A stretch of 64,000 bases of DNA, from contig RFSE01000011.1 in assembly GCA_009924135.1 (NCBI GenBank), forward strand, positions 921 through 64,920. The letters run 5' to 3'. The DNA comes from Pseudomonadota bacterium (lineage in GTDB: Bacteria; Verrucomicrobiota; Verrucomicrobiia; Limisphaerales; SXTU01). Position numbers and translations under genes: made by a program. Positions 1 through 64,000 of the stretch are shown in pieces. The notes beneath the pieces were generated by a model, which did not search any database, was not told where the DNA came from, and worked only from the letters and a program-made list of their open reading frames with translations. Positions within the stretch are counted from its first letter, which is position 1, and each line of letters starts with the position of its first letter.

Positions 1-153
1 GTCGAGGTTGCCCTTCTTCGTGTCCTTGTCGTGGCACTCGTAGCAGTGCTGCGAAAAGAACTTGGCCGGGATGGGCTCAGCGGCCAGGGAGGCGGCGACA
101 CCGGCCATCGCCCAGACCACTACGAAAAGGACATTTTGCTTCATGAACCGCAT
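1..153 (-). CDS. PVC-type cytochrome c domain (PSCyt1-like) protein, N-terminal fragment; the rest lies left of the window
   Basis: Own minus-strand translation from ATG 153..151 (alternative ATGs at 156 and 144): MRFMKQNVLFVVVWAMAGVAASLAAEPIPAKFFSQHCYECHDKDTKKGNLD. This is a signal peptide followed by a CxxCH heme motif. It is absent from the ORF track because it has no stop inside the window. Confidence 0.6.
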   Translation of the reverse strand, partial: MRFMKQNVLFVVVWAMAGVAASLAAEPIPAKFFSQHCYECHDKDTKKGNLD

Positions 154-278
154 CATAATTTTCCGCACCGACTGCAGGACCGGCATTGGACGCCAGTGAA
201 ATCCGGCCATGCCAAATAATCTCCCACTATGACACGGAGAACGAAGCCGTTTTGCCGGAGCTGAGACCGCAACTGCAT

Positions 279-1484
279 TCACTTCCCGGACTTGGGATCG
301 ACCTTGGCCGGCCGCTTACCCTTTTCCGGCGCGGAAAGACTGGCCCGGAGTGCCTGTTGGAATTCCTTGAAATCCACATTCACCTTGGTGAAACCGTCCT
401 TGCGCGGCGATTTGGCCAACAGTTGCTCCAGCCGCGCCATGCGCTCGGCTGTGGCGGGATGCGTGCTTAGGAAACTTAAAGCTTCCAGTTCTTCGCCACC
501 GGGGAGCTGTTCCTTCATCTTTTCCTCTTCGCGGCGCATCTTTTCGAAGAAGCTGATCATGCCGCGCGGGTTCAATTTCGCAGCCTCCAGGTAGCGAAAG
601 CCCTGGTCATCCGCCTCGCGCTCGAAATCGCGGGAGAATTTCTGCGTGAGCAGGAAGGGCGCGTTGTTCGCCAGCACCGCGAGCAGTCCCGTGGCATCCC
701 CCAGAAAAGCCTGCACGATGGCGAAGAGGCCCACGCCCTGGATCATCGACCGCATGCCGTGCTGGTAGGTGACGTGGGAAAGCTCGTGCCCGAGCACGCC
801 AAGCACTTCCTCGGGCGTGTCCGCCGCGAGCAGCAGGCCGCTGTGAATGGCCACGTTGCCGCCGGGCAGCGCGAAGGCGTTCAGCGAGGCGTCCTCGATG
901 ATGTGGAGCGTGAACGGGTAACGGTCTTGCGGCACGACGGCGAGGAGCGGCTTGGCGAGCAGGTCCAACTGGCGCTGCACCGCCGGGTCGGTGATGAGTT
1001 TGTGCCGGGCGGAAATCTGCTGGAAGGCAGTGTCCCCGAGTTGCTGCTCCCATTCGACCGGCACCTGGCGGGCGATGGCCCGGACCATCGGGTCCTTGGC
1101 AAACCACACGCCGGCCACTGCTCCGATCAGGAGTGCGAGCAGGCCGAACGTGATGCAGCGCGCGACGAGCTTGCGCCGGCGGATGCGGTCACGGGCGCGC
1201 GTCAGCGTGCGATCCTGGGCAAACGACGGATGGTCGAGGATCGCGTGATCGCTGGTGAAGATGGAGACCTTGGGAAAGTTCGGGTGTTCGAGAAAAACGA
1301 GGCGGTCGCTCGCACCGCCCAGCTTGATCTGCAGGCCGGTCAACGGGAAGGCAAACAATCCCGCATCGCTCGTAAACGTGGCCATGCCGCCGTCGATGTT
1401 CAGGCTGCCGGCGACGCGGCGCGTGCCGTAGTCGGGGTGGAAGGCCCCGGCTTCGAAGGTGTCCTGTGATGCTGGCGTGGGCAT
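279..1484 (-). CDS. M48 family zinc metalloprotease, membrane-anchored
   Basis: ORF 279..1817 trimmed to ATG 1484 (MPTPASQ...). The upstream 111 codons are Arg/Gly/Pro-rich and overlap the next gene. Contains the HExxH motif HELSHVTYQH, a downstream EREADDQG, and one TM helix (LVARCITFGLLALLIGAVAGVWF). Confidence 0.85.
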   Translation of the reverse strand: MPTPASQDTFEAGAFHPDYGTRRVAGSLNIDGGMATFTSDAGLFAFPLTGLQIKLGGASDRLVFLEHPNFPKVSIFTSDHAILDHPSFAQDRTLTRARDRIRRRKLVARCITFGLLALLIGAVAGVWFAKDPMVRAIARQVPVEWEQQLGDTAFQQISARHKLITDPAVQRQLDLLAKPLLAVVPQDRYPFTLHIIEDASLNAFALPGGNVAIHSGLLLAADTPEEVLGVLGHELSHVTYQHGMRSMIQGVGLFAIVQAFLGDATGLLAVLANNAPFLLTQKFSRDFEREADDQGFRYLEAAKLNPRGMISFFEKMRREEEKMKEQLPGGEELEALSFLSTHPATAERMARLEQLLAKSPRKDGFTKVNVDFKEFQQALRASLSAPEKGKRPAKVDPKSGK

Positions 1485-1498
1485 GGTGCAAGAATGGT

Positions 1499-1945
1499 TC
1501 AGTCCGAGAATGCAAGATAGCAAGCCAGACCAAGCCGGCCAAAGGGGAGCAGGTAGAGGATGCCCAGCACCGCAGGTTTGCCCCGCGCCTCGCACAATTT
1601 CACCCAGTTGACGATGGCGATGCCGAGGCTGACCACCGGGACCAGGTAAAGCAGGAAGAACCAGCCCGAGAGTTTGGCCGCGCCGAGCTGCGGAAAGAGG
1701 TTGAGCACCGGAAACCAGACCAGCGGGCCGGGCGCATAGCCCGCCTTGGTGCAGATGCGCTTGAGGCAGTAGCAATAGAACAGGTGAACCGCGAGCAGCA
1801 CCCCCAGCAGCGCACAAATCAGCCCCACGATCAGCGCCACCAGAATCAATGAACCGGCCAGCGCCGCCACGTCCGGTCCGCCAAACGAGTCCCGCAAACG
1901 GCCCGCGAACCCGACGGCCAACGGGAAGATCAGTGTGTGGAACAT
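1499..1945 (-). CDS. small multi-pass membrane protein, DUF5684-like
   Basis: 148-aa ORF with about 4 hydrophobic segments. The C-terminal half (CTKAGYAPGPLVWFPVLNLFPQLGAAKLSGWFFLLYLVPVV...LLPFGRLGLACYLAFSD) resembles DUF5684-type proteins. Recognised from memory, not searched. Confidence 0.6.
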   Translation of the reverse strand: MFHTLIFPLAVGFAGRLRDSFGGPDVAALAGSLILVALIVGLICALLGVLLAVHLFYCYCLKRICTKAGYAPGPLVWFPVLNLFPQLGAAKLSGWFFLLYLVPVVSLGIAIVNWVKLCEARGKPAVLGILYLLPFGRLGLACYLAFSD

Positions 1946-1982
1946 GGGTGAAGGCAGGTTGTGACGCGGTTAAGTGTGACTG

Positions 1983-2582
1983 TCAAAAATTGAGCTGTTG
2001 CCGCCTCGAATCACCAGAAATGACAGTACCAATGGCGGTTGGTACCGGCGACTGGTCAGATGCAGCGCTCTGATTAAGCCGCACCTGCTCCGGCGCTTTG
2101 CGAATGAATGTCTGAACAGGGCCATGCGCTGCAATCTCGCGTCCAAACTCGGTGCTCATGTATCCGGCTTCTGGCGGCGTCCCAACCCGTCCGAGGTCAA
2201 GACGGTCAGCATCCCAGCAAGTGCCGATAGTCGGCTCGTCGCTCAACCGGCCATGCGTGTGCCATGTGCAAGCATAATGGAGAAGCTCGAAATACTCGTC
2301 ACTGATATCGAACAACACACCCCGAAGACTCGCGGCATGGGCCGCACCTCGTGCGCCGTGCGTGTCATCCCAACCGTCATGCATTCGGCGAGCATCGTGG
2401 AACACTGCGAACAAGCGGACCACCTCTTCAACGGCTCCGCTGCGCGTGGCTACAAGCAAACCGTTGCGCTCAACTCGACGCCAGTGTGACGGCCCGTGGA
2501 CCGAGTCACGGTCGCACTTAAATTCGCGCGTGACGTGCTCCCAGATACGTTGCCAGTTGGTGCTCATTGCAAGTGGTGTCAT
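1983..2582 (-). CDS. HD-superfamily metal-dependent phosphohydrolase
   Basis: H...HD...D signature: SHWRRVE, AVFHDARR, WHTHGR, WDADRLDLGR. ATG at 2582 or 2567. Somewhat lower GC than its neighbours. Confidence 0.7.
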   Translation of the reverse strand: MTPLAMSTNWQRIWEHVTREFKCDRDSVHGPSHWRRVERNGLLVATRSGAVEEVVRLFAVFHDARRMHDGWDDTHGARGAAHAASLRGVLFDISDEYFELLHYACTWHTHGRLSDEPTIGTCWDADRLDLGRVGTPPEAGYMSTEFGREIAAHGPVQTFIRKAPEQVRLNQSAASDQSPVPTAIGTVISGDSRRQQLNF

Positions 2583-2697
2583 CTAGTGGCCCACGGCCCA
2601 AGCTCAGCGACCCGGCCCACGGGACGCCACGATTGCAACAGTGACACGATGGCCGGGTTCGCTGAAGCGCCTGGTTAGGCGGCAATCGGATTCTCAT

Positions 2698-3621
2698 TCA
2701 GTCGTAGTTCGTATTCGGATTCACTTCGGACGGCGACCGCCATTCCACTCCCCGAACCCTCAGCTTTTCTTTCTTGAGATGCCAGAAAGTGTGAACGGAA
2801 CCGAATCGTCCGAAGCTACCATCGCGCTTCATCTCTCCACGAACTTCATCTTCCACATCCTTAATCATCTTCTGGTATTTTGGATCGTATTCCTTCGCGT
2901 CGTATTTGCTATCATGAATGTAGTCCAGCGCGCCATCGGCCTTGAACTGCACGAAATACCGCCAGGCAATCTCCCCATCGACGAGCGTGTATGAAACCCA
3001 CCGGCATACTTCCTCCACTTGCGGGATGTGTGTGGTCTCGTTGGTCACGGTCCTGCCATTCACGAAGGTCGTAGAAACCTTGTGGCTCACGACCTGACCG
3101 GCTTTGTTGGTGCGCGTGCCTGACTCCGCTTTCTTCAGCCACGATACTGGCAACAGTGCTCGGTTGGTGGCAATTGCCCGCAGATCACCGTCCACAATTG
3201 TCGAAGGCGCCGCGCGATTCGTGAGAGCAGCCAGAAGAAATGCTCTCGTGTGGCCTTCTTCTCTTGCTCGCGCGTAGTTCCTGAGTTGGTCGCTCAAAAC
3301 CTTGAATGCTCTTTCGGAATTCCCAAGCTGGTAAACCTGCACCCAACTGTAACCCGGCTCCTGGGCAACTCGAACTGTCGCAAGGTCCTCATCAGTAAGT
3401 CCGCTGGACTTTGCGATGAAGTGAATTGTGTTCGTGTCCATAATCTCTTGCCGAACTGCCTCCGGGCTGTTGTGTGAAAGCTTCAAACGAGAGAACCCCA
3501 AACCGAGATCGATGGGAGCAGCGCTCTTCCAATTTCGCGGAGGCGTCGGCGATACTTGTGCTGCACAGATGCATCGCAGGAGAGCGTAGACGCAAATGAT
3601 TGTGTGGAGACGCGCGTTCAT
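2698..3621 (-). CDS. hypothetical secreted protein (no family recognised)
   Basis: 307-aa ORF with an ATG start and a hydrophobic N-terminus (IICVYALLRCICAAQV). Sampled lines are about 42-58% GC, lower than flanking genes. Confidence 0.5.
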   Translation of the reverse strand: MNARLHTIICVYALLRCICAAQVSPTPPRNWKSAAPIDLGLGFSRLKLSHNSPEAVRQEIMDTNTIHFIAKSSGLTDEDLATVRVAQEPGYSWVQVYQLGNSERAFKVLSDQLRNYARAREEGHTRAFLLAALTNRAAPSTIVDGDLRAIATNRALLPVSWLKKAESGTRTNKAGQVVSHKVSTTFVNGRTVTNETTHIPQVEEVCRWVSYTLVDGEIAWRYFVQFKADGALDYIHDSKYDAKEYDPKYQKMIKDVEDEVRGEMKRDGSFGRFGSVHTFWHLKKEKLRVRGVEWRSPSEVNPNTNYD

Positions 3622-3785
3622 GTGCCGCCAATAACAGTGTATTGGGCTGAAGATTTACGGCTTATCTGGGTTGCAGTTTCGAGACAATTTAGCGTTGGAA
3701 TTGGGGGTTGTCGAGCTTGCATCCCCGCCCATGAATTCCTCGGGCTCAGCTCACTTTCTTGCCAGCATCCAAACGGGCTTCGGCT

Positions 3786-3913
3786 GTCCCGGAGGGACTT
3801 GCGACCTAAGCCCGGCGTTACAACGCCGGGTTGGGCCGGAACCGGCGGCCCGTCCCAAAGGGACGGCTGAACGATTACCCCCGATGCGCGCCCGTTCAGT
3901 CGTCCCTCCGGGA
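3786..3913. repeat. nested inverted-repeat cluster (13-bp outer stem enclosing four local hairpins)
   Basis: gtcccggagggac (3786-3798) is the exact reverse complement of gtccctccgggac (3901-3913). Inside are the hairpins cccggcg-ttacaa-cgccggg, gccgg-aa-ccggc, ccgtccc-aaa-gggacgg and ctgaacg-N18-cgttcag. Confidence 0.8.
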
Positions 3914-4098
3914 CTGGGCTTGGCTCCCCTTCGATCCCGGCGTTGAAACGCCGGCTATTTTCCAGCGTCCCTTCGGGAGGAATTACCACCAAGCACCCAT
4001 ACCTCCGCCGCTTGAATGGCGGGGCGGTGGCGAATCCCAACGGATTTCACCCCGCTCCGGAAGGCGTTGCAATAACCCAACGCGTTCGTCGGCCTCGG

Positions 4099-4247
4099 GT
4101 GGCACCCGCGTCTCGCGGGTAGTTTTCGGCGTCCCGCCGAAAACTTGGTCGTACGAACGACCAGTAGCAACCGCACTCACCAGGACTCCGCGCGTCAGCG
4201 GTTCGGGCGGGACGCCCGAACCGACCCGCGAGACGCGGGTGCCACCC
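4099..4247. repeat. REP-like hairpin cluster with a 23-bp inverted repeat
   Basis: ggtggcacccgcgtctcgcgggt (4099-4121) and acccgcgagacgcgggtgccacc (4225-4247) are exact reverse complements. Internal hairpins are gttttcggcg-tcc-cgccgaaaac, ggtcgt-acga-acgacc and gttcgggcg-gga-cgcccgaac. The direct repeat gttgcaataac lies outside the span at about 4066 and 4268. Confidence 0.85.
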
Positions 4248-4313
4248 CAAGCCCGGCAAGTCCGCCAGTTGCAATAACTGAGTTGCGCCCTCCCATCTGG
4301 CTCCGGACAACCC

Positions 4314-5489
4314 TTACTTCTTCAACCCGCGCACGAAGTGATCCATCCGCTCCAGCCCCTTTTCGATGTTGGCGAGGCTGGTGGCGTAGCTGAGACGGAT
4401 GTAGTCATCGGCCCCAAACGCGATGCCGGGCACGGCGGCGACCTTTTCCTGTTCAAGGAGGCGGGCGCAGAAGTCGGCGGACTTAAGGCCGGTGCCGCTG
4501 ATGTTCGGGAAGAGGTAGAACGCACCCTTGGCATTGGCGCAGGTGACGCCGGGCATGGCGTTGAGCTTGGCGTGGGCGAAGGACCGGCGCTTGGCGAACT
4601 CGGCCAGCCACTTGGGCAGGTGTTCCTGCGAACCGTTCAGGGCGGCGACGGCACCTTTCTGGGCAAAACTCGTCGGGTTGCTCGTGCTATGGCCCTGGAT
4701 GGCGTCGATGGCCTTGGCAATCGGCTCGGGGGCCGCCGTCCAGCCCAGCCGCCAGCCGGTCATGGACCACGCCTTGGCAAAACCGTGGACGATGATGGTG
4801 TGCTCGAAGTGCGCCTGGCTGAAGCTGGCGACGCTCTTCACCACCGCGCCGTCGTACGTGAGGTGTTCGTAAATCTCATCGCTCATGATGAGCACGCCCT
4901 TTTCCACGCAGACATCGCCGAGCGCCTTGATTTCATCCGGCGTGTAAACGGTGCCGGTGGGGTTGCTCGGGGAGTTGAGGATGAACAGCCGGGTGTTCGG
5001 CGTGATGGCGGCGCGGAGCTGGGCCGGGGTGACCTTGAAATCGGTTTTGTCGCTCGTCTCGATGATGACAGGCGTGGCGTTGGCGAGTTTGACCATCTCC
5101 GGGTAGCTCAGCCAGTACGGTGCCGGGATGATGACTTCGTCGCCTTCCTGGCAGGTGGCAAGGATAACGTTGTAGCAGGAGTGTTTGCCGCCGCAGGAGA
5201 CGATGATCTGCGAGGGCTTGTAGGTCAGGCCGTTCTCGCGCTTGTGCTTGTCCGCGATGGCCTGGCGCAGTTCGGGGATGCCGGCGGCGGGGGTGTATTT
5301 CGTAAAGCCGGCGGCCAGCGCGTTAGCGCAGGCGTCTTTGATGTGCTGCGGCGTGTCGAAATCCGGCTCGCCCGCGCCGAAGCCCACTACATCGATGCCT
5401 TCGGCCTTCATGGCCTTGGCCTTGGAATCAATGGCCAAGGTGAGCGAGGGCGAGAGGACTTTGGCACGGTCGGCAATGCGATAATTCAT
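4314..5489 (-). CDS. class I PLP-dependent aminotransferase (aspartate aminotransferase-like)
   Basis: Trimmed to ATG 5489 (MNYRIADRAKVLSPSLTLAIDSKAKAMKAEGIDVVGFGAGEPDFDTP). Contains SNPSNPTG and the FAKAWSMTGWRLG PLP-lysine region. Confidence 0.9.
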   Translation of the reverse strand: MNYRIADRAKVLSPSLTLAIDSKAKAMKAEGIDVVGFGAGEPDFDTPQHIKDACANALAAGFTKYTPAAGIPELRQAIADKHKRENGLTYKPSQIIVSCGGKHSCYNVILATCQEGDEVIIPAPYWLSYPEMVKLANATPVIIETSDKTDFKVTPAQLRAAITPNTRLFILNSPSNPTGTVYTPDEIKALGDVCVEKGVLIMSDEIYEHLTYDGAVVKSVASFSQAHFEHTIIVHGFAKAWSMTGWRLGWTAAPEPIAKAIDAIQGHSTSNPTSFAQKGAVAALNGSQEHLPKWLAEFAKRRSFAHAKLNAMPGVTCANAKGAFYLFPNISGTGLKSADFCARLLEQEKVAAVPGIAFGADDYIRLSYATSLANIEKGLERMDHFVRGLKK

Positions 5490-5723
5490 AAAGCGGGGCG
5501 GAGATTTAGACAGTGACCGGCGCAGCGCAAGGGGAAATTCCGATCCAGCCCGGCCCGCAGGCGGCTGGGCAGACGGGATGGAACGTTCGCCGTGCTTAAC
5601 CAAGTATCTGACTTGATTTAGCCGGACTTATCAGGCACGGGCCGGGGGTGTTTTCCTTGACCGATAATCATTTGACACACCCCCGACCGGTGCTAGCCTG
5701 CCGGGCAAATTGAAGCGAGCAAC

Positions 5724-5751
5724 CACCCGCGCACAGCGGGTGATTTTGTCT
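5724..5751 (+). promoter_or_regulatory. terminator-like hairpin plus T-run in the korA leader (possible attenuator)
   Basis: Stem cacccgc / gcgggtg with loop gcaca (5724-5742), followed by attttgtct. It sits about 35 nt upstream of the korA ATG, with no upstream plus-strand gene to terminate. Confidence 0.3.
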
Positions 5752-5785
5752 CCCGGTACGACAATCTGACTAACGATTTCTGAAA

Positions 5786-7630
5786 ATGAGCGACACCTCT
5801 ATGGCCGCTCCTGCGCAAGCAGGCGGCACGCCCCTCGTCACCCACATCTCCGAGGCGGTCATCCGCATCGCGGGCAATTCGCAGGACGGCATCCAGGCCA
5901 TCGGCGGGTTCCTCGCGCGCCTCGCCGGCCGCAGCGAGCAGGAGGTCATGACGTTCATGACCATTCCCTCCACGATCTCCGGCGGCCCGTCCATCTTCCA
6001 GGTGCGCATCGGCACTGGTGAAGTGCTCAGCGCGGGTGACGAGGCGGACATGCTCTTGTGCTTTTACCAGCACAGCTACGAGGACCATATCAAGTCCATC
6101 AAGCTGGGTGGCATCGTGTTGTACGATTCCGATCACGTGACGCCGAACCCGGAGTGGCAGGAGAATTACCGGCATGTGGGCGTCGCCATCTCGGGCTTGA
6201 CGGTCGAGGCGATCGGCGGCACCGGGCGGGACAAGGGCAAGAACATTTACGCGATGGGCTTGCTGGCGAAGATTTATGATCTCGATGTGCCCAAGATCAC
6301 GAAGCTCATCCAGGAGCGGTTCAGCGGCAAGGATACGAGCATTGTGACCAACGCCCTCACCTGCTTCAACGCAGGCTATAGCCACTCGCTGGAAAACCTG
6401 CTCAAGACCTACCAGTTCAAGGCTTCCGAAGGCAAGAAACCGACCCCGGGCAGCCGTCCCCAGGTGGTGATGAACGGCAACGAAGCCCTCACCTACGGCC
6501 TGATCGCGGCGGGCGTCCGGTTTGGGGCCGGCTACCCCATCACTCCGTGGTCGGACATCATGGAGTTGCTGCGCAAGGAACTCCCCAAATACGGCGGGTC
6601 CTTCATCCAGTGCGAAGATGAAATCGCCTCCGTTTCGATGGCCATCGGGGCCAGTTGGGGCGGGCGGGTGGCGGTCACCGGCTCCTCCGGACCGGGCATC
6701 TCGCTCAAGACCGAAGCCATCGGCTGGGCCGTCATGGCGGAAATCCCGTTGGTCGTGGTGGACGTGCAACGCGGCGGTCCCTCGACCGGCATGCCGACGA
6801 ACGTCGAGCAGTCCGACCTCAACATCGCCTGTTTTGGCGGCCACGGCGATTCACCCCGCGTGGTCATTGCCCCGGCCAGCGTGGAAGACTGTTTTTACAC
6901 GGCGATCGAAGCGGTGAACATCGCGCGTAAATTCAGCACGCCGGTCATCATCCTCACCGACCAGGGCATCGCGAGCCGCATTGAGGCCTTTGAAATGCCT
7001 GACTTGGAAAAGATTTGCCAGGACATCACGCCGGACTTCACGCCCGTGGCGGATCACAAGCCCTACGACCTCTCGGCCGCCGATGGCATCACGCGCCATC
7101 TCGCCCCCGGCACCCGGGTCGCCAGCGGCAAGTATCCCGTGGTCACCGGTCTCGAACACGATGAACTCGGCCATCCGACCGGCTCGCCGAAGCTTCACGT
7201 GCAGATGACGGCCAAGCGCCGCAACAAGCTCAAGAAGCTCGGCGCGGACCTGCCCACGCCCAAGACCATCGGCCCGAATGAAGGCCAGATACTGCTGGTC
7301 GGCTGGGGTTCCTCCCTCGGTCCGATCACCGAAGCCGTTGGTCGTGGCCGCAGTGTTGGTGACGCCATTTCCGGCCTGCACATCAAGAATCTCAACCCCC
7401 TGCCCAATGGCTTGGAGGAGATCTTCCAGGGCTTCCGGCACGTCTTCGTGGTGGAACTCAACGACGAGGGCTTCTACGGCTATGGCCAGCTCGGCCAGCT
7501 GCTGCGGGCGCGGTATTGCGATCCCAAGATTCGCGGCATCAACAAGTCCGACGGCCTCACCTGGAAGGTGAAGGAAATCCTCGATCGCGCCCGGGCGCTG
7601 GCGGACGCCGTACAAAACGGCAAGGCGTGA
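5786..7630 (+). CDS. korA: 2-oxoglutarate/2-oxoacid:ferredoxin oxidoreductase alpha subunit
   Basis: 614 aa. Contains GYPITPWSDIMELL, CEDEIASVSMAIGASWGG and VTGSSGPGISLKTEAIGWAVMAEIPLVVVDVQRGGPSTGMPT, typical of KorA-type alpha subunits. Confidence 0.9.
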   Translation: MSDTSMAAPAQAGGTPLVTHISEAVIRIAGNSQDGIQAIGGFLARLAGRSEQEVMTFMTIPSTISGGPSIFQVRIGTGEVLSAGDEADMLLCFYQHSYEDHIKSIKLGGIVLYDSDHVTPNPEWQENYRHVGVAISGLTVEAIGGTGRDKGKNIYAMGLLAKIYDLDVPKITKLIQERFSGKDTSIVTNALTCFNAGYSHSLENLLKTYQFKASEGKKPTPGSRPQVVMNGNEALTYGLIAAGVRFGAGYPITPWSDIMELLRKELPKYGGSFIQCEDEIASVSMAIGASWGGRVAVTGSSGPGISLKTEAIGWAVMAEIPLVVVDVQRGGPSTGMPTNVEQSDLNIACFGGHGDSPRVVIAPASVEDCFYTAIEAVNIARKFSTPVIILTDQGIASRIEAFEMPDLEKICQDITPDFTPVADHKPYDLSAADGITRHLAPGTRVASGKYPVVTGLEHDELGHPTGSPKLHVQMTAKRRNKLKKLGADLPTPKTIGPNEGQILLVGWGSSLGPITEAVGRGRSVGDAISGLHIKNLNPLPNGLEEIFQGFRHVFVVELNDEGFYGYGQLGQLLRARYCDPKIRGINKSDGLTWKVKEILDRARALADAVQNGKA

Positions 7631-7659
7631 ACCCCTAAATCCTTCCCAGACTTAAGACC

Positions 7660-8409
7660 ATGACCTCACTCGCTCTTCCCTTCGAATCGCTCACCCGTAC
7701 CGGGAACCTCAACCTCGTGCCTGTCCCGCCGCTCCCAGAGGGCGAGCGCAAGGGCCTGACCAAGAAAGAAGTCGCCGCCGACCACCCCACTTGGTGCCCC
7801 GGCTGCGGTGACTTCTCCGTGCTCGCGCTCTACTTCAAGCTCATCGAGAAGCGCAAGATGCACCACGAGAAGATCACGACCGTCGCGGGCGTCATGGACA
7901 ACAACGTCTATGGCCTGACCAAGAACCAGACCTCGCCCACTTCGCCGCTGGGCTACAAGTCCAAGACCGACGCCTGGGGCAGCGGTGACCGGCCCATCAA
8001 CCCGATGAAGCAGGCCATCGCCGCCGGCGCGACCTTTGTCGCCCGCACCACGCACACGAATCCGAACCACGTCCTCCAGATGATGGAAGCGGCGATGGAT
8101 CACGATGGCTTCAGCTTCATCGAGTGCCTCAGCGAATGCGTGGAGTTCTATCCCGGAGCCTTCGACGGTGCGAACCCCCGCAAAGGCGGCCAGTTCCCCG
8201 AAGTCCCCAAGGACCACGACGTGACCGACGAATACGCCGCCTACAAGCTCGCCGAGGAGCTCATGCCCGGCAAGTTCGGCATCTTCTACAAGGTCAACCG
8301 CCCGACCAAGAACGCCAACGAAGCGAAGATCGTCAGCACCAACCGCGAGAAGTTCGCGAGCCTGCCCGACTGGCAGATCCTCCAGAAGAACTTCGACCGG
8401 ATGAAATAA
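7660..8409 (+). CDS. korB: 2-oxoacid:ferredoxin oxidoreductase beta subunit homolog, abnormally short (TPP-binding segment missing)
   Basis: WCPGCGDFSVLA and NNVYGLTKNQTSPTSP are KorB hallmarks. However, ...EKITTVAG is joined directly to VMDNNVYGL (junction 7890/7891). The expected segment of about 70 aa with IGCS...HGR...GDGD is absent, giving 249 aa. Confidence 0.8.
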   Translation: MTSLALPFESLTRTGNLNLVPVPPLPEGERKGLTKKEVAADHPTWCPGCGDFSVLALYFKLIEKRKMHHEKITTVAGVMDNNVYGLTKNQTSPTSPLGYKSKTDAWGSGDRPINPMKQAIAAGATFVARTTHTNPNHVLQMMEAAMDHDGFSFIECLSECVEFYPGAFDGANPRKGGQFPEVPKDHDVTDEYAAYKLAEELMPGKFGIFYKVNRPTKNANEAKIVSTNREKFASLPDWQILQKNFDRMK

Positions 8410-8432
8410 ACCGATAGCAAATCGATTCCCGA

Positions 8433-8466
8433 AGCCCCAGCCGCCAGGCTGGGGCTTTTTGCTTTT
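8433..8466 (+). terminator. Rho-independent terminator after korB
   Basis: Stem agccccagcc / ggctggggct with loop gcca, followed by tttttgctttt, starting 24 nt after the korB stop. Confidence 0.8.
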
Positions 8467-8513
8467 GAAGCCAGGTAGTTTGTCGCCAATAAAACACGAA
8501 ACTGATCGTCCGG

Positions 8514-8551
8514 CGGATGTTTCTGTGTTTCATCTGTGTCCCATCTGTGGC
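8514..8551 (+). promoter_or_regulatory. solo tri-iteron arm (ATCTGTG-type repeats at 11-bp spacing) upstream of the zinc-ribbon gene
   Basis: cggatgtttctgtgtttcatctgtgtcccatctgtggc. It has the same architecture as the arms of the MITE-like elements at 31370 and 45887, and ends 15 nt before ATG 8567. Confidence 0.55.
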
Positions 8552-8566
8552 TAGAAAGAATACGTT

Positions 8567-9079
8567 ATGCCGATTTACGAGTTCGCCTGCCCGAAGTGCC
8601 GGGTGATTTTCAACTTCTTCTCCCAGCGCATCAATCCCGACCGCACCCCGGCCTGCCCCAAGTGCGGTAACAAGAAGATGCGCAAGCAGATGAGCCGCTT
8701 TGCCATGACCAAAGGGCTCAAGGAACCCGCTGCTGCTGCGCCCAGCGATGACGCCGAGGGTGGCCCGCCCATGCCCGACATGGATGATCCCCGCGTGATG
8801 CGGGCCATGAACGAGATGGAACGGGATATGGAACATCTCGACGAAAACAACCCGAAGCACATGGCGCACATGATGCGCAAGATGAAGGATATGATGCCCG
8901 CCGGCACGATGCCCAAGGAGCTCGACATCGCCATCAAGCGTCTCGAAGCCGGCGAAGACCCGGAGAAGATTGAGGCCGACATGGGCGACGTGCTCGGCGA
9001 TCTGATGGGCGGCGAAGGCGGCCCCGGCGGAGCCGGCGGCGGCGGTTACACCCAGGACAGCGGGCTTTACGATTACTGA
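8567..9079 (+). CDS. FmdB-family zinc-ribbon protein with a Met/Asp/Glu-rich tail
   Basis: MPIYEFACPKCRVIF...TPACPKCG (CxxC...CxxC), followed by an acidic Met-rich C-terminal region and a Gly-rich end. Confidence 0.8.
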   Translation: MPIYEFACPKCRVIFNFFSQRINPDRTPACPKCGNKKMRKQMSRFAMTKGLKEPAAAAPSDDAEGGPPMPDMDDPRVMRAMNEMERDMEHLDENNPKHMAHMMRKMKDMMPAGTMPKELDIAIKRLEAGEDPEKIEADMGDVLGDLMGGEGGPGGAGGGGYTQDSGLYDY

Positions 9080-9141
9080 AGCCACCGCCAGTGCGGCGGG
9101 GCGTTTCCAGAACAAGTTGGCAGGGACGGATTCCCCTGAAC

Positions 9142-10857
9142 CTACTTCACCACCATGGCGCTGAACGGCAGGACGTAGGCCTGTAAATAGACGAAGATTC
9201 CCACGAGGGTCGCCAGCGCAAGGCTGTGGAAGAAGACGTAGCGCAGGATGCTGCCTTCGTGGCCGTACCAGTTCGTCGCGGTGCTCGCCACGACGATGCT
9301 TTGCGCGTCCACCATCTTCCCCATCACGCCGCCGGAGCTGTTCGCGGCGGCCATGAGCACAGGGCTGATGCCCGTCTGCTCCGCCGTGATCCGCTGGAGG
9401 CTCCCGAAGAGCACGTTGCTCGCGGTGTCACTGCCCGTCAGCGCCACGCCCAGCCAGCCCAGCAGCGTGCCAAAGAACGGATAGAGCGAACCGGTTTTGG
9501 CCAGCGCCAGGCCAAGCGTGGCATCCGTGCCGGAGTATTTGGTGACGTAACCGAGGGCGAGCATCGCGGCGATCGTGATGAGCGAAAAGCGCACGTTCCA
9601 CAAAGTACGGCGATAGACCCGTACCAGTTCCATCAGCGAGAATCCCATGTAAAACCCGGCGAGGATCGCGGCCACGAGGATTCCGGTGCCGGTAGCCGAG
9701 AGCCAGTTGAACTTAAACTCGGCCGCCTCGGGTTTGGTGGGCTTTTCCGGAGTGGGCTGCGGCACCACGGGGAACGTCCGAACCGTGGCGTTGTGCAAAC
9801 GGGGAATTTCCCATTTCGGGGACGACAAGGCATCCAGCCGCTGTTTCATCATCGGCACGCCCCAGAGGAAAACCAGCACGCTGAGCAGCAGCCACGGCAC
9901 CCAGGCACGGCGAACCAGTGATGCGTTTGGGGGTTCGAGTTTCGAGTTTCGAGTTGGCGCGTTGCTGTTCGATTGCGCGGCGGCGTCCGAACCCGAAACT
10001 CCCAACTCCAAACTTGGAACATTTCCCGACACCCACCCATCCTTCGGCTGCCAGACCTTGAGCAGGGCCACCACGGCTCCGAGCGAGCACAGCGCCGCAA
10101 CGATGTCCACCAGCCATGGACCATGGTAATTCGAAACCAGAAACTGCGGCACCGCGAAACTCACGCCCGCCGTCAGGCAGGCCGGCCACACGCCGAGCAT
10201 CCCGCGCCAGCCAGCATAAGCCCACACGACCCAGAAAGGGACGATAAGCGAGAAGACCGGCAGTTGCCGGCCGATCATCGCCGACACGGCATGCAGGTCG
10301 AGGCCGGTAACGCCAGCGAGCGCAATGACCGGCGTGCCCAACGCGCCGTAGGCCACCGGCGCAGTGTTGGCGATGAGGGAAAGACCGGCGGCCTGAAGGG
10401 GCTTGAAACCCAGCTGCATCAGGATCGCCGCCGTGACGGCCACGGGCGTGCCGAAACCCGCCGCCCCCTCGAAGAACGCGCCGAAGCTGAACGCGATGAG
10501 CACCAATTGCACCCGTGGGTCAGGTGCCAAGTCCGCGAGGCTCCCACGCAGGACCGCAAACAAGCCTTTGTCCACCGTGAGCTGGTAAAGGAAAATCAGG
10601 TTCAGAATGATCCATCCGATGGGAAATAAACCATATGCCGCGCCCAGACCGGCCGTCGCAAGCGCGGCATCCGCAGGCATCCGAAACGCCAGCAACGCCA
10701 CCGCCAGGGCCACGCCCAAACCGAGCAACGCAGCGAGGTGGATTTTGATTTCCAACCAGGCGATGGCCCCCAGCAGCACCACCACCGGGAGGGCGGCAAC
10801 GAGCGTTGAAAGCCAGGGGTTTCCGAGCGGGTGGTAGTTTTGCGGCCAGGGTGCCAT
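9142..10857 (-). CDS. lctP: L-lactate permease (LctP family)
   Basis: 571-aa polytopic membrane protein. The N-terminus WPQNYHPLGNPWLSTLVAALPVVVLLG and the overall pattern fit the LctP/LldP family. Carries a low-complexity insert encoded by the heptamer element at 9934-10014. Confidence 0.85.
   Translation of the reverse strand: MAPWPQNYHPLGNPWLSTLVAALPVVVLLGAIAWLEIKIHLAALLGLGVALAVALLAFRMPADAALATAGLGAAYGLFPIGWIILNLIFLYQLTVDKGLFAVLRGSLADLAPDPRVQLVLIAFSFGAFFEGAAGFGTPVAVTAAILMQLGFKPLQAAGLSLIANTAPVAYGALGTPVIALAGVTGLDLHAVSAMIGRQLPVFSLIVPFWVVWAYAGWRGMLGVWPACLTAGVSFAVPQFLVSNYHGPWLVDIVAALCSLGAVVALLKVWQPKDGWVSGNVPSLELGVSGSDAAAQSNSNAPTRNSKLEPPNASLVRRAWVPWLLLSVLVFLWGVPMMKQRLDALSSPKWEIPRLHNATVRTFPVVPQPTPEKPTKPEAAEFKFNWLSATGTGILVAAILAGFYMGFSLMELVRVYRRTLWNVRFSLITIAAMLALGYVTKYSGTDATLGLALAKTGSLYPFFGTLLGWLGVALTGSDTASNVLFGSLQRITAEQTGISPVLMAAANSSGGVMGKMVDAQSIVVASTATNWYGHEGSILRYVFFHSLALATLVGIFVYLQAYVLPFSAMVVK
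9934..10014. repeat. inverted heptamer arrays flanking a 39-bp core, inside the lctP CDS
   Basis: ttcgagt x3 perfect (9934-9954), a core at 9955-9993, then cgaaact cccaact ccaaact (9994-10014). The right array is the inverted counterpart of the left (agtttcg family). Total 81 bp = 27 codons, in frame. Confidence 0.85.
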
Positions 10858-10972
10858 GTGCGTCGCGAGAGAAAACGAGGAACCGGCCCCAATGTCCAGC
10901 CTCGGGACGACGAACTAATTCGTGCTACCCACCGGCAGGTTCTTTTGTTACCAATAACCTGTCGCCCGAGTT

Positions 10973-11899
10973 ATGCAGCGGGGTCGTGCCGCGCACCGGG
11001 TGCAACTGACCGCCAACTTCATGCGTGCCGTCCTACGAGCAATGCTTTACGCGGGCTTGCTGGCCCTGGGCTACTGGTCCGGGTTCAGCGCGCACCGGGA
11101 CTACTCGCTCCTGATGATGGACGACGGCGCCGAGCTGGCCCGCCGTAGTCGCGCCAAGCCTGCCAAATCCACCGAAGAACCGGCCGACCCGGCCGCCGAT
11201 CCCGCCGTCGCCAAACCGGACCCCACACCCGCCACCACCAACGCCCCGCCGGCCAAAGCGAAGGCGGCCAAGAAGGCGGCGAGCGCAAAACCGGAGACGG
11301 CCAGCGAGGAAACCGAAGAGACTGCCTCCATCCATCTCAGCCGGCGCGTCAGCAGCCTTTACGTTCATCTGGTGGGTTATACCTTCGGGCTGGCCGTATC
11401 ATTTCTGGGTTTGGGCTTGGTGGCGGCGCAGGACTTTGGCCACCTGCTCAAACACGGCTTCGGCAAGGAAGTTTCGTACGTGAACGACAAGGCGGCCCGC
11501 GCGGCGGCGTATGAGCAGGCCGAGCAAGTCGCCATGCGGGGCCAGCATCACGAAGCCATCAAGCTGCTCCAGGCCATCCTGGTCAAACACCCGGACCACA
11601 CCCACTCCCTCCTGCGCATTGCGGAACTCTATGACAAGGACCTGCAGGACTTCCCCCGGGCCGCACAGCAATACGAGAAACTGCTGGAAAAGCCCCTGCC
11701 GGCCGAGCAGTGGGGCTGGATCGCCATCCGCCTGGCCAACATTTACTCCGGCAAGCTTGCCCAGCCGCAGACCGCGCTGAAAATCCTTCAACGCCTCGCC
11801 GTGGACTACCCGGAAACCCAGGCCGGCGGCAAGGCCCTCAAGCGGCTGGCCATGATCGACAGCGCCGGCCTGAACGAGGACACGAAGAGGGAAGTGTGA
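10973..11899 (+). CDS. membrane-anchored protein with an Ala/Pro/Lys-rich linker and a TPR-like C-terminal domain
   Basis: ATG at 10973 (alternative ATG 11021, MRAVLRAMLYAGLLALGYW). Has TM segments and a C-terminal helical repeat region (AIKLLQAILVKHPDHTHSLLRIAELY..., AQQYEKLLEK). No specific family recognised. Confidence 0.6.
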   Translation: MQRGRAAHRVQLTANFMRAVLRAMLYAGLLALGYWSGFSAHRDYSLLMMDDGAELARRSRAKPAKSTEEPADPAADPAVAKPDPTPATTNAPPAKAKAAKKAASAKPETASEETEETASIHLSRRVSSLYVHLVGYTFGLAVSFLGLGLVAAQDFGHLLKHGFGKEVSYVNDKAARAAAYEQAEQVAMRGQHHEAIKLLQAILVKHPDHTHSLLRIAELYDKDLQDFPRAAQQYEKLLEKPLPAEQWGWIAIRLANIYSGKLAQPQTALKILQRLAVDYPETQAGGKALKRLAMIDSAGLNEDTKREV

Positions 11900-12065
11900 G
11901 GGCTAGCTAGCCGCATTAACCTTCAAACCTTACGTTGTTGCTGAAGGGCTGCTTGACACCGTTAGCGGGCTTAAAAAGCGGTATAGCGACAACACGGAGC
12001 GTCTCAAGTCTCCTCTTTCCGGCGGCGAGGGCGACCGGCACTAACAAAATGACGGCCATGATCGT

Positions 12066-12428
12066 TCAAGATACCCACCACCTATCCCAAACCTTCGCCA
12101 TGAAGCCGAACAGCCAAAGATACGTTGTTCTGGATCCCTCTGCGTTCAAGCCACCTCTGACAACTCCAGAATCGGAAATCACCAGGAAAGGGGCGTAGGC
12201 GCGCGTCACGCACCAATGGTATGGGACCGGCGCTTTGCTCCCTTGCCGGCCACCTCCTGCCCCGGAGACATCCATGCTAGACTCAGGGATGTGCATCGAG
12301 CTTAAGACGATTTTCTGCACCTGTGGCCCGCCGAGATACGCAGTGACCAACCATAAGCAAATGTAAGTGCATCCAACTACCATCAACAGCCGGCATCGCC
12401 GAAAGGTAAACCATCGTATCAGCCACAT
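12066..12428 (-). CDS. hypothetical small membrane-anchored protein
   Basis: ATG 12428 (MWLIRWFTFRRCRLLMVVGCTYICLWLVTAYLGG...) in a stretch of about 50% GC. No family recognised, so the gene call is weak. Confidence 0.35.
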   Translation of the reverse strand: MWLIRWFTFRRCRLLMVVGCTYICLWLVTAYLGGPQVQKIVLSSMHIPESSMDVSGAGGGRQGSKAPVPYHWCVTRAYAPFLVISDSGVVRGGLNAEGSRTTYLWLFGFMAKVWDRWWVS

Positions 12429-12848
12429 AAATTCAATCTCAGGACCGCCAGCCACTCAACTCACCAAGACCGGTCCCTCAGACGCGTACGCGCATACATG
12501 CACCCGGGTGTTGACGCGGAGTGTGCCCCGGAAATTTCAAACCCCCGCAGGGCCTTCAAGATACCACACGTCCTGCTCGCAATCATTGCCGCTGTCATCC
12601 TCCGTGAAGAACGCCATGGGCAGAGGGCCGAACCTCATTCAGGTTGATGAGCTTCATCGCCGCCGGTGTTAGCCTTTCGGAACGTCGCGAGCAGGCCAAC
12701 CATGACTTCGCCGCGAAAGGACACAACGATCACACAGGCAAGATAGCTGCCTGTTCTTCCACCCTGTACCCTTGGCATTCAATTGCACCTTCCCGGAATC
12801 TTTCACTTGCGCCGCCAGCGGCGGGACGGGAACCTCTGCGGCACCCGC

Positions 12849-14270
12849 ATGAATGCACGTTGTCTCTTGTTCGCCGTGATGCTGGCCGCCGGCTCCCTCC
12901 GCGCCGCCGAAGTCCTCGAAGACTGGCCGCAGTTCCTCGGCCTGCGGGGCAACAACACTTCGCAGGAGACCGGCCTGCTCGACAAATTCCCCAAAGACGG
13001 CCCGCCCGTGGTGTGGCAGCACGAAATCGGGGCCGGCTACAGCGCGCCTTCCGTGCGCGGCGACCTGCTCGTGTTGCATCATCGCGTGAAGGAGGAGGAA
13101 GTCGTCGAGGCGATGAATCCGGCGACGGGCAAATCTGTGTGGCGCTACGCCTACCCGAGCCGTTACCAGGACCCCTACGGTTACAACAACGGCCCGCGTT
13201 GCACACCTTTGCTCACCGCCGACCGTTGCTACACCTTCGGAGCCGAGGGCAAGCTGCTGTGCCTCGAACTCAAGTCCGGCAAGCTCGTCTGGGAGCGGAA
13301 CACGGCCAAGGATTTCAATGTCCCCGAGGCCTTCTTCGGCGTCGGCTCCACACCGCTCCTCGAGGACGGCAAGCTGATCGTCATGGTCGGCGGCCAGCCG
13401 AACGCCGGCATGGCTGCCTTGGACGCCACGACCGGCAAGACCCTCTGGCAGAACGTCGGCAAGACGAACTGGTCCGGCGTCATCACGTTGGGCTGGCGCA
13501 ATGAAGTCCCCTACGAATGGACCGGCTTCGAGAAGGTCGCCAGCTACGCCTCGCCGGTCGCCGCCACCATCCACGGGCAACGCCACATTTTTTGCCTCAT
13601 GCGCCAGGGCCTGGTGTCCGTGAATCCGACCAACGGCGCGATCAACTTCAGCCGCTGGTTCCAGTCCCTGGCCAACGACTCCGTTAACGCCATGAACCCC
13701 GTCGTGCAGGACGACCTCGTGCTGATTTCCGCCGCCTACTACCGCATGGGCGCGGTGCTGCTGCGCGTGAAGCCGGACGGCAAATCCTATGACGAAGTCT
13801 GGCGTGACCCGGCGCGGCATCCCTTCGACCCCGCCGACCGCGACCCCGCGACGAGCCGCTGGAAGGTGCCCGCGCTCGAATTGCATTGGAACACGCCCAT
13901 TCTGCTGGACGGACACCTCTACGCGTTCAGCGGCCGGGACGAGCCGGATGCCTCGTTCCGTTGCGTGGAATTCAAGACGGGCAAAGTCGCCTGGAGCCGC
14001 GACGAGCGCTGGCAGAAGCATCCGCCCCATGGCACGCAATTCCCGGTCTTCGGACGGGGCTCGGCCATTCTCGCCGATGGGAAGCTGTTCGTGCTCGGCG
14101 AGGCCGGCCTGCTCGGCATCTTCAAGCCGAATGCCAAGCAACCCGAAGAATTGTCCCGCTGGCAGGTACCGATGCTCGGCTACCCGACTTGGTGCGCACC
14201 GGTGCTTTCGCACAAACGGCTTTACCTCCGCAGCGAAGACAAGCTGGTGTGTTTCAATCTGGCAAAATAG
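12849..14270 (+). CDS. PQQ-like (BamB-type) beta-propeller repeat protein, secreted
   Basis: Trimmed to ATG 12849. Signal peptide MNARCLLFAVMLAAGSLRAAE followed by DWPQFLG. Repeated blade motifs. Paralog of 23585..24916. Confidence 0.8.
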   Translation: MNARCLLFAVMLAAGSLRAAEVLEDWPQFLGLRGNNTSQETGLLDKFPKDGPPVVWQHEIGAGYSAPSVRGDLLVLHHRVKEEEVVEAMNPATGKSVWRYAYPSRYQDPYGYNNGPRCTPLLTADRCYTFGAEGKLLCLELKSGKLVWERNTAKDFNVPEAFFGVGSTPLLEDGKLIVMVGGQPNAGMAALDATTGKTLWQNVGKTNWSGVITLGWRNEVPYEWTGFEKVASYASPVAATIHGQRHIFCLMRQGLVSVNPTNGAINFSRWFQSLANDSVNAMNPVVQDDLVLISAAYYRMGAVLLRVKPDGKSYDEVWRDPARHPFDPADRDPATSRWKVPALELHWNTPILLDGHLYAFSGRDEPDASFRCVEFKTGKVAWSRDERWQKHPPHGTQFPVFGRGSAILADGKLFVLGEAGLLGIFKPNAKQPEELSRWQVPMLGYPTWCAPVLSHKRLYLRSEDKLVCFNLAK

Positions 14271-14342
14271 CGCTGACTCCCTGCGGATGACGATTTCCAG
14301 GTTGCAGTCACCGTAACGGTTTTCCAAAATGGCCACGCAGGC

Positions 14343-15842
14343 ATGAACAATCTCTTCTACATAATGCTCGTCGGGCTGCCCGTGTACGTGGTCATGGTCG
14401 TGCTCGGGCGGCAGTTACGCCGCCGGTGGAACCTGCGGATGGGAGCGCCATACCACTTCATCTGCATCGCAAATGCCGTCTTGGCGGCTTCCTACTTCAT
14501 CCTCGACGTGAGCGTGGCGGCGGAACGGGACAAGCACCGGGTGATCATGGCGGCCGCGTTCATGCTGGACTCCATCCTCCTGCTGACGCTCTTCAACCGG
14601 TTCTACTGGGAGGGGTATTTCGCCAAGAAGCGGAACATGGTTCCGCCCCGCTTCTTCACCCATGCCACGCGCCTCATCGGCATGACGGCGACGGCGGTGC
14701 TGATTCTTCAGTTTGTGTTCGATGTCCGTGTCCCCGGCTTGATCGCGAGCATCGGCGGCCTGGGTCTCGCCGTCGGTCTTGCGTTGCGGCCCGTCATCTC
14801 GAATCTCACCGCCGGCCTGACCATCCAGATGGGCAAGCCGCTCAAGCAAGGCGACTGGCTTTACATCGACAGCCGCCTGGCCGAGGTGATGGAACTCAAC
14901 TGGCGCACCACGCGGCTGCGCACGATTGACCACACCTACATCGAGATTCCGAACGTGGACCTCGTCAACGTCCACCTTCAGAACTACAGCTACCCGACGC
15001 CGCATCATGCCATGCGCGTCACGGTGCCGGTGGAATATGAGGCCCCGCCCAACAAGGTTCGTGCGATACTGCTCCGCTCGACCGAAGACGTCTCCGGGGT
15101 GTTGAAGGATCCGGCGCCCGAGGTTTACCTGAAGGAATTTGCGGACAGCACCATCATCTACGAAATCCGCGTCTGGATTGAAAAAGACTCCGAACACGAC
15201 CGTATCGCCGACGGCATCCGCACCGATGCCTGGTACGAGCTGCGCCGCGCAGGCCTCACGATGCCGTTCCCGCAGCGGGTAGTTCAATACCTGCGGCCCA
15301 AGGATGACTCCGACGCCCAGGCCCGGCATATCGCCGACATGCTCGGCCGCAACATGATATTCAGCGTCCTGAGTGACTCCCAGCGCCAGAAGCTGGTAGT
15401 CGGCGCACACAAGCAGCTTTTCGGCAAGGGCGAACGCATCTTCCGGCAAGGTGAGGAAGGCAACGCCCTCTACGTCGTCGCAGATGGCGAGGCGGATGTG
15501 TTTGTCGAGTCGGACGGCCACTCGACCCGCGTGAACGTGGTCCGCAGCGGCGAATGTCTCGGCGAGTTCTCCCTGCTGACCGGTGAAAAACTGAGCGCCT
15601 CCGTCCAGGCCACGAAGGATTGCGAAGTGGTGCTCATCCCCCGCGAACGCATGGCCGAGATCCTCCGCGAATCACCCGAACTCGTGGAACGGCTTAGTGA
15701 AATCCTCGCCCTCCGCCGCCTGGAAACCGAGGTCATTCTCGCGGAGTCCGAGACTCAGCGCAGCAAGAAAGTGGTGCCCAAGAGCCAGGAGGAATACGCC
15801 AACGACTTCCTCAAGAAGATGCAGGACTTCTTCTCTGTCTGA
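14343..15842 (+). CDS. MscS-family mechanosensitive channel fused to a C-terminal cyclic-nucleotide-binding domain
   Basis: MscS core (GGLGLAVGLALRPVISNLTAGLTIQMGKPLKQGDWLYID...) and a cNMP-binding domain (FGKGERIFRQGEEGNALYVVADGEADVF...GECLGEFSLLTGEKLSASV). Confidence 0.85.
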   Translation: MNNLFYIMLVGLPVYVVMVVLGRQLRRRWNLRMGAPYHFICIANAVLAASYFILDVSVAAERDKHRVIMAAAFMLDSILLLTLFNRFYWEGYFAKKRNMVPPRFFTHATRLIGMTATAVLILQFVFDVRVPGLIASIGGLGLAVGLALRPVISNLTAGLTIQMGKPLKQGDWLYIDSRLAEVMELNWRTTRLRTIDHTYIEIPNVDLVNVHLQNYSYPTPHHAMRVTVPVEYEAPPNKVRAILLRSTEDVSGVLKDPAPEVYLKEFADSTIIYEIRVWIEKDSEHDRIADGIRTDAWYELRRAGLTMPFPQRVVQYLRPKDDSDAQARHIADMLGRNMIFSVLSDSQRQKLVVGAHKQLFGKGERIFRQGEEGNALYVVADGEADVFVESDGHSTRVNVVRSGECLGEFSLLTGEKLSASVQATKDCEVVLIPRERMAEILRESPELVERLSEILALRRLETEVILAESETQRSKKVVPKSQEEYANDFLKKMQDFFSV

Positions 15843-15910
15843 GTTGACTCAACACGGCGACTGCAAGCCGCCGGTACGGTGCACAGTCCAATTTGCCCGA
15901 AGTCCGACGG

Positions 15911-16039
15911 GAAACCGCGGATGACGCGGATGGCGCGGATGAAAAATTAGTTAAGCAAGCTGGCTGCCGCTGAATGAGTAACCCAATCCAGCGCTGAAAA
16001 GCCCTTCCCATCCGTGTCATCCGCGAAATCTGCGGTTTC
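15911..16039. mobile_element. diverged MITE-like element of the CGGATG-iteron family
   Basis: The left arm gaaaccgcggatgacgcggatggcgcggatg and right arm ccatccgtgtcatccgcgaaatctgcggtttc are imperfect inverted repeats. Iterons are spaced 9 bp apart here. The AT-richer interior is unrelated to the 31370/45887 copies. Confidence 0.55.
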
Positions 16040-16092
16040 AATTTCGGAGTTCGGGATTTGCGGGCCTTGGGCATGAACTTGCAGCCTCGGAG

Positions 16093-16160
16093 CTCGGACG
16101 CCCACGGCCGCAGCAAATTGCTGTTACCCCACCACTACTGCGGACTTGGGCGTCCGCGCT
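16093..16160. repeat. pair of inverted REP-like hairpin motifs (gcggacNtgggcgtccgc type)
   Basis: tcggacgcccacggccgcag (16093-16113) and ctgcggacttgggcgtccgcg (16138-16160). The same motif recurs at 19331-19355. Confidence 0.7.
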
Positions 16161-16288
16161 CCTTCGAAGCGTCATGCCCCTCGTTCCTTGAACCCGGGGT
16201 AAATTTCGGAACCGGGAGACCTCTCCCATTCACGGAAAGCTGAGGGAAAACCATCATCCAGGCCAGCCGATGCTGCCCGGCAGCGGTT

Positions 16289-17683
16289 TCACTTCGCCGG
16301 TGGCGCATCCTCCGGCATCGGACGTCCCTTGGTCTCGGGCATGAACGCCATGGCGACCAACCCCAGAAGGAACACCGCGCTGACCCAGCAGCACGCCGCC
16401 CGGAAAGCGGCCAGCTTCGCCTCCGGCGTGGTCGCGCCAGCCGCGAGCGACTTGGCCAGCAACCCCATCGTAAACGGTCCGCTGGCGGCAATGAACCGCC
16501 CCACGTTGTAGCAGAAGCTCACTCCGGTGCTCCGCAGGCGGGTGGGAAACAGCTCCGGCAGATAAATCGCGAACCCGGCAAACAGCGCGAGCTGGCAGAA
16601 GCCCATCACGAAGCTCATCCAGATGTCGCCCGTGCCGTTGAACAATTGAAAGTAACCGACCGTGGCGGCAAACGCGCTGAGGAACGCAACCGTGAACGCC
16701 GGTTTGCGGCCGAACTTCTGGGCAAAATGCGTGAAGGCCATCATGCCAAAGAACGCCCCGAGGTTCTGGATGATGCTGTTTACACCCACCCAGTAGGTTT
16801 TCTCGCTGGCGATCTGTGCATCCGGCAGACCCTTCGCCTTCAGCGAGTTCCCGATCACGTCGCCGACCAGCTCCGGACTGAAAAAGCCCACGCCCCACAA
16901 GCCGACCACACCTGATACGCACAACATCATGCCGAGCAACGCCGGCGTACGCCAGCGCTCCTCGCCAAAGAGCGACGCGTAGGAGCCAAACTTCGCTCCA
17001 GTGAGCCGGCCTTCCTCGCGGGCCTTCACCCATTTCTCCGGTTCCTTGAGGCGGACTTGCAGGAACACGCACAGGAACGCCGGCAGCGCGCCGATGAGGA
17101 ACATGTACTTCCACGCGTTGGCAGGATTGATATGCCCGGCAGACCCGAGTTTGCCCATGCCCATGCTGATGAGGCCGGCGCTGATGTTGCCCACGGCCGA
17201 AAGTGCCTGCAGCGTGCCCAGCGCACCCGTACGGGAACGTTCCGGCAGGCCATCCGCCACCAGCGCCACCGCCAGACCGAAAACCCCGCCCACGCCGAGC
17301 CCTGTAAGAAAGCGATAGCACGCGAAATCGATCCAGCCGGTCGAAAACGCGGACAATCCCGTGCATACCGAGTAGATTAAAACCGTCAACGTCAGCGTCT
17401 TTGCACGACCAATGCGGTCGCCCACTGCCCCGAAGATCAACCCCCCCGTCGCCCAGCCCGCCACGAAGATCGCCGTCGCGTAGCCGGAGTACTCCTTCAC
17501 GTCATAGCCGGCCGGCAGCAGTGCCTTCATCGCCCCCTGCCGCGCGAGCAGGAAGAGCTGCTGATCCAGACAGTCGAACAGCCAGGCCAGGCAGGCCATG
17601 GTGAACACGAACCAGTGATACGGGGTAAGGTCTTTCCACCACGGGCTGGTGGAAGTCGCGGCAGCGGTATTGGTTGAGCTCAT
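16289..17683 (-). CDS. MFS transporter
   Basis: Trimmed to ATG 17683 (MSSTNTAAATSTSPWWKDLTPYHWFVFTMACLAWLFDCLDQQLF). About 12 TM segments and the GDRIGRAKTL loop motif. Confidence 0.85.
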   Translation of the reverse strand: MSSTNTAAATSTSPWWKDLTPYHWFVFTMACLAWLFDCLDQQLFLLARQGAMKALLPAGYDVKEYSGYATAIFVAGWATGGLIFGAVGDRIGRAKTLTLTVLIYSVCTGLSAFSTGWIDFACYRFLTGLGVGGVFGLAVALVADGLPERSRTGALGTLQALSAVGNISAGLISMGMGKLGSAGHINPANAWKYMFLIGALPAFLCVFLQVRLKEPEKWVKAREEGRLTGAKFGSYASLFGEERWRTPALLGMMLCVSGVVGLWGVGFFSPELVGDVIGNSLKAKGLPDAQIASEKTYWVGVNSIIQNLGAFFGMMAFTHFAQKFGRKPAFTVAFLSAFAATVGYFQLFNGTGDIWMSFVMGFCQLALFAGFAIYLPELFPTRLRSTGVSFCYNVGRFIAASGPFTMGLLAKSLAAGATTPEAKLAAFRAACCWVSAVFLLGLVAMAFMPETKGRPMPEDAPPAK

Positions 17684-17781
17684 GAGCGGCGCAGTGTTGC
17701 AGTCGGAAAACGGGTTGTTACCTACACGTAATGATTGACCGCGCCAAGGCTTAATTCCCCCGGTCCCGGACTTAACCCTTT

Positions 17782-17813
17782 CCATCTGTGTTCAATCTGA
17801 GTCCATCTGCGGC
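17782..17813 (+). promoter_or_regulatory. solo tri-iteron arm upstream of the M20 peptidase gene
   Basis: ccatctgtgttcaatctgagtccatctgcggc, with atctgtg / atctgag / atctgcg at 11-bp spacing. It ends 54 nt before ATG 17868, in the divergent MFS/M20 spacer. Confidence 0.5.
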
Positions 17814-17867
17814 AAAAATAGCGGACCGCGATTGCCTTCTTCGCCCGGCTCCGCTTTCCTCTCCGCC

Positions 17868-19238
17868 ATGCAACCGGTCCTCGATTACCTCACCGCCAAC
17901 GAAGCACGCTTCCTGAGCGAACTCTGCGACTACCTCCGCTTCCCCAGCGTGTCCGCCCAGCCGCAGCACAAGCCCGATCTGGAACGCTGCGCCGCCTGGA
18001 TCGCAGACCACTGCCGCGCCATCGGCCTCGCAGTCGAGGTGTGTCCCACGCCTGGCAACCCGATCGTCCTGGCCCGCACGCCGCGCCGCGCCGGCACGCG
18101 CAAGCCGCACTATGTCGTCTATGGTCACTACGACGTCCAGCCGCCCGAGCCGCTCGAACTCTGGAAGTCGCCACCGTTCGAGCCGCGCATCGACGGCTGC
18201 AACCTCTTCGCCCGCGGTTCCTGCGATAACAAGGGCCAGCACTTCGCCCACTTGAAGGCGGTCGAAGCCTATTTGAAGACCGGCACCGAGCTGCCGTGCG
18301 ACCTCACATTCCTTATCGAGGGCGAAGAGGAAATCGGCTGCGAAAACCTCGCGCCCTTCCTGCGGGCCAGAAAGAAAGACCTGCGTTGTGAAGCCTTCGT
18401 CATTTCCGATAACGGCCTGCCCAGCAAGAAGCACCCCGCGCTCACCTACGCGCTGCGCGGCATTCTCGCCGTGGAAATCCGCCTCGACGGGCCGAACCGC
18501 GACCTGCACTCCGGCCTCTTTGGCGGCGCGGTGGACAATCCGGCCATGGCTCTCGCACAGATGCTCGCCAAACTCCGCGACAAAAACGGTCGCGTGACCG
18601 TCCCGGGCTTCTACGACGACGTCGCGCCGCTCTCCAAATACGAGCGGGCGATGCTGGCCAAACTGCCGGGCAACGAAACGACTTTCCGCAAACTGGTCGG
18701 GGTGCCGGAGCTGTTCGGCGAGCAGGGTTTCACCAGCACTGAACGCCGCACCGCGCGTCCGACCTGCGAGATCAACGGCCTCACCAGCGGTTATCAGGGC
18801 GAGGGCAGCAAGACCATTGTGCCCGCCTGGGCCCGGGCCAAGCTGACCTTCCGCCTCGTACCGGACATGGACCCGAAAAAACTTCAGAAGGCCATCGTAG
18901 CGCACCTCAAGTCGCTGTGTCCGCCCAGTTGCAAGCTGACGGTGGATGCCGGTCACGCGGGCGAACCCTATCTCGTCCAACCGGACAGTCCGCGTGCGCA
19001 GGCCGCGTTGCGGGCTCTCCGGGACGCCTTCGGCTGCGAACCGGTGCTCATGCGCGAGGGCGGCTCCATCCCCATCGTGAACGATTTCAAGCGCATCCTC
19101 GGTGTCGAGACGCTGCTCCTGGGCCTCTCGCTCCCCGATGACAACGCGCATTCGCCGAACGAGAAGTTCGACCTCGACTGCTTCCACGCCGGCATGCGCA
19201 TGAGCGCGCGGCTCTGGCCGGAACTGGCGAAAGTGTAA
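17868..19238 (+). CDS. M20 family metallopeptidase (dipeptidase / ArgE-DapE-CPG2 type)
   Basis: Trimmed to ATG 17868 (MQPVLDYLTANEARFLSEL). Motifs YGHYDVQP, ARGSCDNKGQ, FLIEGEEEIG, DDNAHSPNEKF. Confidence 0.85.
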   Translation: MQPVLDYLTANEARFLSELCDYLRFPSVSAQPQHKPDLERCAAWIADHCRAIGLAVEVCPTPGNPIVLARTPRRAGTRKPHYVVYGHYDVQPPEPLELWKSPPFEPRIDGCNLFARGSCDNKGQHFAHLKAVEAYLKTGTELPCDLTFLIEGEEEIGCENLAPFLRARKKDLRCEAFVISDNGLPSKKHPALTYALRGILAVEIRLDGPNRDLHSGLFGGAVDNPAMALAQMLAKLRDKNGRVTVPGFYDDVAPLSKYERAMLAKLPGNETTFRKLVGVPELFGEQGFTSTERRTARPTCEINGLTSGYQGEGSKTIVPAWARAKLTFRLVPDMDPKKLQKAIVAHLKSLCPPSCKLTVDAGHAGEPYLVQPDSPRAQAALRALRDAFGCEPVLMREGGSIPIVNDFKRILGVETLLLGLSLPDDNAHSPNEKFDLDCFHAGMRMSARLWPELAKV

Positions 19239-19241
19239 CTT

Positions 19242-19355
19242 CCGTAGTCGCAGGTTTCAGCCTGTGCGTCGGTCAAAGTCGCAGGTTACGCACCGGGGTA
19301 ATCAGTGACACATACTGCTCATTCCCGCCGCTGCGGACGTGGGCGTCCGCGTTCC
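19242..19355. repeat. REP-like hairpin motifs in the M20/esterase convergent spacer
   Basis: ccgtagtcgcaggtttcagcctg (19242-19264; inverted near-copy at 23547-23566), gtgcgt...acgcac, and ctgcggacgtgggcgtccgcgttcc (19331-19355). Confidence 0.7.
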
Positions 19356-19374
19356 AACTGCGTGCCTTCCCAGA

Positions 19375-20889
19375 CTACTTGTCCGTTCGAAACGGTGACG
19401 CTGGCAGACCCGCGCCGTTGTAGAGATTGCACGTCGGCCAGTTCTCCCACGCGTAACGCGCCGCCACGGGCGCTTTCACGTCCGGGTGCGAGACGATGAC
19501 CGTGTCGCCTACGATCCGGGCCTGGGCGGGCTTCCACTGGTTGTCTGCCCCGGCGACGACAAAGCCTTTCAACTCACCGCCCTTGGCGACCAATCCGCCG
19601 TCGGTGTGCGTGAAGCGCAGCACCACTTCGCTGCCCTTCACTTCATGGCCGGCCGGCAGGGGTCCGCTGGTGGCGACCTTTTGACCGTACACGCTGCCCA
19701 GCGCCCAGACGGCGAGGCGGCGTCCCACCTCTTGTTTGTTCTTCGGGTGGATGTCCTTTTCCTCACCGACGTCGATGGTGATGGCCATGCCGGTGTCCTT
19801 CAATTTGAGCGTCTGCAACATGGCTTCACGCACGCCGGGCCAGTCACGACCGACAGCTCCAAAGTTCGGGAGCTGCACCCAGGCGAAGGGGAAATCGTAG
19901 CCCCAGCGTTTACGCCAGTCAGTGACCAGCAGGGAAAGCTGGTGGTGGTAGAAGCCGGCTCTCTCCGGAGTGGAGTTGGCCTCGCCCTGATACCACAACG
20001 CGCCCCGGATGGCGTAGGGAATAAGCGGAGCAATCTTGCCGTTGAAGAGGCCGCCGAGATTGCCTTTACGCTCGGCCACGCTGGCGGGGTCGATGGGACG
20101 CCGCGGCGCGGGCCTGCCTTCGGCCTTGGCCTTGGCGCCGGCTTCCTTCCATTTGGCAACGTCAGTTTCATACTTCGCCTTGGCCTGCTCGGGGTCCACA
20201 GGCTTGGCCGGCTTTTTGGCCGTGTCTAGGAAAGCCTTGAGTTCCGGGGCGGCCTGCTGCGTTTCGGGCGCAATCCACGATTCAATTGGCGTGCCACCCA
20301 CCGAAGAGTTGATGAGGCCGACCGGGACATTCAGCGATTTGTGAATCTCCCGGCCGAAGAAGTACGCCGTGGCGGAGAAGCGCCCGACGCTCTCCGGCGA
20401 GCAGATGACCCACTCGCCCTTGCCCACGGTCTGCGCAGTGTTCGCGGCGGGGGAACCTTCGGTGAACATGCGGATGAACGGATACTTCGCCGCAGCCTGC
20501 TCCTGCTCGTAATCCTTCGCCCGGCTGACCTGCATGGCCATGTTCGATTGCCCGGAACCCAGCCACACTTCCCCGATGAGCACGTCGGAATAAGTGAGCG
20601 TGTTCGCGCCCTTCACGGTGAGCGTCTGCGGACCGGCGGCGGAGAGCTTGGTGAGTTTCACGGACCACTTGCCATCGGGCCCAGCCTTCGTGGAAGCACT
20701 TTGGCCGGCGATGGTGACGGTGACTTCCTCACCCGGTGCGGCGGTACCCCAGACCGGCACGGCGGAGTCGCGCTGAAGAACCATGTGATCGCCAAAAATG
20801 GCCGGGAGCTTCACGTCGGCACGCGCGGTGACGACGAGCAGCAGGGCCAGGACTGCGGGCGTGACAAGGATGGCGGAGCGGCGTTTCAT
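19375..20889 (-). CDS. sialate O-acetylesterase-like SGNH/DUF303 carbohydrate esterase, secreted
   Basis: ORF 19375..21690 trimmed to ATG 20889 (MKRRSAILVTPAVLALLLVVTARA; alternative ATG 20910). Contains LPAIFGDHMVLQR...VWGTA...GEVWLGSGQSNMA and WYQGEAN. Confidence 0.8.
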   Translation of the reverse strand: MKRRSAILVTPAVLALLLVVTARADVKLPAIFGDHMVLQRDSAVPVWGTAAPGEEVTVTIAGQSASTKAGPDGKWSVKLTKLSAAGPQTLTVKGANTLTYSDVLIGEVWLGSGQSNMAMQVSRAKDYEQEQAAAKYPFIRMFTEGSPAANTAQTVGKGEWVICSPESVGRFSATAYFFGREIHKSLNVPVGLINSSVGGTPIESWIAPETQQAAPELKAFLDTAKKPAKPVDPEQAKAKYETDVAKWKEAGAKAKAEGRPAPRRPIDPASVAERKGNLGGLFNGKIAPLIPYAIRGALWYQGEANSTPERAGFYHHQLSLLVTDWRKRWGYDFPFAWVQLPNFGAVGRDWPGVREAMLQTLKLKDTGMAITIDVGEEKDIHPKNKQEVGRRLAVWALGSVYGQKVATSGPLPAGHEVKGSEVVLRFTHTDGGLVAKGGELKGFVVAGADNQWKPAQARIVGDTVIVSHPDVKAPVAARYAWENWPTCNLYNGAGLPASPFRTDK

Positions 20890-20919
20890 GGGGACGTAAG
20901 CACTGAACATATTGTTGCC

Positions 20920-21783
20920 ATGAATGGACCCTTCCTCGCCTGGTTTGGTTACAGCTATCGGTGGCTGGGCCTTGCATTCCTCCTGACCGTGACGACCGCC
21001 ACGGCGGCGGAGCCCAAACGCTTGCTGATCCTCGGGCAGGGTCCGGACGGCCATCCGCCGGGCACGCATGAGTTCATGCCCGGCGCGCGGATCGTGGAGC
21101 GCCTGCTCAAACCCTTCCCTGCCGTCCACGCAACCATCGTGCGCGCGGACGAGCCTTGGACCGATGGCCCGGCGTTGCTGGACCATGCCGATGGCGTCGT
21201 GCTGCTGGTGACGCAGGGCGCACAGTTCATGCAGATGACCCCGGAACGATATGGGGCGTTCAAGCGGCTCGCCGCGCGGCAAGGCGGCATCGTGGCCTTG
21301 CACTGGGCCGTGGGGGCAAAGGACGCCCAGTTCATCCAAGGCCAGCTCGACTTGCTCGGCGGGACCCGCGGCGGCACCCAACGCAAATACAAGGTGCTCG
21401 AAACCGATGTGACCGTCGTCACGAAGGACCATCCGGTGGTGGCGGGCATTGGGAACTTCCGGGTGCACGACGAGTTTTACTACCGGCTCGACCTCAAGAC
21501 CGGCGCGCCAGGCTTCACGCCGCTGCTCACCGCGCGCGTGGACGACGGGGACGAAGTCGCAAGCTGGGCCTGGCAACGGCCTGACGGCGGGCGGTCCTTT
21601 GGTTATGTGGGCATTCACTTTCACGTCCACTGGGGGCGTGCGGACTACCAGCGGCTCGTCACCCAGGGCGTGCTGTGGACACTGGGCCAACCCATCCCGA
21701 AGGACGGCGTGCCCGTGGGCGTCGAACCTGCCGTTCTGGAACTCAAACAGTCTGAAAATCCGGTGAAGCCCGCCAAAAAATGA
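20920..21783 (+). CDS. ThuA-domain protein (trehalose-utilisation-like, class I GATase fold)
   Basis: Trimmed to ATG 20920 (MNGPFLAWFGYSYRWLGLAFLLTVTTATAAEPKRLLILGQGPDGHPPGTHEF...). The ending WTLGQP is typical of ThuA-like PVC proteins. Confidence 0.75.
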   Translation: MNGPFLAWFGYSYRWLGLAFLLTVTTATAAEPKRLLILGQGPDGHPPGTHEFMPGARIVERLLKPFPAVHATIVRADEPWTDGPALLDHADGVVLLVTQGAQFMQMTPERYGAFKRLAARQGGIVALHWAVGAKDAQFIQGQLDLLGGTRGGTQRKYKVLETDVTVVTKDHPVVAGIGNFRVHDEFYYRLDLKTGAPGFTPLLTARVDDGDEVASWAWQRPDGGRSFGYVGIHFHVHWGRADYQRLVTQGVLWTLGQPIPKDGVPVGVEPAVLELKQSENPVKPAKK

Positions 21784-23240
21784 ACGCCCAGTTTCTCCGT
21801 CTCTTCGCGTATCTCGTCGTTGGCTTGGTAACGCTCACCCAGGCCCGCGCACAAACGTCCCCTGCCCCGGCGGCGAAGACCAAGGTGTTCCGTGCCGGGG
21901 CCGCCACGAGCAACATCACGCCCCCGATCGGCGGTGCGATAATTGGCGGCTTTCATCCGTTCCCCTCCACGCACATTCACGACGAGCTGAATGTGCGCTG
22001 TCTCGTCCTCGACAACGGCGAGACGCGCCTTGCGCTCGTCGTGTGCGACCTGCTCGGCGCCTCGCGCGAGGTCTTCGACGAGGCGCGGCGGCTGGTAACC
22101 GAGGAGACCGGTCTGCCCGGCGCGCACCTGTTCATGTCCGCCACGCACACGCACTCGGCCACCAGCGCCCTGGGCACCAACCGGTTCAAGATCAACAACC
22201 CGCTCGACGACTACCAGGCCTTCGTTGCGCGCCGCATCGCCGACGGCGTGCGCCGCGCGATCAACCACCTCGCCCCGGCCCGCATCGGCTGGGCCACGGG
22301 CAGTGAACCGAGGCACGTGTTCAACCGCCGATGGTATCTCAAGCCCGGCACGATGCCGATGAACCCCTTTGGCAGCACCAATGATCTCGTGAAAATGAAT
22401 CCCGGCCGCGCGAGCAAGGACCTCGATCATCCCGCCGGTCCGACGGACCCCGAAGTCTGTCTCCTCAGCGTCCAAACCCCGGAAGGCCGGCCGATCGCGG
22501 TGCTCGCGAACTACTCGTTGCACTACGTTGGCGGCGTCGGCACCGGCCACATCTCGGCGGATTACTATGCGATGTTTTGCGACCGCCTGCAGCAGTTGCT
22601 CGGGGCTGACCGGCAGACACCCGCCTTTGTCGGCCTGCTCGCCAATGGCACCAGTGGCAACATCAACAACATCGATTTCACCAAGCCCGGCGTGAAGCAG
22701 GAGAACTACGCGCAGATGCGGCTCGTGGCCAACGACCTCGCGCAAACCGCCTTCAAATCGCTCGAAGACATCACCTACAGCGACTGGGTGCCGCTCGGCG
22801 GGCAGTTGCGCGAACTCGAAGTAGGCACCCGCCGCCCGACTCCCGAGCAGGTCAGCCACGCAAAAGACGTCCTCGCCCGCCCCAAGACTCTCCCGCGCGC
22901 GGCGACCCTCGAAGAGATTTACGCCGAACGCACTCTCGGCATGGCCGCCTATCCCGCGCGCCTCAACATCCCCATTCAGGCCCTGCGCGTGGGCGACGTC
23001 GGCATCACGGGCATCCCGTGCGAAACGTTCGTCGAGACCGGTCTGGAGCTGAAGGCCCGCAACCCGTTCAAGCCAAGTTTCACGCACTCCATCGCGAACG
23101 GCTACTACGGCTACCTGCCCACGCCCGAGCAACATCGGCTCGGCGGCTACGAAACCTGGCTGGGGACCAACCGCCTGGAAGAGCAGGCCTCCGTACAAAT
23201 CGTGACCGCGCTCCTGGAAATGCTCGCGAAGCTCAAGTAG
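21780..23240 (+). CDS. neutral/alkaline ceramidase N-terminal-domain-like hydrolase, secreted
   Basis: Signal peptide, then RAGAATSNITPPIGGAIIGGF...HDELNVRCLVLDNGETRLALVVCDL...MSATHTHSA. Its ATG overlaps the ThuA stop (ATGA at 21780-21783). Confidence 0.6.
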   Translation: MNAQFLRLFAYLVVGLVTLTQARAQTSPAPAAKTKVFRAGAATSNITPPIGGAIIGGFHPFPSTHIHDELNVRCLVLDNGETRLALVVCDLLGASREVFDEARRLVTEETGLPGAHLFMSATHTHSATSALGTNRFKINNPLDDYQAFVARRIADGVRRAINHLAPARIGWATGSEPRHVFNRRWYLKPGTMPMNPFGSTNDLVKMNPGRASKDLDHPAGPTDPEVCLLSVQTPEGRPIAVLANYSLHYVGGVGTGHISADYYAMFCDRLQQLLGADRQTPAFVGLLANGTSGNINNIDFTKPGVKQENYAQMRLVANDLAQTAFKSLEDITYSDWVPLGGQLRELEVGTRRPTPEQVSHAKDVLARPKTLPRAATLEEIYAERTLGMAAYPARLNIPIQALRVGDVGITGIPCETFVETGLELKARNPFKPSFTHSIANGYYGYLPTPEQHRLGGYETWLGTNRLEEQASVQIVTALLEMLAKLK

Positions 23241-23380
23241 CCGGAGCGCCGCTCTCCGACCCGGCGCGTTTCGCCGGCCCTAACTCCCTCCGTAGCCGAA
23301 GCCTTCAGGTTGCGGCGGTCAGACGCTGCTCGCGCGCGGGTTGAACCCAAAATCCGAAGCAGCGCGGTAAACCGATGCAG

Positions 23381-23515
23381 GTAGCGCAGGCTTGCAGCCT
23401 GCTGTTTCGCGGGTTTTCAACCCGCTGACGGCACCCACTTTTACGGGCCGCTCGGTGCGCAAGACGCCCTGCCGGCTACAAGCCGGCGAAACAGCAGACT
23501 GCAAGTCTGCGCTAC
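23381..23515. repeat. 33-bp imperfect inverted repeat (gtagcgcaggcttgcagcctgctgtttcgc type) with internal hairpins
   Basis: 23381-23413 versus the reverse complement of 23483-23515 matches at 30 of 33 positions by hand. Each arm contains its own palindrome. Internal hairpins are gcgggtt-ttc-aacccgc and gccggct-aca-agccggc. Confidence 0.8.
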
Positions 23516-23584
23516 AATGGATGGCCCTCCCGACTTCGGCGTTAGGGCTGAAGCCTGCGACTACGGCAGCGGGATTGCACCCGC

Positions 23585-24916
23585 TCAGTCCTTCTTCCCC
23601 GCCGCCGGCGTCACCGCGGGCGTATTGCTCCAACGCCACTGCGTCAAACCCTTGAGATCACGCACAAACACCTCCTCACCACTTACGACGACATGCGCCC
23701 ACGCTTCCGCTTCCGCAACCTTGCGCGAGTCGATCACGTTGAACTTCTCCGGCGTGGCCTGTAGCAGGAACAACGTTCCCCGCTCGTCCAGCGCGAGCAA
23801 CCGGTCCGCGTTGGCCACGAGGCTCCAGTATTTGCCAAAACTTTTGTCACTCACCCAGCACTCCTTGCCCGTCTTCAGCTCGAAGCACGTGATGCGCTGG
23901 CTCTTGAGATGCTCGTAAATGTGCCCGTTCACGAGCACGGGAGTGGACATGTAGCCTTGTGCCTTATGCGTCCACGCGGGTTCGAGCCGGAACCGCCCCG
24001 CCGCCTCGATCACCCGGAACGCGACGGTTTTCCCGCCGTAGGTGCTGGTGAAGACCAAGTCGTCCTGCACGATGGGCGTCAGGATGTTCATCCCGCGAAA
24101 CGCCTCGACCGGCTGCGTCCACAGCGCCTTGCCGGTCTCCAGCTCCAACCCGGCCAGCAACTGCCGCGTCTGCACCACGAGCTGGCGCTTGCCACCCAGG
24201 GTGGCGATGACCGGCGATGAAAACACGCTGCCCCACATCCCGCCCTCATCGGCGAGACTCCGCCAACGCTGCTTGCCCGCGCGCTTGTCGAGGCACACGA
24301 CCGCCGCCCCGGCCTGCGTGTAAACAAACTCGCCGTCCACGAGCGGGGAAGACACATAACCAAACGCCGGCACGGGAGCCTTGGCCTCCGCCGGGAAATC
24401 CACGCGCCAACGCACCTTGCCCGTGGCCGCTTCCAGGCACACGAGGACATCGCGTATCCCCGCAACGTACAAACTCTCGCCATCACAAGCCGGGGTGGCG
24501 CGAATCCAGTCGCCGTTGGACTTCGCGAAGAACGGGACGGACAACGCCCCTTCCCATTGCGCCCGCCACAGCTCCTTGCCCGTCGCCCGGTTCAGCGCCC
24601 GCACTACCTCGTGCTTCCGGTCCACCGTCTCGGTGACGAACACCCGGTCACCCACGACCAGCGGCGTGGAGTAACCCGGCCCCAGTTCGACCCGCCAGCG
24701 CATGGCCAGATGCTCGGGCTTCAGATCCGCCGGCCAAGCGGGACCGCTCGTGTACCCGTCGCGCGCCGGCCCGCGCCACTGCGGCCAGTCCGGCACTGCG
24801 GCCAGACTCCCCGCCCCGCTCAAGCTCAGCACCAAACCCGCGAGCCAGACACGCCACTGCCATCGAACAAGAAATGATTTCACGCCGGGCGCAAAGCTAG
24901 GCGGAGAAGGGGCCAA
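23585..24916 (-). CDS. PQQ-like beta-propeller repeat protein, secreted (paralog of 12849..14270)
   Basis: Contains DWPQWRGPARDG and repeated propeller blades. The start is uncertain (TTG 24916 or GTG 24883). Confidence 0.8.
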   Translation of the reverse strand: MAPSPPSFAPGVKSFLVRWQWRVWLAGLVLSLSGAGSLAAVPDWPQWRGPARDGYTSGPAWPADLKPEHLAMRWRVELGPGYSTPLVVGDRVFVTETVDRKHEVVRALNRATGKELWRAQWEGALSVPFFAKSNGDWIRATPACDGESLYVAGIRDVLVCLEAATGKVRWRVDFPAEAKAPVPAFGYVSSPLVDGEFVYTQAGAAVVCLDKRAGKQRWRSLADEGGMWGSVFSSPVIATLGGKRQLVVQTRQLLAGLELETGKALWTQPVEAFRGMNILTPIVQDDLVFTSTYGGKTVAFRVIEAAGRFRLEPAWTHKAQGYMSTPVLVNGHIYEHLKSQRITCFELKTGKECWVSDKSFGKYWSLVANADRLLALDERGTLFLLQATPEKFNVIDSRKVAEAEAWAHVVVSGEEVFVRDLKGLTQWRWSNTPAVTPAAGKKD

Positions 24917-25108
24917 GTCAAATTAACGGGCAAGCTGACCCGCACAGCGGAGTCCACCTGCCACAAGCAGCAAAAACCCGGCGATCCATACGACCATCGA
25001 TTGAAACGATGGCACCCCCAACTCTTATCGATTACCTCCAAGACAGGGCGATCACACAATCTCTGCGCGTGAAGTCCACGTTCCGAATGCACACCGTGGG
25101 CCGCTCAC

Positions 25109-25146
25109 GCGGAAGCGTTTCCAGAGCACCCTGGAAACGCTTCCGC
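25109..25146. repeat. perfect 16-bp stem / 6-nt loop hairpin in a divergent spacer
   Basis: gcggaagcgtttccag agcacc ctggaaacgcttccgc. No flanking T-run on either strand. Confidence 0.85.
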
Positions 25147-25424
25147 TCCACCCCTGGAGGAGCTCAACGAACCTCGAATTCCGGCGACTTCAACCCGTCG
25201 ATTTTTGAATTGCCCGGGGCTGTTTGGACTAAAAGCTTCCTCCAATATTCCTGCCCAAAATCTTCCTGCCATAAGTTCGGCTCCTGAAATTGCGATGCAG
25301 ACGATTGGTGCCGAGGAAAACCAGCGCGAGACCGTCCCTTTTACCTTTTTACTTTTTCCTTTTGCCTTCGCCCCGCGCCCAATTTCCGCTGGCCCACCCC
25401 GGCCCCGGTCTTTAAAACAGCCGC

Positions 25425-26645
25425 ATGAAATTCGCCCTGCGTCAATTTGCCCTGGCCGCCGTACTCACCGGCCTGCTGGTTTCCTCCACCTTCGCCGCAT
25501 CCAAATCCGATCCCGCCGCCGAAAAGCTCAAGGCCATCCCGCAGCGGATGCAGGAGTTCGTGGACCGTCAGTATGTCTCCGGCGCGGTGACGCTCGTGGC
25601 GCAAAACGGCAAGGTCGTGGCGCTGGACGCGGTGGGTTATTCCGACCTCAAAGCCAAAAAGCCGATGCGCACGGATGATTTGTTCTGGATCGCCTCCATG
25701 ACCAAGCCCATCACGGGCACCGCCATCCTGATGTTGCAGGATCAGGGCAAGCTCTCGGTGGACGACGAGGTGGAGAAGTTCCTGCCGGAGTTCAAGGGGC
25801 AGATGATGCTCGTGACCAAGAATGCCGAGGCCACCGTGCTCAAGAAGCCCGGCCGACGCATCACCATCCGCGACCTGCTCACGCACACCGCCGGCCTGAA
25901 CAGCGACGTGCCGGAAACGGGCCGCGACCTGATGCTCGGCGAGCGCACGCTGGCCTATGCGCTCCAGCCGTTGTCCTTCGAGCCGGGCAGCAAGTGGAGT
26001 TACAGCAACCCCGGCATCAACACGCTGGGCCGCATCGTGGAGGTGGTGTCGGGCCAGAACTTCGCGGACTTCCTCGACGCCCGCCTTTTCAAACCCCTCG
26101 GCATGAAGGACACGACCTTCTGGCCCTCCGAAGCGCAGGCGCGGCGCGTGGCGAAGGCCTACCAGCCCGGCCCGGACAACAAGGGACTGGTGGAAGTGGA
26201 CAATTACTTTCTCAAGGGCCTGCCGCTGACCGCGCGCTGGCGCACGCCGATTCCAGCGGGCGGCCTTTACTCCACGGCCCCGGACCTGGCGAAGTTCTAC
26301 CTGATGATGCTGAACGGCGGCGAGGCCAACGGCCGGCGCTACCTCTCGAAGGCCGCACACCAGCAGCTCACGACCACCCAGTCGGGCAACATCAAGACAG
26401 GTTTCACGGAGGGGATGAGCTGGGGCTTTGGTTTCCAAGTGGTGAAGGAGCCGCAGGGCGTCACGGCGATGCTCGCTCCGGGCACCTATGGCCACGGCGG
26501 CGCCTACGCGACGCAGAGCTGGGCGGACCCGAAGAGCGGGACGGTTTACATCCTCATGATCCAGCGCGCGAAACTGCCCAACGGCGACGGCTCCGAAATC
26601 CGCAAGGTATTTCAGGAGACGGCAGCGGGGGTGCTGGGGAAATAA
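25425..26645 (+). CDS. serine hydrolase, beta-lactamase/penicillin-binding family (class C-like), secreted
   Basis: Signal peptide MKFALRQFALAAVLTGLLVSSTFA, an SxxK motif (IASMTKP), and downstream YSN. Confidence 0.85.
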   Translation: MKFALRQFALAAVLTGLLVSSTFAASKSDPAAEKLKAIPQRMQEFVDRQYVSGAVTLVAQNGKVVALDAVGYSDLKAKKPMRTDDLFWIASMTKPITGTAILMLQDQGKLSVDDEVEKFLPEFKGQMMLVTKNAEATVLKKPGRRITIRDLLTHTAGLNSDVPETGRDLMLGERTLAYALQPLSFEPGSKWSYSNPGINTLGRIVEVVSGQNFADFLDARLFKPLGMKDTTFWPSEAQARRVAKAYQPGPDNKGLVEVDNYFLKGLPLTARWRTPIPAGGLYSTAPDLAKFYLMMLNGGEANGRRYLSKAAHQQLTTTQSGNIKTGFTEGMSWGFGFQVVKEPQGVTAMLAPGTYGHGGAYATQSWADPKSGTVYILMIQRAKLPNGDGSEIRKVFQETAAGVLGK

Positions 26646-26687
26646 TCCAAAAGCCGTCCATCAACCGCTCAGCGCATCGCATGAACG

Positions 26688-27089
26688 ATGAAGAGAAACC
26701 ATATCATCATCTTCCGCGTGCTCGCTGCATTGATCATCGCCTACGCCGTCTCGATCATTCCCAATTTCCACCGCCGTTCAGAATGGGATCGTGCGATTAG
26801 CGCTCTGCAAAGCCTGCCACGGGAACATGTTGTTTCAGCCATTGAAGGGTTCGTAAAGACACAGAATGCTCAAAACCGGACGATTGCGAACATGGTTTCC
26901 CTTCGTGAACTTGTTTCCACCGGATTTATACGGGCCGAAGCAACTGCACCATTCAGCGACATGGATGTTACGTTTGCCACCAAGGTGGACGTGACACGTC
27001 CAGACCTGATTTTGATTCGCGTGCGGCTGCCCAGCGGAGATGTGGTTGTCGAACTGACCGATGGCAGCATTCAAAAGTTAGCCCAATGA
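26688..27089 (+). CDS. hypothetical membrane-anchored protein
   Basis: 133 aa with an N-terminal TM (IIIFRVLAALIIAYAVSIIP), in a stretch of about 50% GC. No family recognised. Confidence 0.45.
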   Translation: MKRNHIIIFRVLAALIIAYAVSIIPNFHRRSEWDRAISALQSLPREHVVSAIEGFVKTQNAQNRTIANMVSLRELVSTGFIRAEATAPFSDMDVTFATKVDVTRPDLILIRVRLPSGDVVVELTDGSIQKLAQ

Positions 27090-27183
27090 ATGCGCGCACC
27101 CACCTTCAAACTGGTAAACCCGGTGTGGTTGGAAACCGGTAATCTTCAAACCACCACTTACCGGGTGCATCTTGGCACCGCCC

Positions 27184-27318
27184 CGGAGCGCGGCTGTGTC
27201 CCGCTCGGCGCGGGATCAGCCGCAGCAACGTCAGAAGGCCGAGCGGGAGCGGAACGCTGCACCAACTCCGGTCAGGCGCAGCCGCTGCGGCTGGTCTCCG
27301 CGACACAGCCGCGCTCCG
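27184..27318. repeat. 135-bp long imperfect hairpin (REP/MITE-like) between convergent genes
   Basis: cggagcgcggctgtgtc (27184-27200) is the exact reverse complement of gacacagccgcgctccg (27302-27318). A second stem pairs cagccgcagc (27217-27226) with gctgcggctg (27284-27293). Confidence 0.85.
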
Positions 27319-27361
27319 GAAGTTTTCGTTCCTCGGGGGCAGTGTCGAGATGCGCCACCAC

Positions 27362-28861
27362 TCACCCCACCGGCACAGCCACCCCGGCCATCATCCGCAG
27401 CAGCACGGTCTGCGAGAAGTTGTCGCGGTCCAGTTCGCCCACCTGCTCACCCTCGCGCAGCACGATGATGCGGCGGCAGAGATTGATCAGTTCCGGCAGT
27501 TCCGAGGAGATGACCAGCAGGCCCATCTTCGCACAGGCCAGCTCGTCGAGGATCTTGTGGATCTCCGCTTTCGCGCCCACGTCCACTCCGCGGGTCGGCT
27601 CGTCCACGATGAGCGCGGCGGAGTCGCGCGCGAGCCACTTGGCCAGCGCGACTTTCTGCTGGTTGCCACCGCTGAGCGTGGCGACCGGCGACTCGATGCT
27701 CCCCATGCGCGTCTTGAGCCGGGAGAGGAAGTTGTGCGTGACGGCCCGTTCGTCGCCGCGCTTGATGATGCCCAGCGGCCAGGTCATGCGCTCCAGTGCG
27801 GCCAGCGAGGCGTTCTCGCGGCAGTTCATCGAGAGCACGAGACCCTGACGCTTCCGGTCCTCGGGCACCATGCCCACGCCCGCCGCCAGCATCTTTGAGA
27901 CGGAACGGAGCTTCACCGGCTGACCGTTGACGAAGACCTTGCCCGTCGCCGCCGGGTCCAGCCCAAAGATGGCCTGCGCAATCTCCGTGCGGCCCGCACC
28001 GACCAGGCCCGCGATGCCAACCACCTCGCCACTGCGGATGGTGAAATTGATGTCCTTGAACTTGCCGCGTGACGACAGCTTCTCCACGCGCAACACCTCC
28101 TCGCCCAGCGCCAGCGCCACATGGTCCGGCGTCTTGAACTCAACCTCGCGTCCGACCATCTGGTGCACGAGCCGGTCGTGATTCGTGTAGGCGATGCGTT
28201 CCGTGGCGACATGCCGGCCATCACGCAGCACGGTGATGGTGTCGCAGAGGCGGAAGATTTCCTCCATCCGGTGCGAAACGTAAATGACGGTGATGCCGCG
28301 CTGCTTGAGCTGGCCCAGCAGCTTGAAGAGGTGCTCGCTCTCGGCGACGGACAGCGAGCTGGTCGGCTCGTCCATCACGATGATGCGGGCGCCCGTGCCC
28401 ACCGCACCGGCAATCTGCACGAGCTGCTCCTGCGCCGTGCTGAGGCGGCTGATGGGGAGGTTGACGTCCAGGTCGCACTCGATTTCCGCAAGCATCACCC
28501 GGGCCTTGCGGCGCATCTCCTCGCGGTTGACCACGCCAAACTTCTTCGGCAAGTCGCCGAGGCAGAGATTCTCCGCGATGGTGAGGTTGGGACAAAACGC
28601 AAGTTCCTGGTGCACCATTGCGATGCCCAGCTCCCGCGCCCGGAGCGGGTCCGTGGGCTGGATGGGGTCGCCTTCGAGGCGGATTTCCCCGCTGTCAGCG
28701 TTGTGGACCCCGGCGAGGATTTTGCCCAGCGTGCTCTTGCCGGCACCGTTCTCGCCCATGAGCGCGTGACACTCACCACGCTCGACGGTGAAGCTCACAT
28801 CGTCCAAGGCCAGCACACCGGGAAAGCGCTTCGTAATGTGGCTGAAGGTGAGATAGGGCAT
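27362..28861 (-). CDS. sugar-type ABC transporter ATP-binding protein (tandem ABC cassettes), no adjacent permease or binding protein
   Basis: Trimmed to ATG 28861 (MPYLTFSHITKRF). Cassette 1 has GENGAGKST and IIVMDEPTSSL. Cassette 2 has GLVGAGRTE, LSGGNQQKV and LIVDEPTRGVD. Confidence 0.9.
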   Translation of the reverse strand: MPYLTFSHITKRFPGVLALDDVSFTVERGECHALMGENGAGKSTLGKILAGVHNADSGEIRLEGDPIQPTDPLRARELGIAMVHQELAFCPNLTIAENLCLGDLPKKFGVVNREEMRRKARVMLAEIECDLDVNLPISRLSTAQEQLVQIAGAVGTGARIIVMDEPTSSLSVAESEHLFKLLGQLKQRGITVIYVSHRMEEIFRLCDTITVLRDGRHVATERIAYTNHDRLVHQMVGREVEFKTPDHVALALGEEVLRVEKLSSRGKFKDINFTIRSGEVVGIAGLVGAGRTEIAQAIFGLDPAATGKVFVNGQPVKLRSVSKMLAAGVGMVPEDRKRQGLVLSMNCRENASLAALERMTWPLGIIKRGDERAVTHNFLSRLKTRMGSIESPVATLSGGNQQKVALAKWLARDSAALIVDEPTRGVDVGAKAEIHKILDELACAKMGLLVISSELPELINLCRRIIVLREGEQVGELDRDNFSQTVLLRMMAGVAVPVG

Positions 28862-28931
28862 GGTTTGTCTTTGCCGGATTGAAGCCCCCGCCCGGCTGTG
28901 AAGCAAGCCAAGCGTGCAGGCCGGTCCGGTG

Positions 28932-29660
28932 CTACTTTTTCACCTCAGGCGCGGTCTGCTCCGGCGTGGCGAGGCCGGGCGGGAGTTCCAGGATGCGGAT
29001 GTTGCGGAAGTGAATCTCCGCGCCTTCGGACTCCAGGCAGAGGTAGCCCTTCCGCACCGAAGCCTGGCTGATCCCGTTGACGAACTTCCCGTTGATCGAG
29101 AGCTTCACCACGCCATCCACACAGACCGCGTCGTACACGTTCCATTCGCCCTTGCCCTTGCAGCGCATTTCGGCTCCCTGACTGCGGGTGCCCCGGGGAT
29201 TGTCCGGCGTGGTCTTGAGGCCGTTCGCCCCGAACAACTCACCCGAGACGTAACCCAGGGACCGTGGCTTGCCGTCCTTGTCCGGGTTCAGAAACGGCCA
29301 TTGGAGTTCCAGCATCTGCACCTCCATGCCCTTGGGCAGGTTCCGGCCCGGCGGCACCGTGCCCTCGCTCCAGATGAACACGCCGGAGTTTCCACCGGCC
29401 TCCATGTGCCGCCATTCGATATGGAGGATGAAGTTCTCGTACTGCTTTTCCGACCGCATCACACCGATGGGCAGGCCGGTGCACACGAGCAACCCATCCC
29501 GCACCTTCCAGGTCTCCTTGCTGGTGTTCACGTCCACCCAACCGGTGAGGTCCTTGCCGTTGAAGAGATCTCGAAAGGCGGCGGGCGGCTCGTTCGTCTG
29601 GGCCAGGGCCGCCAACGGCAGGAGGGTGAGCAGGAACGCGAGACAGGTGGTGGTTTTCAT
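28932..29660 (-). CDS. DUF1080 (3-keto-disaccharide hydrolase-like) domain protein, secreted
   Basis: Trimmed to ATG 29660 ([21 protein letters not shown]). Contains [10 protein letters not shown]...[39 protein letters not shown]. Confidence 0.8.
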
Positions 29661-29664
29661 AGGG

Positions 29665-30057
29665 TTAGTGGTTTGGCGCCGTAGTAGCGCGGGCGGGCAT
29701 GGCGTTGATCCATTTCCGCAGGAGGGCAAGTTCCTCCTTGGTGACGCGGGGTGTTTCCTTTTTTGGGGGCATCTCGTTGTAGTGCAGCAACTCGATCAAC
29801 AAACTCTTCTGGGCGTTCCCCGGCTTGATGGCGGGACTGGTCACGCCGCCCGCCAGCAGCGCTTCCAACGTCCGCATGTCCAGTTTGGCATCGCGCTTCT
29901 TCGCCCCATGGCAACGAAGACACTTCGCCTCGAAAATGGGCAGCACGTCCCGTTGGAAATCCACGGGTCCGTCCGGCTGGTCATCCGCTCCGGCGGCGAG
30001 CCCCGGCAGGCCGCAAATCATCAGCCCGCCAAGAATGGCTAGAAGGAGAGAACGCAT
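29665..30057 (-). CDS. small secreted c-type cytochrome domain protein (PSCyt-like)
   Basis: Trimmed to ATG 30057 ([23 protein letters not shown]). Contains [18 protein letters not shown] (CxxCH). Confidence 0.75.
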
Positions 30058-30076
30058 CGCCGGCCCGCCGGGAAGA

Positions 30077-31168
30077 CTACGCCTGGCCGACGACATTCAC
30101 GAAGCAATGCACGTGCGGCAGAACGCGGTAGTTCCAGATGAAGCCGGGACCTTCGAGCCGCCAGTAATCCCAGCGGTCGTTGCCCTTCTCCGCGTTCTCC
30201 TTGTAGAAGGCGAGGCGCACTTTCTCCATGCCGCCGTTGCTCTTGATAAGCTGCATCACCTCGTCGCCATCCTCCTGCCGGAAGGGGCTGATCAACGTGC
30301 GCATGACGCCCGTGACCAAGGCTTGCTGCGATGCGTCCAGCTCGGCGTAACCGATGCCGGCCGGAGGTTGCTGCACAAGCTTGGGCCGGAGCGCCGCCGC
30401 GCCGTCACCGGGATCGCCAACGATCACGGCCTGCTTCTGCTGCTGCGCGTTGAGCATGTCAAACGCGCTCATCACCTGCCGGGTCTGGTAGTTGTAAACG
30501 TTGGCCTCGCTGTGACCATTGGCGGAGTGGCCGTAATACATCGGCCCGCCGAACGCAGCGTTGGGCTGGGAGTTGCCGTCGCAACGCAAGGTCAGGTGAT
30601 GCCCGGCGAAGACCCAGGAGAAGCGTTCCTTGCCCGAGGGATCGCCGAAGATGGCGACGCCGTTGCCTTCGAACGAACCGGAGGTATCCCATTTTCCGTT
30701 GCGGCTGATCCGCTCGAAAGCCTCCTCGCCCGAGAGGATCGCCTTGAAAGTCATGCGGATCAGGTCCTGCTGCGGCTTGGTAAACTGCTCGCCCAGCTTC
30801 TTGCCGAGCGGAGCGGCGTTGTGGGTCTTGAGCCGCGTCGGCGTGCCACCCTTTTCCGCACCGTCATCCCACGGACGGACCATCGCCCTTTTCTGCTCGT
30901 CCGTGAGAGTGGCGAAAAACTCGCGCACCAAGGCTTCCGCTGGTTTCGCCGGACGCGGCGCATCCGCCGTGGCAACCTTGGGAAGCAACGTCGCGCCCGC
31001 CGCCACGCTCGCGGCCCCGCCGGCCACGGCCCGGATGAAGTCGCGTCGGGCGAGCCCGTTCGTCGGCGTGACGGTTTCAGAACATTCCGGGCAGGTCTGA
31101 AGTCTGCGGTTTGAGTTCATGGGCTGGGGTTGAACTATGGGTTGCACGGCGAAGGGTTTCGGGTTCAT
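30077..31168 (-). CDS. DUF3500 domain protein with a twin-arginine signal
   Basis: Tat-like ARRDFIRAVAGGAASVAAG, plus FAGHHLTLRC and WRLEGPGFIWNYRVLPHVHCFVNV. Start at ATG 31168 or 31120. Confidence 0.75.
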   Translation of the reverse strand: MNPKPFAVQPIVQPQPMNSNRRLQTCPECSETVTPTNGLARRDFIRAVAGGAASVAAGATLLPKVATADAPRPAKPAEALVREFFATLTDEQKRAMVRPWDDGAEKGGTPTRLKTHNAAPLGKKLGEQFTKPQQDLIRMTFKAILSGEEAFERISRNGKWDTSGSFEGNGVAIFGDPSGKERFSWVFAGHHLTLRCDGNSQPNAAFGGPMYYGHSANGHSEANVYNYQTRQVMSAFDMLNAQQQKQAVIVGDPGDGAAALRPKLVQQPPAGIGYAELDASQQALVTGVMRTLISPFRQEDGDEVMQLIKSNGGMEKVRLAFYKENAEKGNDRWDYWRLEGPGFIWNYRVLPHVHCFVNVVGQA

Positions 31169-31369
31169 GGGGGTGACACTACGCCTCCAAAGTTCGGGGT
31201 CAATGGGTTATTCCCCTTTGCGGGCGACCTGACGCAGAAGCGAGTCAACAGGGCGATGCCAGGAGCCATCGGCAAACAGGTTGCGCCACAAAACTGATCG
31301 GCTAATTTGCCGCCAGTTCCCGAACGAACCGCCGCACCACGCCATGCACCTAGCCGGCCCGATCATTAG

Positions 31370-31523
31370 CCACAGATGAAACACGGACGGAACACGGATG
31401 GGGACGAGCGGAGCACGCGTATTGTCGCAGTTGCCTGCCTGGACCAAACGGTGCGGGTCAAACAGCGGGGCAACGCGGCCCCGGCACCGTTGGCTCCGTG
31501 TTTAATCCGTGTTCCATCCGTGG
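31370..31523. mobile_element. MITE-like element, copy 1 (terminal inverted repeats made of triple iterons)
   Basis: The left arm ccacagatgaaacacggacggaacacggatgg and right arm ccgtgtttaatccgtgttccatccgtgg match at about 23 of 28 positions as inverted repeats. About 90% identical by hand alignment, without indels, to 45887-46040. Similarity extends about 14 nt further right. Confidence 0.75.
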
Positions 31524-31586
31524 CTCAACTGCATCGTCCCAACTTAGGCGAAGCTCACCTGACGACGAACGGCACCAGCCTCCCAT

Positions 31587-31614
31587 TCTCAACTTTCAAC
31601 CTTTAACTCTCAAC
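31587..31614 (+). repeat. imperfect heptamer array directly upstream of the glpK ATG
   Basis: tctcaac tttcaac ctttaac tctcaac, then cttccc, then ATG at 31621. Confidence 0.7.
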
Positions 31615-31620
31615 CTTCCC

Positions 31621-33105
<1,485 letters not shown>

Positions 33106-33145
33106 CTGAGAACCATGCCAAGCTAATCCGCAGTACCGATCTCCC

Positions 33146-34510
33146 TCATGGCCCCGCCTTTGCCGACGCCGATGTATTGGTACGCAACTCACTCTTCACG
33201 CTCGCAGGCAGCTCCCAAACGAAGTGAGGCTTTCTGTCATGTACAAAGACGGGCGTGCAATCGAAACCGCCTGCTCGACCAGTAAGGGACCGAAGATACC
33301 ACCAATAGCGCAGTCGATCGACGAGCGAAAGACTCTCCGGCTCACCGGCCCTGATCCCCCAAGACCAAACCGTGCCGTCTCGCCCAAGCATCACAGTAGT
33401 ATTTCTCCCAGCAGCAAGAAATGCCCACGGTTCAAACTGTTGGGGAAGACGCCTGGGCGGCTGCACCGCCTCGGTGCTCACGAATCCCAGCCCGAGCTGT
33501 CCTTGATCATTCCCGCCGCCGCCCCACCAGGTGCCGTCGGCTTTGCGGGCGAGGAAGCAGGCCATCCCGGCGTAAATTTCGCGCCAGTCGGTATCTTTCT
33601 CGATTTGCACCAAACCAGGATAAGCGCTGGCGCGACCGCCCCCGAATATGCCAGCTAATCGACCAGAGACCCACAACGTGCCATCAGTTTTCAAGGCAAG
33701 AACCCCGCTGCTGAGGCCGGCTAAAACGACCCAGTTCGTACCGGAATCAAGCTGCGCTGGCTCGGGGTCCATGTCTTTCCCCCAACCCCAGAGAGTTCCG
33801 TCGGTTTGGATGCCATAACTACTAAAGCCACCACCCACCACCGATTTCCAAGTGCGACCCGGTGTTACCTGCGTGACTACGGCGACGTTCGTGCGGGACC
33901 CATTTCCCACCTGGCCATCTTTATTGAAACCCCAAGCCCACAGTGAGCCATTCCGCTTCAAGGCCAGCACATGATGGTAGCTGAAACACACGTCCGCCCA
34001 GTCAGTATCAGTCGAAAGTTGTGCAGGCGTAACGATTCTAAATTCTAGTCCCGAAAGCAATTCGCCAGCATGCGAATACCCCCAGCCCCACAGGGTGCCG
34101 TTTGTCTTCAGAGCCAGTACGCGCTGGTCTGCAACTGCGACTCGTAGCCAGTCTGATTCAGAGCCGATCCGTACGGGCACAGTTGATCGCGTGCTGTGAC
34201 CAGGAAAGATGCCTTCCAAATTGTAAACAGTCCCACCCCATGCCCACAGCGAACCGTCCGGGGCGAGCAACGCCATGGTATCGCCAGTTCCGCCGGCAGA
34301 AAGTTGTGGCTGCACGCGTCCTGCCGGCAGCGGCGGTCCAAACTCAAACCGCCGCGCAGCGCGGTGTTTGGCACCCCAAGTGGAAAGGAGAACGATCCCC
34401 CCGGCAGCCAGGAGCAAAGCAAAACACCACTTCCACAGACGCAACCCCACAGCGGAATCTCCCAAGTTGAAAGTTCGATGCGAACCCGTAGCCAAGTTGT
34501 TTGTGTCCAT
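33146..34510 (-). CDS. RCC1-repeat (beta-propeller) protein with an N-terminal membrane anchor
   Basis: Trimmed to ATG 34510 (MDTNNLATG...WKWCFALLLAAGGIVLL). Seven repeats of the type DG(S/T)LW(A/G)WG..., e.g. NGSLWAWGFNKDGQVGNGS and GGGNDQGQLGLG. Confidence 0.8.
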   Translation of the reverse strand: MDTNNLATGSHRTFNLGDSAVGLRLWKWCFALLLAAGGIVLLSTWGAKHRAARRFEFGPPLPAGRVQPQLSAGGTGDTMALLAPDGSLWAWGGTVYNLEGIFPGHSTRSTVPVRIGSESDWLRVAVADQRVLALKTNGTLWGWGYSHAGELLSGLEFRIVTPAQLSTDTDWADVCFSYHHVLALKRNGSLWAWGFNKDGQVGNGSRTNVAVVTQVTPGRTWKSVVGGGFSSYGIQTDGTLWGWGKDMDPEPAQLDSGTNWVVLAGLSSGVLALKTDGTLWVSGRLAGIFGGGRASAYPGLVQIEKDTDWREIYAGMACFLARKADGTWWGGGGNDQGQLGLGFVSTEAVQPPRRLPQQFEPWAFLAAGRNTTVMLGRDGTVWSWGIRAGEPESLSLVDRLRYWWYLRSLTGRAGGFDCTPVFVHDRKPHFVWELPASVKSELRTNTSASAKAGP

Positions 34511-35157
34511 CACGGCTTCTTCACCTTTACCGCGTTCTTCGCGGCGGCTTCCTCGTCCTCGGCAGCCTTGGTGAGCGCGGCCCATTGGTCCTTGGACAGC
34601 AACCCTTCGAGGCGGCCTTTAAAATCCTTCGTGTTCTTCTCGCTCGCTTCCTTGTAAACTTCCGCGGCGCTGGCCTTGTCGCCCTTCAACTGGGCGAACC
34701 GATCGCGATAGGCCTCGCCGGTGGCGACGGACACCTCTTCGAAGAGGGCGCTGATGCTGGCGATCAGCTTGCGTTGATCCGCAGTTAGGATGGTGTCCAC
34801 GCGATCTTTGAACTGGCCGCGCGCCTCTTCAAACGCCTTGGTCGCAGCCGCCCGATCCGCCTCGGAGGCGTTCGGGTTTTGCTTGAGGGAGGCCCCGAGC
34901 TTTTGCAGTTCCGGGTTGCCCAGCGTTTCTTCGCGCGCAGCATGGAGCTTCGCCTTCTGCTCGTCGGTGAGGAGCAAGGCGGCGTTCAGACCGGGGACGA
35001 AGGGCCCGGCGACCGGGTTCTTCTTCGCCGTCCACAACGGGAAACCGGCGAGGCTGCCGGCCTTCTTCTGGGCCAGCGCGGGCATGGCCAAGGCGGTGCA
35101 CAAGACGGACAGCAGCACGAGCAAGCTGGAGCGGAAGGGAGAAGCGGCGGATTTCAT
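34510..35157 (-). CDS. periplasmic LTXXQ-motif (Spy/CpxP-like) protein
   Basis: Signal peptide MKSAASPFRSSLLVLLSVLCTALAMPALA. Contains LTDEQKAKL, LTADQRKLI and LSKDQWAAL. Its stop overlaps the RCC1 gene's ATG by 1 nt. Confidence 0.65.
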   Translation of the reverse strand: MKSAASPFRSSLLVLLSVLCTALAMPALAQKKAGSLAGFPLWTAKKNPVAGPFVPGLNAALLLTDEQKAKLHAAREETLGNPELQKLGASLKQNPNASEADRAAATKAFEEARGQFKDRVDTILTADQRKLIASISALFEEVSVATGEAYRDRFAQLKGDKASAAEVYKEASEKNTKDFKGRLEGLLSKDQWAALTKAAEDEEAAAKNAVKVKKP

Positions 35158-35217
35158 GACCGCAAGCTACGCTCGCATCGGGGGCCTTCAACTGGAAAAT
35201 TGACCACGGCCGGCGGG

Positions 35218-36006
35218 CTACTCCTCCGCGTGCACTCCAGCAGAATGGCTGCACACGCCCCGCTTGGTGGTGGCCACAAAATCGAGCAGTTGCCGGGCTG
35301 CGGCACCGGTGACGGTCGCCTCCGCTTCGGCCAGCGCGTCCCGGCGCAGTTTGCCACTGAGGAAGAGCAGATGGTAAAGGCGCTTGAGCTCCGTGCGCTG
35401 CTCCGCAGCGAAACCGCTCCGCCGCAGGCCGATGGTGTTCAAGCCACAGATCATGTTGATCCCCGTGGCGATGCAGAAAGGCGGCACGTCCTTGCTCACC
35501 GCCGCGCCGCCTTGCAGCAACGCCAGCGGACCAACGCGGCAGAACTGATGCACCAGTGAGTTCGCCGAGAGGAACGCACGCTCGCCGATCACCGCGAAGC
35601 CGGCGATGGCAATGCCGTTGCAGAGAATCGCGTAATCCTTCACCTGCACGTCGTGGCCGATGTGCGCATTGCCCATGATAAAGCAGTGCGAGCCGATGGT
35701 CGTGGCGGTGTCTTCCTTCGTGGAGCAATGGATGGTGGCGTGCTCGCGGATGATGTTGTCATCGCCGATGACCAGGCGCGTCGGTTCGCCCTTGTACTTC
35801 ACATCCTGCGGCGTGTCGCCCACCACGGCTCCGGCGTGGATGCGGTTCCGCGCCCCGAGAGTCGTATGGCCGGTGAGATGCACAAACGGGCCGACGACAC
35901 AGCCGGGGCCCAGCGTGACGTGCCCCTCAATCACGGCGTAGGGACCGACCTGCACGTCGGAGGCGAGCTGGGCGGTGGGGGCGATGAGGGCGGTAGGGTG
36001 GATCAC
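35218..36006 (-). CDS. lpxA: acyl-ACP:UDP-N-acetylglucosamine O-acyltransferase
   Basis: GTG start. IHPTALIAPTAQLASDVQVGPYAVIEGHVTLG hexapeptide repeats, plus GDTPQDVKYKGEPTRLVIGDDNIIREHATIH. Confidence 0.9.
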   Translation of the reverse strand: MIHPTALIAPTAQLASDVQVGPYAVIEGHVTLGPGCVVGPFVHLTGHTTLGARNRIHAGAVVGDTPQDVKYKGEPTRLVIGDDNIIREHATIHCSTKEDTATTIGSHCFIMGNAHIGHDVQVKDYAILCNGIAIAGFAVIGERAFLSANSLVHQFCRVGPLALLQGGAAVSKDVPPFCIATGINMICGLNTIGLRRSGFAAEQRTELKRLYHLLFLSGKLRRDALAEAEATVTGAAARQLLDFVATTKRGVCSHSAGVHAEE

Positions 36007-36015
36007 GGGGGGAAA

Positions 36016-36120
36016 GTGTTCAGTAATCAGTGTTCAGTTTTCAGTCATCGCAGACGCCGACAGCCGTCGGAGTGGACTCAAAACTGAAAACTGAAAACTG
36101 AAAACTGAAAACTGAAAACT
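36016..36120. repeat. inverted heptamer arrays flanking a 34-bp core (radC-lpxA spacer)
   Basis: Left array gtgttca gtaatca gtgttca gttttca (36016-36043). Core catcgcagacgccgacagccgtcggagtggactc, with ccgac-agcc-gtcgg. Right array aaaactg x5 plus a partial copy (36080-36120), the inverted counterpart of the left array and abutting the radC stop codon. Confidence 0.9.
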
Positions 36121-36827
36121 CACACATAGAAAAGTCCCAGCTCCCGCAATGACACAAAATCCCTCGGCCGCTCGGTCGTCCGATGGCCGATGATCACATG
36201 GTCGGCAACCTCGATCTTGAGCAACCGCCCGGCGCGGATCAGGTCGCGGGTGATCCGGATGTCTTCTTCGCTGGGCGTGGGATCACCGCTGGGGTGGTTG
36301 TGGACCAGCACGATCGAGGAGGCATTCGCGAGGATGGCGTGCTTGAACACGTCGCGCGCGTGGACATGGACGGAATCGAGCGTCCCGTGCGAAAGGTGCT
36401 CCATGCGAATGAGCCGGAGGCGGGTGTTAAGGAGCAACACAATCAAATGCTCCACCTCGTAACCACGGGCCTCTTCGCGCACGAGGCTGGCGATAAGTTC
36501 GGGCGAATTCAGCAACGGGGATTCGGCGCGGATCTCGGCAGCCATGCGCCGTGCCAGCGTGAATGCGGCCTGCAACGTCACGGCCTTGTCGCGCCCGATG
36601 CCTTTCACTTCGCAAAGCTCCTTCACGGAGGCCTGCGAAAGCCGGTCCAGCGTCTGAAACTTCGCGAGTAATTCCTGCCCGATCACCAAGGCGGATTTAC
36701 CCTGCAAGCCGGTGCGCAGGAGAATCGCGATGAGTTCCGAATTGCCGAGCGCATCCGCGCCGCCGGCGGCGAGCCGCTCGCGCGGCCGCTCGTTCGCGGG
36801 GATGTCCTTGATGCGGACGCTGCTCAT
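36120..36827 (-). CDS. radC: RadC-family JAB/MPN domain protein
   Basis: Trimmed to ATG 36827 (MSSVRIKDIPANERPRERL). Contains a helix-hairpin-helix (LCEVKGIGRDKA) and HNHPSGDPTPSEED. Confidence 0.9.
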   Translation of the reverse strand: MSSVRIKDIPANERPRERLAAGGADALGNSELIAILLRTGLQGKSALVIGQELLAKFQTLDRLSQASVKELCEVKGIGRDKAVTLQAAFTLARRMAAEIRAESPLLNSPELIASLVREEARGYEVEHLIVLLLNTRLRLIRMEHLSHGTLDSVHVHARDVFKHAILANASSIVLVHNHPSGDPTPSEEDIRITRDLIRAGRLLKIEVADHVIIGHRTTERPRDFVSLRELGLFYV

Positions 36828-36863
36828 GGCTGGCTTGCACCGAAAAGCGACCGTCGGTGAATT

Positions 36864-36888
36864 CCCTCTCCCCCATTGGGGGAGAGGG
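36864..36888. repeat. perfect 11-bp stem hairpin (ccctctccccc att gggggagaggg) between hflX and radC
   Basis: Exact palindrome read directly from the sequence. No U-run follows on the minus-strand transcript, so it is not called a terminator. Confidence 0.8.
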
Positions 36889-36948
36889 AGAGGAAATCCC
36901 CAAAGTTCGAAGCGGCACACAGGCCGACGAAGACTGGCCGCTGAGGAC

Positions 36949-38232
36949 TCATAGTTCCTTCACGACAAACGCGGCAAACTCCGCGTGCAGGTGCGGCGGG
37001 ATGCGGGCCTTGAACAGCGCGTTCTCCCCGCTGTAATCGCGTTCGACGATTTGCGCCACCTCATGCAGCTTGGCCATGACTCCGGCTTCCGTGTGCGGAA
37101 TGGCCAGTTCGACAAAATTGCGCACGGGCCGCAGCGCGGTGCCCAGCTCGCTCATCAAACCCGTGAAACCTTCGCCGGTGCGGGCCGACACCGCAACGGC
37201 GCGCGGATGTGCCATCAGCCAACGGGCCACCAAGTCCGGCGGCGCGTGATCAATCTTGTTCAACACCAGCATCGTCGGCTTGTCCCCGGCGTGGATTTCC
37301 TCGAGTACATCGTTGACGGCGCGGATGTGGTCCTCGGCCTGCGGGTGCGTGCAGTCCACCACATGCAGGAGCAGGTCCGCTTCGACCACTTCTTCCAACG
37401 TGGCCTTGAAAGCCTCGACGAGGCGGTGCGGCAACTTGCGGATGAAACCCACGGTGTCGGACAACAGCACGTTCTGGTTCGTCGGCAGGCGCAGGCGGCG
37501 CGTCGTGGGGTCCAGCGTGGCGAAGAGCTTGTCTTCGGCGAGCACGGCGGCTCCGGTGAGCTTGTTGAAGAGCGTGGACTTGCCGGCGTTCGTGTAACCG
37601 ACAATCGAGGCGAGCGGCCATTGGTTCCGCTGACGGCCCGCGCGTTGCGTGGCGCGCTGGCGGCGGACGATGTCGAGTTCCTCATCCAGCTTCTCGATGC
37701 GCTCGGAGATTTTGCGGCGATCGGCTTCGAGCTGGGATTCGCCTTCGCCGCCGATGGCGCCCATGCCGCCGCGCTGACGGGAAAGGTGCGTCCAGTAGCG
37801 CGTGAGCCGCGGGAGCAGGTACTGAAGCTGCGCCAACTCGACCTGCAGCTTGCCTTCGCGGGTGCGGGCGCGCTGCGCGAAGATGTCGAGAATCAGCGCG
37901 GTGCGGTCCATCACCGTGCCCTCGAAGACCTTCTCCAGGTTGCGCGTCTGCGCGGGCGACAGCTCGTCGTCGAAGATGATGGTGTCCACCTTCTGTTCGC
38001 GGCAGTGCGCGGCGAACTCCTGGGCCTTGCCGGTGCCGATGAACGTGGCGGGATGGATGTTCTCCAGCTTCTGGATGCCTTCGCCCACGATGTTCGAGCC
38101 GGCGGTGCGCGCCAGCTCGGTCAACTCGGCCATCGAGTCGGCCGTGGTCCACGGGGTGCCGGATTTTAATTCCACGCCGACGAGGAAGACGCGTTCGGCC
38201 TTGTGGTGGGGGTCTGCGATGAGTGCTTTCAA
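36949..38232 (-). CDS. hflX: GTPase HflX
   Basis: HflX N-domain (FDDELSPAQTRNLE, DRTALILDIFAQRARTREGKLQVELAQL). G motifs GYTNAGKSTLFN, DTVGFI, NKID. Confidence 0.95.
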   Translation of the reverse strand: MKALIADPHHKAERVFLVGVELKSGTPWTTADSMAELTELARTAGSNIVGEGIQKLENIHPATFIGTGKAQEFAAHCREQKVDTIIFDDELSPAQTRNLEKVFEGTVMDRTALILDIFAQRARTREGKLQVELAQLQYLLPRLTRYWTHLSRQRGGMGAIGGEGESQLEADRRKISERIEKLDEELDIVRRQRATQRAGRQRNQWPLASIVGYTNAGKSTLFNKLTGAAVLAEDKLFATLDPTTRRLRLPTNQNVLLSDTVGFIRKLPHRLVEAFKATLEEVVEADLLLHVVDCTHPQAEDHIRAVNDVLEEIHAGDKPTMLVLNKIDHAPPDLVARWLMAHPRAVAVSARTGEGFTGLMSELGTALRPVRNFVELAIPHTEAGVMAKLHEVAQIVERDYSGENALFKARIPPHLHAEFAAFVVKEL

Positions 38233-38283
38233 CTTATGGTGCCGCGCAGCGTAGCACGCCCGGCGGCGGGGCGGAAGAGGACT

Positions 38284-39513
38284 TCACGGGGTTAACACCG
38301 TCCCGGCCAGGCTTACGATCAACTGCCGGCCAAACGCCAGCCGGTCCTCCGTCGTCGGCAGGCGCTTGAGCTTGGGGCCGGGACTGATGCGCTGCTCCAT
38401 GAGCAGGATGGGCACCCGGCGCTCCTTCCACAGGACGTTCGCCGTGTTCGACGGAGTGAGGACGATGCCCAGCTTGCGCAAGGGGTCGAAGCTCGTGTCA
38501 GCGACCAGCCTGGCAAACAGCCGCTGAAACTTCGCCTGCTCAGCCTCGTCGTCCACCATCGTGTCCACGTATTCGGCGGTCTCGGTGTTGTGAAGGTTGA
38601 GCATGACGTCGATGGGACGGCTGGCGTGAGCGGCCAGGATGGCCTTCTTGGCGTACCAGATCTCGGGCATGAGCCGCAGCCAGCGCGGGTCACGCAGATC
38701 GACCTCGTCCCAGTGGCGGTTCACGTCCCAGCCATGCGCATTGAAACGCACCTTGCCCAGCGCGCAGCCATCGGGATCGAGCATCGGCGTAAATTTGAAA
38801 ATCACCTGGTCGCGCAACGCCCGGGCCTGCGGACCGTCCGAGGTGATGAAGCGGAGCGCCCCTTCCATGACAAACGAGGTGCCGGCCTCCCACGCATGTT
38901 GACGGGCCTGGAGCCAGACGGTTTTCTTCGCCTCATCGGGCCGCTCGAAATTCGTTACCGTAACCAGGTGAAGGTCCCGGCCCAGAACGGTCTTGCCGAT
39001 GACTTCGACCCGCGTGTGTGGCGGACGGTCCAGTTCGGCGAGCAGCTTGAGCAACTTCGCATGTGGGTATGGCGGCACATGCGCAAGCCAGACGGTGTTT
39101 TGCGCCGGCTTGAGTTTGAGCGTGGACTCCTTCCTGACGTCATCCCAAACGACGTCTTCGCAGTGATGCCAGGTCTCGCCATCGTCGCTGAAGACCGGCC
39201 GGAGCGTCGGACCCATCGGGCACGCGCCGGGCTTGTCGTTGTATTCGCCCACCCAGTCCGTGAACGTCAGGGTCAGTTCGCGTGCGGCGACGTTGTCCAT
39301 GCGGAAGGAAAACCACGTCGTCTGCCGGTTGCGTCCGCGTTCGTCGTATTGCCCCTCGACGTGCAGGCGGAACGTGGTGTCGTCAAGCTTCTCGATCTTG
39401 CCGATCGAAGCGCCCTCGAAGGACTTGTCAAACGTAACGGCCGGCTGGCCCTGCGCCCGAACGGTGACCACGCCGAGCAACCACGCGCACGCAATGAATC
39501 GCAGGAAGTCCAC
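38284..39513 (-). CDS. M14-like zinc carboxypeptidase domain protein, secreted
   Basis: Signal peptide MDFLRFIACAWLLGVVTVRAQG. HxxE in QARQHAWEAGTS and a later NLHNTE. The N-terminal beta-sandwich-like region resembles cytosolic-carboxypeptidase-type M14 proteins. Confidence 0.65.
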   Translation of the reverse strand: MDFLRFIACAWLLGVVTVRAQGQPAVTFDKSFEGASIGKIEKLDDTTFRLHVEGQYDERGRNRQTTWFSFRMDNVAARELTLTFTDWVGEYNDKPGACPMGPTLRPVFSDDGETWHHCEDVVWDDVRKESTLKLKPAQNTVWLAHVPPYPHAKLLKLLAELDRPPHTRVEVIGKTVLGRDLHLVTVTNFERPDEAKKTVWLQARQHAWEAGTSFVMEGALRFITSDGPQARALRDQVIFKFTPMLDPDGCALGKVRFNAHGWDVNRHWDEVDLRDPRWLRLMPEIWYAKKAILAAHASRPIDVMLNLHNTETAEYVDTMVDDEAEQAKFQRLFARLVADTSFDPLRKLGIVLTPSNTANVLWKERRVPILLMEQRISPGPKLKRLPTTEDRLAFGRQLIVSLAGTVLTP

Positions 39514-39522
39514 AGCCAGAGA

Positions 39523-42039
39523 CTATGGGTTGGTAGTCTTCGGCACCTCGAAAATGTCGGGTGATTTTAGTTGTGTGTCCGGCACGGGCACAGGCACGGG
39601 AGCGGGTGTCGCTGGGGTGCTCTGGGGAAGCTTGGATTTGCGTAGCTCCTCCAGCAGGTATTTTCGGGTCGCTTCGATCTCTTCGGCCTCGATGCGTTTC
39701 TTTTCCTTGGCCGCCTCGTCCTCCAGGCGCTTCTTCTCCCTGGCCGCATCGTCCGCGGCACGCTTCTTGTTATCAGCCTCTTCCTTGCGAACCTTTAATG
39801 CCTCCTTACGATCAGATTCAGCCACCGAGTTCTCCACGGCCCGGATGGTAGGCGAGTGCTCCCGCTCAGCCTGGGCACTGAGCGAAGCGGCTTGGGGAGT
39901 TTTCAACACCGTAGGACGGATCAGTACGATGAGTTCCTTGCGGGTCGGATTCTCGCTCGTGGAGCGAAATAGTGCGCCCAGGCCCGGAATGTCCTTGAGC
40001 ACCGGCACGCCGGTAACGCTCTTCGTGTTGGCCGTGCGAATGAGGCCGCCAAGGACGATCGTCTCGCCGTCCTTCACCGCCACCTTGGACTGGGCCGTAT
40101 GCCGGACGGTCTTGGGCACCTTCAGGTTGGCATCGATGGCCACCGTGCCGTTCTCACCTTCAATGGTCTGGTTGATATCCAACACCACGAGACCGTCCGC
40201 CGTGATCAGCGGCATGACCGACATGTTGATACCGATCTGGAGCTGCTGGATCTGGTTCTGCGAGCCGACACCGACACCGAAGGTCGTTCCCGTCACGTAA
40301 GGCGTGGTGCCGCCGGAGAAGATGGTGGCCGCCTCGGCGTGCGAAGTCTGAATGCGCGGTCGGGAAAGCACTTCCGTCTTGTTGTCACTCTCGAGCAATT
40401 GAATGGCCGCCGCCCAGTTCGCACCGATTGACGCCAGATAGCCAAACCCGCCGGTGGCGGCACCCACGCCCAGCACCGTGGTGTTGGTGGAGAAGTTGAT
40501 GACGGAGTTGATGCCGCCCTTGCCCGCAAATTGGTTTCCGGCTTTGGCCGTTTGCTGTCCGACCCCGAAGTTGACATCCAACTGGTGGGAAATGTCCGTT
40601 TCAAAGATCAAAGCCTCGATCAGCACCTGCTGCTGCGGAACATCGATTTCCTTGAGCAGCTTCGTGAGCATGGCGAGTTCGTTGGTGGTGGCGAGCACGA
40701 GCAGCGAGTTGCTGCGGTCATAGGGGATGATGCGGGCCTCGCCCAGCAGTGGCGCGGAACCGGAACGACCGCCGGTGATGTTGCTGACGATCGCGTTCAA
40801 ACGGTTTTGAAATGCAGAGCTGGCCGTGCCCGGGGTCGCCACGCCCGGCACGCCTGGAGTCGCGCCGCCCGGCTGTGTCCCAAAAGGCTGCGCCCCGCCA
40901 AAGCCAGCCGATCCCGGTATTCCGCTCGTGCCACCAAACGGAGTGGTTCCGGTACCGGTGCCCGTCGTTCGCCGGGTCGATCCCGTGGTTCCGCCACGCG
41001 CGCCCGTGCCGCCGCCGGCCGCCCCGCCGGAGGTCAGACTGCCGAGCACCTGGGCGACGTCCGCCGCGAGAGCGTAGTTGATGGGGATGACCTTGAACTG
41101 CTCGTCCGTGGGGACCGATTTGTCAATCTTCTCGAGGACCTCCATCATACGTTTGATGTTGATGGCGTTGTCGCGCATGACGAGCACCCCGGTCGCATCA
41201 ATGGGCAGCAAGCCGCCGGGCAATTTTGCAAACGGCTGCAAGGCCGACACTACCTCGCTGGGCTTGGCGTATTTCACCTCGACGATTTTGGTGATGTACT
41301 GGCCCGCCTCCGGCAGATCTTTCGAACTGTTGGTATTGAACATCGCACCTTCCTGGCCGGCCGTGGCGGTGGGCACCACGGTGAGGAACTTCTCACCGGT
41401 GTAAATCACCGCAATGCCATTGAGGGAAAGCACGCTGTCGATCGCCTGCAAGGTTTCCTTCACCGTAAGTTTGGTCTGGGCCTTCAACGTGATCTGGGCC
41501 GCCGGCAGTGAAGCCGGTTTCAACACCGTTCGCCGGGTCAGTTTGGAATAAACCTCCAGTACTTGGTCGAGCGGGGCCGCCTGAAATTGCGTTACCGCCT
41601 CATCCAGAATTTGATCCGGCAGGAAGACTTCATCCTCATCGTCCTTGCCGGCGGTGACTGGCCTGGCGAGGCCATTTGTCCCGGGAGCATTCGTGGTGGC
41701 CGCCCGAGCCGTGCTCACTGCCGGCTCGGCTGCGGGCAGGGTCGGAAAAGCCGGAAAGGCTGGGAAGGGTTTGGCGGTCGGATTGCTACCGGCTGCGGGC
41801 GGTGGCGGGGTGAATTGCGCCGGAGCCGCGGTGTTCGGTTTCGTCGTGGACACCCCCGTGGCGGTGTTCGTCACCGCGCTGACGGCGGAAGGCGCGTTGG
41901 GAAAAATCGGCCGCACGGGCTCCGAAATGCGGGTCTTGCTCGGCGTGGGGCCCGGCGGCCCTGGTGGCGCTGGTGGCACTTGCGCGCAGAGCACAATCGC
42001 GACGGCGAGGAGGATAAGGCACGCCAGCTTGGTTTTCAT
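39523..42039 (-). CDS. secretin (GspD/PilQ family) with a Pro/Ala/Thr-rich N-region and a Lys/Glu-rich coiled-coil C-terminal extension
   Basis: Has a signal peptide, N0/N1-like domains (ITKIVEVKYAKPSEVVSAL..., FKVIPINYALAADVAQVL) and a secretin core (TEVLSRPRIQTSHAEAA..., VTGVPVLKDIPGLGALFRS). The C-terminal tail of about 110 aa reads KEALKVRKEEADNKKRAADDAAREKKRLEDEAAKEKKRIEAEE...PAPVPVPVP. Confidence 0.9.
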   Translation of the reverse strand: MKTKLACLILLAVAIVLCAQVPPAPPGPPGPTPSKTRISEPVRPIFPNAPSAVSAVTNTATGVSTTKPNTAAPAQFTPPPPAAGSNPTAKPFPAFPAFPTLPAAEPAVSTARAATTNAPGTNGLARPVTAGKDDEDEVFLPDQILDEAVTQFQAAPLDQVLEVYSKLTRRTVLKPASLPAAQITLKAQTKLTVKETLQAIDSVLSLNGIAVIYTGEKFLTVVPTATAGQEGAMFNTNSSKDLPEAGQYITKIVEVKYAKPSEVVSALQPFAKLPGGLLPIDATGVLVMRDNAINIKRMMEVLEKIDKSVPTDEQFKVIPINYALAADVAQVLGSLTSGGAAGGGTGARGGTTGSTRRTTGTGTGTTPFGGTSGIPGSAGFGGAQPFGTQPGGATPGVPGVATPGTASSAFQNRLNAIVSNITGGRSGSAPLLGEARIIPYDRSNSLLVLATTNELAMLTKLLKEIDVPQQQVLIEALIFETDISHQLDVNFGVGQQTAKAGNQFAGKGGINSVINFSTNTTVLGVGAATGGFGYLASIGANWAAAIQLLESDNKTEVLSRPRIQTSHAEAATIFSGGTTPYVTGTTFGVGVGSQNQIQQLQIGINMSVMPLITADGLVVLDINQTIEGENGTVAIDANLKVPKTVRHTAQSKVAVKDGETIVLGGLIRTANTKSVTGVPVLKDIPGLGALFRSTSENPTRKELIVLIRPTVLKTPQAASLSAQAEREHSPTIRAVENSVAESDRKEALKVRKEEADNKKRAADDAAREKKRLEDEAAKEKKRIEAEEIEATRKYLLEELRKSKLPQSTPATPAPVPVPVPDTQLKSPDIFEVPKTTNP

Positions 42040-42635
42040 GGACGTTTGGGGGTTGCAGGAGACGATTGCTTGGCGACGGGCGCGGGCTTCTGATAGCTCG
42101 CGACCATGGTCAACTCACCCATCAACTTCATCTGGGAAGGATCGGGCTTCACGGTCAGGTCACGGATGCGGATGGTGGAATTGTTCTCGCCCAGCGACAC
42201 CATGAACTTGACCAGTTCGGCGTCACCGGTGTTTTGAAAGCTGATGCGCAACGTCTGTTCGTCGAAGTAGGAGTTGGCGTTCTGGCCACCGGACTGGCCG
42301 GGGATGCGGTTGACCACGACGATGCCCGAGGCGCTCGCCTTGGCATCCACCGTGCGCATGAGCGCGAGCGCCATCTCGCTCGAGGCGAGTTGCGCGCCGC
42401 CCACGCCCTTCAGTTCGGTTTCTTTCTTCTCCAGCTTGGGAAGCTGGTCCACTTCCTTCTGATAATCGGCGAGCAGCTTCTGCGCCTTGGCGATCTCCAG
42501 TTGCACCTTGTTCCAGTCCTGAAAGTGCGGCCAGACGAACATGGCATTGACCACCACGAAAAGCACAAGCATCGCACCCACAACGATGCGGCGCTCCAGC
42601 GCGCCGAGGTTCAGCTTGTCGAAGATCGATTTCAT
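42036..42635 (-). CDS. PilO/GspM-like inner-membrane assembly protein
   Basis: N-terminal TM (IVVGAMLVLFVVVNAMFVW), then a coiled coil, then a small alpha/beta domain. ATGA overlaps occur at both ends (42632-42635 and 42036-42039). Confidence 0.6.
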   Translation of the reverse strand: MKSIFDKLNLGALERRIVVGAMLVLFVVVNAMFVWPHFQDWNKVQLEIAKAQKLLADYQKEVDQLPKLEKKETELKGVGGAQLASSEMALALMRTVDAKASASGIVVVNRIPGQSGGQNANSYFDEQTLRISFQNTGDAELVKFMVSLGENNSTIRIRDLTVKPDPSQMKLMGELTMVASYQKPAPVAKQSSPATPKRP

Positions 42636-44026
42636 TCGAGTTCGGGCCCCCTCAGTTCGCAGGCCAGGGTCCAGCTGAACTGGCTCGCCGCCGCACCGCT
42701 GCTCTGTGACGTGGGCGCACTGACGCTCTTGAACAACGGGAGCCCATTAAGCGTGGCCGATTGGAGCGCGCTGCTGTAGTCGGTGAGCTTGCCGATCTCC
42801 GCCGCCGCCACCGTGCCGCGCAACGCGACTTTCTGGCCGCGCTGAAACGAGAAGTCCGTGAGCTGCATTCCCTCGGGCAGCTTGGCGGAGACGGCCTTGA
42901 GACTCTCGATGGCCGCGTATTTCAAGGCGATCTGCTCCTGCAACACCTGGATGCGCGCCTTGGTGACCAGGGCGTTGGTGTAGGACCCGGAGAGGTTGCC
43001 GGCCTGTTTCTGCAAATCCGCCTGCTGCTGCTGCGCCTGCTGAAGCACCACGAAGTAACCGGCCACCCCGAGCATGTAAAGGGCGACCAGGGCTCCCAGG
43101 CCACGCATCCACACGCTGTCCACAAACTGCTGGCGGTAGCGGGTGGCAAACTCCGGCGGGAGCAGATTCGCCTGGCTCTCGCCGCGCGCTGCACGTTGGG
43201 CGGCCAGCGTCGCCAAGGCGGCGGCATCGCAGGGCTTGGTGACATCCACGAGGCCATCGGCGAGTTCCCGCAGCACGCGCAGCCAGACCTCCTGATCCTC
43301 GGGCACGGACACCAGCCGGTAACGCGGCGGGCCGGTGAGCCAGCCTTCCAGTTCGCCCGCCCACGCGGATTTGGTCAGCACTTCGCCCAGTTCCCGCTGC
43401 CAGTGTTCCGGGCCGGTGAGCTTCACCAGGGTGATGCTGCGCAACTCACCGCCGTACCACCACGCAATGAGGCAGGAATTCAAATCGGCTCCCGAGCCGG
43501 GATAAACCCACGTACCATCGCCGTCCACCTTGGTGGCGAGCACCTGATGCAACTGCGGAACCTCCAGCCGGTCCGCCAGAAAACCGCGCCCCTGCAGCGT
43601 GCCGAGAAATTTCTCCACCTCGTGCCGCATCGCGACGAGCACGATGACCGTCTGCATCTCGCTGGGCAGGGAACTACGCGACGGCACGGTCTCAACGGTC
43701 CAGACAATCTGGGCGACCGGCAGGGGAGACACTTTCTCCAATGACAGCTCGACCATGGACAACAGTTCGGCGCGATCACATTTGGGAAATTGCGCCACCC
43801 GCAGAAACACGCTGCCGGCGGGCAGCCAGGCGATGTTGAGCCGGCTGCTGAAGAGCGCCCGCCAGTCCTTGGCCACCTGCTTGGCCGGGAGGGCGTCGCC
43901 GGGCAACCCCCCGAACTCCTCGTCCAGTTCAGCCGCCCCATTACTGGAGACATCGAAACACCAGAGCTGCCGCCGGTCGGCGGTGAGCTCCAGGATGTTG
44001 CAGGCGTTGGGAGGCGAGGGCTTCAC
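42632..44026 (-). CDS. GspL-like fusion: PilM-like cytoplasmic domain, TM segment and PilN-like periplasmic domain
   Basis: ORF 42632..44200 trimmed to GTG 44026, which overlaps the ATPase stop as GTGA. Contains the NLLPPEF...R motif, the TM LGALVALYMLGVAGYFVVL and a coiled coil, all typical of PilN. The roughly 300-aa N-terminal domain has a PilM-like segment (LRVAQFPKCDRAELLSMVELSLEKVSPLP). Confidence 0.65.
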   Translation of the reverse strand: MKPSPPNACNILELTADRRQLWCFDVSSNGAAELDEEFGGLPGDALPAKQVAKDWRALFSSRLNIAWLPAGSVFLRVAQFPKCDRAELLSMVELSLEKVSPLPVAQIVWTVETVPSRSSLPSEMQTVIVLVAMRHEVEKFLGTLQGRGFLADRLEVPQLHQVLATKVDGDGTWVYPGSGADLNSCLIAWWYGGELRSITLVKLTGPEHWQRELGEVLTKSAWAGELEGWLTGPPRYRLVSVPEDQEVWLRVLRELADGLVDVTKPCDAAALATLAAQRAARGESQANLLPPEFATRYRQQFVDSVWMRGLGALVALYMLGVAGYFVVLQQAQQQQADLQKQAGNLSGSYTNALVTKARIQVLQEQIALKYAAIESLKAVSAKLPEGMQLTDFSFQRGQKVALRGTVAAAEIGKLTDYSSALQSATLNGLPLFKSVSAPTSQSSGAAASQFSWTLACELRGPELE

Positions 44027-45789
44027 GGGGTCCTTCTTGAAGTCTTCGAAATAAACGTCGTCCCGGAGTCCTCGACGAGGGATTTCAGGTGTTCTTCGGT
44101 CTGGGTGACGCGCAGGACTTCCTCGATGGTGGTGACGCCGGCCTTCACCTTCTCCCAGCCGTCCTGACGGAGGGTGCGCATCCCGTCCTCGATGGCCCAA
44201 GAGGCGATGGTGGTGGCTGGTGAACGGTTCATGATCAGGGGACGCAAGGCCTCGGTGACCAGGAGAAGTTCATGGATGCCCTGCCGGCCCTGATAGCCGA
44301 GCAGCCGGCAGTCCTCGCAGCCGGCGCCCTTCCAGAACCGGCTGGTGGCGATCTCATCTGCCGGAAAGCCCACCCGGTTGAGGTAGGCGGTGTCCACGAC
44401 CTGCTCGATCTTGCACTTCGAACAGATGGTGCGAACCAGACGTTGCGCCATGATCGCTTCGACTGAGGAAGCGACGAGGAAGGGCTCGATGCCCATGTCA
44501 ATCAAGCGCGTGAAGGCGCTGGGCGCATCGTTGGTGTGCAGCGTGCTGAAGACCAAGTGGCCGGTAAGGGCGGCACGAATGGCGATTTCCGCCGTCTCCT
44601 GGTCGCGGATTTCGCCGACCATCACGACGTTCGGGTCCTGGCGCAAAATGTGGCGCAAGCCCATCGCGAAGGTCAGGCCGATGTCCGCGCGCACGGCAAT
44701 CTGGTTGATGCCCTTGAGTTCATATTCCACCGGCTCCTCGATCGTAATGATGCGCTTGTGCACCGAGTTGATGGAGCTGAGGAACGCGTAGAGCGTGGTG
44801 GACTTGCCCGAGCCGGTCGGCCCGGTGACAAGCATGATGCCGTGCGGCTTGTAAATGATGTCGCGGATGGCCGTTTCCTCCTTCGGCGTAAAACCCAGCT
44901 TGTCCAGGCTGAGGAAAATCTTCCCGCGCAGCAGCAGCCGCAGCGAGACGCTTTCGCCATAAACGGTCGGCACGGTCGAGACGCGGATGTCGATTTCCTC
45001 GCCCTTGATCCGCACGTTGATACGACCGTCCTGCGGCAGGCGTTTCTCAGAGATGTTCATCCCGGACATCACCTTGATGCGCGAGATGATCGCGGCCTGG
45101 AAGCGCTTGAGCTGCGGGGGCAGCGGAATCTGGTGCAGGATGCCGTCGATACGGTTGCGGATGCGCAACTCATCCTCCGCCGGCTCGAAGTGAATGTCCG
45201 TGGCGCGGGCCTTGAACGCTTCCCAGACGATCTGGTTGACGAACTTGATGACGCTGGCCTCCTGATCGCCCTCGGTGATTTCCTTGTCACTGGCGAGTTC
45301 GAGTTCCATCGGCTCGTTCTCGGACATCTCGTCCAGAGTCTCGGCTCCGACGCCGAAATACTTCTTCAACGCCTTTTCCACCTCGGTGCGCGGTGCCAGC
45401 GCGAACCGTACGGGACAATGCGCGTCGAACTGCACGGCATTAAGCAGCGCGGTATCGAAGGGGTTGCTCACGGCGACGGTCAGCACGCCCTCGGTGAAGC
45501 TCGTGGGAATGACGCCGTGCTGGAACGCGACCTTGGTGGAAATGCGGCCCCGCGCCTCGACCGGAATTTCCAGCAGCTTGAGATTGACGAACGGCCACGC
45601 CAGAGCGACCGCCAGTTTCTCCAGAAACGCCTCCTCGGTCAGCCCGGCCTCCCGGGCCATGAAGTCCAGCAGCGTCTCGGTCGAGCCGCCTTCGGAGGCC
45701 GCGCGCCAGAGCTTGGACCATGCGTCAAACTGCTCCGGTGTCGCCAGGGCGGCACGGGCAAATACGTTCTTGATGGAAACAAAGGCCAT
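44023..45789 (-). CDS. GspE/PilB-family type II/IV secretion ATPase
   Basis: Has a T2SSE_N-like N-domain, Walker A GPTGSGKSTT, Asp/His boxes, and the tetracysteine CSKC...CEDC. Confidence 0.95.
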   Translation of the reverse strand: MAFVSIKNVFARAALATPEQFDAWSKLWRAASEGGSTETLLDFMAREAGLTEEAFLEKLAVALAWPFVNLKLLEIPVEARGRISTKVAFQHGVIPTSFTEGVLTVAVSNPFDTALLNAVQFDAHCPVRFALAPRTEVEKALKKYFGVGAETLDEMSENEPMELELASDKEITEGDQEASVIKFVNQIVWEAFKARATDIHFEPAEDELRIRNRIDGILHQIPLPPQLKRFQAAIISRIKVMSGMNISEKRLPQDGRINVRIKGEEIDIRVSTVPTVYGESVSLRLLLRGKIFLSLDKLGFTPKEETAIRDIIYKPHGIMLVTGPTGSGKSTTLYAFLSSINSVHKRIITIEEPVEYELKGINQIAVRADIGLTFAMGLRHILRQDPNVVMVGEIRDQETAEIAIRAALTGHLVFSTLHTNDAPSAFTRLIDMGIEPFLVASSVEAIMAQRLVRTICSKCKIEQVVDTAYLNRVGFPADEIATSRFWKGAGCEDCRLLGYQGRQGIHELLLVTEALRPLIMNRSPATTIASWAIEDGMRTLRQDGWEKVKAGVTTIEEVLRVTQTEEHLKSLVEDSGTTFISKTSRRTP

Positions 45790-45886
45790 TCAGCTTCGAA
45801 GGCTTGAACGGCGAGAATAGGGAAAAGTTGCGTCCGGGGCAAAGGAATTGCCTCAGGGAAAGGCCTTAGCCGGACCGATTCATTCG

Positions 45887-46040
45887 CCACGGATGAAACA
45901 CGGACGGAACACGGATGGGGACGAGCTGAGCACGCATTCTGTCGCAGTTGCCTGCCGGCACCAAGCGGTGCGGGTCATGCAGCGGTGCGGAGCGGTCCCG
46001 GCACCGTTGGCTCCGTGTTTAATCCGTGTTCCATCCGTGG
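45887..46040. mobile_element. MITE-like element, copy 2
   Basis: ccacggatgaaacacggacggaacacggatgg ... ccgtgtttaatccgtgttccatccgtgg. About 90% identical to 31370-31523, with most differences in the interior. It lies between the ATPase start (45789) and the prc stop (46093). Confidence 0.75.
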
Positions 46041-46092
46041 CGCAACTGCATCGTAGGCTAAGCCAGACCGAAATCCACCTGTCCGATTGAGC

Positions 46093-48258
46093 TTACTTGG
46101 CGCGTGGGACGGCGACGATCTCCCCGTGACCGAGCTTGGCTTGCTGAACGGTGTAATCGGAGAGGACGTTCAACGTTTCGCGCAGGTACACATCGATGAT
46201 GGCCTTGCTCGCGTCGGTGTCGGGCGGTTCTTCGTCTTCTTCACCGGAAGGTTTGGCGGCCGGCTTCTTCTCGGCGGACTTGTCCTTCGGCTTGGGGGCC
46301 TGCACAGCGATGACCGGCAGGTTCTTGTCCACCGTCTCGGTCTTTACGAGAAACACCTTGTCACCCGCGGGCGGACGCGCGTCCTGCTCCTTCTTGCGGG
46401 CTTCGGTCCGCGCCTCGGCCTCCTTCTTCTCGCGAATCCGCTGGGCCTCGTTCAGGGAAATGGTTTTGTCAGCCTTCTGCTTCTTTACCAGTTCGATGTC
46501 CTCGCGGATGTAGGCGAAGTCCTTGTCCTTGGCGAGCCGGGCGGAGGAATTCTTGCGGAGTTCCTCCAGGCCGCCGTTGATGCGGTCGGCGCGCTGGTAT
46601 TTCGCCGCCGGGATGTTGTCGGCCTCCAGCACATTCGGCAGGAAGGCTTCACCGGTTTCCAAATAATCCAGCACGTTGGGCAGGATGACATCCGGCGTAA
46701 CCCCCTGCTTCTGGGTGGTGCCGCCGGCGATGCGGTAGAACTTGGAGATGGTGAACTTGAGCTGGCCGGGGTCCGACACCTGCCGCGTGCCCATGAACTG
46801 CGCCAGCGGATAAAGGGTCTGCACGGTGCCCTTGCCATGCGTGGACTGGTCACCAACGATCAAGGCACGCCCGTAGTCCTGCAACGCCGCCGCAACGATT
46901 TCCGAGGCGGACGCACTGTGGTGCCCCACCAGCACGATCAGCGGGCCGTCGTAGGCCACCCGCCCGTCCTCATCCTCGAGCACCTCGATCTGGCGCGGGT
47001 TCCGCACCTGGACGACCGGGCCTTTCTTGATGAACAGGCCTGTCAACTCGACGGCTTCGTTGAGCAGCCCGCCGCCATTGCGGCGCAGGTCCAGAATCAC
47101 CCCGTTCACCTTTTCCTTTTGGAGCCGGACGAGCAGCTTTCCGCAATCAGCGGCGCATTTCTGATAAAATTGAGGCAGGTCAATCACGCCCAGCCGCAGT
47201 TTCTTTCCGTCGGCGGTGACGTGATCGATGATGCGCGCAAAGGCATATTGTTCCGTCAACTTGATCTCATCGCGGATAATGCGGATTTCCTTGCGCTGGG
47301 AGGAGCTGACCGAGTCCGCCGGAATGATCGTCAGCCGTACTTCGGTGCCCTTCTGGCCGCGAATTTTGTCCACCACCTCGCTCAATTTCATCCCGACACA
47401 GTCCACCGGCTCGGCCGTGCCCTGCGCCACGGCGATGATCTTGTCGCCGGGCTTGAGTTGCTTGCCCAGTTCCGCCGGTCCGCCTGGGGTGAGGCTTACG
47501 ATCTTGGTGTAGTCGTCATCCTCGGGGTCCTGCCGGAGCAGCGCGCCGATGCCGTTGAGCTTGAGCTTCACGTTATGGATGTCGAAATTCTTGGCGTCCT
47601 CAGGAGCCATGTAATCCGAGTGCGGATCGAAGGCATGGCCCAAGGCCGAGAGGTAAGTCTGCAACACTTCGCTGGTATCGAACTGCTTCATGTTCTTCTG
47701 CAAACGGGCATACCGGCGGGTGATCTTTTCGACGGTCTTCTCCGGTTTTTCGTCCACCAGCTTGCCGTTCAACAGCTCGAATTTTACCCGCTGCCGCCAA
47801 AGCTCCTGCGATTCCTGTTCGTCCTTCGGCCAGGGCAGCTTGTTGCGTTGCGCGATAAACTTCTCCTCCTTGGTGAAATCGTGCTGGTCCTTCACCAGGG
47901 TTCCCACCCGTGCCACGCAGCCATCCAACCGCTTCAGATACCGTTCGAAAATCTCGTAAGCCGGCGCGGCGCTGCGGGCCTTGGTCTGATTTTCCAGGGT
48001 CTTGCCGTACTTCGCCGTGAACTCATCCACATCGGTCTGGAGGAACACCATGTGATTGAAATCCAGCGCGTCGAAATAATTCTTCAGATGCACCTCGGCG
48101 ACCTTCTCATCAAGGCGCGCGCGCTTGTAATGCCCCTGGTCGAGCAGATCACCTACCGCCTGCGCAATCCGGCCTGCCTGTTCCCGCGTAAACTCGACCC
48201 CAAGCGTTGCGCTCGTGATCAATGCCATTGCCAGGCTTGCAGAGAGGATTCGTTTCAT
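46093..48258 (-). CDS. prc: tail-specific (C-terminal processing) protease, S41 family
   Basis: 721 aa, collinear with Prc: RRYARLQKNM...DPHSDYMAP, a PDZ region, GHHSASASEIVAAALQDYGRALIVGDQSTHGKGTVQ, and FTISKFYRIAGGTTQKQGVTPDVILP. Confidence 0.95.
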   Translation of the reverse strand: MKRILSASLAMALITSATLGVEFTREQAGRIAQAVGDLLDQGHYKRARLDEKVAEVHLKNYFDALDFNHMVFLQTDVDEFTAKYGKTLENQTKARSAAPAYEIFERYLKRLDGCVARVGTLVKDQHDFTKEEKFIAQRNKLPWPKDEQESQELWRQRVKFELLNGKLVDEKPEKTVEKITRRYARLQKNMKQFDTSEVLQTYLSALGHAFDPHSDYMAPEDAKNFDIHNVKLKLNGIGALLRQDPEDDDYTKIVSLTPGGPAELGKQLKPGDKIIAVAQGTAEPVDCVGMKLSEVVDKIRGQKGTEVRLTIIPADSVSSSQRKEIRIIRDEIKLTEQYAFARIIDHVTADGKKLRLGVIDLPQFYQKCAADCGKLLVRLQKEKVNGVILDLRRNGGGLLNEAVELTGLFIKKGPVVQVRNPRQIEVLEDEDGRVAYDGPLIVLVGHHSASASEIVAAALQDYGRALIVGDQSTHGKGTVQTLYPLAQFMGTRQVSDPGQLKFTISKFYRIAGGTTQKQGVTPDVILPNVLDYLETGEAFLPNVLEADNIPAAKYQRADRINGGLEELRKNSSARLAKDKDFAYIREDIELVKKQKADKTISLNEAQRIREKKEAEARTEARKKEQDARPPAGDKVFLVKTETVDKNLPVIAVQAPKPKDKSAEKKPAAKPSGEEDEEPPDTDASKAIIDVYLRETLNVLSDYTVQQAKLGHGEIVAVPRAK

Positions 48259-48380
48259 ATGTGTTGCCGGAAACTTGCCCGAGAGCGGGGCGGAATCAAC
48301 CGGAAATCCGGCGGCTCCGACAGGCAGACGGTCTCGGGTATGGACTGGCCGGAAGAAGGATTGTTCAAAATGGCGTGTCG

Positions 48381-49502
48381 TCAGGGCGAAAAACCCGCCA
48401 CCTCGCGGTAAATCCGGGCGTAGTTTCGCACCATGGCCTCCATCGAGAAGTCGCGCATCACCCGCGCGCGGGCCCGCTGCCCCACAGCGGCCAGTTCCGC
48501 TGGATCAGCCAGCACGCGGTGTAGTTCTGCGGCCAGCAGCTCCACGGAATCCAGCGCAGCGAGAAACCCATCGCTCCCGCTCGTGATGACCTCCGCGTTG
48601 CCACAGGCGGTGTGGGCCAGGCACGGCACGCCACAGGCCATGGCTTCGAGCACGGCGTTCGACAAACCCTCGAAGATGGACGGCGCGGCGAGCAGGTCCA
48701 GCGCCTGATACCATGGGGTCGGGTTCGCCTGAAATCCGGCCAGATGGATGCGGTCGCGCACTGGACTGGCCAACGCGGCGGCGTGAATCTTTTCCTTCTC
48801 CGCCCCCTTGTCACCGACGATCACGAGCCGCGCACCGGGCAGTTGAGCCGCAACGCGGTTGAAGGCCTCAATGAGCAGCAGATGCTTCTTGTTCGGATCG
48901 AAGCGCCCGACGATGCCGATGTACTGGCCCTGCGCCGGCAAGCCAAGGTGCGTGCGAACTGCCGCCTTGTCCACCGGCTGAAACCGCCCCGTGTCCACGC
49001 CATTCAAAATGGCGGTGATCTTTTCCGCCGGGAACCCGTGCTCGATCAAGTAACGCCGCAAGGACTCGGAAACCGTATGGACCTTCCGGCAGGCGCGATA
49101 AAGCCGCTGCCGCTGGCGAAGCCGCGCCGGACCAGCCTGGTCGCCCTGAAAAACTCCGTGCTCGCCTTGCAAAACCGGCTTCCACATCCCCCAGCCGGAG
49201 CCGAGCGCGGCGTAGGTGAGCGGACCGAGGTTGTGCGGGTGCAGCAGGTGCGCTCCAATGCGCTGGGCGTGACGTGCGACGCCCAAGGCGGCCGGCACGG
49301 AAAAGCCGGGCGGTTTGTTGAGAACGACGACGTTCTCCGGGTGCGGCAGCCGTTCGACAAAGGCCCCGCCGCGTTCGAGACAGCAGACGTGGACCTCAAA
49401 TTCGTCCGGGGGCAGTCCGCGCGCCACGTTCACCACGCCATTTTCCATTCCGCCCGGTTCGAGCGAGAAGACGACGTGGAGGATTTTGAGCCGGCGCGAC
49501 AC
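48381..49502 (-). CDS. glycosyltransferase family 4
   Basis: GTG start. KILHVVFSLEPGGMENGV N-domain and a C-terminal GT1/GT4 fold with EGLSNAVLEAMACGVP. Confidence 0.85.
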   Translation of the reverse strand: MSRRLKILHVVFSLEPGGMENGVVNVARGLPPDEFEVHVCCLERGGAFVERLPHPENVVVLNKPPGFSVPAALGVARHAQRIGAHLLHPHNLGPLTYAALGSGWGMWKPVLQGEHGVFQGDQAGPARLRQRQRLYRACRKVHTVSESLRRYLIEHGFPAEKITAILNGVDTGRFQPVDKAAVRTHLGLPAQGQYIGIVGRFDPNKKHLLLIEAFNRVAAQLPGARLVIVGDKGAEKEKIHAAALASPVRDRIHLAGFQANPTPWYQALDLLAAPSIFEGLSNAVLEAMACGVPCLAHTACGNAEVITSGSDGFLAALDSVELLAAELHRVLADPAELAAVGQRARARVMRDFSMEAMVRNYARIYREVAGFSP

Positions 49503-49511
49503 GATGCCCCG

Positions 49512-50477
49512 TCAGGTCTTCACTTCGCCCCGGATGGCGTTAAGGGTGTAGCGAAGGAAGGATCGCAGGCGGAAGAGCGGTTTGTTGCCGTTCGCCGCCG
49601 GGTTCAGGAAAAACGGCCAGAGCAGCACGGAGATAAACAGATCACGGAACGCCCGCGCCGGCTGTTTGATGCCGTTGTAGATGAGCGAGGTCTGATAGCG
49701 CCAATAGCTGAAGACCTGGAGCCAGAAGCAAACGTCCGCCTTGGGCCAAACTTGGGCGGCGTACGATTTCTTGAGCACGGCCGCCATGTTGTTCTTCATG
49801 CGGTCGGCGTTGTTGCTCATGTTGTTGCCGTGCTTGCGGATTTGCACGAGCACCTTGCCCTGATGCCAGATGCGACGACGCGCGGCGATGCGGATCCACA
49901 TGTCGCGGTCCTCGGTGCTGCGCAGCGTCGTGTCAAAGCCGCCGCACTGGGTGAAGACTTCCTTGCGGGCGACGGCCCCCGTGGGCGAGAAGCGCGTACG
50001 CATGAGGATGTCCTTCACGGTGATTTCACGGGGCAGCACGGGTACGTGCACGGTGAAGGGCAGCGGTTTTTCGTCCACATCCACCAGCATGTCGTCGCAA
50101 GCCACCAGCGCATACTCCGTAGGCAACTTCGCAAAAGCGGCCATGCTGTCGCTCAGGTGGGTGGGCAGCAGCAAGTCATCGGCGTCAAGAAAGGCGACGA
50201 ACTCAAATTTTGCCTCGCGGATGCCGGTGTTGCGGGCGGCGGACAGGCCGGCGTTGGTTTGGTGAACGTAGCGGACGGGCGGACCGTAGTTCGCCATCAC
50301 CTCGCGGGTGTTGTCCTTGGAACCGTCATCAATCACCACGACTTCGAAGTTCGGATAGTCCTGTTTGAGACACGACTCGACAGCCGAAGGGAGGAAACGG
50401 GCGTAGTTGTAGGCGGGGATGACTACCGATACGCCGGGAGGCGTGGAAGCGGTGGCCGGATGCGGCGACTCACTCAT
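49512..50477 (-). CDS. glycosyltransferase family 2
   Basis: VSVVIPAYNYARFL, VIDDGSKDNT, FLDADD. Confidence 0.85.
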   Translation of the reverse strand: MSESPHPATASTPPGVSVVIPAYNYARFLPSAVESCLKQDYPNFEVVVIDDGSKDNTREVMANYGPPVRYVHQTNAGLSAARNTGIREAKFEFVAFLDADDLLLPTHLSDSMAAFAKLPTEYALVACDDMLVDVDEKPLPFTVHVPVLPREITVKDILMRTRFSPTGAVARKEVFTQCGGFDTTLRSTEDRDMWIRIAARRRIWHQGKVLVQIRKHGNNMSNNADRMKNNMAAVLKKSYAAQVWPKADVCFWLQVFSYWRYQTSLIYNGIKQPARAFRDLFISVLLWPFFLNPAANGNKPLFRLRSFLRYTLNAIRGEVKT

Positions 50478-50489
50478 GCGGGACAGGCT

Positions 50490-52874
50490 TCAACGGGGCT
50501 GGTTCTGATCCTTCGCTCGGGTGAGGGTCTGATACCGGTTGTAGTAATGGTTCGTGTAGTAGTAGTAGTGGAACCGGTTCATTGTCGCCATCAGGTCGAG
50601 GCGGTTGAGCACGAAGCCGTAGAAATTGGCGTGATTGTCGTTGAGGATGTCAATCGCCGTACGCACGGCACGGGTGGGCGTCTGGCCGGTCCAGATGACG
50701 AGGATGACACCGTCCATCGCCGGCTGCATGACGCTGGTCTCCGCCAGGCCCAGCACTGGCGTGGCATCCACGATGATGCGCTGGTAACGCTTGCGCAGCT
50801 TGTCGATGATGGCGATGAAATGCGGAGAACCCAGCTGTTCGATGTCGCCTTCCAACTGGTCGCCGCACGGCAGGATGTGCAGATTCTCCATCGTGGTCGG
50901 ACGGCAGGCATCTTCCACGTCGTATTTCTCGACGAGCACGTTGCTCAAACCCGGCGAGGAACGGCTGCCAAAGAGATGGTGCAGGATGCCGCGCCGGAGG
51001 TTGCCATCGATGATCAGGGTCTTCTCCCCCATGTGGGCAAAGGACATGGCGAGGTTTGAAGCCACCACCGTCTTGCCCTCTTTGGGTGAGGTGCTCGTGA
51101 CCATCACGACCTGCGGGAACTTCGAGGAAGCCGCACTGGACAGCAGATTGGTACGGATCACCCGGAAGTTTTCGATGAAATCGGGGTTGGCCACGCCATC
51201 GCTGAAGATGAGCGGATAGGCCTCGGCGATCTCGTCCTCGAAATCCGGCACCAGTCCGAGGCCACGCATGTTCGTGGTCTCTTCCATCTTCTCCATGTTC
51301 GTAACCGTCTGATCCATGAACTCGAGGAGGAAAGGTATGCCCAAGGAGAGGGCCAGGCCAATGCCGAGGGACATGAGGACGATTTTAAGCCGGTTGGGGG
51401 AAACGGGAATTTCGTCGCGGACGGTCGAAAAACCGATGAATTGCAGATCAACCCGCTGATGGTTGAGCGCCACCTCGAGCTTTTCCATCTCCGTTTTCAA
51501 CTCGGCAATTCGAGCCTGGTAGTCAATGCGGCTCTTGTCGGCCAGCATCCGTTCGCGGGTGTATTTCTCGTACTCCTTCTGCCGCTTTTCAATCGTGGGC
51601 AACTCCTCCTGCAAACGGCGGATTTCCTGCTGCAACCAACGGCCTTCAATTAAAAATTTCCCTCGCGAATCCATCGTCGCATCCTTCAGCTTGCGATCCA
51701 CGGCGGCAATCTGCGCGGCCAGCTCCTTCATCTTCTGGTGTCCCGGCCGGTAGGTGGCACTCAACTCCGTCCATTTGTTCTCCAGGGTGAACTTGGTCCG
51801 TTCCAGTTCACGCCAGTCGTCCATGCTGGCCCGCCCCCCTTGTTTAGGGAGCACCACCGTACCGTTGGAGGGCCGTTGAGCTTGCGGCAGGTTTTGTTTG
51901 GATTCCCGGTCAAATTCAACAAAGCCACCACCATCCCGGTAATCAATCGAGAAGTAGAAGTTCAGCCGTTCGAGTTCGGTGTATTCCGGGTGCTCGTTGA
52001 TCTTCCGATTGACATACTCCCAGCGTTCCAGCCGTTTCTTGTAATTTTCCAGCAACTTGGGAACGTCCCGTAATTGCTCCAGCTCATTTTTCAATTGTTC
52101 AGGGTTGACGCGCGCATTGTCCCGGTTCTCCTCCTCGATCTGCTTTTTCCAACGAGTCTCCCACTCCTCAATTTGTGGGATGTACTTGTTGGTCGTCGCC
52201 TCGTAGGCATACTCGGCTTTTTCGATGCGGTCCTTGAGGAACTCCTCCACCATGGCGGGAGGGAAGGTGCGCACCCACTCCGGTGAGTAGGCAAAGACCA
52301 TCGACTCAATGTTATGCTCTGAATCCCAGGTCGCCCGTGCTTGCTTCAGGGTGTCCTTCTTGGGCAGATCCACGGTCGTCATCGACCCAACCGGGCGGGT
52401 TTCGTCGTCAGGGGCAACCGGAGCCGGCTGACCGTTCTTGGCCCGTCTTTTCGCATCCTTGGCATCCTTGGCCTTGATTTTACGTTCCTTGTCGATCCGT
52501 TCCCGCAGCTCCCTCAGGGTCAACTTATCGGTGTCAAAATCAGCCACCAAGTTCGTCAATCCGCTCAACCGGACCACCGTCCGGGCCACGATATGCTCGG
52601 CCTCGAACTCCTTTAGAAACTTGTCGTCGGAAAAGCGGCGGGCATCGTCTCCCTTGAACGTGGTGTCCATGTCGGGCGTGGCGGACCCGATGGCCGTGTA
52701 GCGGATGCGGCTCTTGGAGGAATAAACCGGCCGGCTGAAGATGTAGAAGACCAGCCCTGCCGCCAGCGAGAGCGTCATGAGCAGGATGATCAGGCGCGCA
52801 TGTTTCGTGGCGATGGCGACATACATCACCACGTCCGTGAAATCTGCTTTGCGTTTTTGTGCGCCCGGAATCAT
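50490..52874 (-). CDS. polysaccharide co-polymerase / tyrosine autokinase (Wzc/GumC-like chain-length determinant)
   Basis: Has an N-terminal TM, a long coiled-coil periplasmic domain and a second TM. The kinase domain contains SPKEGKT (Walker A-like) and IIVDATPVLG. A C-terminal Tyr cluster reads HYYYYTNHYYNRY. Confidence 0.85.
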   Translation of the reverse strand: MIPGAQKRKADFTDVVMYVAIATKHARLIILLMTLSLAAGLVFYIFSRPVYSSKSRIRYTAIGSATPDMDTTFKGDDARRFSDDKFLKEFEAEHIVARTVVRLSGLTNLVADFDTDKLTLRELRERIDKERKIKAKDAKDAKRRAKNGQPAPVAPDDETRPVGSMTTVDLPKKDTLKQARATWDSEHNIESMVFAYSPEWVRTFPPAMVEEFLKDRIEKAEYAYEATTNKYIPQIEEWETRWKKQIEEENRDNARVNPEQLKNELEQLRDVPKLLENYKKRLERWEYVNRKINEHPEYTELERLNFYFSIDYRDGGGFVEFDRESKQNLPQAQRPSNGTVVLPKQGGRASMDDWRELERTKFTLENKWTELSATYRPGHQKMKELAAQIAAVDRKLKDATMDSRGKFLIEGRWLQQEIRRLQEELPTIEKRQKEYEKYTRERMLADKSRIDYQARIAELKTEMEKLEVALNHQRVDLQFIGFSTVRDEIPVSPNRLKIVLMSLGIGLALSLGIPFLLEFMDQTVTNMEKMEETTNMRGLGLVPDFEDEIAEAYPLIFSDGVANPDFIENFRVIRTNLLSSAASSKFPQVVMVTSTSPKEGKTVVASNLAMSFAHMGEKTLIIDGNLRRGILHHLFGSRSSPGLSNVLVEKYDVEDACRPTTMENLHILPCGDQLEGDIEQLGSPHFIAIIDKLRKRYQRIIVDATPVLGLAETSVMQPAMDGVILVIWTGQTPTRAVRTAIDILNDNHANFYGFVLNRLDLMATMNRFHYYYYTNHYYNRYQTLTRAKDQNQPR

Positions 52875-52903
52875 CGGTCAGTCATTCATGTCACCGGCAC
52901 AGC

Positions 52904-55162
52904 TCAGAAACTGAAGAAACTCTCAGGTACCACCACGATGTCCTTGCCCTGCAGGACAATGTCCGGAGCCAGGCCGCGCTGGATTTCCTTCACGTTGAGC
53001 GGCATCTGCATTTTCTCGCCGTTGCCCAGATCGCGGACCACGTAGCATTTCTTGAGGTTCGCGAAGCGGGAAAAACCACCGGCACGCAAGATGGCCGCAT
53101 AGGCAGTCAACGTCTCATCCTGGAACAAACGCAGGGTGCCGGGCTTCGTCACGTTGCCCGTGACGTAAACGACCGGTGCGAAGGCCGGGATCATGATGAT
53201 GTCCCCGGGGTTCAGCGCGATGTCCATCGGAGGGATGCTGCCGGACAGGATGGCGGCCACGTTGATTTCCTCGACCGCGCCCATGCCGTTGTCGATGCGC
53301 AGGAGTTTCGTACGCGTTAGATCGCCGGACGGGGTGATGCCGCCGGAACGAATGATCGTGGTGATTAGCGTGGGCGTGACGCCATCGGGGATCTTCAGCG
53401 GCCCCGGCGTAATAAACTCACCGGCGAGATAGATGATGGTGGCTTCCGTGGGCAACCGACCATCGTCGCGAGGATCCTGCCGCCGGTTCGGAGTGTCAGG
53501 TCCGAACTCCAACGTAACCGTGGCCTTCGTCAACTGGGTCTCTTCCAATTTCGCCTTGATGACCGCTTCAGCATCACCGATTTTCTTGCCGCCAACTACC
53601 ACGCGGCCCAAATTCTTGACGGTAATGGTGCCGTCCCGTTGCACCCGATAGATGGCATTATAGGAATCGTCTTCGGCGACGATGAGACGGACGGAGTCAC
53701 CAGGATTCACCGCGTCGGGATCGCCACCGGATACCGCGCCTTTCATCGCCGCAATCTTGCTCTCGGTCTCGGCCCCAATGCGATTAAGTTCCTCCGTGGC
53801 AACCTTGTAACGCGTGTCCAAGGCGGCGATTTCCTTCGTCCAGCGCTCCATGTCCTGCGGGTTCCCAACGCGACCAGCCGCATCCAGTTCACGACGGGCC
53901 AGGTTGGATTTTAGCTGCACCTCATCAATTTCACGGAGGATGATCTCGCGTTTTTCGGTAAGCTTGTCCAAATCCTTCTGGATGGCGGCGCTGTCCCCTC
54001 CGGAACGTCCCGTACGGAGGATGCCACCCTCGCCCACCATTGGTGCCGGCCGGGAACTGCCCACGGACAAAAACCGGGGCGGGCTTTTGCGATCCGTCGC
54101 CGCCGGTGCCGCCGGGTTCTGGTTGCCAGTGGACGCCATTGTCGCAGGCCGGTCCGGCATTGCGGGGGTCAAGCTGGCCACAACTCTGGTTTGGGTGAGC
54201 ATCTCTCGCGCGCGCCGCTCCTGCTCCGCACGATTCGCCTCGATTTCCTGCATCAGACGGGTGGAATCAGCATCCAGTTTGGTGATTTCGGTCCGGATGG
54301 TCTGCAGCCGGTCCCGGCTCTTGTTTTCCGCTTCCAGCCGCGCCAGTTCGGCTTTCGCGGCGTTGTAGCGAGCCTCCCAGTCGGCCGAGTCCTTGGAGAG
54401 GCGCTCGGCTTCGAGCTGCAATTCCGACTTGCGCCGCGTCATGTCATCCAGCGTGCGCCGCAGTTCCTCCGGGGCTCCAGCGAGGTTGACCGTCGGAGTA
54501 GTCGTGGAAATCCCGGTGGGCGGAATGGAGGCCGGAGCCATGACCGCCGCCGGCGGAGGCACGCTGCTCGCCCGCGAAGGCTCGAAAGCCGTTGTCGCGC
54601 TGCGCCGGGTGCTGAGGCTTTCCGTCATGCGGAACTCCTCGAGCTTGTTAAGCTCCGCCTGGGCGGCCCGCAGTTCAATCACGGCCGGCGGAAGATCGGC
54701 CGGCCGCGGTTCCTCGGCGGTCAGGGCCGGGACGGCCGGAATGGCAACCGGCGGGGGAGAAGCAACTACCGGAGCAGAAGGCGTGAAGGTGAGGCTTGCG
54801 GTCCCGGACGGGTTGAGGCCCGCAGCACTGTTGCTGGTCGCAAGTGTCATTGACCGGCTGCCGGCTTTGGGAGCGGTGAACGATTTGGCCGCAGCGGAAG
54901 GCGCTGGTTTCGGCGTGGGCGTGAACGGGGCGGCTGAAGGGGTTGAAACCGTCGTCGAATTTGCTCCGGACGGCGGCGTGAAAACTGAAGACGCGCTGGC
55001 CGGCGGCGACTCCGCACCGCCGGGCGGGGCGGAGAAAAAGGTCGAAACCGGCTCGCTGCCAGGCGATGGCGGCGCCGCCGGCTCGGCAGCGGCAGCCTGA
55101 CGGGTACCCGCCAGGAGCAGCAGCAGCAGGGCACACCCCACACGCACAAAGTGACTGGTCAT
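52904..55162 (-). CDS. polysaccharide export protein (Poly_export + SLBB, Wza-like) with a roughly 480-aa low-complexity/coiled-coil N-terminal extension
   Basis: Trimmed to ATG 55162 (MTSHFVRVGCALLLLLLAG). The C-terminal part has PGDSVRLIVAEDDSYNAIYRVQRDGTITVKNLGRVVVGG and SLBB-like repeats. The N-terminal half is Ala/Pro/Ser/Thr-rich followed by heptad-rich helices. Confidence 0.8.
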   Translation of the reverse strand: MTSHFVRVGCALLLLLLAGTRQAAAAEPAAPPSPGSEPVSTFFSAPPGGAESPPASASSVFTPPSGANSTTVSTPSAAPFTPTPKPAPSAAAKSFTAPKAGSRSMTLATSNSAAGLNPSGTASLTFTPSAPVVASPPPVAIPAVPALTAEEPRPADLPPAVIELRAAQAELNKLEEFRMTESLSTRRSATTAFEPSRASSVPPPAAVMAPASIPPTGISTTTPTVNLAGAPEELRRTLDDMTRRKSELQLEAERLSKDSADWEARYNAAKAELARLEAENKSRDRLQTIRTEITKLDADSTRLMQEIEANRAEQERRAREMLTQTRVVASLTPAMPDRPATMASTGNQNPAAPAATDRKSPPRFLSVGSSRPAPMVGEGGILRTGRSGGDSAAIQKDLDKLTEKREIILREIDEVQLKSNLARRELDAAGRVGNPQDMERWTKEIAALDTRYKVATEELNRIGAETESKIAAMKGAVSGGDPDAVNPGDSVRLIVAEDDSYNAIYRVQRDGTITVKNLGRVVVGGKKIGDAEAVIKAKLEETQLTKATVTLEFGPDTPNRRQDPRDDGRLPTEATIIYLAGEFITPGPLKIPDGVTPTLITTIIRSGGITPSGDLTRTKLLRIDNGMGAVEEINVAAILSGSIPPMDIALNPGDIIMIPAFAPVVYVTGNVTKPGTLRLFQDETLTAYAAILRAGGFSRFANLKKCYVVRDLGNGEKMQMPLNVKEIQRGLAPDIVLQGKDIVVVPESFFSF

Positions 55163-55277
55163 CGGTTTAGGCAGACTACGTTCTGCCGACATCAAATAGC
55201 TCAACCTCGTCTCAACTAGCGCCCTTTGATGCCACAGCACAAGTCCGGTATGCAAAAACATTCTTTGCGGTTGCAGG

Positions 55278-56943
55278 TTAAAATTTCTTGGTCAACGTGA
55301 TTGAAGCGACGTTTTCCACATAGCTATCCAGGAAGAAATTCGATTCGCGCCGCTCGTTTTGCAGCAGGATCGAGGTCTCAAACGTCGGCGTATGAGCAAA
55401 CACCAGTTCACACCGGATCGTATGCAGATCGAAGCGGATCGGGGGGGGTCCCCTCGCGGCCAACGCTGTGCGTCCACGCGTACCCGAACCGGGTGATAAA
55501 GCGGTCGAGTGCCCGATAGTTGAACCGGCCTTCCGTCCGGAATTGCTTGCCCCCGAAGGAGTTGTTCGGGTTATCAATCGGCTCCACGTTCTGTTCCTGC
55601 ACGGCCGCCTCGAGAATGATGTCCGGGCTGGCCTGGAGCTGGGCGTGATAGCCAACCAGCGTCACGATGGACCGATCCGGGTACGTGATGGTGCGCAGGT
55701 AATCCAGCTCGTGTTCGAAGCGTTCCCGGGGCCGGTTGATCAGCCGCACCGACCATACATAGCCCTCGCTGGATGAATCCCCCGCCAGGAAGTATCCCAT
55801 GTCGGCGCTGAGATCGAGATAGGGCGTGATCGGGCCGATGAAGCCTCCCCGGGTCGCCGCATCATAACCAGACCGGCCTTCCTGATGCCGTGCCGTGTAG
55901 CTGAAAAACGGTTTGAACCGCAGGTTTTCACGTTCCGAACGCAACTCGGCGACGAACGAATCCGCGCTGCTTGGCTGCCCGAGACTGTCGCGGGCCTGCT
56001 AGATGTTCTCGTGCGTGTAGCCAGCGGTGAAGCGCGTGACGGTCGGCAGGACCGTGCTCGCATTGGCACCAATGACGTTCCGAAAGGATGGAGCCGAACG
56101 GAAGCGTCGGTCCGTCGCCCCCTGCGCCTGCGTATCCCGGTACGAATACCGACCGGCCGTGTCCTGCAGGTCGTTGGCCTGACGATCCAACAAGTCAAAC
56201 GCCCGCCCGGTTCCGAACCCTCCACTCTGCACGGTGAAATCCTCCAACACCTGGAAATCCAGGTGATTCATGGGGATATCGTAGGTAAACTGGGTCTGAA
56301 ACAAGGGCGCGAGGCTGAAGGAATAGTCCGCCAGCGGATCGCGGAAGCCGACTTCTCCCTTCAACGGCAGCCAGATTGCCGTGCCGGCCGCCGAGAGCCG
56401 CATCGCCTCATTGACCTGGTAAATGACGCCAGTCTGCAACCGCACAATGGCAATCTCATCGGTCTTCCGACCAACCTGGACGAGGTTGATGTTATCGCTG
56501 ACCAAGGCGGAGGTGCTGAGGGAGAACACCTGCAGATAGAAATTTCCCAGCTTGAACTGGGCCTCCTCCGGACGGCTGGCAAAACCGAAAAGCGGCAGCC
56601 CGGCCGTGGGCCCGAGCGGGGCGGCGACGCGAAACTGCCCCTCGCCGTAACCGATCTTGGGCACCCGGATGATGCCATCCTGAAAGGTGCGGAAAAAGCC
56701 CTGCTGTGCCGCATCCGCATCCCGCACCAGGCTCGGCTCCGTCGTACCCGCCCCGCCCACTTCGGCGTCCGCCTTTTCGCTGAGTGTCGTGGTAGTGAGG
56801 CCCTCGCGGAGGCCGCCGGGCCGGAGGGTGGCGCTGGCCGCACCGGTGGCCTGACTGGATACCTGCGCTGAGGCCGAGGCCACGCAGGCCAGCGAGAGCG
56901 CGCCGCCCAAGAGGAACTTCGAGCGACAGCTCAGGGAACGCAT
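55278..56943 (-). pseudogene. outer-membrane beta-barrel protein of the EPS locus, disrupted by an in-frame TAG and a homopolymer frameshift
   Basis: Three ORF-track pieces form one gene. 55999..56946 carries a signal peptide (MRSLSCRSKFLLGGALSLACVASASAQ). 55408..55944 is in the same frame, separated only by TAG at 56001..55999. 55278..55655 supplies the C-terminus, which ends in ...ITLTKKF (terminal Phe). Removing one C from the C8 run (G8 on plus, 55441-55448) joins the frames: ...GREGTPPIRFDLHTIRCELVF... Confidence 0.75.
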
Positions 56944-56961
56944 CACCGGGACGGAAGGGGG

Positions 56962-57234
56962 TTATCGTTGCGCCCGCTTGGGCTTGCGCCAGAAGGAAAG
57001 TGAACCGGTGGCGGCATTTTTCCAGGCGATCGCCAGATATGGAAAGATGGCGAACGGCCCGAACATGATGACCAGCATCGTCCACAGCGAACGCCGCTTC
57101 TTGTCGAAAGGCTGCTGGTTGATGCTCCAAATGACACAGCCCAGCGTAATCAGATAGAGCAGCACAGCGATGCTGATCGTCTGGCTGTTAATCTTCACGC
57201 TTTCCAAGCTGAAGCGTTGCAGAATGTCTTTCAT
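56962..57234 (-). CDS. small two-TM membrane protein, PLDc_N-like
   Basis: Trimmed to ATG 57234 (MKDILQRFSL...). SIAVLLYLITLGCVIWSI and LWTMLVIMFGPFAIFPYLAIAWK resemble PLD-nuclease N-terminal-domain proteins. Recognised from memory. Confidence 0.5.
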   Translation of the reverse strand: MKDILQRFSLESVKINSQTISIAVLLYLITLGCVIWSINQQPFDKKRRSLWTMLVIMFGPFAIFPYLAIAWKNAATGSLSFWRKPKRAQR

Positions 57235-57336
57235 GGTCCGTTTCGCTTGCGTCCCGACAACCCGGCACTGAGAACAACGGTCATTGTTACTGCGGCCAGC
57301 TCGCCGCCTCAATCAAAAACCCACGGGCTAGGGCCA

Positions 57337-58413
57337 TTAGGCCAGATCCACCCACTGCCGGGTCTCGGCTGACTTTAACGCCGCGTCCGTCACATCCTGC
57401 ATCCGCGCGCCATCGTGGAACGTCACGCTGCACGGACGCTGTTCGCGGATGGCGTTGATAAATTCGACCGCCTGGTCATAGCGGAAGCTCACCAGCGGAT
57501 CGCCCACGCCGGGATCGCGCGGCGAACCGGGCCAGGTGTAAAACTCACGCGGAATGGGCAGGGCCTTGAGACCGGGGCCGCCGACCTTGCCGAACTGCAA
57601 CTCATTCCAGGTGCCCGTGGTGAAGCTAAAGCTGGCCTCGCTGCCGTTCAACTCCACGCGATCCGGGCTGCGCCAGCTTTCGTTGGTACCGCTGGCGAGT
57701 TTCGAGCTTTCCAGCACGCCGCTGGCACCGTTTTGGAATTCCGCGAGAATGGCCACCCAATCATCCGTGTCATTGGGAGCTCCACCGCGCACAGGGGTGA
57801 GGTTTTTTAGGTTCGCCACCAGCCGGGCCATTGGCCCGATCAGATGATGCGCAAAATCAATGCGGTGCGAGAGCATGTCGCCAATCTCGCCCGTGCCCGC
57901 GAGCTTCTTCTGCTGCCGCCAGCCGACATTGCGGGTGCCCCAGTCCTGGAGACGGCAGGAACGGTAGTGATACGGGCGACCCAGCTCGCCCTGATCTACG
58001 AGATGTTTCAGGTAACGCATGGCCGGCACGAAGCGGTAGGTGAATGCCGTCATGTGGCGCACGTTGGCCTGCTCGGCGGCATCAGCCATCGCGTGGGCAT
58101 CCGTAGCATTCAGCGCGAGCGGCTTCTCGGAGAGGACGTGTTTGCCGGACCGCGCAGCGGCGATGGCCACGGGCGGGTGAAACGCGTTCGGCGTGGCGAT
58201 GATGAGCGCGTGCACATCGTCGCGTTTGACGATGTCTTCCCAGTTGGTGGTGACGACGGGCGCACCGGTTTGCTGACGGGCAGTTTCCAAGGTGGCGGGA
58301 TTGGCGTCGCACAACGCGTGGACCTTCACGTCCTTGCACAGGGCGAGGCCGGGAAGATGGTTCTGCAACGTAATGCCGCCGGTGCCGATGATGGCGATGT
58401 TCAATGTGCTCAT
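57337..58413 (-). CDS. Gfo/Idh/MocA family NAD(P)-dependent oxidoreductase
   Basis: Trimmed to ATG 58413 (MSTLNIAIIGTGGITLQNHLPGL). Rossmann GxGxxG motif and EKPLALN. Confidence 0.85.
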   Translation of the reverse strand: MSTLNIAIIGTGGITLQNHLPGLALCKDVKVHALCDANPATLETARQQTGAPVVTTNWEDIVKRDDVHALIIATPNAFHPPVAIAAARSGKHVLSEKPLALNATDAHAMADAAEQANVRHMTAFTYRFVPAMRYLKHLVDQGELGRPYHYRSCRLQDWGTRNVGWRQQKKLAGTGEIGDMLSHRIDFAHHLIGPMARLVANLKNLTPVRGGAPNDTDDWVAILAEFQNGASGVLESSKLASGTNESWRSPDRVELNGSEASFSFTTGTWNELQFGKVGGPGLKALPIPREFYTWPGSPRDPGVGDPLVSFRYDQAVEFINAIREQRPCSVTFHDGARMQDVTDAALKSAETRQWVDLA

Positions 58414-58486
58414 GTGAAAAGCGGGTGCGAGTATGGCGAGCGTGTTTGCAAAGGCAAGCAACGGGAAGCTCGATCCCGGCACTGAA

Positions 58487-59755
58487 TCACTTAGCCAGGA
58501 TCGGCGGCTCGCATGACTCACCGGCGGTTTCAACGAGCCCGGTGGCGTCGCGGAGGCGCGTCGCGAGCCACAGCAGCTCGTCGATGGACAGGTTGCTGCA
58601 AAACCCATGCTGCTGCTGGTACAGGGTGTGGACTTGGATTTCCTGCACCGGCACGTGGTTGATTTCCACCCCGCTGTCGCCGACCCGGATGGCAGCGAGC
58701 TCACTCCGGGTGCGTTTGAAGGTCTTCGTGCCCAAGAAGGATTGCTGCACGATGATGAGTTCGTCGCGTGAGGCGCGGATCGACGCCTTGCGAAAGGCCA
58801 GGTTCACGGCGTTCGCCAACATGCCCAGCCCGATGAGGACGAACACCCCGACAAATAAGAACGCAAACCACGGCGGCCGGCTGCTGCGCCCGTCCAGCGC
58901 CGCCCCGATGAATCCGGCGGCCACGACGATGGAAATAATCAACCAGCACGCGGCGAAACCGAGCATAAGGCGCGACGCGCCCTTGAAGCCGGATCGCGGG
59001 ATCACCACCACGAGGCCGCCCGCCTGCTCCATGATGCGGACCTTGGTGCCGGCCGGCGGGTCGTAAACGTCGGCGGCTACGGCCTTGGTCCCGGTGACCA
59101 GGTTTCGCTGCATGACGGTCGTGGGCAGCGGAGCAACTCCGGTCAGGGAAGCAAGGTCCGCAGTCAGACGCGCAGCGAGGGCTTCCGTCCAGACGCGCGG
59201 ATAACCGAGCAGGACAACGCGGGGTTTCGCCGCGCCGACTTCGGCTCCGAGGAACCCAACATCCGACAGCGGGCCAGCCGTAACCGGCTGGCCGTTGACG
59301 CGCAACGCATCCGACGCCAGCGTGAAGCAGCGGATGTCCTTGAGGGAAATCCGGCGGGTCCACCAGAACGGTCCGCCCCGCTCGCACGCGATAAGTTCGC
59401 CCGGGTGCACCTCGATTTCGCAACGGCCGCACAACGCAAACACGCCAAGGCCGATGACACTCAACCCGGCTGCAAGGAAAGGCAGACCAAACAGCGCCAA
59501 GAGCGCACCGCCAATTTGAAATCCGCCGCCCTGGGTCATGCCCAGCACACCGAGCATCCAAAACCCCGCGAACCCGGCAAAGACACAGCCGAAACCGATG
59601 AGGAAGACGGCCATGACCTTGAGCGGCCCGGTCTCACGCGGTGGCAGGAGGTAACGGGTCGAGTGCGCGCCCGGCTCGACGCGGATTTCCGGCGGCAGCG
59701 TTGGATTCACGGCTGGCCCATGTTTAGCCCCGGCCAGAGCGTGGGTAAAGAGCAT
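58487..59755 (-). CDS. membrane protein with a duplicated (2 TM + soluble beta-rich domain) module, bPH/YdbT-like
   Basis: ATG 59755 (alternatives GTG 59791, TTG 59797). The two halves each have two TM helices followed by ...GELIA...ISLKDIRCFTL and ...DELIIV...RSELAAIRVG. No family confirmed. Confidence 0.55.
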   Translation of the reverse strand: MLFTHALAGAKHGPAVNPTLPPEIRVEPGAHSTRYLLPPRETGPLKVMAVFLIGFGCVFAGFAGFWMLGVLGMTQGGGFQIGGALLALFGLPFLAAGLSVIGLGVFALCGRCEIEVHPGELIACERGGPFWWTRRISLKDIRCFTLASDALRVNGQPVTAGPLSDVGFLGAEVGAAKPRVVLLGYPRVWTEALAARLTADLASLTGVAPLPTTVMQRNLVTGTKAVAADVYDPPAGTKVRIMEQAGGLVVVIPRSGFKGASRLMLGFAACWLIISIVVAAGFIGAALDGRSSRPPWFAFLFVGVFVLIGLGMLANAVNLAFRKASIRASRDELIIVQQSFLGTKTFKRTRSELAAIRVGDSGVEINHVPVQEIQVHTLYQQQHGFCSNLSIDELLWLATRLRDATGLVETAGESCEPPILAK

Positions 59756-59814
59756 TGCAGGAATTGAGCGAAGCCCTAGAGTCCCGCCCACGTCCAAAGC
59801 GCCGACTATAACAA

Positions 59815-60870
59815 ATGAAACTGATCACCCGTTTCTTCGCCAGCCTGCTCCTCGGAGCCGCCGTCACCACCTCCCGCTCCGCCGAACCCACCTGGGTCAC
59901 GTACGAACCCAAGGCCGGTCCCGGAGCCGGCAAGCACATCGTCCTCATGTCGGGTGACGAGGAGTATCGCAGCGAAGAAGGCCTGCCCCAGCTCGGCAAG
60001 ATTCTGTCCCAGCGGCACGGCTTCAAATGCACCGTGCTCTTCGCCGTGGACCCCGCCACCGGCGAAATCGCCCCCAACAAGGGCAACAACATCCCCGGCA
60101 CCGAGGCCCTCAACAGCGCCGACCTGCTCATCATCCTCACCCGCTTCCGGAACCTGCCCGACGAGCAGATGAAGCCCGTTGACGCCTTCCTCAAGGCGGG
60201 CAAGCCCGTCATCGGCCTGCGCACCGCCACCCACGCCTTCAACGGCATGAAGGGCGAATTCGCCCGTTACAACAACGGCTACAAGGGCGAGCCGAAGGAA
60301 TGGGCGGATGGCTTCGGCCGGCTCGTGCTCGGCGAGCAGTGGATCAGCCACCACGGCTCCCACAAGGGCGAATCCACGCGCGGCCTCTTCGCGCCGGACG
60401 CCCAGGGCAACCCGCTGCTTAACGGCATCAAGGACGGTGAAATCTGGGGCGCGACCGATGTCTATGGCGTGCGCCTGCCGCTGCCCGGCGATTCCAAGCC
60501 CCTCGTGCTCGGCCAGGTGGTGAAGCGCAAGGGCCCGGCGGAGAAGGACGACAAAAACTTCGGTCTGCGGCCCACCGACAATGAGCCGGTCGAGGGCAAG
60601 AAAAACGATCCCATGATGCCCATCGTCTGGACCAAGAGCTACCAGTTGCCCGAGGGCAAGCCCGGCAAGGCCTTCACCACCACGATGGGTTCCTCGACCG
60701 ACCTCGAGAACGAGGCCTTGCGCCGCCTGCTCGTCAACGCCACCTACCAATTGCTTGGGATGCCCGTGCCCGCCAAGGCGGAAGTGGACATTGTTGGGGA
60801 ATACAAGCCGACGGCGTACGGCTTCGGCGGTTTCAAGAAGGGCGTGAAGCCCGCCGACCACAAGCTGTAA
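59815..60870 (+). CDS. ThuA-domain protein, secreted (second copy in the window)
   Basis: Signal peptide MKLITRFFASLLLGAAV. Contains HIVLMSGDEEYRSEEGLPQLGKIL, LIILTRFRNLPDEQM, GLRTATHAF, MPIVWTKSY. Confidence 0.75.
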   Translation: MKLITRFFASLLLGAAVTTSRSAEPTWVTYEPKAGPGAGKHIVLMSGDEEYRSEEGLPQLGKILSQRHGFKCTVLFAVDPATGEIAPNKGNNIPGTEALNSADLLIILTRFRNLPDEQMKPVDAFLKAGKPVIGLRTATHAFNGMKGEFARYNNGYKGEPKEWADGFGRLVLGEQWISHHGSHKGESTRGLFAPDAQGNPLLNGIKDGEIWGATDVYGVRLPLPGDSKPLVLGQVVKRKGPAEKDDKNFGLRPTDNEPVEGKKNDPMMPIVWTKSYQLPEGKPGKAFTTTMGSSTDLENEALRRLLVNATYQLLGMPVPAKAEVDIVGEYKPTAYGFGGFKKGVKPADHKL

Positions 60871-60923
60871 TCCAGCGGAACCGGGCTTGCCTTTGCGCGG
60901 CCCATCGTCACCATCCCTTACGC

Positions 60924-61178
60924 ATGGCCTTGCCGCAGACCCCTGTCACGTTGACGCCGGAGCAGGTGGCCGAGTTGAACGAAAAACTCGCCACCCTGCG
61001 GCACGACATCAACAACAACCTCTCGCTCATCGTGGCGGCGGTCGAGCTGCTGCGCCGCAAGCCCGAGCTGGCCCCGCGCATGATTGAGAGCATCTCCCAG
61101 CAGCCGGACAAGATCATCACGCAGATGCGCTCCTTTTCGGCGGACTTCGAGAAGTCGCTCGGCATCACGCGGGATTGA
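60924..61178 (+). CDS. small stand-alone protein resembling a histidine-kinase DHp (HisKA-like) helix pair
   Basis: 84 aa. LATLRHDINNNLSLIVAAVELL resembles the H-box (hAHDhNNhL..I) of sensor kinases. No ATPase domain follows. Confidence 0.5.
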   Translation: MALPQTPVTLTPEQVAELNEKLATLRHDINNNLSLIVAAVELLRRKPELAPRMIESISQQPDKIITQMRSFSADFEKSLGITRD

Positions 61179-61315
61179 GCAGCTGCCCGCTGTAATTAGC
61201 GGACATGCGGGATGAGACTGCCGGGAGGCTTGGCTGTCATCCGCTGTCTCAACGAAGCTATGTCCGCGAAAGCAAGGCCCGCCTTCCCTGCAACTGCCCA
61301 AGTAAGGCGGCAGAT

Positions 61316-61692
61316 TCAATAGGCAAGTCGCCGCACACCCGGTGCCCGATCAAAGGCCACATCCCGGCTGATGACCGGCTCACGATAGTAGCGCGCAAAA
61401 CCGGCAATCCAGTTGTCGTTCTCCCCGACCGCCGACCGCTTGCTATCATAGCACGGTCAATCTCGCCAGCGGCCTCCACCACTCCCATGTGCAACGGGTA
61501 AATCTCCCAGCGCGCCAGCCAATACCGCGCCGCCGCAGACGTTTGGAATAACACCCACACTTCTCCCGCCGTGATAATCGTGAGCCGGATGCGTTGAGCC
61601 CGCTGTGCGTGGAAAAATTGCGTGGCCGGTCCCGCTTGGTCCCGTCGCCGCTCTTGAATGAGATCGGAGACGAAGGTGGTGTCCGCAATCAC
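61316..61692 (-). pseudogene. vapC: PIN-domain toxin VapC, frameshifted
   Basis: The N-terminal frame is MIADTTFVSDLI...ITAGEV...AAGEIDRAMIAS. The conserved C-terminal part (GENDNWIAGFARYYREPVISRDVAFDRAPGVRRLAY*) is in another frame ending at TGA 61318..61316. The frames switch around 61425-61460, consistent with loss of one nucleotide. Confidence 0.75.
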
Positions 61693-61916
61693 TTCCGCTG
61701 GCTCCTCCGGCCCCGGCCCGCGCGCAACGCCTTCAGAGCCGCTTCATCCAGCTCGGGAGCCGGGCTGGCCCAAATCTCATCAATCAACTCCCCGGCATTC
61801 GCACACGGCTTGCGCACATGGTGGCGAATGACCTTGCTGAAGGAGTCGCCCGGCTGCTTCAGGTCCGCGAGCAACCCATACGCCGTCTCGTCGATGGTGA
61901 TGATCTTGAATGCCAT
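61689..61916 (-). CDS. vapB: VapB-type antitoxin (PF02697/DUF217-like)
   Basis: Trimmed to ATG 61916 (MAFKIITIDETAYGLLADLKQPGDSFSKVIRHHV). Has a 4-nt ATGA overlap with vapC. Confidence 0.75.
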   Translation of the reverse strand: MAFKIITIDETAYGLLADLKQPGDSFSKVIRHHVRKPCANAGELIDEIWASPAPELDEAALKALRAGRGRRSQRK

Positions 61917-62031
61917 GCACGAAGGATACACGAAACTTCACCCCGGTCAACGGAAGCAGGCATGGTCGCAGGGGTGCAAGAATAGGACCAATTCAACGTT
62001 TACCCGGCGTGCGCGTTGGCCCGTCGCGAGC

Positions 62032-62979
62032 TTACTTCCGCCGCCATTCGATCTTCGGTGGTTCGGGCAGTCCCTGGGCCCGGAGGGCGGTGCGGAAGTG
62101 CATCTTTCCCACGCGGGCCAGCCCGGCCACGCCGTGTTGCTCGAAGATCTGCTTGGCCACCTTGTCCACCGCAGCGGACGCGCCTTTGGGCAGTTCGATG
62201 CCCAGGTCCCGGCCCATGGCCGCGAGCCGGGTCACAAACTCGTGCCGGGCGAGGATCGAGGCGGCGGCCACGGCGAGGTCTTCTTCGGCCTTGTGCCGCT
62301 GCACGAGCTTCAGCTTCAGTCCGCGCGCCTTGGCTTCCCGGGCGACGGTGCTCTCGGTGGCGGCGAACTGGTCGATGATCGCGTGGGCGGGCGGCGGGTT
62401 CAGATGATGCGCCGGGGCCAGCAGGGCCAGGATGGAACTGACGTGGCCCTTGGCAAGCAGGGGGTTGAGGCTGCGTTCCTCGCGGTACCGCTGGTTGTAA
62501 TTCACGCCGCCGAGGGCGAGGACTTCGCTATGACAGCCGGGCGTTTCGCGGATAAGCTTGGCGAGGTCGGCAATGCGCCGGTCACTGCCGATGTTCTTTG
62601 AATCCTGGATGCCGGCATCCTTCCACGCGCGCACCACCTCTTCGTTCACGTAAACCGCTGCCACACACAGGGGGCCGAAGAAATCGCCCTTGCCCGATTC
62701 GTCCACGCCGATGCGGGCGGTGAACATCTCCGGGTGCAACACCTCTTCGTAGCCCAGTTCAGCCTGCTTCAATATCTCCGGCTCCAGCACGAACTCGACG
62801 AATTCCTGCGTGCCCTTGCCCTGCACGACGAGCTTGCCACTGTCGTAGAAGACGACGTTGAGTTTGTCCTTCTCACCGGCGAACCGCGCGTAGGGGACGG
62901 TGCGGGGCTTGAAGCCGTGCTCGCGCAGGTGGGCGTCCAACTGGGTCGCCTGCGCGTCCGTCAGCTTGCAGGTGTGCAT
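62032..62979 (-). CDS. rnhC: ribonuclease HIII
   Basis: Trimmed to ATG 62979 (MHTCKLTDAQ...). Has an N-terminal TBP-like domain (VVFYDSGKLVVQGKG) and an RNase HII/HIII core (IGVDESGKGDFFGPLCVAAVYV, DSKNI, AASILAR). Confidence 0.9.
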   Translation of the reverse strand: MHTCKLTDAQATQLDAHLREHGFKPRTVPYARFAGEKDKLNVVFYDSGKLVVQGKGTQEFVEFVLEPEILKQAELGYEEVLHPEMFTARIGVDESGKGDFFGPLCVAAVYVNEEVVRAWKDAGIQDSKNIGSDRRIADLAKLIRETPGCHSEVLALGGVNYNQRYREERSLNPLLAKGHVSSILALLAPAHHLNPPPAHAIIDQFAATESTVAREAKARGLKLKLVQRHKAEEDLAVAAASILARHEFVTRLAAMGRDLGIELPKGASAAVDKVAKQIFEQHGVAGLARVGKMHFRTALRAQGLPEPPKIEWRRK

Positions 62980-63002
62980 GGTCAGCGGTTTCACGGCGCG
63001 GA

Positions 63003-63030
63003 GTTTCGGGTTTGGTGTTTCCGGTTTCGA
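63003..63030. repeat. heptamer array GTTTNNN x4
   Basis: gtttcgg gtttggt gtttccg gtttcga, 24 nt upstream of the rnhC ATG. Confidence 0.8.
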
Positions 63031-63047
63031 GTGCAAACTTCACCCGC

Positions 63048-64000
63048 TTGAGATTTAGTCCAAAGTCCAAAGTCCAAAGTCCAAAATCGCAGCCTGCCGG
63101 GCGCGCACTGGCCACACGCAGCGCAGCTTCCGCCATTCCGCATTCCGCATTCCGCATTCCACCTTCCCTCGTCCCTGCCCTGCTCGGTTGGTTCGCCGCC
63201 GCCGCACGCGACCTGCCCTGGCGACGCACGCTGGACCCCTACGCCATCTGGATCAGCGAGATCATGCTGCAACAGACGCAGGTGAAGACCGTCATCCCGT
63301 ACTGGGAACGCTGGCTGCGTGAATTGCCGGACGCCGCCGCCCTCGCCGCCGCGCCGGAGCAACGCGTGCTCAAGCTCTGGGAAGGCCTGGGCTATTACAC
63401 GCGCGCCCGCAATTTGCAGAAGGCCGCGCAGCAGGTCGTGAGCACTCACGGAGGCCGCTTCCCGCACGCGTTTGACGCCATTTTGGAATTGCCCGGCGTG
63501 GGCCGCTACACGGCCGGCGCGATTGCCAGCATCGCCTTGAACCAGCCCGCACCCATCGTGGACGGGAACGTCATCCGCGTGCTCACCCGCCTCTTTGCCA
63601 TCGGGGAAAATCCGCGCGACAAGGCGACGAACGAACAGCTCTGGCACCTCGCCACGCAACTGGTGCAGGCCGCCGCTCGAATTACGAATTACGAATTACG
63701 CATCGCGGGGCTGGTCGTTTCCGGAGCGTGTTCGGCGCTGAACCAGTCGCTCATGGAGTTGGGCGCGACGGTCTGCACGCCGCAAAGCCCGCAGTGCCTG
63801 CTGTGCCCGGTACGCCCCCATTGCGCCGCGCACCGGGAGGGCCGCGTCGGCGAACTGCCAAACCTCGGGCCGCGCACCGCGACCACGAGCCGGGAGTTTC
63901 ATGCCTTCGTTGTGAACTGTGACGGAAAGTTGCCTGTGACACAAAGGCCCAGCGGCGGAGTGAATGCGGGCTTGTGGGAGTTTCCGAACGTGGAAGTCAC
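63048..64000 (+). CDS. mutY: A/G-specific adenine DNA glycosylase MutY (3' end outside the window; start unresolved)
   Basis: Own translation; not in the ORF track because there is no stop in the window. From 63180: LLGWFAAAARDLPWRRTLDPYAIWISEIMLQQTQVKTVIPYWERW...GLGYYTRARNL...LPGVGRYTAGAIASIA...VDGNVIRVL...NQSLMELGATVCTPQSPQCLLCPVRPHC (HhH-GPD plus 4Fe-4S Cys cluster). There is no in-frame ATG upstream. Candidate starts are TTG 63048, GTG 63015 and TTG 63012. Confidence 0.85.
   Translation, partial: MRFSPKSKVQSPKSQPAGRALATRSAASAIPHSAFRIPPSLVPALLGWFAAAARDLPWRRTLDPYAIWISEIMLQQTQVKTVIPYWERWLRELPDAAALAAAPEQRVLKLWEGLGYYTRARNLQKAAQQVVSTHGGRFPHAFDAILELPGVGRYTAGAIASIALNQPAPIVDGNVIRVLTRLFAIGENPRDKATNEQLWHLATQLVQAAARITNYELRIAGLVVSGACSALNQSLMELGATVCTPQSPQCLLCPVRPHCAAHREGRVGELPNLGPRTATTSREFHAFVVNCDGKLPVTQRPSGGVNAGLWEFPNVEV
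63057..63084. repeat. perfect heptamer array AGTCCAA x4
   Basis: agtccaa agtccaa agtccaa agtccaa, read directly. Confidence 0.95.
63134..63161. repeat. heptamer array CATTCCG x3 + CATTCCA
   Basis: cattccg cattccg cattccg cattcca, read directly. Ends 18 nt before the first conserved MutY codon. Confidence 0.95.
63678..63698. repeat. perfect heptamer array CGAATTA x3 inside the mutY CDS
   Basis: cgaatta cgaatta cgaatta (21 bp, in frame) encodes RITNYEL. It lies within a segment that is about 18 aa longer than the corresponding E. coli MutY loop before the NQ..M.LGA motif (comparison from memory). Confidence 0.9.

Follow-up and report, generated by a model that had tools for sequence, protein, structure and literature searches.

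Three minus-strand open reading frames (ORFs), 55999..56946 (315 aa), 55408..55944 (178 aa) and 55278..55655 (125 aa), lie head to tail in front of a putative polysaccharide export block in the DNA analysed here, a contiguous stretch of 64,000 nucleotides (the window). The question raised by this arrangement is whether the frames are separate genes, a single gene that has been broken, a single gene that can be switched, or the product of errors in sequencing and assembly. A preliminary description had read them as one gene for an outer-membrane (OM) barrel carrying two lesions. Its coordinates, and its account of the TAG, the C8 run, the signal peptide and the TKKF end, proved correct, and only the start is revised: ATG 56943, the start used by gene callers (314 aa), is likelier than GTG 56946. 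The elements of the gene are as follows.

55278..56943/56946, minus strand: whole broken barrel gene, ~554 aa, with its natural stop TAA at 55280..55278 (intact ORFs of relatives, 552-554 aa)
56866..56943, minus strand: Sec signal peptide MRSLSCRSKFLLGGALSLACVASASA with cleavage after ASA (…LACVASASA/Q), read from the translation, the N-terminus being kept in orthologues
55999..56001, minus strand: lesion 1, an in-frame TAG at codon 315, which is TGG (Trp) in relatives by DNA alignment of 11 orthologues
55441..55448, minus strand: lesion 2, a coding-strand C8 (plus-strand G8), past which the frame shifts after about residue 501
55408..55410, minus strand: premature TGA past the frameshift, closing the tail DPLRSAYDPV, from the ORF list and its translation
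55281..55439, minus strand: out-of-frame remnant with the last three predicted strands (model strands 502-516, 521-534 and 541-553) and the C-terminal signal ...VENVASITLTKKF

The first two ORFs share a frame and are split solely by the TAG at 56001..55999 (GYTHENI, stop, QARDSLG). When the C8 run is read one C shorter, the second ORF (...GREGTPP) joins the frame IRFDLHTIRCELVFAHT...VASITLTKKF and ends at the natural stop, giving 555 codons and a protein whose C-terminal residue is Phe. The run, G8 at 55441-55448 on the plus strand, is the sole homopolymer of at least 8 bases in the 64-kb window.

Comparison with relatives, which the preliminary description had called for, bore out its reading of one gene with two lesions. 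In a six-frame search of 40 relatives, a single uninterrupted frame over residues 1-555 was found in 15 of the 19 same-genus genomes and in four other families of the order, making 19 related genomes with one open frame, and the stop and frame change were seen in the window's genome (G000) alone. Fifteen full-length database proteins of 552-554 aa share 65-79% identity with the barrel. Three separate genes are ruled out by these orthologues. At the position of the TAG, all 11 aligned orthologues have TGG, and the Trp that it encodes (W315) does not vary among 27 family proteins, the most distant of which share 27% identity. At lesion 2, the C run of the window exceeds the homologous stretch of every one of the 11 orthologues by one base; a long C run is present there in none of them, the sequence being interrupted, as in the closest relative G010 (89% amino-acid identity), which has GGGGA-CGCCCCCG where the window has GGGGACCCCCCCCG. 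The absence of the run from the aligned relatives indicates that the tract is new in this lineage. Searching the window's genome with the family profile gave no paralogue, so the gene is single-copy, and no directly substituting barrel; the barrels present at other OPX loci are very distant. Intact orthologues, lesions at conserved positions and a single copy are the features of a unitary pseudogene.

The intact gene product is predicted to be a secreted integral outer-membrane beta-barrel. The AlphaFold model of P0003, a 79%-identical orthologue (mean pLDDT 60.6, with 80-92 over residues 285-554), contains a large antiparallel barrel after a low-confidence N-terminal region of ~125 residues. 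Its 554 aa include some 20 or more long strands, an approximate count for a model whose N-terminal half is of low confidence. A Foldseek search of the PDB with this model returned 298 matches at E ≤ 0.001, the best 50 of which are OM barrels or complexes containing them; the matches include MtrB, BtuB/Cir/PirA (TonB-dependent receptors), Occ porins, MOMP and the PgaA secretin. MtrB and TonB-dependent receptors rank at the top, and PgaA (4y25) is 12th (TM 0.28/0.48). The low TM-scores (0.3-0.48) make the fold class clear and single out no specific family. The earlier designation of the gene as an outer-membrane barrel is thus backed by the model and its structural matches. By sequence, the read-through protein matched no Pfam family (including DUF6029), and a sequence profile search of the PDB gave only insignificant matches to MOMP porins.

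The positions of the two lesions in this model indicate what would be lost. Lesion 1 lies at the end of strand 303-316, and the remaining 13 strands, more than half of the barrel, are lost beyond it. Lesion 2 coincides with the beginning of strand 502-516, and with it the last three strands and the C-terminal Phe signal are lost. Such a signal is required for OM insertion in established OMP biogenesis. The 314-residue N-terminal fragment, with neither the closing strands nor the insertion signal, would not be expected to form a barrel, and a restart of translation past the TAG would give a product that has no signal peptide.

The barrel family is small and unannotated, and has no Pfam model: a profile search of 1.84 billion representatives gave 346 clusters at E ≤ 0.001 (50% identity), mostly of 540-600 aa. 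Its closest recognisable likeness is to TIGR03016 (PEP-CTERM system-associated OM protein) and TIGR03014 EpsL, with which it shares a C-terminal three-strand motif, YQ..R.SN......Y..N...L.L...F; the out-of-frame remnant at 55281..55439 carries this weak TIGR03016-like motif. In P0003 the TIGR03016 match scores 29.1 bits (E 5e-07), far below the cut-off of 90.85 bits, and covers only the C-terminal 89 residues. Of the 27 family members, 23 give sub-threshold matches of this kind (best E-value 2.6e-10); two touch EpsL. A literature search on TIGR03016 gave nothing informative. The adjoining OPX protein likewise resembles the PEP-CTERM type in a sub-threshold match to TIGR03027 (pepcterm_export family); unlike a PEP-CTERM EPS locus, however, the contig of the barrel (C3) carries no exosortase (PF09721), which was found only on contigs C58 and C102.

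Pfam assignments place the broken gene in the following minus-strand order: a GFO/IDH/MocA oxidoreductase, a 90-aa protein with two TM segments, the barrel, OPX, a Wzc-like protein, GT2 and GT4. The preliminary description had put the barrel at the head of this Wza-like, Wzc-like, GT2 and GT4 block, and the Pfam matches agree. The neighbouring genes are listed here.

56962..57234, minus strand: 90-aa two-TM protein directly upstream of the barrel, its gene called in ENA and Logan records
52904..55261, minus strand: Wza-like OPX protein, 785 aa, with Poly_export at 518-585 and SLBB at 697-783, intact by comparison with G010
50490..52874, minus strand: Wzc-like co-polymerase/P-loop protein (AAA_31), 794 aa, assigned by Pfam and intact by comparison with G010
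49512-50477, minus strand: GT2 glycosyltransferase, assigned by Pfam and intact by comparison with G010
48381-49502, minus strand: GT4 glycosyltransferase, assigned by Pfam and intact by comparison with G010

The small TM protein is 65-87% identical and keeps its position in all 11 relatives checked, and the order small TM protein, barrel, OPX is kept in the relatives examined. The OPX protein gives sub-threshold NCBIfam matches to TIGR03027/EpsE/EpsY, and since it ends 2 residues past its SLBB domain, it cannot accommodate a C-terminal domain that spans the OM. Class 3 OPX proteins, which have no OM-spanning domain, pair with beta-barrel porins, and EpsX/WzpX of Myxococcus xanthus are needed for export (PMC9603273, PMC9601211). 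Composite OPX/beta-barrel translocons of this kind include M. xanthus EpsY/WzaX with EpsX/WzpX, ExoA/ExoB and WzaB/WzpB, and Vibrio VpsN/VpsM (PMC9601211, PMC9603273). The window's locus resembles those of M. xanthus in that an OM barrel gene adjoins a gene for an OPX protein with Poly_export and SLBB domains only and no OM-spanning helix, and in its Wzc-like co-polymerase and glycosyltransferases. It differs in the size of both partners. The barrel, with ~554 aa and more than 20 predicted strands, is larger than the Wzp/EpsX porins (18 strands and roughly 400-450 aa; 16-18 strands for the type as a whole, which is closest to PgaA/AlgE, whereas PgaA is mid-ranking in our Foldseek search). The OPX protein has 785 aa, with a low-complexity/coiled-coil N-terminal half of ~480 aa, compared with 280 aa or fewer for the M. 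xanthus partner. A further difference is that the barrel gene is dead in this genome. From its position and fold, we infer that the intact barrel would be the OM pore partner of the adjacent OPX protein, and that the two would make up a composite OPX/beta-barrel translocon serving a single Wzc-dependent polysaccharide.

Poly_export genes were found at four loci of the genome, on contigs C224, C3, C58 and C2. On C224 and C58, an intact ORF of 421-435 aa with a weak TIGR03016-type C-terminus adjoins the OPX gene, and on C2 a 430-aa ORF lies ~2.4 kb from it. These barrel-type ORFs at the other OPX loci suggest that a barrel-plus-OPX module is a recurring design in this genome. The broken barrel is the largest version among the four modules, and the other three are intact. 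The proposal in the preliminary description that the state of this gene could gate polysaccharide export is plausible for this one locus, beside which the genome has the three other intact modules.

Whether the lesions exist in the DNA of the organism was examined by comparing assemblies. The window belongs to a MAG of 6.68 Mb in 490 contigs (90% complete, 3.6% contamination), which the names of near-identical public proteins assign to Verrucomicrobiota. The contig number and the contamination lend some credit to the idea that the two lesions arose in assembly or consensus calling, or that the consensus is a chimera of co-occurring strains, while the cells carry an intact gene. A contig from the Logan collection (SRR3568955_110760) is 100% identical to the window over 4653 bp, with no gap or mismatch, and includes both the TAG and the C8 run. 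This contig, recorded in 2 samples, comes from the assembly of a single run by a different assembler; if SRR3568955 is the source run of the MAG, it is independent in assembler only. The first two pieces of the gene, P0019 (314 aa) and P0035 (178 aa), are encoded on both the MAG scaffold and this contig. Two further database proteins, compared at the protein level, carry the lesions one at a time. P0041 belongs to an NCBI MAG (locus tag EB141); it is complete at 314 aa, ends ...GYTHENI, and bears the diagnostic residues of the window's lineage in its last ~45 residues. P0045, from a 949-bp ENA contig, is one residue (Y to F) off the second piece and shares its frameshift tail ...TPPDPLRSAYDPV. 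Since G000 has one copy of the gene, P0041 and P0045 derive from other assemblies.

The TAG is thus found in three assemblies (window, Logan and the EB141 MAG), and stop-creating substitutions rarely come from assemblers. The public assemblies do contain chimeric products that mix the window lineage with the G010-type lineage (P0041 and P0044); the 554-aa members of the 90%-identity cluster (P0036 and P0044) are, however, of the G010 type, and the cluster contains no intact sequence of the window's lineage. Pattern scans of JGI metagenomes for the C-run alleles of this lineage gave no match, and those for TAG/TGG gave one contig, a 75%-identical relative with TGG, and neither allele of the window lineage. 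An intact window-lineage sequence was thus absent from both collections. With both lesions on one 4653-bp Logan contig at zero mismatches, we regard an artefactual origin of the pair as very improbable.

The general quality of the assembly points the same way. When 111 long orthologous ORFs were compared with 268 kb of G010, 10 were flagged, most of which proved on inspection to be start-codon or antisense-ORF artefacts, and the barrel was the sole ORF among the 111 with a mid-gene nonsense codon. The reciprocal comparison flagged 4 of 109 G010 ORFs. In the 36 kb of synteny that surround the locus, no real gene other than the barrel is broken. The lone mid-gene nonsense codon and the intact neighbours indicate that the assembly is not generally error-ridden. 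Random errors are not expected to cluster in one gene, so the double lesion fits a true pseudogene, as do two hits within 1.67 kb when the second lesion comes free once the first is present. The sequencing-error alternative of the preliminary description is accordingly weakened by the identity of the Logan assembly across both lesions, and sequencing or assembly error appears unlikely as the origin of the lesions.

A more limited version of this alternative accepts the TAG as real and attributes only the extra C to a wrong homopolymer length introduced in sequencing or consensus calling, leaving a gene with one lesion that would still be a pseudogene. C8/G8 runs are the most error-prone sites, and a second +1 occurs in the same MAG at a lineage-specific run in nearly identical context ('GAC8', G000:C463:17804-17811) in the gene for a giant Ig-like/RCC1 repeat protein, so that a recurrent miscall of C7 as C8 would also fit lesion 2. 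Against a miscall, the C8 was also produced by a different assembler (Logan), and P0045, which stems from another ENA assembly and a haplotype differing by one amino acid, ends in the frameshifted tail too. Most other G/C runs of at least 8 lie inside long high-GC3 open frames, and only one other is frame-breaking by genome-wide homopolymer frameshift counts that are rough, the thresholds of the first scan having missed the barrel site itself. On balance, a length error at the C run is unlikely, and two real mutations remain the preferred reading.

If the C8 run is real, it could be a working phase-variation switch for the exporter, its length changing by slipped-strand mispairing. Homopolymer-tract contingency (phase-variable) loci exist in Neisseria, Haemophilus, Campylobacter and Helicobacter. 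The barrel gene is similar to these in having a poly-C tract of 8 in a cell-surface-related gene with the frame set by its length, which is the classic design, and the only other frame-breaking C8 found is likewise in a surface-type gene, that of the Ig-like/RCC1 repeat protein. Unlike these loci, it has a second, non-reversible nonsense lesion: the TAG, 550 nt upstream of the tract, truncates the protein at any tract length and bars an ON state by tract length alone. The tract also falls within the final tenth of the gene, is conserved in none of the 11 aligned relatives, and has no length variant among the window-lineage sequences (window, Logan contig and P0045), all of which are in the same out-of-frame state, although minority in-frame alleles may exist beside these assembled sequences. 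G/C runs of at least 8 are rare in the genome (42 in 6.68 Mb). The classic slipped-strand switch suggested by the preliminary description is thus unsupported, and we consider it very unlikely.

Expression of the gene by recoding would require read-through or suppression of the TAG and programmed frameshifting at the C run. A TAG followed by C is a weak termination context, the TAG here is followed by C, and slippery C runs are able to support frameshifting. TAG nevertheless ends 309 of the 1680 long ORFs of the genome and is an ordinary stop; on this usage, TAG recoding is rejected. Relatives need no recoding at either site, and two unrelated events in one gene, both missing from the orthologues, would be far-fetched, which leaves the combined scheme with a negligible probability.

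The age of the inactivation was estimated from substitutions polarised by outgroups. On the window branch, 38 non-synonymous and 119 synonymous changes were counted, against 27 and 110 on that of the sister (G010); unique replacements at columns invariant in all other sequences number 8 in the window and 2 in the sister. These figures indicate at most a slight relaxation of constraint, which suggests that the inactivation is recent relative to the split from G010, at ~82% DNA identity. Lesion 1 is a G-to-A transition that turned the invariant Trp codon 315 into TAG. Lesion 2 probably arose in two steps, with a synonymous ACG-to-ACC change creating a C7 that then slipped by +1 to C8.

We therefore favour the reading that the three ORFs are a genuine, recently inactivated pseudogene of an OM barrel, the pore partner of OPX, disabled by two independent mutations in a natural freshwater Verrucomicrobiota population (probability about 0.72). 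In relatives, a periplasmic OPX ring would dock on the barrel to form the OM conduit, and the polymer from the Wzc-linked machinery would exit through the barrel. In the window's organism, OM export of this one polymer would probably be lost or proceed via a non-cognate barrel, with the three other modules staying in place; premature termination might also reduce expression of the downstream genes by polarity. Most likely the gene is an ordinary pseudogene of recent origin, from a barrel family that is uncharacterised and compatible with a known export scheme, and it is unsurprising in itself. A more ambitious proposal is that selection, for instance by a phage or grazer that recognises one surface polysaccharide, favoured the double knock-out and the loss of that polymer throughout the population, rather than neutral decay. 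New C runs would then act as mutational hot spots that preferentially disable surface genes, in keeping with the two frame-breaking C8 runs that the genome search turned up, one in this EPS pore gene and the other in that of the giant Ig-like surface protein. We hold this proposal to be unlikely.

Read as a pseudogene, the gene is a naturally occurring loss-of-function allele. The wild lake population that carries it retains three parallel export modules, and the allele would be a small example of surface polysaccharide turnover. The locus also points to an unannotated OM barrel family of ~550 aa, with about 350 clusters at 50% identity. Large barrels adjoin Class-3-like OPX exporters in this Verrucomicrobial order, and the OPX/beta-barrel scheme may therefore extend to larger barrels. 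For annotation, the three 'hypothetical proteins' are to be merged and flagged as one pseudogene.

Outside the window, at G000:C463:17804-17811 in the same metagenome-assembled genome (G000), another 'GAC8' run specific to this lineage carries a second +1 frameshift. When this run is read one C shorter, 995 and 238 codons become one frame, and the rejoined product is an Ig-like/RCC1-repeat surface protein of >1233 aa in which the restored STPPPGYQWYKDG agrees with the repeat motif of the same protein. In the orthologues of the closest sister genome, G010, and of three other relatives (G005, G007 and G008), the gene is unbroken and no C run is present at this site. Comparison of 111 ORFs of G000 with their G010 orthologues yielded these further candidate frame changes:

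G000:C358, ~14655-14674, candidate frame change relative to the G010 orthologue
G000:C468, ~14869-14871, candidate frame change relative to the G010 orthologue
G000:C336, ~18860-18923, candidate frame change relative to the G010 orthologue

A homopolymer was found at none of the three (0/3). At the C336 junction there is a terminator-like hairpin, and this site may just mark the boundary between genes.

Divergence from the sister species, obtained by setting window 52904-58413 against G010:C265, is steeply graded along the locus: protein identity is 98% for the GFO oxidoreductase and 89% for the broken outer-membrane barrel, and identity is about 71-75% for the adjoining Wza-like OPX protein. 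The export proteins are evolving much faster than their neighbours. Two database proteins from other public assemblies, P0041 and P0044, are mosaics of G010-type and window-type barrel stretches: P0041 begins with a G010-type N-terminus but its end, stop included, is window-type, and P0044 is G010-type with a window-type patch, AWTHSV. Such mosaics point either to sister populations that live together and have recombined, two in number, or to assemblies that are chimeric.

In the OPX protein (window 52904-55261, minus strand), the Poly_export/SLBB domains are confined to the final ~270 residues. The ~480 residues ahead of them consist of an Ala/Pro/Ser-rich stretch and then a coiled coil, with weak SMC-like matches; such a layout is unusual in a Class-3-like OPX protein, a class with a median length of 256 aa (PMC9603273). 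In relatives, the barrel gene is always preceded by a small protein (65-87% identity), which may be an additional component of the export module:

56962-57234, minus strand, 90-aa conserved protein, predicted to have two TM helices

Further Poly_export (Wza-like) loci are present elsewhere in G000:

C224, ~24.3-25.1 kb, Poly_export locus
C58, ~35.7-37.2 kb, Poly_export locus
C2, ~41.9-44.8 kb, Poly_export locus

With these three, G000 therefore has four barrel/OPX export modules. The Wza-like open frames at the additional loci are 214-244 aa long. On C224 and C58, the Poly_export gene is adjoined by a barrel ORF of 421-435 aa that is intact and whose C-terminus weakly matches TIGR03016, the PEP-CTERM-associated outer-membrane protein family; on C2, a 430-aa ORF lies ~2.4 kb from the Poly_export gene. 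The exosortase genes of G000 are located on C58 and C102.

Follow-up and report, generated by a model that had tools for sequence, protein, structure and literature searches.

Period-7 repeat arrays in the rnhC–mutY leader and within the mutY gene of a Limisphaerales bacterium

Genes and arrays at the rnhC–mutY junction

The DNA analysed here, a 64,000-nt stretch of a contig from the verrucomicrobial order Limisphaerales (the window), ends with the divergent genes rnhC, encoding RNase HIII, and mutY (Table 1). A preliminary description placed three tandem heptamer arrays, separated by unique segments of 26 and 49 bp, between the rnhC ATG and the first conserved MutY codon, and read the whole interval (62980–63179) as spacer DNA. 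The arrays and the unique segments are where it put them, and the rnhC start at 62979 is backed by Pfam matches to both RNase_HII and DUF3378. The spacer reading holds for 62980–63047, which contains the GTTTNNN array, but not for the remainder, where the other two arrays lie inside the mutY open reading frame.

Table 1. Coordinates of genes, segments and period-7 arrays in the window.
Feature	Position	Strand	Remarks
rnhC (RNase HIII) CDS	62032..62979	-	ATG at 62979; Pfam RNase_HII 4.6e-28, plus DUF3378; same gene called on source contig
rnhC–mutY intergenic region, 68 nt	62980..63047	.	Shared leader/promoter segment, conserved
Degenerate heptamer array, GAGTTTC GGGTTTG GTGTTTC CGGTTTC GAGTG	63001..63033	.	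The GTTTNNN array of the preliminary description
Probable mutY start codon, TTG	63048..63050	+	Homologous GTG in frame with MutY core in 32/32 loci
AGTCCAA x4.1, perfect	63057..63085	+	mutY codons 4–13; predicted peptide SPKSKVQSPKS
Unique GC-rich coding linker of MutY N-terminal tail	63086..63133	+	Open in frame; unique in window; length varies among relatives
CATTCCG x3 + CATTCCA	63134..63161	+	mutY codons 29–38; predicted peptide IPHSAFRIPP; x3.9 perfect at 63134–63160, CATTCCA next
Conserved MutY core	63180..64000	+	HhH-GPD, Fe-S cluster loop, start of NUDIX-like domain; runs off window; Pfam HhH-GPD 1.4e-26
CGAATTA x3.3, perfect	63678..63700	+	mutY codons 211–218; predicted peptide RITNYELRI; surface loop
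Period-7 array	9934		x3.1, perfect
Period-7 array	25337		x4.6, 84%
Period-7 array	31591		Imperfect; directly upstream of glycerol kinase ATG (31587–31620)
Period-7 array	36015–36045		x4.4; 9 nt upstream of lpxA GTG
Period-7 array, ACTGAAA	36076		x6.4; missing from the list in the preliminary description

Judging from comparison of related sequences, mutY probably begins at the TTG at 63048 and not near 63180. At this place 32/32 close relatives have a conserved GTG or TTG in the reading frame of the MutY core, and the start-to-core distances take 15 different values between 93 and 159 nt, all multiples of 3. In three relatives (L012, L016 and L019) the GTG is the only possible mutY start; in L017 an insertion has duplicated the start codon and kept the reading frame open, and in distant relatives an ATG at the mutY N-terminus is followed directly by an array. 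The mutY of L155 has no canonical start codon and is an ambiguous case. Two other candidates were rejected: the Leu codon of the LLGWF motif, because it varies among CTG, TTG, CTA, CTC and ATG in relatives, and a GTG at spacer position 51–52, which is in frame in few relatives only. The gene caller used for the source contig puts the start at an internal ATG (63264) and therefore cuts off conserved MutY residues, so that the present analysis corrects the mutY gene model. The full MutY protein, from query residue 44 onward, aligns to residues 16–355 of G. stearothermophilus MutY.

Because the conserved start is in frame and the start-to-core distances are all multiples of 3, the AGTCCAA, CATTCCG and CGAATTA arrays are translated: the first two contribute to a low-complexity N-terminal tail and the third to a surface loop, and neither belongs to the conserved MutY fold. 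Both tail and loop lie outside the alignment with the solved MutY structure, relative to which the CGAATTA array falls in a 13-residue insertion. In relatives the same loop carries other heptamer arrays; it is in frame in 107/107 loci, with a length of 37 to 99 aa. Sense-strand units are stop-free in 40/40 cases, compared with 80% expected. The preliminary description had also suggested an array-core-array element. The two cores occur once each in the window, one carrying the mutY start and the other being the coding linker, and a MITE- or REP-like element was rejected given these unique cores and the lack of any meaningful inverted repeat.

The leader array is the only one of the three in true intergenic DNA. 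It sits 22–54 nt upstream of the rnhC ATG, with GTTT recurring at 63003, 63010, 63017 and 63024, which reads as GAAAC each 7 nt on the rnhC sense strand. Across all close relatives the rnhC and mutY starts are 66–70 nt apart and the sequence between them is strongly conserved; in L005 and L015 the leader holds a perfect ACTCGAA/GAGTTTC array of 4.1–4.6 copies. A scan of 62700–63400 for sigma-70 promoters and terminators gave no promoter-like site, a search of 62500–64000 against Rfam gave no relevant match at E <= 1, and folding of the leader and the mutY 5' region revealed no excess structure (z = +0.2, +1.0 and +1.1). A structured RNA or riboswitch in the leader finds no support in the Rfam result or in the unremarkable folding scores.

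Period-7 excess in the window and across the order

The other period-7 loci that had been listed for the window (9934, 25337, 31591, 36015 and 63678) are all present. At >=85% match the window contains 7 period-7 regions compared with 0.35 expected from dinucleotide shuffles, whereas periods 4, 5, 6 and 8 are at shuffle expectation. Counting only perfect arrays of at least 3 copies and a period of at least 4, there are five of period 7, one of period 5 and none of any other. Among the four arrays of the rnhC–mutY region, all of them head-to-tail with at least three 7-nt copies, AGTCCAA, CATTCCG and CGAATTA are perfect and the GAGTTTC-type array is degenerate.

The same holds well beyond the window. 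In 1.63 Mb from 139 non-redundant Limisphaerales relatives plus the window, we counted 60 perfect period-7 arrays of at least 3 copies compared with 0.0 expected, and only 0–1 arrays for periods 8–12. When the mutY region is left out the excess persists, with 19 period-7 arrays in 1.39 Mb compared with 4–5 for periods 5–6. Array density is about 200/Mb in the mutY region vs. 13.7/Mb in the flanks, a contrast that is inflated by ascertainment and shared descent. Copy numbers span a narrow range (3.0–4.6). Most arrays in the sampled Limisphaerales loci are in frame inside genes; examples besides mutY are a lactate permease loop and an acyl-protein-synthetase-like ORF, and in-frame arrays of this kind are also found in housekeeping genes with no relation to mutY. 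The heptamer repeat type is abundant in this order, and the over-representation is specific to period 7 and lineage-wide. The common period-7 generating process suggested in the preliminary description fits these data.

The units themselves had been called unrelated, which is not fully the case. Different sites of one genome share a unit (<=1 mismatch) in 21% of pairs, vs. 6–9% between genomes, i.e. 2–3 times more often; by GC-stratified permutation, p = 0.005 at the level of genomes and p = 0.0007 at that of pairs, with the proviso that L074 alone supplies 6 of the 16 matching pairs and about 20 kb per genome was sampled. In L116 one unit is common to two mutY sites, and in L015 one unit is common to the mutY loop and the rnhC leader. 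The sense strands of the arrays are also G-poor (C 95 vs. G 35). Replication-strand bias was rejected as the cause, as the bias tracks the gene strand and the GC skew of the window is weak; so was stop-codon avoidance, as units without a stop on either strand still show the bias. Neither the within-genome sharing nor the excess of C over G is predicted by simple neutral slippage.

Turnover among relatives and the origin of the arrays

The arrays at the mutY sites are locally hypervariable. Relatives with perfect arrays there span 61–92% RNase HIII identity, and the metagenome and genome collections held no strain of the window's own species, the best match having 92% RNase HIII identity. At the site of the third array (CATTCCG), relatives have GTTCCGC, ATTCCCC, CTTCCCC, TCATCCT, TCATCCA or CTTCAAC in about 4 copies, or else have collapsed to about 1.7 copies, with a loss of 21 nt in length, so that this one site occurs with at least seven different homogenised units or collapsed, and its copy-number polymorphism takes 21-nt (3-unit) states. 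Unit variants are homogenised over all copies of an array. L086 and L087 share 99.2% identity across 5.4 kb, with a sole indel of 21 nt, corresponding to (GGATGAT)x3; a three-unit gain in one step is unusual for slippage. L016 and L102 are about 95–98% identical over the compared stretches but only 50–60% identical at the two array sites. Several nominally close pairs are unalignable beyond a few kb owing to synteny breaks. The possibility that these are ordinary static low-complexity sequences does not apply to the two coding arrays, because their copy number and homogenised units differ among relatives; the intergenic array, in contrast, is invariant in length.

No copy-number differences were found among strains with >=99% identity (L008/L010/L090/L091; L094–L099); the latter, six samples of one population, are identical and their arrays are decayed. 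The same two loop alleles recur in two species pairs, and some of the hypervariability resembles the outcome of recombination between divergent haplotypes more than that of change in place. The uniformity of near-identical strains and the signs of haplotype recombination both count against an origin by slippage. Units at one site differ mostly by single-nucleotide steps between relatives, which suggests that they evolved in place.

The reading we favour, with a probability of about 0.7, is that the arrays are heptanucleotide microsatellites of the Limisphaerales, one degenerate in the leader and the rest translated in mutY, that turn over unit-wise and are filtered for reading frame. They would originate and change by expansion and contraction in whole units, the likely process being slippage during replication, for which this lineage would prefer steps of 7 nt, possibly assisted by array-to-array conversion. 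Such turnover would homogenise variant units across the copies of an array. If only net three-unit (21 nt) changes survive selection in coding DNA, the 21-nt steps, the in-frame state of all alleles and the stop-free sense-strand units would follow. The encoded peptides are probably near-neutral. The leader array would be a degenerate remnant within the conserved 68-nt region; its length is fixed in about 30 relatives, and the fact that it never changes length though unconstrained by reading frame counts against this reading.

A tentative alternative, partly compatible with heptanucleotide microsatellites and clearly less probable, is that the arrays are cis-acting modules for translation initiation: G-poor, structure-free stretches at or just after starts that would promote initiation, or be recognised in a 7-nt register by a protein of the cold-shock or S1 type that binds single-stranded RNA. 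Their placement near the starts of glycerol kinase, lpxA and rnhC and in mutY codons 4–13 agrees with such a role, as do the array straight after the ATG in distant MutY orthologues, the G-poor sense strands and the leader array, which keeps its 7-nt phased GTTT/GAAAC at fixed length. A like placement and hypothesis have been published for TAACTGA repeats and Nostoc heptamers. Predicted folding of the mutY 5' region is no stronger than that of shuffles (z = +1.1), but the fold scores are not significant. Moreover, many arrays lie deep within genes (MutY codon 211, the lactate permease, the acyl-protein-synthetase-like ORF), and the diversity of units is too great for one specific binding protein.

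Selection could instead act on the peptides, with the Lys/Ser-rich tail (xSKxKxQ) serving as a non-specific DNA-binding or interaction tail and the repeat being incidental. Orthologous arrays of AGTTCAA, AGCTCAA, AACTCAA and AATCCAA units encode xSKxKxQ tails across the order, and the SKxKxQ type (SPKSKVQ, SSKFKVQ, NSKLKTQ, NPKSKIQ) persists at the N-terminus of MutY. We nevertheless consider this explanation unlikely: the peptides encoded by the third and loop arrays are unrelated from one species to another, and in many species these arrays are collapsed; loops of unrelated proteins contain the same peptides; and what is conserved is the DNA repeat, as perfect heptamers, rather than amino-acid similarity.

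It is slightly less likely still that mutY is a phase-variable antimutator, in which MutY is switched off when a single unit is gained or lost, giving a transient mutator subpopulation until a further slip restores function. Three repeats with a unit length not divisible by 3 do lie within the reading frame of this single 1.2-kb repair gene, as in contingency loci; perfect arrays are kept across the sampled range of relatives, arrays are dense in the mutY region, unit homogenisation requires repeated contraction and expansion, and the homonucleotide tract of H. pylori mutY provides a precedent. However, out-of-frame (OFF) alleles are absent, all 32 N-terminal regions and all 107 loops being in frame. 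The arrays are short (3–4.6 copies), near-identical strains are without +/-7-nt differences, similar in-frame arrays are present in unrelated housekeeping genes, and the density contrast is subject to the inflation noted above. Were slippage appreciable, this three-array repair gene would be a reversible mutator switch outside pathogens.

Small dispersed repeats of 21–27 nt are reportedly mobile in Nostoc, in work attributed to Elhai et al. in 2008. Least probable of all is that the arrays are likewise small mobile or templated modules of about 21–32 nt, pasted or converted between genomic sites and not grown in place, for which the within-genome unit sharing (including that in L116 and L015), the narrow copy-number range and the homogenisation of the leader array without change in length can be cited, but which is opposed by the lack of target-site duplications, terminal repeats and conserved flanks at the arrays, by the mostly single-nucleotide steps between units at one site, and by the weight of L074 and the small sample per genome in the sharing statistic. 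A combined scenario, in which self-renewing in-frame modules of 21–32 nt are copied or converted between sites, re-seeded at tail and loop hot spots, and concentrated in mutY as a reversible mutation-rate switch, is about as doubtful as selection on the peptides. If modules are copied within genomes in this way, the genome-specific units would be explained, and free-living bacteria would possess a built-in, heritable mutation-rate switch.

Relation to known heptanucleotide repeats

The preliminary description knew of no described class of elements laid out as array-core-array. Period-7 repeats are already published, and what is new is this lineage and the translated mutY setting. Among long simple sequence repeats (LSSRs), heptanucleotides are the most abundant class in the majority of prokaryotic genomes, an excess for which the proposed cause is polymerase slippage linked to an enzyme footprint of 7 nt (Mrazek, Guo and Shah 2007, as summarised in PMC4679880 and PMC4692102). 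In-ORF heptamer arrays in variable surface loops and strain indels in 7-nt steps have been described as well (PMC4679880, PMC4692102). The cause of the bacterial heptanucleotide excess has been a question in the field since 2007, and nearly all work on it has dealt with cyanobacteria, Xanthomonas and Beggiatoaceae; none of the papers covered here reports a Verrucomicrobia case. The present data add a whole verrucomicrobial order in which, at the sampled loci, arrays are mostly within genes and in frame. They also amount to a natural experiment, in which selection lets through steps of three units and hot spots at orthologous positions can be traced across 61–92% RNase HIII identity.

The arrays resemble prokaryotic heptanucleotide LSSRs in having tandem 7-nt units of many sequences, a period-7-specific excess and short arrays; they differ in that most arrays at the loci sampled here are in frame inside genes, not in intergenic DNA. 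The TAACTGA repeats of marine Beggiatoaceae, cyanobacteria and Bacteroidetes are similar in that 2–6 copies lie just upstream of starts, copies occasionally fall within ORFs at variable surface loops, and strains differ by indels in 7-nt steps; an inverted pair has been noted (PMC4679880). They differ in having a single dominant unit and in being mostly intergenic (145/170 sets; PMC4679880). No TAACTGA tandems occur in the window and 160 loci, and the ACTGAAA arrays (window 36015–36120; L155) share only the 6-mer AACTGA with them. Cyanobacterial heptamers, such as the STRR of Calothrix and those at recF and recO of Nostoc PCC 7120, form 3–8 contiguous copies near starts or promoters, DNA-repair genes included, but are described as regulatory and intergenic, not translated (bioRxiv 10.1101/2022.06.06.494920). 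The Nostoc recF unit TTCAAAA forms arrays in three relatives (L049, L062 and L075), whereas the STRR units CCCCAGT, TTGGTCA and CAACAGT form no tandem in the window or 160 loci. The GGGAATC and GGGGAYT repeats of Xanthomonas and Nostoc likewise form arrays that have the same flanking genes in related species and vary extensively in length and sequence, but are G-rich and quadruplex-forming, in contrast to the units here, which are G-poor on the sense strand (PMC4692102); these units too are absent from the window and 160 loci.

The closest parallel for the gene itself is the contingency locus of H. pylori. There, a homonucleotide tract within mutY undergoes slipped-strand mispairing, with loss of function and an increase of about 26-fold in the mutation rate (Huang et al. 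2006, cited in PMC8875331). Both genes carry, within the mutY ORF, a slippage-prone repeat with a unit length not divisible by 3, whereas the Limisphaerales arrays are short and have zero out-of-frame alleles. H. pylori is a host-adapted pathogen, and the organisms considered here are free-living freshwater and soil bacteria.

Period-7 arrays in the window and its relatives

Period-7 tandem arrays in the window are real and far above chance. The three arrays between rnhC and mutY reported in the preliminary description were all re-found, with intervening segments of 26 and 49 bp, and TRF recovered its other period-7 loci (9934, 25337, 31591, 36015 and 63678) as well as a longer array at 36076 (6.4 copies) that it had not listed. 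With three or more perfect copies and a period of at least 4, arrays number five for period 7, one for period 5 and none for the other periods up to 15. With 15% mismatch allowed, seven period-7 regions are present versus 0.35 expected from dinucleotide-preserving shuffles of the window, and periods 4, 5, 6 and 8 occur at expected counts.

Period-7 arrays and other repeat features of the window
Feature	Position	Strand	Context
First array, GTTT every 7 nt	63003, 63010, 63017, 63024		rnhC-mutY leader
AGTCCAA x4.1, error-free	63057-63085		predicted mutY codons 4-13
CATTCCG x3.9, then CATTCCA	63134-63160		predicted mutY codons 29-38
CGAATTA x3.3 (fourth array)	63678		predicted mutY codons 211-218
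AACTCGA x3.1 + GGAGTTT-like x2.7	9934-10014	minus	in frame, central loop of L-lactate permease (Pfam 1.6e-152)
CTTTTNC x4.6, G-free	25337-25368		57-88 nt upstream of beta-lactamase-family gene
CTCAACT/TTCAACC/TTTAACT/CTCAACC, G-free, heptamer-like	31587-31620		immediately 5' of glycerol kinase ATG at 31621
Inverted array pair	36015-36120	minus	fills radC-lpxA gap
MITE-like element, ~175 nt, three copies	31360-31540, 45875-46055, about 8470-8560

An array-core-array layout had been proposed for the rnhC-mutY region; the only genuine one in the window is the radC-lpxA gap. Here the radC stop TGA is followed by (GTTTTCA)x6, a 30-nt core that contains a small hairpin, and (ACTGAAA/ACTGAAC)x4, the second array being the reverse complement of the first, and the lpxA GTG lies 9 nt further on. 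On folding, the segment gives a hairpin at -47 kcal/mol (z = -5.9). The window also holds a MITE-like element with terminal inverted repeats of 11-nt-phased motifs (GATGAAACACGGACGGAACACGGATGG ... CTCCGTGTTTAATCCGTGTTCCATCCGTGG); two copies are ~90% identical and the third has diverged.

The window belongs to a metagenome scaffold of 75,959 bp (DAMP20-1, SAMN10254600). An RNase HIII search gave 80 genomes at species level; almost all of them carry the label Limisphaerales, Pedosphaera or Verrucomicrobia subdivision 3, and 17 have 87-92% protein identity. The set was extended by 80 further metagenome contigs, and no same-species strain was found among these genomes and contigs. Across 139 non-redundant loci plus the window (1.63 Mb), there are 60 perfect period-7 arrays of at least three copies versus 0.0 expected, and neighbouring periods are far lower (period 6, 6 vs. 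0.2 expected; period 5, 6 vs. 2.6; periods 8-12, 0-1 arrays), so that the enrichment check proposed in the preliminary description is borne out, at 60 versus 0-6. Period 4 gave 36 arrays versus 31.4 expected. Leaving out the 1.5 kb holding mutY (1.39 Mb left), period 7 retains 19 arrays and periods 5-6 have 4-5. Copy number is confined to 3.0-4.6, and the close clade has a density of ~83 per Mb versus 26 per Mb for distant relatives, with none in the 77%-identity clade (41 kb sampled). At least 33 of the 60 arrays lie within ORFs that show coding potential on either side of the array, and hot spots recur in an acyl-protein-synthetase-like ORF, a DUF58-like ORF and, as in the window, the lactate permease loop. 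The orthologous permease loop of one relative carries a CCGAAAT array. In five relatives the acyl-protein-synthetase-like ORF, ~6.7-7.6 kb upstream of rnhC, has arrays at 2-3 fixed loop positions with units that vary by species (GATTTCC, TACGATT, AATTCAA, AAAACTC, GTCACCT), a pattern that parallels that of mutY.

The start of mutY

Most of what had been described as an rnhC-mutY spacer (62980-63179) is mutY itself, with a predicted start at TTG 63048; the gene boundary was misread. The MutY frame is open well upstream of 63180, where it contains no ATG; the gene call of the source contig begins at an internal ATG (63264) within the conserved IMLQQT motif and cuts off ~72 codons, among them the conserved LLGWF...RDLPWR segment. 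All 32 clade loci have, 59-70 nt away from the ATG of rnhC, a GTG (TTG 63048 in the window) that is in frame with the conserved RDLPWR motif, and the start-to-RDLPWR distance takes 15 distinct values between 93 and 159 nt, every one divisible by three. In three of these relatives (L012, L016, L019) the GTG is the sole start codon downstream of an in-frame stop. Distant relatives have clear ATG starts immediately followed by an array-encoded peptide (MRVNSKLKTQNSKL..., MGLNPKSEIRNPKL..., MARPTPHSALRTPHL..., MAAHASRITHHLS...). At 63180 the Leu codon of different relatives is CTG, TTG, CTA, CTC or ATG, and it was therefore rejected as a start. With the predicted start at 63048, the true intergenic region shrinks to 62980-63047, and the AGTCCAA, CATTCCG and CGAATTA arrays take the codon positions in the table, all three falling inside mutY. 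Residues 1-43 are not covered by the alignment to solved MutY structures, and the interior CGAATTA array lies within a 13-residue insertion preceding the FNEAL/NQSLMELG helix.

In one relative (L017; rnhC starts at 9679), a 290-nt MITE-like insertion with long internal inverted repeats occupies the interval 70-360 nt upstream of rnhC, precisely at the start codon of mutY. Its flanks are a direct duplication of CTTCGCCCGCGTG, because of which the mutY ORF, with its GTG, is preserved. In another (L155; rnhC starts at 483), the conserved MutY N-terminus is immediately preceded by an ACTGAAG/ACTGAAA/ACTGACC array with an in-frame TGA, 110-140 nt upstream of rnhC, and ATG, GTG and TTG are all absent before the core; this mutY has either a non-canonical start or is an inactive allele.

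Turnover and constraint

Our preferred reading, with a probability of about 0.7, is that the arrays would arise by slippage and would be tolerated where they lie, in a disordered MutY tail, in a surface loop and in a constrained leader. The first array is a degenerate GAGTTTC, which occurs in perfect form (4.1-4.6 copies) in L005 and L015, and reads as GAAAC at 7-nt spacing on the rnhC sense strand. Its surroundings are strongly conserved, as a 66-70-nt region of unchanged length in ~30 relatives. Within this leader, a promoter scan found no sigma-70-like promoter, Rfam gave no relevant match and folding revealed no excess of RNA structure. We take the first array to belong to a constrained shared leader/promoter region and not to free-running low-complexity DNA. 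A role of the arrays in translation initiation, which is compatible with slippage, is possible though unlikely.

Orthologous comparison, also proposed earlier, shows that units and lengths of the coding arrays differ between relatives. The third site has ~4 copies of CATTCCG, GTTCCGC, ATTCCCC, CTTCCCC, TCATCCT, TCATCCA or CTTCAAC, any variant nucleotide being found in every copy of its array; in other relatives this site has collapsed to ~1.7 copies and is shorter by 21 nt. L086 and L087, 99.2% identical over 5.4 kb, differ by a sole indel, (GGATGAT)x3 in the mutY tail. The MutY interior loop has a different 7-residue-periodic peptide in nearly each species (RITNYELRI, SQLSTLNSQL, SPLSTLHSPL, VTHYALRIT, ITHHASRIT, AQNPESRIQN), and ATCACGC-type arrays reach relatives as far as 64% identity. 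All 40 units are free of stop codons in every cyclic sense-strand frame (40/40 vs. 80% expected). That selection on the protein maintains the arrays appears improbable to us. Phase variation of mutY is slightly less probable still; the frame is kept across the interior loop in all 107 loci having both flanking motifs, at loop lengths of 37 to 99 residues.

L016 and L102 are ~95-98% identical over compared stretches but match at only 25/50 and 30/50 positions at the two array sites. Part of the coding-array variation looks like recombination: two loop alleles (TCAAC-type, TCAC-type) both segregate in each of two species pairs, where the divergent tract extends beyond the array. G is strongly depleted on the sense strand of the coding arrays (C 95 vs. 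G 35), and this still holds for units without stops on either strand (55 vs. 20); the bias tracks gene strand, and the sense-strand G/C skew over all window genes is just -0.02. Same-genome array pairs at different sites share a unit (at most 1 mismatch) in 21% of cases versus 6-9% of non-orthologous pairs from different genomes (GC-stratified permutation, p = 0.005 by genomes, p = 0.0007 by pairs), in a sample of ~20 kb per genome where a single genome supplies 6 of 16 matching pairs. This sharing suggests that arrays convert or copy one another, or that each genome prefers particular units, and neither it nor the strand bias is predicted by simple neutral slippage. That the arrays are themselves copy-paste modules is the least probable explanation.

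Comparison with known heptanucleotide repeats

According to PMC4679880 and PMC4692102, through which we cite the 2007 study, heptanucleotide repeats are over-represented among prokaryotic long SSRs, and 7 nt was proposed as the stretch in contact with DNA polymerase, favouring slippage. The common period-7 process suggested in the preliminary description is supported and coincides with this published hypothesis. TAACTGA repeats (2-6 copies) lie immediately 5' of start codons, some within ORFs in variable surface loops, and strains differ by 7-nt-step indels (PMC4679880); the radC-lpxA array unit shares the 6-mer AACTGA with them. Nostoc has 3-8 contiguous heptamers close to the recF and recO start codons (bioRxiv 10.1101/2022.06.06.494920), Xanthomonas GGGAATC repeats of close species differ both in length and in sequence (PMC4692102), and PMC8875331 describes a slippage-prone tract in H. 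pylori mutY. The heptanucleotide-repeat literature examined makes no mention of Verrucomicrobia. Of the published units (TAACTGA, GGGAATC and cyanobacterial), none was found as tandems in the window or relatives except Nostoc TTCAAAA, which is tandem in three distant relatives. The suggestion of a new class of element is not supported. The arrays are heptanucleotide microsatellites of an already published kind, a new instance at the lineage level; notable in them are that they are mostly translated, that they occupy fixed hot spots with both persistence and turnover, and that they cluster in mutY.

Follow-up and report, generated by a model that had tools for sequence, protein, structure and literature searches.

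The repeats of hmw1A and hmw2A in Haemophilus influenzae lie in the promoter, in tens of copies that vary from one isolate to another as well as inside a single isolate, and their effect is to tune a surface adhesin. In Borg elements, the repeat units found within open reading frames (ORFs) are divisible by three. Slippage in DNA repair genes has been described for a homonucleotide tract of mutY in H. pylori, according to PMC8875331, which cites Huang et al. 2006, and for 6-bp tandem repeats of mutL in Salmonella (PMC2955026). Repeats of 7 nt are over-represented in bacteria by the account of PMC4692102 and of a 2007 survey cited there; the tandem heptanucleotide repeats of cyanobacteria, in Calothrix, are cited in the same paper, and TAACTGA repeats occur in Beggiatoaceae, Cyanobacteria and Bacteroidetes (PMC4679880). 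A literature search for heptameric repeats in Verrucomicrobiota found no report.

The locus analysed here lies at the end of a window of 64,000 nucleotides and was compared across Limisphaerales-like Verrucomicrobiota, in an ortholog set of 33 contigs representing 23 distinct haplotypes. It carries a mutY gene whose start codon is probably TTG 63048, which gives a protein of 402 aa. Its repeat-encoded, disordered and basic N-terminal extension would be kept in frame by selection. The features referred to below are the following.

62032-62979, minus strand: rnhC (RNase HIII-like, DUF3378 and RNase_HII), the divergent neighbour, with its ATG at 62977-62979 (MHTCKL...), from the ORF list.
63002-63033, no strand assigned: array A, degenerate heptamers GAGTTTC GGGTTTG GTGTTTC CGGTTTC GAGT in the 68-bp rnhC-mutY spacer, read from the sequence.
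63033-63039, plus strand: conserved GCAAACT box, 7-9 nt 5' of the start codon.
63048-63050, plus strand: proposed mutY start TTG, the sole canonical start in any frame from the box to 63180, and positional homolog of the ortholog GTG or ATG.
63048-63179, plus strand: N-terminal extension, 44 codons, LRFSPKSKVQSPKSQPAGRALATRSAASAIPHSAFRIPPSLVPA, with 7 K+R, no D/E and 15 S+P.
63057-63088, plus strand: array B, AGTCCAA in 4.1 exact copies, 4.6 including a degenerate end, encoding SPKSKVQSPKS (TRF and exact-run scan).
63089-63133, plus strand: B-C spacer, G+C-rich and without repeats, differing in length and sequence among orthologs.
63134-63167, plus strand: array C, CATTCCG in 3.9 exact copies, 4.9 including CATTCCA CCTTCC, encoding IPHSAFRIPPS (TRF and exact-run scan).
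63156-63158, plus strand: NCBI-annotated start ATT of NBV21046.1 (MPPSLVPALLGWF...), rejected here.
63180-64000, plus strand: MutY body, with the HhH-GPD catalytic domain, the four-Cys iron-sulfur loop and the start of a NUDIX-like domain, continuing past the window.
63264-63266, plus strand: ATG of the contig's own mutY call (P0001, MLQQTQ...), rejected here.
63678-63700, plus strand: internal array, CGAATTA in 3.3 perfect copies, read as RITNYELRI within an insertion of 17 residues in a surface loop of MutY (TRF).

The first-pass annotation had reported AGTCCAA x4 and CATTCCG x4 arrays in frame upstream of 63180, and both were recovered by two methods. TRF returned AGTCCAA x4.1 at 63057-63085 (100% matches, score 58) and TTCCGCA/CATTCCG x4.6 at 63128-63160 (score 57); the exact-run scan gave 4.1 copies at 63057-63085 and 3.9 copies at 63134-63160. 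Its reading of the upstream frame was equally accurate: no ATG is found in frame upstream of the MutY body, the only in-frame canonical starts read from the sequence are TTG 63012, GTG 63015 and TTG 63048, the frame is open at 62940 and indeed as far as the first upstream stop, TGA 62910, and the segment 63057-63161 spans 105 bp, a multiple of three. The distance from TTG 63048 to 63180 is 132 bp, or 44 codons. Array A and the perfect internal array at 63678-63700 had been missed. Array A is found in all close orthologs, as GAGTTTCGGGTTTGGCGTTTCGGGTTTCGAGT or GAGTTTCGAGTTT...; it holds TTG 63012 and GTG 63015, neither of which is conserved, the orthologs having TTT GGC GTT there.

The conserved MutY N-terminus, LLGWFAAAARDLPWRR, begins at 63180, and translation from TTG 63048 gives 402 aa, the full length being taken from L172. 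The product matched G. stearothermophilus MutY in the PDB (E = 1e-68, query residues 44-316). Membership of the MutY family is indicated by the HhH-GPD motifs SEIMLQQT (Glu) and VDGNV (Asp) in the translation; E71 and D172, which we take to be the catalytic residues of MutY, are invariant across 68 homologs, and C243, C250, C253 and C259 of the iron-sulfur loop are also invariant. PF14815 NUDIX_4 matches the contig's own mutY product. Upstream, the contig's own rnhC call has 315 aa (Pfam PF11858/PF01351), and every close ortholog shares the divergent rnhC/mutY layout. Downstream, mutY is followed by a gene for a quinolinate synthase of 343 aa, a protein that contaminates cluster P0020 and made its membership uninformative.

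The position of TTG 63048 is occupied by GTG in 21 ortholog haplotypes and by ATG in L089, and the codon shares the reading frame of LLxWF in 23/23 haplotypes (33 contigs), over 14 extension lengths (28, 29, 30, 32, 34, 35, 36, 38, 39, 40, 41, 42, 43 and 44 codons). At least 13 independent length changes are needed, so that the chance of the frame being kept is about (1/3)^13. In L175, L180 and L182, stops are present in the two other frames and none in the mutY frame. In L100, L145, L120 and L082, the GTG is preceded at a distance of 44-63 nt by an in-frame stop, with no canonical start in between. This comparison of sequences points to TTG 63048 as the initiation codon of mutY, and the functional start most likely lies upstream of both arrays B and C, which would then be translated. 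With such a start, translation has to traverse both arrays, and the first-pass claim to that effect is supported by the in-frame GTG or ATG of the orthologs.

A few features of the upstream region sit less easily with this start. TTG is a weak start type, which counts against it, and no Shine-Dalgarno-like sequence precedes it. A sigma-70 promoter scan of 62700-63400 gave no match. Only 68 bp separate the rnhC ATG from the mutY start, leaving scant room for two promoters and a leader. The box reads GCAAA[CG]T in every close ortholog with the standard spacer; it is absent from L178, whose spacer has an insertion and whose in-frame GTG is retained. Speculatively, the box might be the -10 element of a leaderless mRNA.

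Other starts were considered and rejected. The ATT at 63156 is replaced by CAT, TTT or CTG in L100, L097 and L089, and the ATG at 63264 would cut off 28 conserved residues; the same short call is made on orthologs with an intact upstream frame (L173, L178, L179, L180 and L183). Neither ATT 63135 and ATT 63156 nor CTG 63108 and CTG 63180 are conserved in the orthologs, and all leave the conservation of the frame unexplained. Short gene calls beginning MLQQTQ, MLDWF, MLGWF or MVPALL were also examined as possible OFF alleles; the frame was intact at 10/10 loci fetched, and the calls are caller artefacts.

The composition of the extension is maintained, with 5-11 K+R, 0-2 D+E and 11-17 S+P in all 20 haplotypes tabulated. 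The AlphaFold2 model has a mean pLDDT of 88 and values below 50 for residues 1-24, low pLDDT being used as a proxy for disorder, and solved MutY structures have no counterpart before residue 44. The extension is most likely a floppy, basic N-terminal tail, which may contribute, for example, to non-specific DNA binding. The internal array is likewise an insertion relative to solved MutY and forms a coil segment in the AlphaFold2 model; at the same site, orthologs have arrays of other units (3.0-5.6 units) in a stretch of 24-29 aa between fixed flanking motifs.

Lengths at the arrays are quantised. The array B site is occupied in orthologs by AGTTCAA, AGTTCCA or AAAGTCC, with about 4-5 units in most and decay in several (L082, L089 and L120, for example); the 6 units of L180 are compensated by a shorter upstream segment. 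Array C has two length states, about 1.9 or about 4.7 (4.3-5.1) units, exactly 21 bp apart; 7 haplotypes (8 contigs) have the contracted state. Where an expanded array C was detected, in 12 orthologs, it runs from about -50/-43 to -13 relative to the LL codon, with 4.3-5.1 units of the type CNTTCNN. Its end is fixed at -13 to -15 where the LVPA segment is kept; in L141, which is without this segment, the array is displaced. The comparison of mutY 5' regions in relatives, proposed with the first-pass annotation, thus came out in two ways: the frame is kept in 23/23 haplotypes, and the copy number is not fixed across species. A search of contigs with the MutY fragment relied on universal MutY motifs; among the matches listed, relatives had at most 66% identity and were of use only as an outgroup for repeat counts. 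A look-up of NCBI product P0187 for an independent assembly of the window haplotype found nothing on record.

Period-7 arrays extend well beyond mutY. The window contains 5 exact period-7 arrays of at least 3 copies, against 0.00 expected from first-order Markov resamplings; periods 4 and 6 are not in excess there, nor were periods 8-12 found to be. Close-clade loci, a set enriched for the mutY locus, yielded 21 exact period-7 arrays in 144 kb, and 419 kb from other phyla yielded 0. Among periods 5 to 12, none other than 7 was enriched. Exact arrays in these two sets have 3.0-4.6 copies at 25/26 sites, the remaining one having 5.9. One pair is translated in frame within a lactate-permease-like ORF. 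The units differ from locus to locus (TTCGAGT, AAACTCC, AGTGTTC, ACTGAAA, AGTCCAA, CATTCCG, CGAATTA and CCTTTTT), with no single dominant unit shared by most arrays; ACTGAAA (= AAACTGA) is the only one that is one base from TAACTGA. A common TTC-N4 consensus across all arrays was suggestive and not robust, and no claim is made of it. The mutY arrays belong to this lineage-wide 7-bp class and are not a mutY-specific device.

Taken together with the start at TTG 63048, these arrays would account for the extension in the following manner. The first 44 residues, predicted to be disordered, basic and rich in Ser and Pro, would be written mostly by the two heptanucleotide arrays, the 7-nt unit being read in all three frames and giving peptide periods of 7 aa (SPKSKVQ, HSAFRIP). 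The arrays would have arisen locally from a propensity, shared across the lineage, to generate and homogenise tandem repeats of 7 bp; such repeats occur in intergenic leaders and, where tolerated, at protein termini and in surface loops. Selection would hold mutY ON, and the lengths that survive would be those altered by three units (21 bp) at a time, or by one unit with other indels making up the difference. One-unit slips must arise and, by truncating MutY, would produce a G:C to T:A mutator; no majority allele of this kind was observed.

The first-pass annotation had proposed instead a phase-variable mutator switch. In the form considered here, which also takes in the internal array, a one-unit change in any of the three arrays would toggle MutY reversibly, and the arrays would be kept to maintain a permanent G:C to T:A mutator subpopulation. 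Its mechanical premise was borne out by simulation: gain or loss of one unit in B or C ends the product after 76 or 93 aa, and one unit gained in B with one lost in C restores the 402-aa product. As in contingency loci, the unit is not divisible by three and lies in the ORF, between the start and the functional domain. Copy number varies across species (about 4-6 for B in most and decayed in several, 1.9 or 4.7 for C), and units that differ between orthologs are uniform within an array, which requires repeated contraction and expansion. Repair genes inactivated by slippage are also known, from mutY of H. pylori (in PMC8875331, on the authority of Huang et al. 2006) and mutL of Salmonella (PMC2955026); to present such switching as new for a repair gene was too strong.

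The populations sampled nevertheless argue against a switch. The OFF configuration was found in 0/33 contigs (23 haplotypes); assemblies represent majority alleles, and the one-sided 95% upper bound for an OFF majority is about 9%. The coexistence of ON and OFF alleles in nature, which characterises contingency loci, was not seen in these 33 contigs, including the 10 loci with short calls, nor was polymorphism of repeat number in five region-identical groups totalling 15 contigs from several samples (L082 x7, L097/L114, L098/L157, L111/L145 and L176/L177). L173 and L097 differ by substitutions and have the same copy number, and the recurrent 394-aa and 387-aa protein haplotypes, found on many contigs, exist as 3 and 7 exact-sequence variants without change of length. 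All length states observed preserve the frame, array C varying in a 21-bp step. The arrays are short, about 4 units, and equivalent arrays exist where switching would be senseless, such as the permease loop and intergenic hairpins. As such arrays occur genome-wide, a mutational process explains them without selection for switching. We consider the switch unlikely.

Slippage of mutY to OFF must nonetheless occur. Its rate at the arrays is a matter on which we infer the following: the arrays remain near-perfect over about 20% protein divergence, with variants uniform within an array, so that turnover must be faster than point mutation; frameshifted variants would then arise at an appreciable rate, leaving room for the switch hypothesis. 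A functional on/off mutator switch is possible but not supported, and is unproven. Its broadest form appears improbable to us: mutY throughout the Limisphaerales clade would be a low-frequency, reversible slippage mutator switch with compensation, built from two 5' coding arrays and one surface-loop array, in which turnover exceeds point mutation and one-unit OFF slips, commoner than the fixed three-unit changes, always seed mutator subpopulations.

It is also conceivable, if doubtful, that the arrays are translated and yet kept mainly as a periodic DNA or RNA site (CNTTCNN or TTCNNNN) for a lineage-specific protein. Such a role would hold the arrays in place and at a length of about 4.7 units, and it is compatible with the explanation favoured above. 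Array C extends from -50 to -43 through -13 to -15, with 4.3-5.1 units, in 11/12 expanded haplotypes despite their different units. N-terminal and internal units are related (CATTCCG and CATTACG; CGTTCCG shared by the two sites in L175; CTTTCAA likewise in several haplotypes), although the similarity is loose, and the binding protein and shared motif are purely hypothetical. The copy range at 25/26 sites is narrower than free slippage predicts; inside mutY, however, constraints on frame and length suffice for a narrow range. The degenerate arrays of L082, L089 and L107 indicate that decay is tolerated, the gene being retained.

That the arrays are untranslated elements of a 5' leader or promoter is quite unlikely. 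They would be, for example, unstructured A/C-rich sites bound by proteins of the S1, Csp or CsrA type, a role that has been proposed for TAACTGA repeats, and the start would be ATT 63156, ATT 63135 or CTG 63180. This would agree with NBV21046.1 in NCBI, which begins at ATT, with the heptamer repeats of Beggiatoaceae, which lie just 5' of start codons in genomes with few Shine-Dalgarno sites (PMC4679880), and with the leader positions of array A at rnhC and of array 36015-36045 at lpxA. The RNA from 63040 to 63185 is unstructured, like a leader of this kind, its folding being no more stable than that of shuffles (z = +0.52). For the same reason, and because the arms are not complementary, B, core and C were rejected as an inverted-array hairpin module, for which z is -6 to -7 at 36008-36125. 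An untranslated leader, however, offers no reason for a GTG in frame over 14 lengths, nor for the 21-bp-only steps of array C; the ATT codons are not conserved in orthologs, whereas the upstream GTG or ATG is conserved and often unique. A pseudogene whose start was destroyed by repeat expansion, or mis-assembled repeat numbers, would fit the missing ATG and the reputation of repeats as a classic source of assembly errors, but is highly improbable, as a further 358 codons of undamaged body retain every invariant MutY residue, an NCBI MAG has the same protein from ATT 63156 on, a read is longer than these arrays of about 30 bp, and the architecture is shared by 32 independent contigs from many samples and assemblers.

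If mutY does start at TTG 63048, as the comparison suggests, the consequences are partly practical. Three pipelines or readers placed the start at three codons, and with the weak TTG favoured by the comparison the protein would be 72 residues longer than in the contig's own call and 36 longer than in that of NCBI; public databases have similarly truncated calls for dozens of orthologs. Heptanucleotide repeats read in all three frames can evidently persist over long evolutionary time at three fixed sites of a conserved repair enzyme, only 21-bp or compensated changes being admitted, which makes the locus a clean natural case of frame selection where the repeat unit is not divisible by three. 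The little-studied phenomenon of bacterial heptamer repeats is thereby extended to Verrucomicrobiota. Should the arrays slip appreciably, mutY would act as a hotspot from which spontaneous mutators arise in these abundant bacteria of soil and fresh water.

Compared with the described systems, the locus resembles H. pylori mutY and Salmonella mutL in having a simple repeat in a repair gene, where a change of copy number abolishes function and raises the mutation rate; with H. pylori it also shares the gene family. It differs from both by its 7-nt unit and three arrays, two of which can compensate each other, and by the absence of an OFF allele or copy polymorphism in 33 contigs; the length change in mutL is in frame rather than a frameshift. 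Switching was measured experimentally in those two systems, whereas the present comparison uses sequences alone. The 7-bp unit and slipped-strand mechanism recall hmw1A and hmw2A of H. influenzae (PMC8262952), from which mutY differs in its approximately 4 copies, their place in the coding sequence of a housekeeping gene and the lack of observed variation.

In repeat type, the locus resembles the known heptameric classes (PMC4692102, PMC4679880). As in these, a lineage-specific excess of few-copy period-7 arrays is found, some arrays lie at ORF termini, where translation gives 7-aa periods, inverted pairs of arrays are common, and length and sequence at the same locus are highly variable between related genomes. 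In contrast to them, the phylum is Verrucomicrobiota, many different units are present with none dominant, and the arrays belong to a conserved enzyme, in which their three sites keep the same positions and frame selection is demonstrable. Like the Borg elements (PMC9879509), which have fast-evolving nucleotide repeats in ORFs that add disordered, low-complexity segments, mutY has in-ORF repeats in a segment predicted to be disordered (pLDDT below 50, residues 1-24) and, in the model, an internal array in a coil loop. The mutY unit, however, is 7 nt and not divisible by three, and nothing but three-unit quantisation or compensation preserves the frame.

The interval 62980–63180 is flanked by two divergent genes, rnhC and mutY, and the locus contains the following features, identified by tandem-repeat search (TRF), translation or inspection.

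62977–62979, minus strand: ATG start of rnhC, an RNase HIII-like gene (DUF3378 and RNase_HII domains).
63002–63033, adjoining rnhC: array A, degenerate (GAGTTTC GGGTTTG GTGTTTC CGGTTTC GAGT; sequence).
63033–63039, plus strand: conserved box GCAAACT, upstream of TTG 63048.
63057–63085, plus strand: array B, AGTCCAA x4.1 (TRF).
63128–63160, plus strand: array C, CATTCCG/TTCCGCA x4.6 (TRF).
63180, plus strand: start of the conserved MutY N-terminus LLGWFAAAARDLPWRR (translation).
63678–63700, plus strand, within mutY: internal perfect array CGAATTA x3.3 (TRF).

Array A occupies most of the 68-bp spacer. Upstream, the mutY frame has no stop as far as TGA 62910. The canonical in-frame starts are TTG 63012 and GTG 63015, both within array A, and TTG 63048, which is the sole ATG, GTG or TTG in any frame between 63039 and 63180. 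Arrays B and C, the open frame and the start codons had been described correctly in the first-pass annotation, with which TRF and a scan of frames and start codons agree.

Public annotations of this gene conflict over its start. The window matches ENA contig DAMP20-1_SAMN10254600 scaffold_104, whose own gene call (ENA/Prodigal-type) begins at ATG 63264 (MLQQTQ) and yields 330 aa, with the loss of 28 conserved residues, whereas NCBI NBV21046.1 begins at ATT 63156 (MPPSLVPALLGWF, 366 aa). Orthologous DNA was gathered with the degenerate pattern PWRRxLDPYA[IV]W against metagenome contigs and by individual protein look-ups. The nearest MutY proteins are about 80% identical to that of the window, and the named ones come from Limisphaerales or Verrucomicrobia MAGs. 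The MAG with the identical protein (NBV21046.1, record P0187) is labelled 'Proteobacteria bacterium', although its named close relatives all belong to Limisphaerales or Verrucomicrobia; this taxonomic label or the bin assignment is probably wrong.

The rnhC-mutY layout is common to 33 contigs representing 23 distinct haplotypes, all with array A. A GCAAA[CG]T box is followed 7–9 nt on by a start codon in every haplotype except L178, a locus with an insertion in its spacer. The start is GTG in 21 haplotypes, ATG in one (L089) and TTG in the window. The comparison of mutY 5' regions among relatives had been proposed as a check; it places a canonical start in frame with LLxWF, the beginning of the conserved body, in 23/23 haplotypes, at 14 different distances (28, 29, 30, 32, 34, 35, 36, 38, 39, 40, 41, 42, 43 and 44 codons). 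The probability that the frame was kept by chance over at least 13 independent length changes is roughly (1/3)^13. As noncoding DNA with 7-bp repeats is not bound to steps of three, this conservation argues for translation. Four loci (L100, L145, L120 and L082) have an in-frame stop just upstream, so that GTG is their 5'-most canonical start; among the haplotypes, stops are found in the two other frames of some (L175, L180 and L182) and never in the mutY frame. From this comparison of sequences, we conclude that translation would begin at TTG 63048, the homolog of the GTG or ATG of the orthologs, and read through arrays B and C to give a product of 402 aa. The earlier proposal that the start lies upstream of both arrays is supported by the 23 in-frame haplotypes and their 14 lengths. 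In L178 (GCA_964496695.1, CAZCBE010000091.1), the spacer is about 560 bp instead of the usual 70 bp or so and holds an insertion that carries a long inverted repeat (CCCTCACCCCTGCCCTCTCCCGCTGGGAGAGGG ... CCCTCTCCCAGCGGGAGAGGGCGGGGTGAGGG); the arrays and the GTG start are still in frame.

Among the best 120 homologs, about ten have calls that begin at MLQQTQ, and some further calls begin at MLDWF or MVPALL. Ten short-called loci (L173–L176 and L178–L183) were retrieved to inspect the upstream frame. That these calls hide OFF alleles, with a broken mutY frame, was ruled out, as the upstream frame with its GTG is intact at 10/10 loci. The short calls, including that of the window, are caller artefacts. 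The 90%-identity cluster that this MutY represents (P0020) also includes many 343-aa quinolinate synthases (NadA), whose gene directly follows mutY in L173; the mixture is probably an artefact of clustering that arose from a fused or read-through ORF.

The N-terminal extension of the window has 44 residues, with 7 K+R, no D or E, and 15 S+P. Across the 20 haplotypes tabulated, the ranges are 5–11 K+R, 0–2 D+E and 11–17 S+P. The AlphaFold2 model (68 homologs) has a mean pLDDT of 88; residues 1–24 fall below 50 and the pLDDT climbs across the segment encoded by array C. Homology to solved MutY starts at residue 44. Such a basic, predicted-disordered tail might aid non-specific DNA binding.

In orthologs with the LVPA segment, the 3' end of array C is fixed at −13 to −15 from the LL codon that opens the conserved body. 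The array has two lengths only. A long form of 4.3–5.1 units is clear in 12 haplotypes, among them the window, L100, L118, L120, L141, L152, L174–L176, L179 and L180, and is also found in L183 by sequence inspection. The short form, of about 1.9 units, is exactly 21 bp shorter (L111/L145, L149, L098, L181, L182, L097 and L173). The units of array C, classed as type CNTTCNN, are the same within an array yet differ among orthologs (CATTCCG, CGTTCCG, CCTTCAA, CCTTCAT, CCATCAT), which indicates concerted evolution. Array B has about 4–5 units in most haplotypes and is decayed in several; L180 has six, the frame being restored by a shorter upstream segment. Solved MutY lacks the 17-residue insertion in which the internal array sits. 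Orthologs have 3.0–5.6 units of varied sequence at this site, in a stretch of 24–29 aa between fixed flanking motifs. Within a haplotype, or between related ones, these units often resemble those of array C (CATTACG versus CATTCCG); CGTTCCG occurs at both sites in L175, and CTTTCAA likewise in several haplotypes. Locus L145 joins L100-like rnhC-proximal sequence to an L111-like extension, and the 394-aa and 387-aa MutY proteins are near-identical past residue ~70 with very different extensions, which suggests that extension haplotypes are shuffled between strains by homologous recombination.

Over periods 6 to 12, exact arrays of at least three copies occur in the window at period 7 only (five, versus none in first-order Markov resamplings). 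Close-clade loci (144 kb, enriched for the mutY locus itself) contain 21 exact arrays, at period 7 only; no exact period-7 array was found in control loci from other phyla (419 kb). The copy number is 3.0–4.6 at 25 of 26 sites and 5.9 at the remaining one. Outside mutY, the window arrays are inverted pairs flanking a G+C-rich core.

36015–36120: inverted heptamer pair, AGTGTTC-type x4.4 and ACTGAAA x6.4; G+C-rich core with its own 5-bp stem.
9934–10014, in the minus-strand ORF 9142..10857: array-core-array, TTCGAGT x3.1 ... AAACTCC x2.7, roughly inverted.
45888–46039: inverted arrays of 11-bp units, CACGGATGAAA x2.7 and TCCGTGTTCAA x2.5; 95-bp G+C-rich core.

The first pair separates two minus-strand genes, a radC-like gene with its stop at 36120 and lpxA, which starts with GTG at 36006. 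A long hairpin is predicted for this segment whichever strand is folded (−45 to −47 kcal/mol, z = −6.2 to −7.0). An inverted-array hairpin was rejected for mutY B-core-C, the arms of which are non-complementary (fold z = +0.52). The 9934–10014 module is translated in frame as VPSLELGVSGSDAAAQSNSNAPTRNSKLEPP (VPSLELGVSG...TRNSKLE) inside a 571-aa lactate-permease-like ORF, a second case of heptamer arrays tolerated in coding sequence; its TTCGAGT unit is also that of array A (GAGTTTC) upstream of rnhC. The 11-bp-unit module is flanked by genes for a Prc/CtpA-like protease and a GspE/PilB-like ATPase (RNA fold z = −2.9). Its 11-mer occurs again at 31495–31522, with a related unit at 8522–8549, and these arrays may form a second dispersed repeat family. 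Degenerate CCTTTTT x4.6 (25337–25368) lies about 55 nt upstream of ATG 25426, in a putative 5' leader. The occurrence of period-7 arrays elsewhere in the window and in the close clade argues against a mutY-specific device; those in mutY exemplify a mutational or sequence feature that is found lineage-wide.

The first-pass annotation had proposed that the arrays act as a phase-variable mutator switch. Slippage could work mechanically: in simulation, gain or loss of a single unit in array B or C leaves a truncated product of 76 or 93 aa, and a +1/−1 pair of changes restores it. Near-perfect arrays with ortholog-specific units also imply that contraction and expansion outpace point mutation, and since slips of one unit should outnumber those of three, OFF variants must arise, then be removed or reverted. 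However, the signatures of a contingency locus are missing. There is no OFF allele in the 33 contigs (one-sided 95% bound of about 9% for OFF as majority allele), nor any copy-number difference within five groups of region-identical contigs from different samples. L173 and L097 differ by substitutions within units and have equal unit numbers, the 394-aa and 387-aa haplotypes recur on many contigs with constant length, and the arrays are short, with only about four units. An operating switch is thus unsupported, and a maintained, functional one is quite unlikely. We consider it fairly probable, instead, that mutY has a repeat-encoded, disordered N-terminal extension: the lineage would generate 7-bp arrays across its genome, those in mutY would encode the extension beginning at TTG 63048, and purifying selection would hold it in frame with the MutY body.

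Heptameric repeats are reported to occur in excess in many bacteria and to have received little study (PMC4692102); our literature searches yielded no report on those of Verrucomicrobia. In Beggiatoaceae, Cyanobacteria and Bacteroidetes, TAACTGA repeats of 2–6 copies are found immediately 5' of start codons, and also at the ends of ORFs (PMC4679880); the window array at 36076–36120 (AAACTGA) is one base off that unit. A mutability switch is provided by 6-bp repeats of mutL in Salmonella (PMC2955026). For H. pylori mutY, slippage in a homonucleotide tract is described in a passage of PMC8875331, citing Huang et al. 2006, as abolishing function and raising the mutation rate. Disordered protein regions arise from tandem repeats in Borg elements (PMC9879509). 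Heptamer repeats, slippage in repair genes and repeat-made disordered regions are thus of known kinds; less familiar here are three positionally conserved 7-nt arrays in one conserved enzyme, with three-unit quantisation and concerted evolution.
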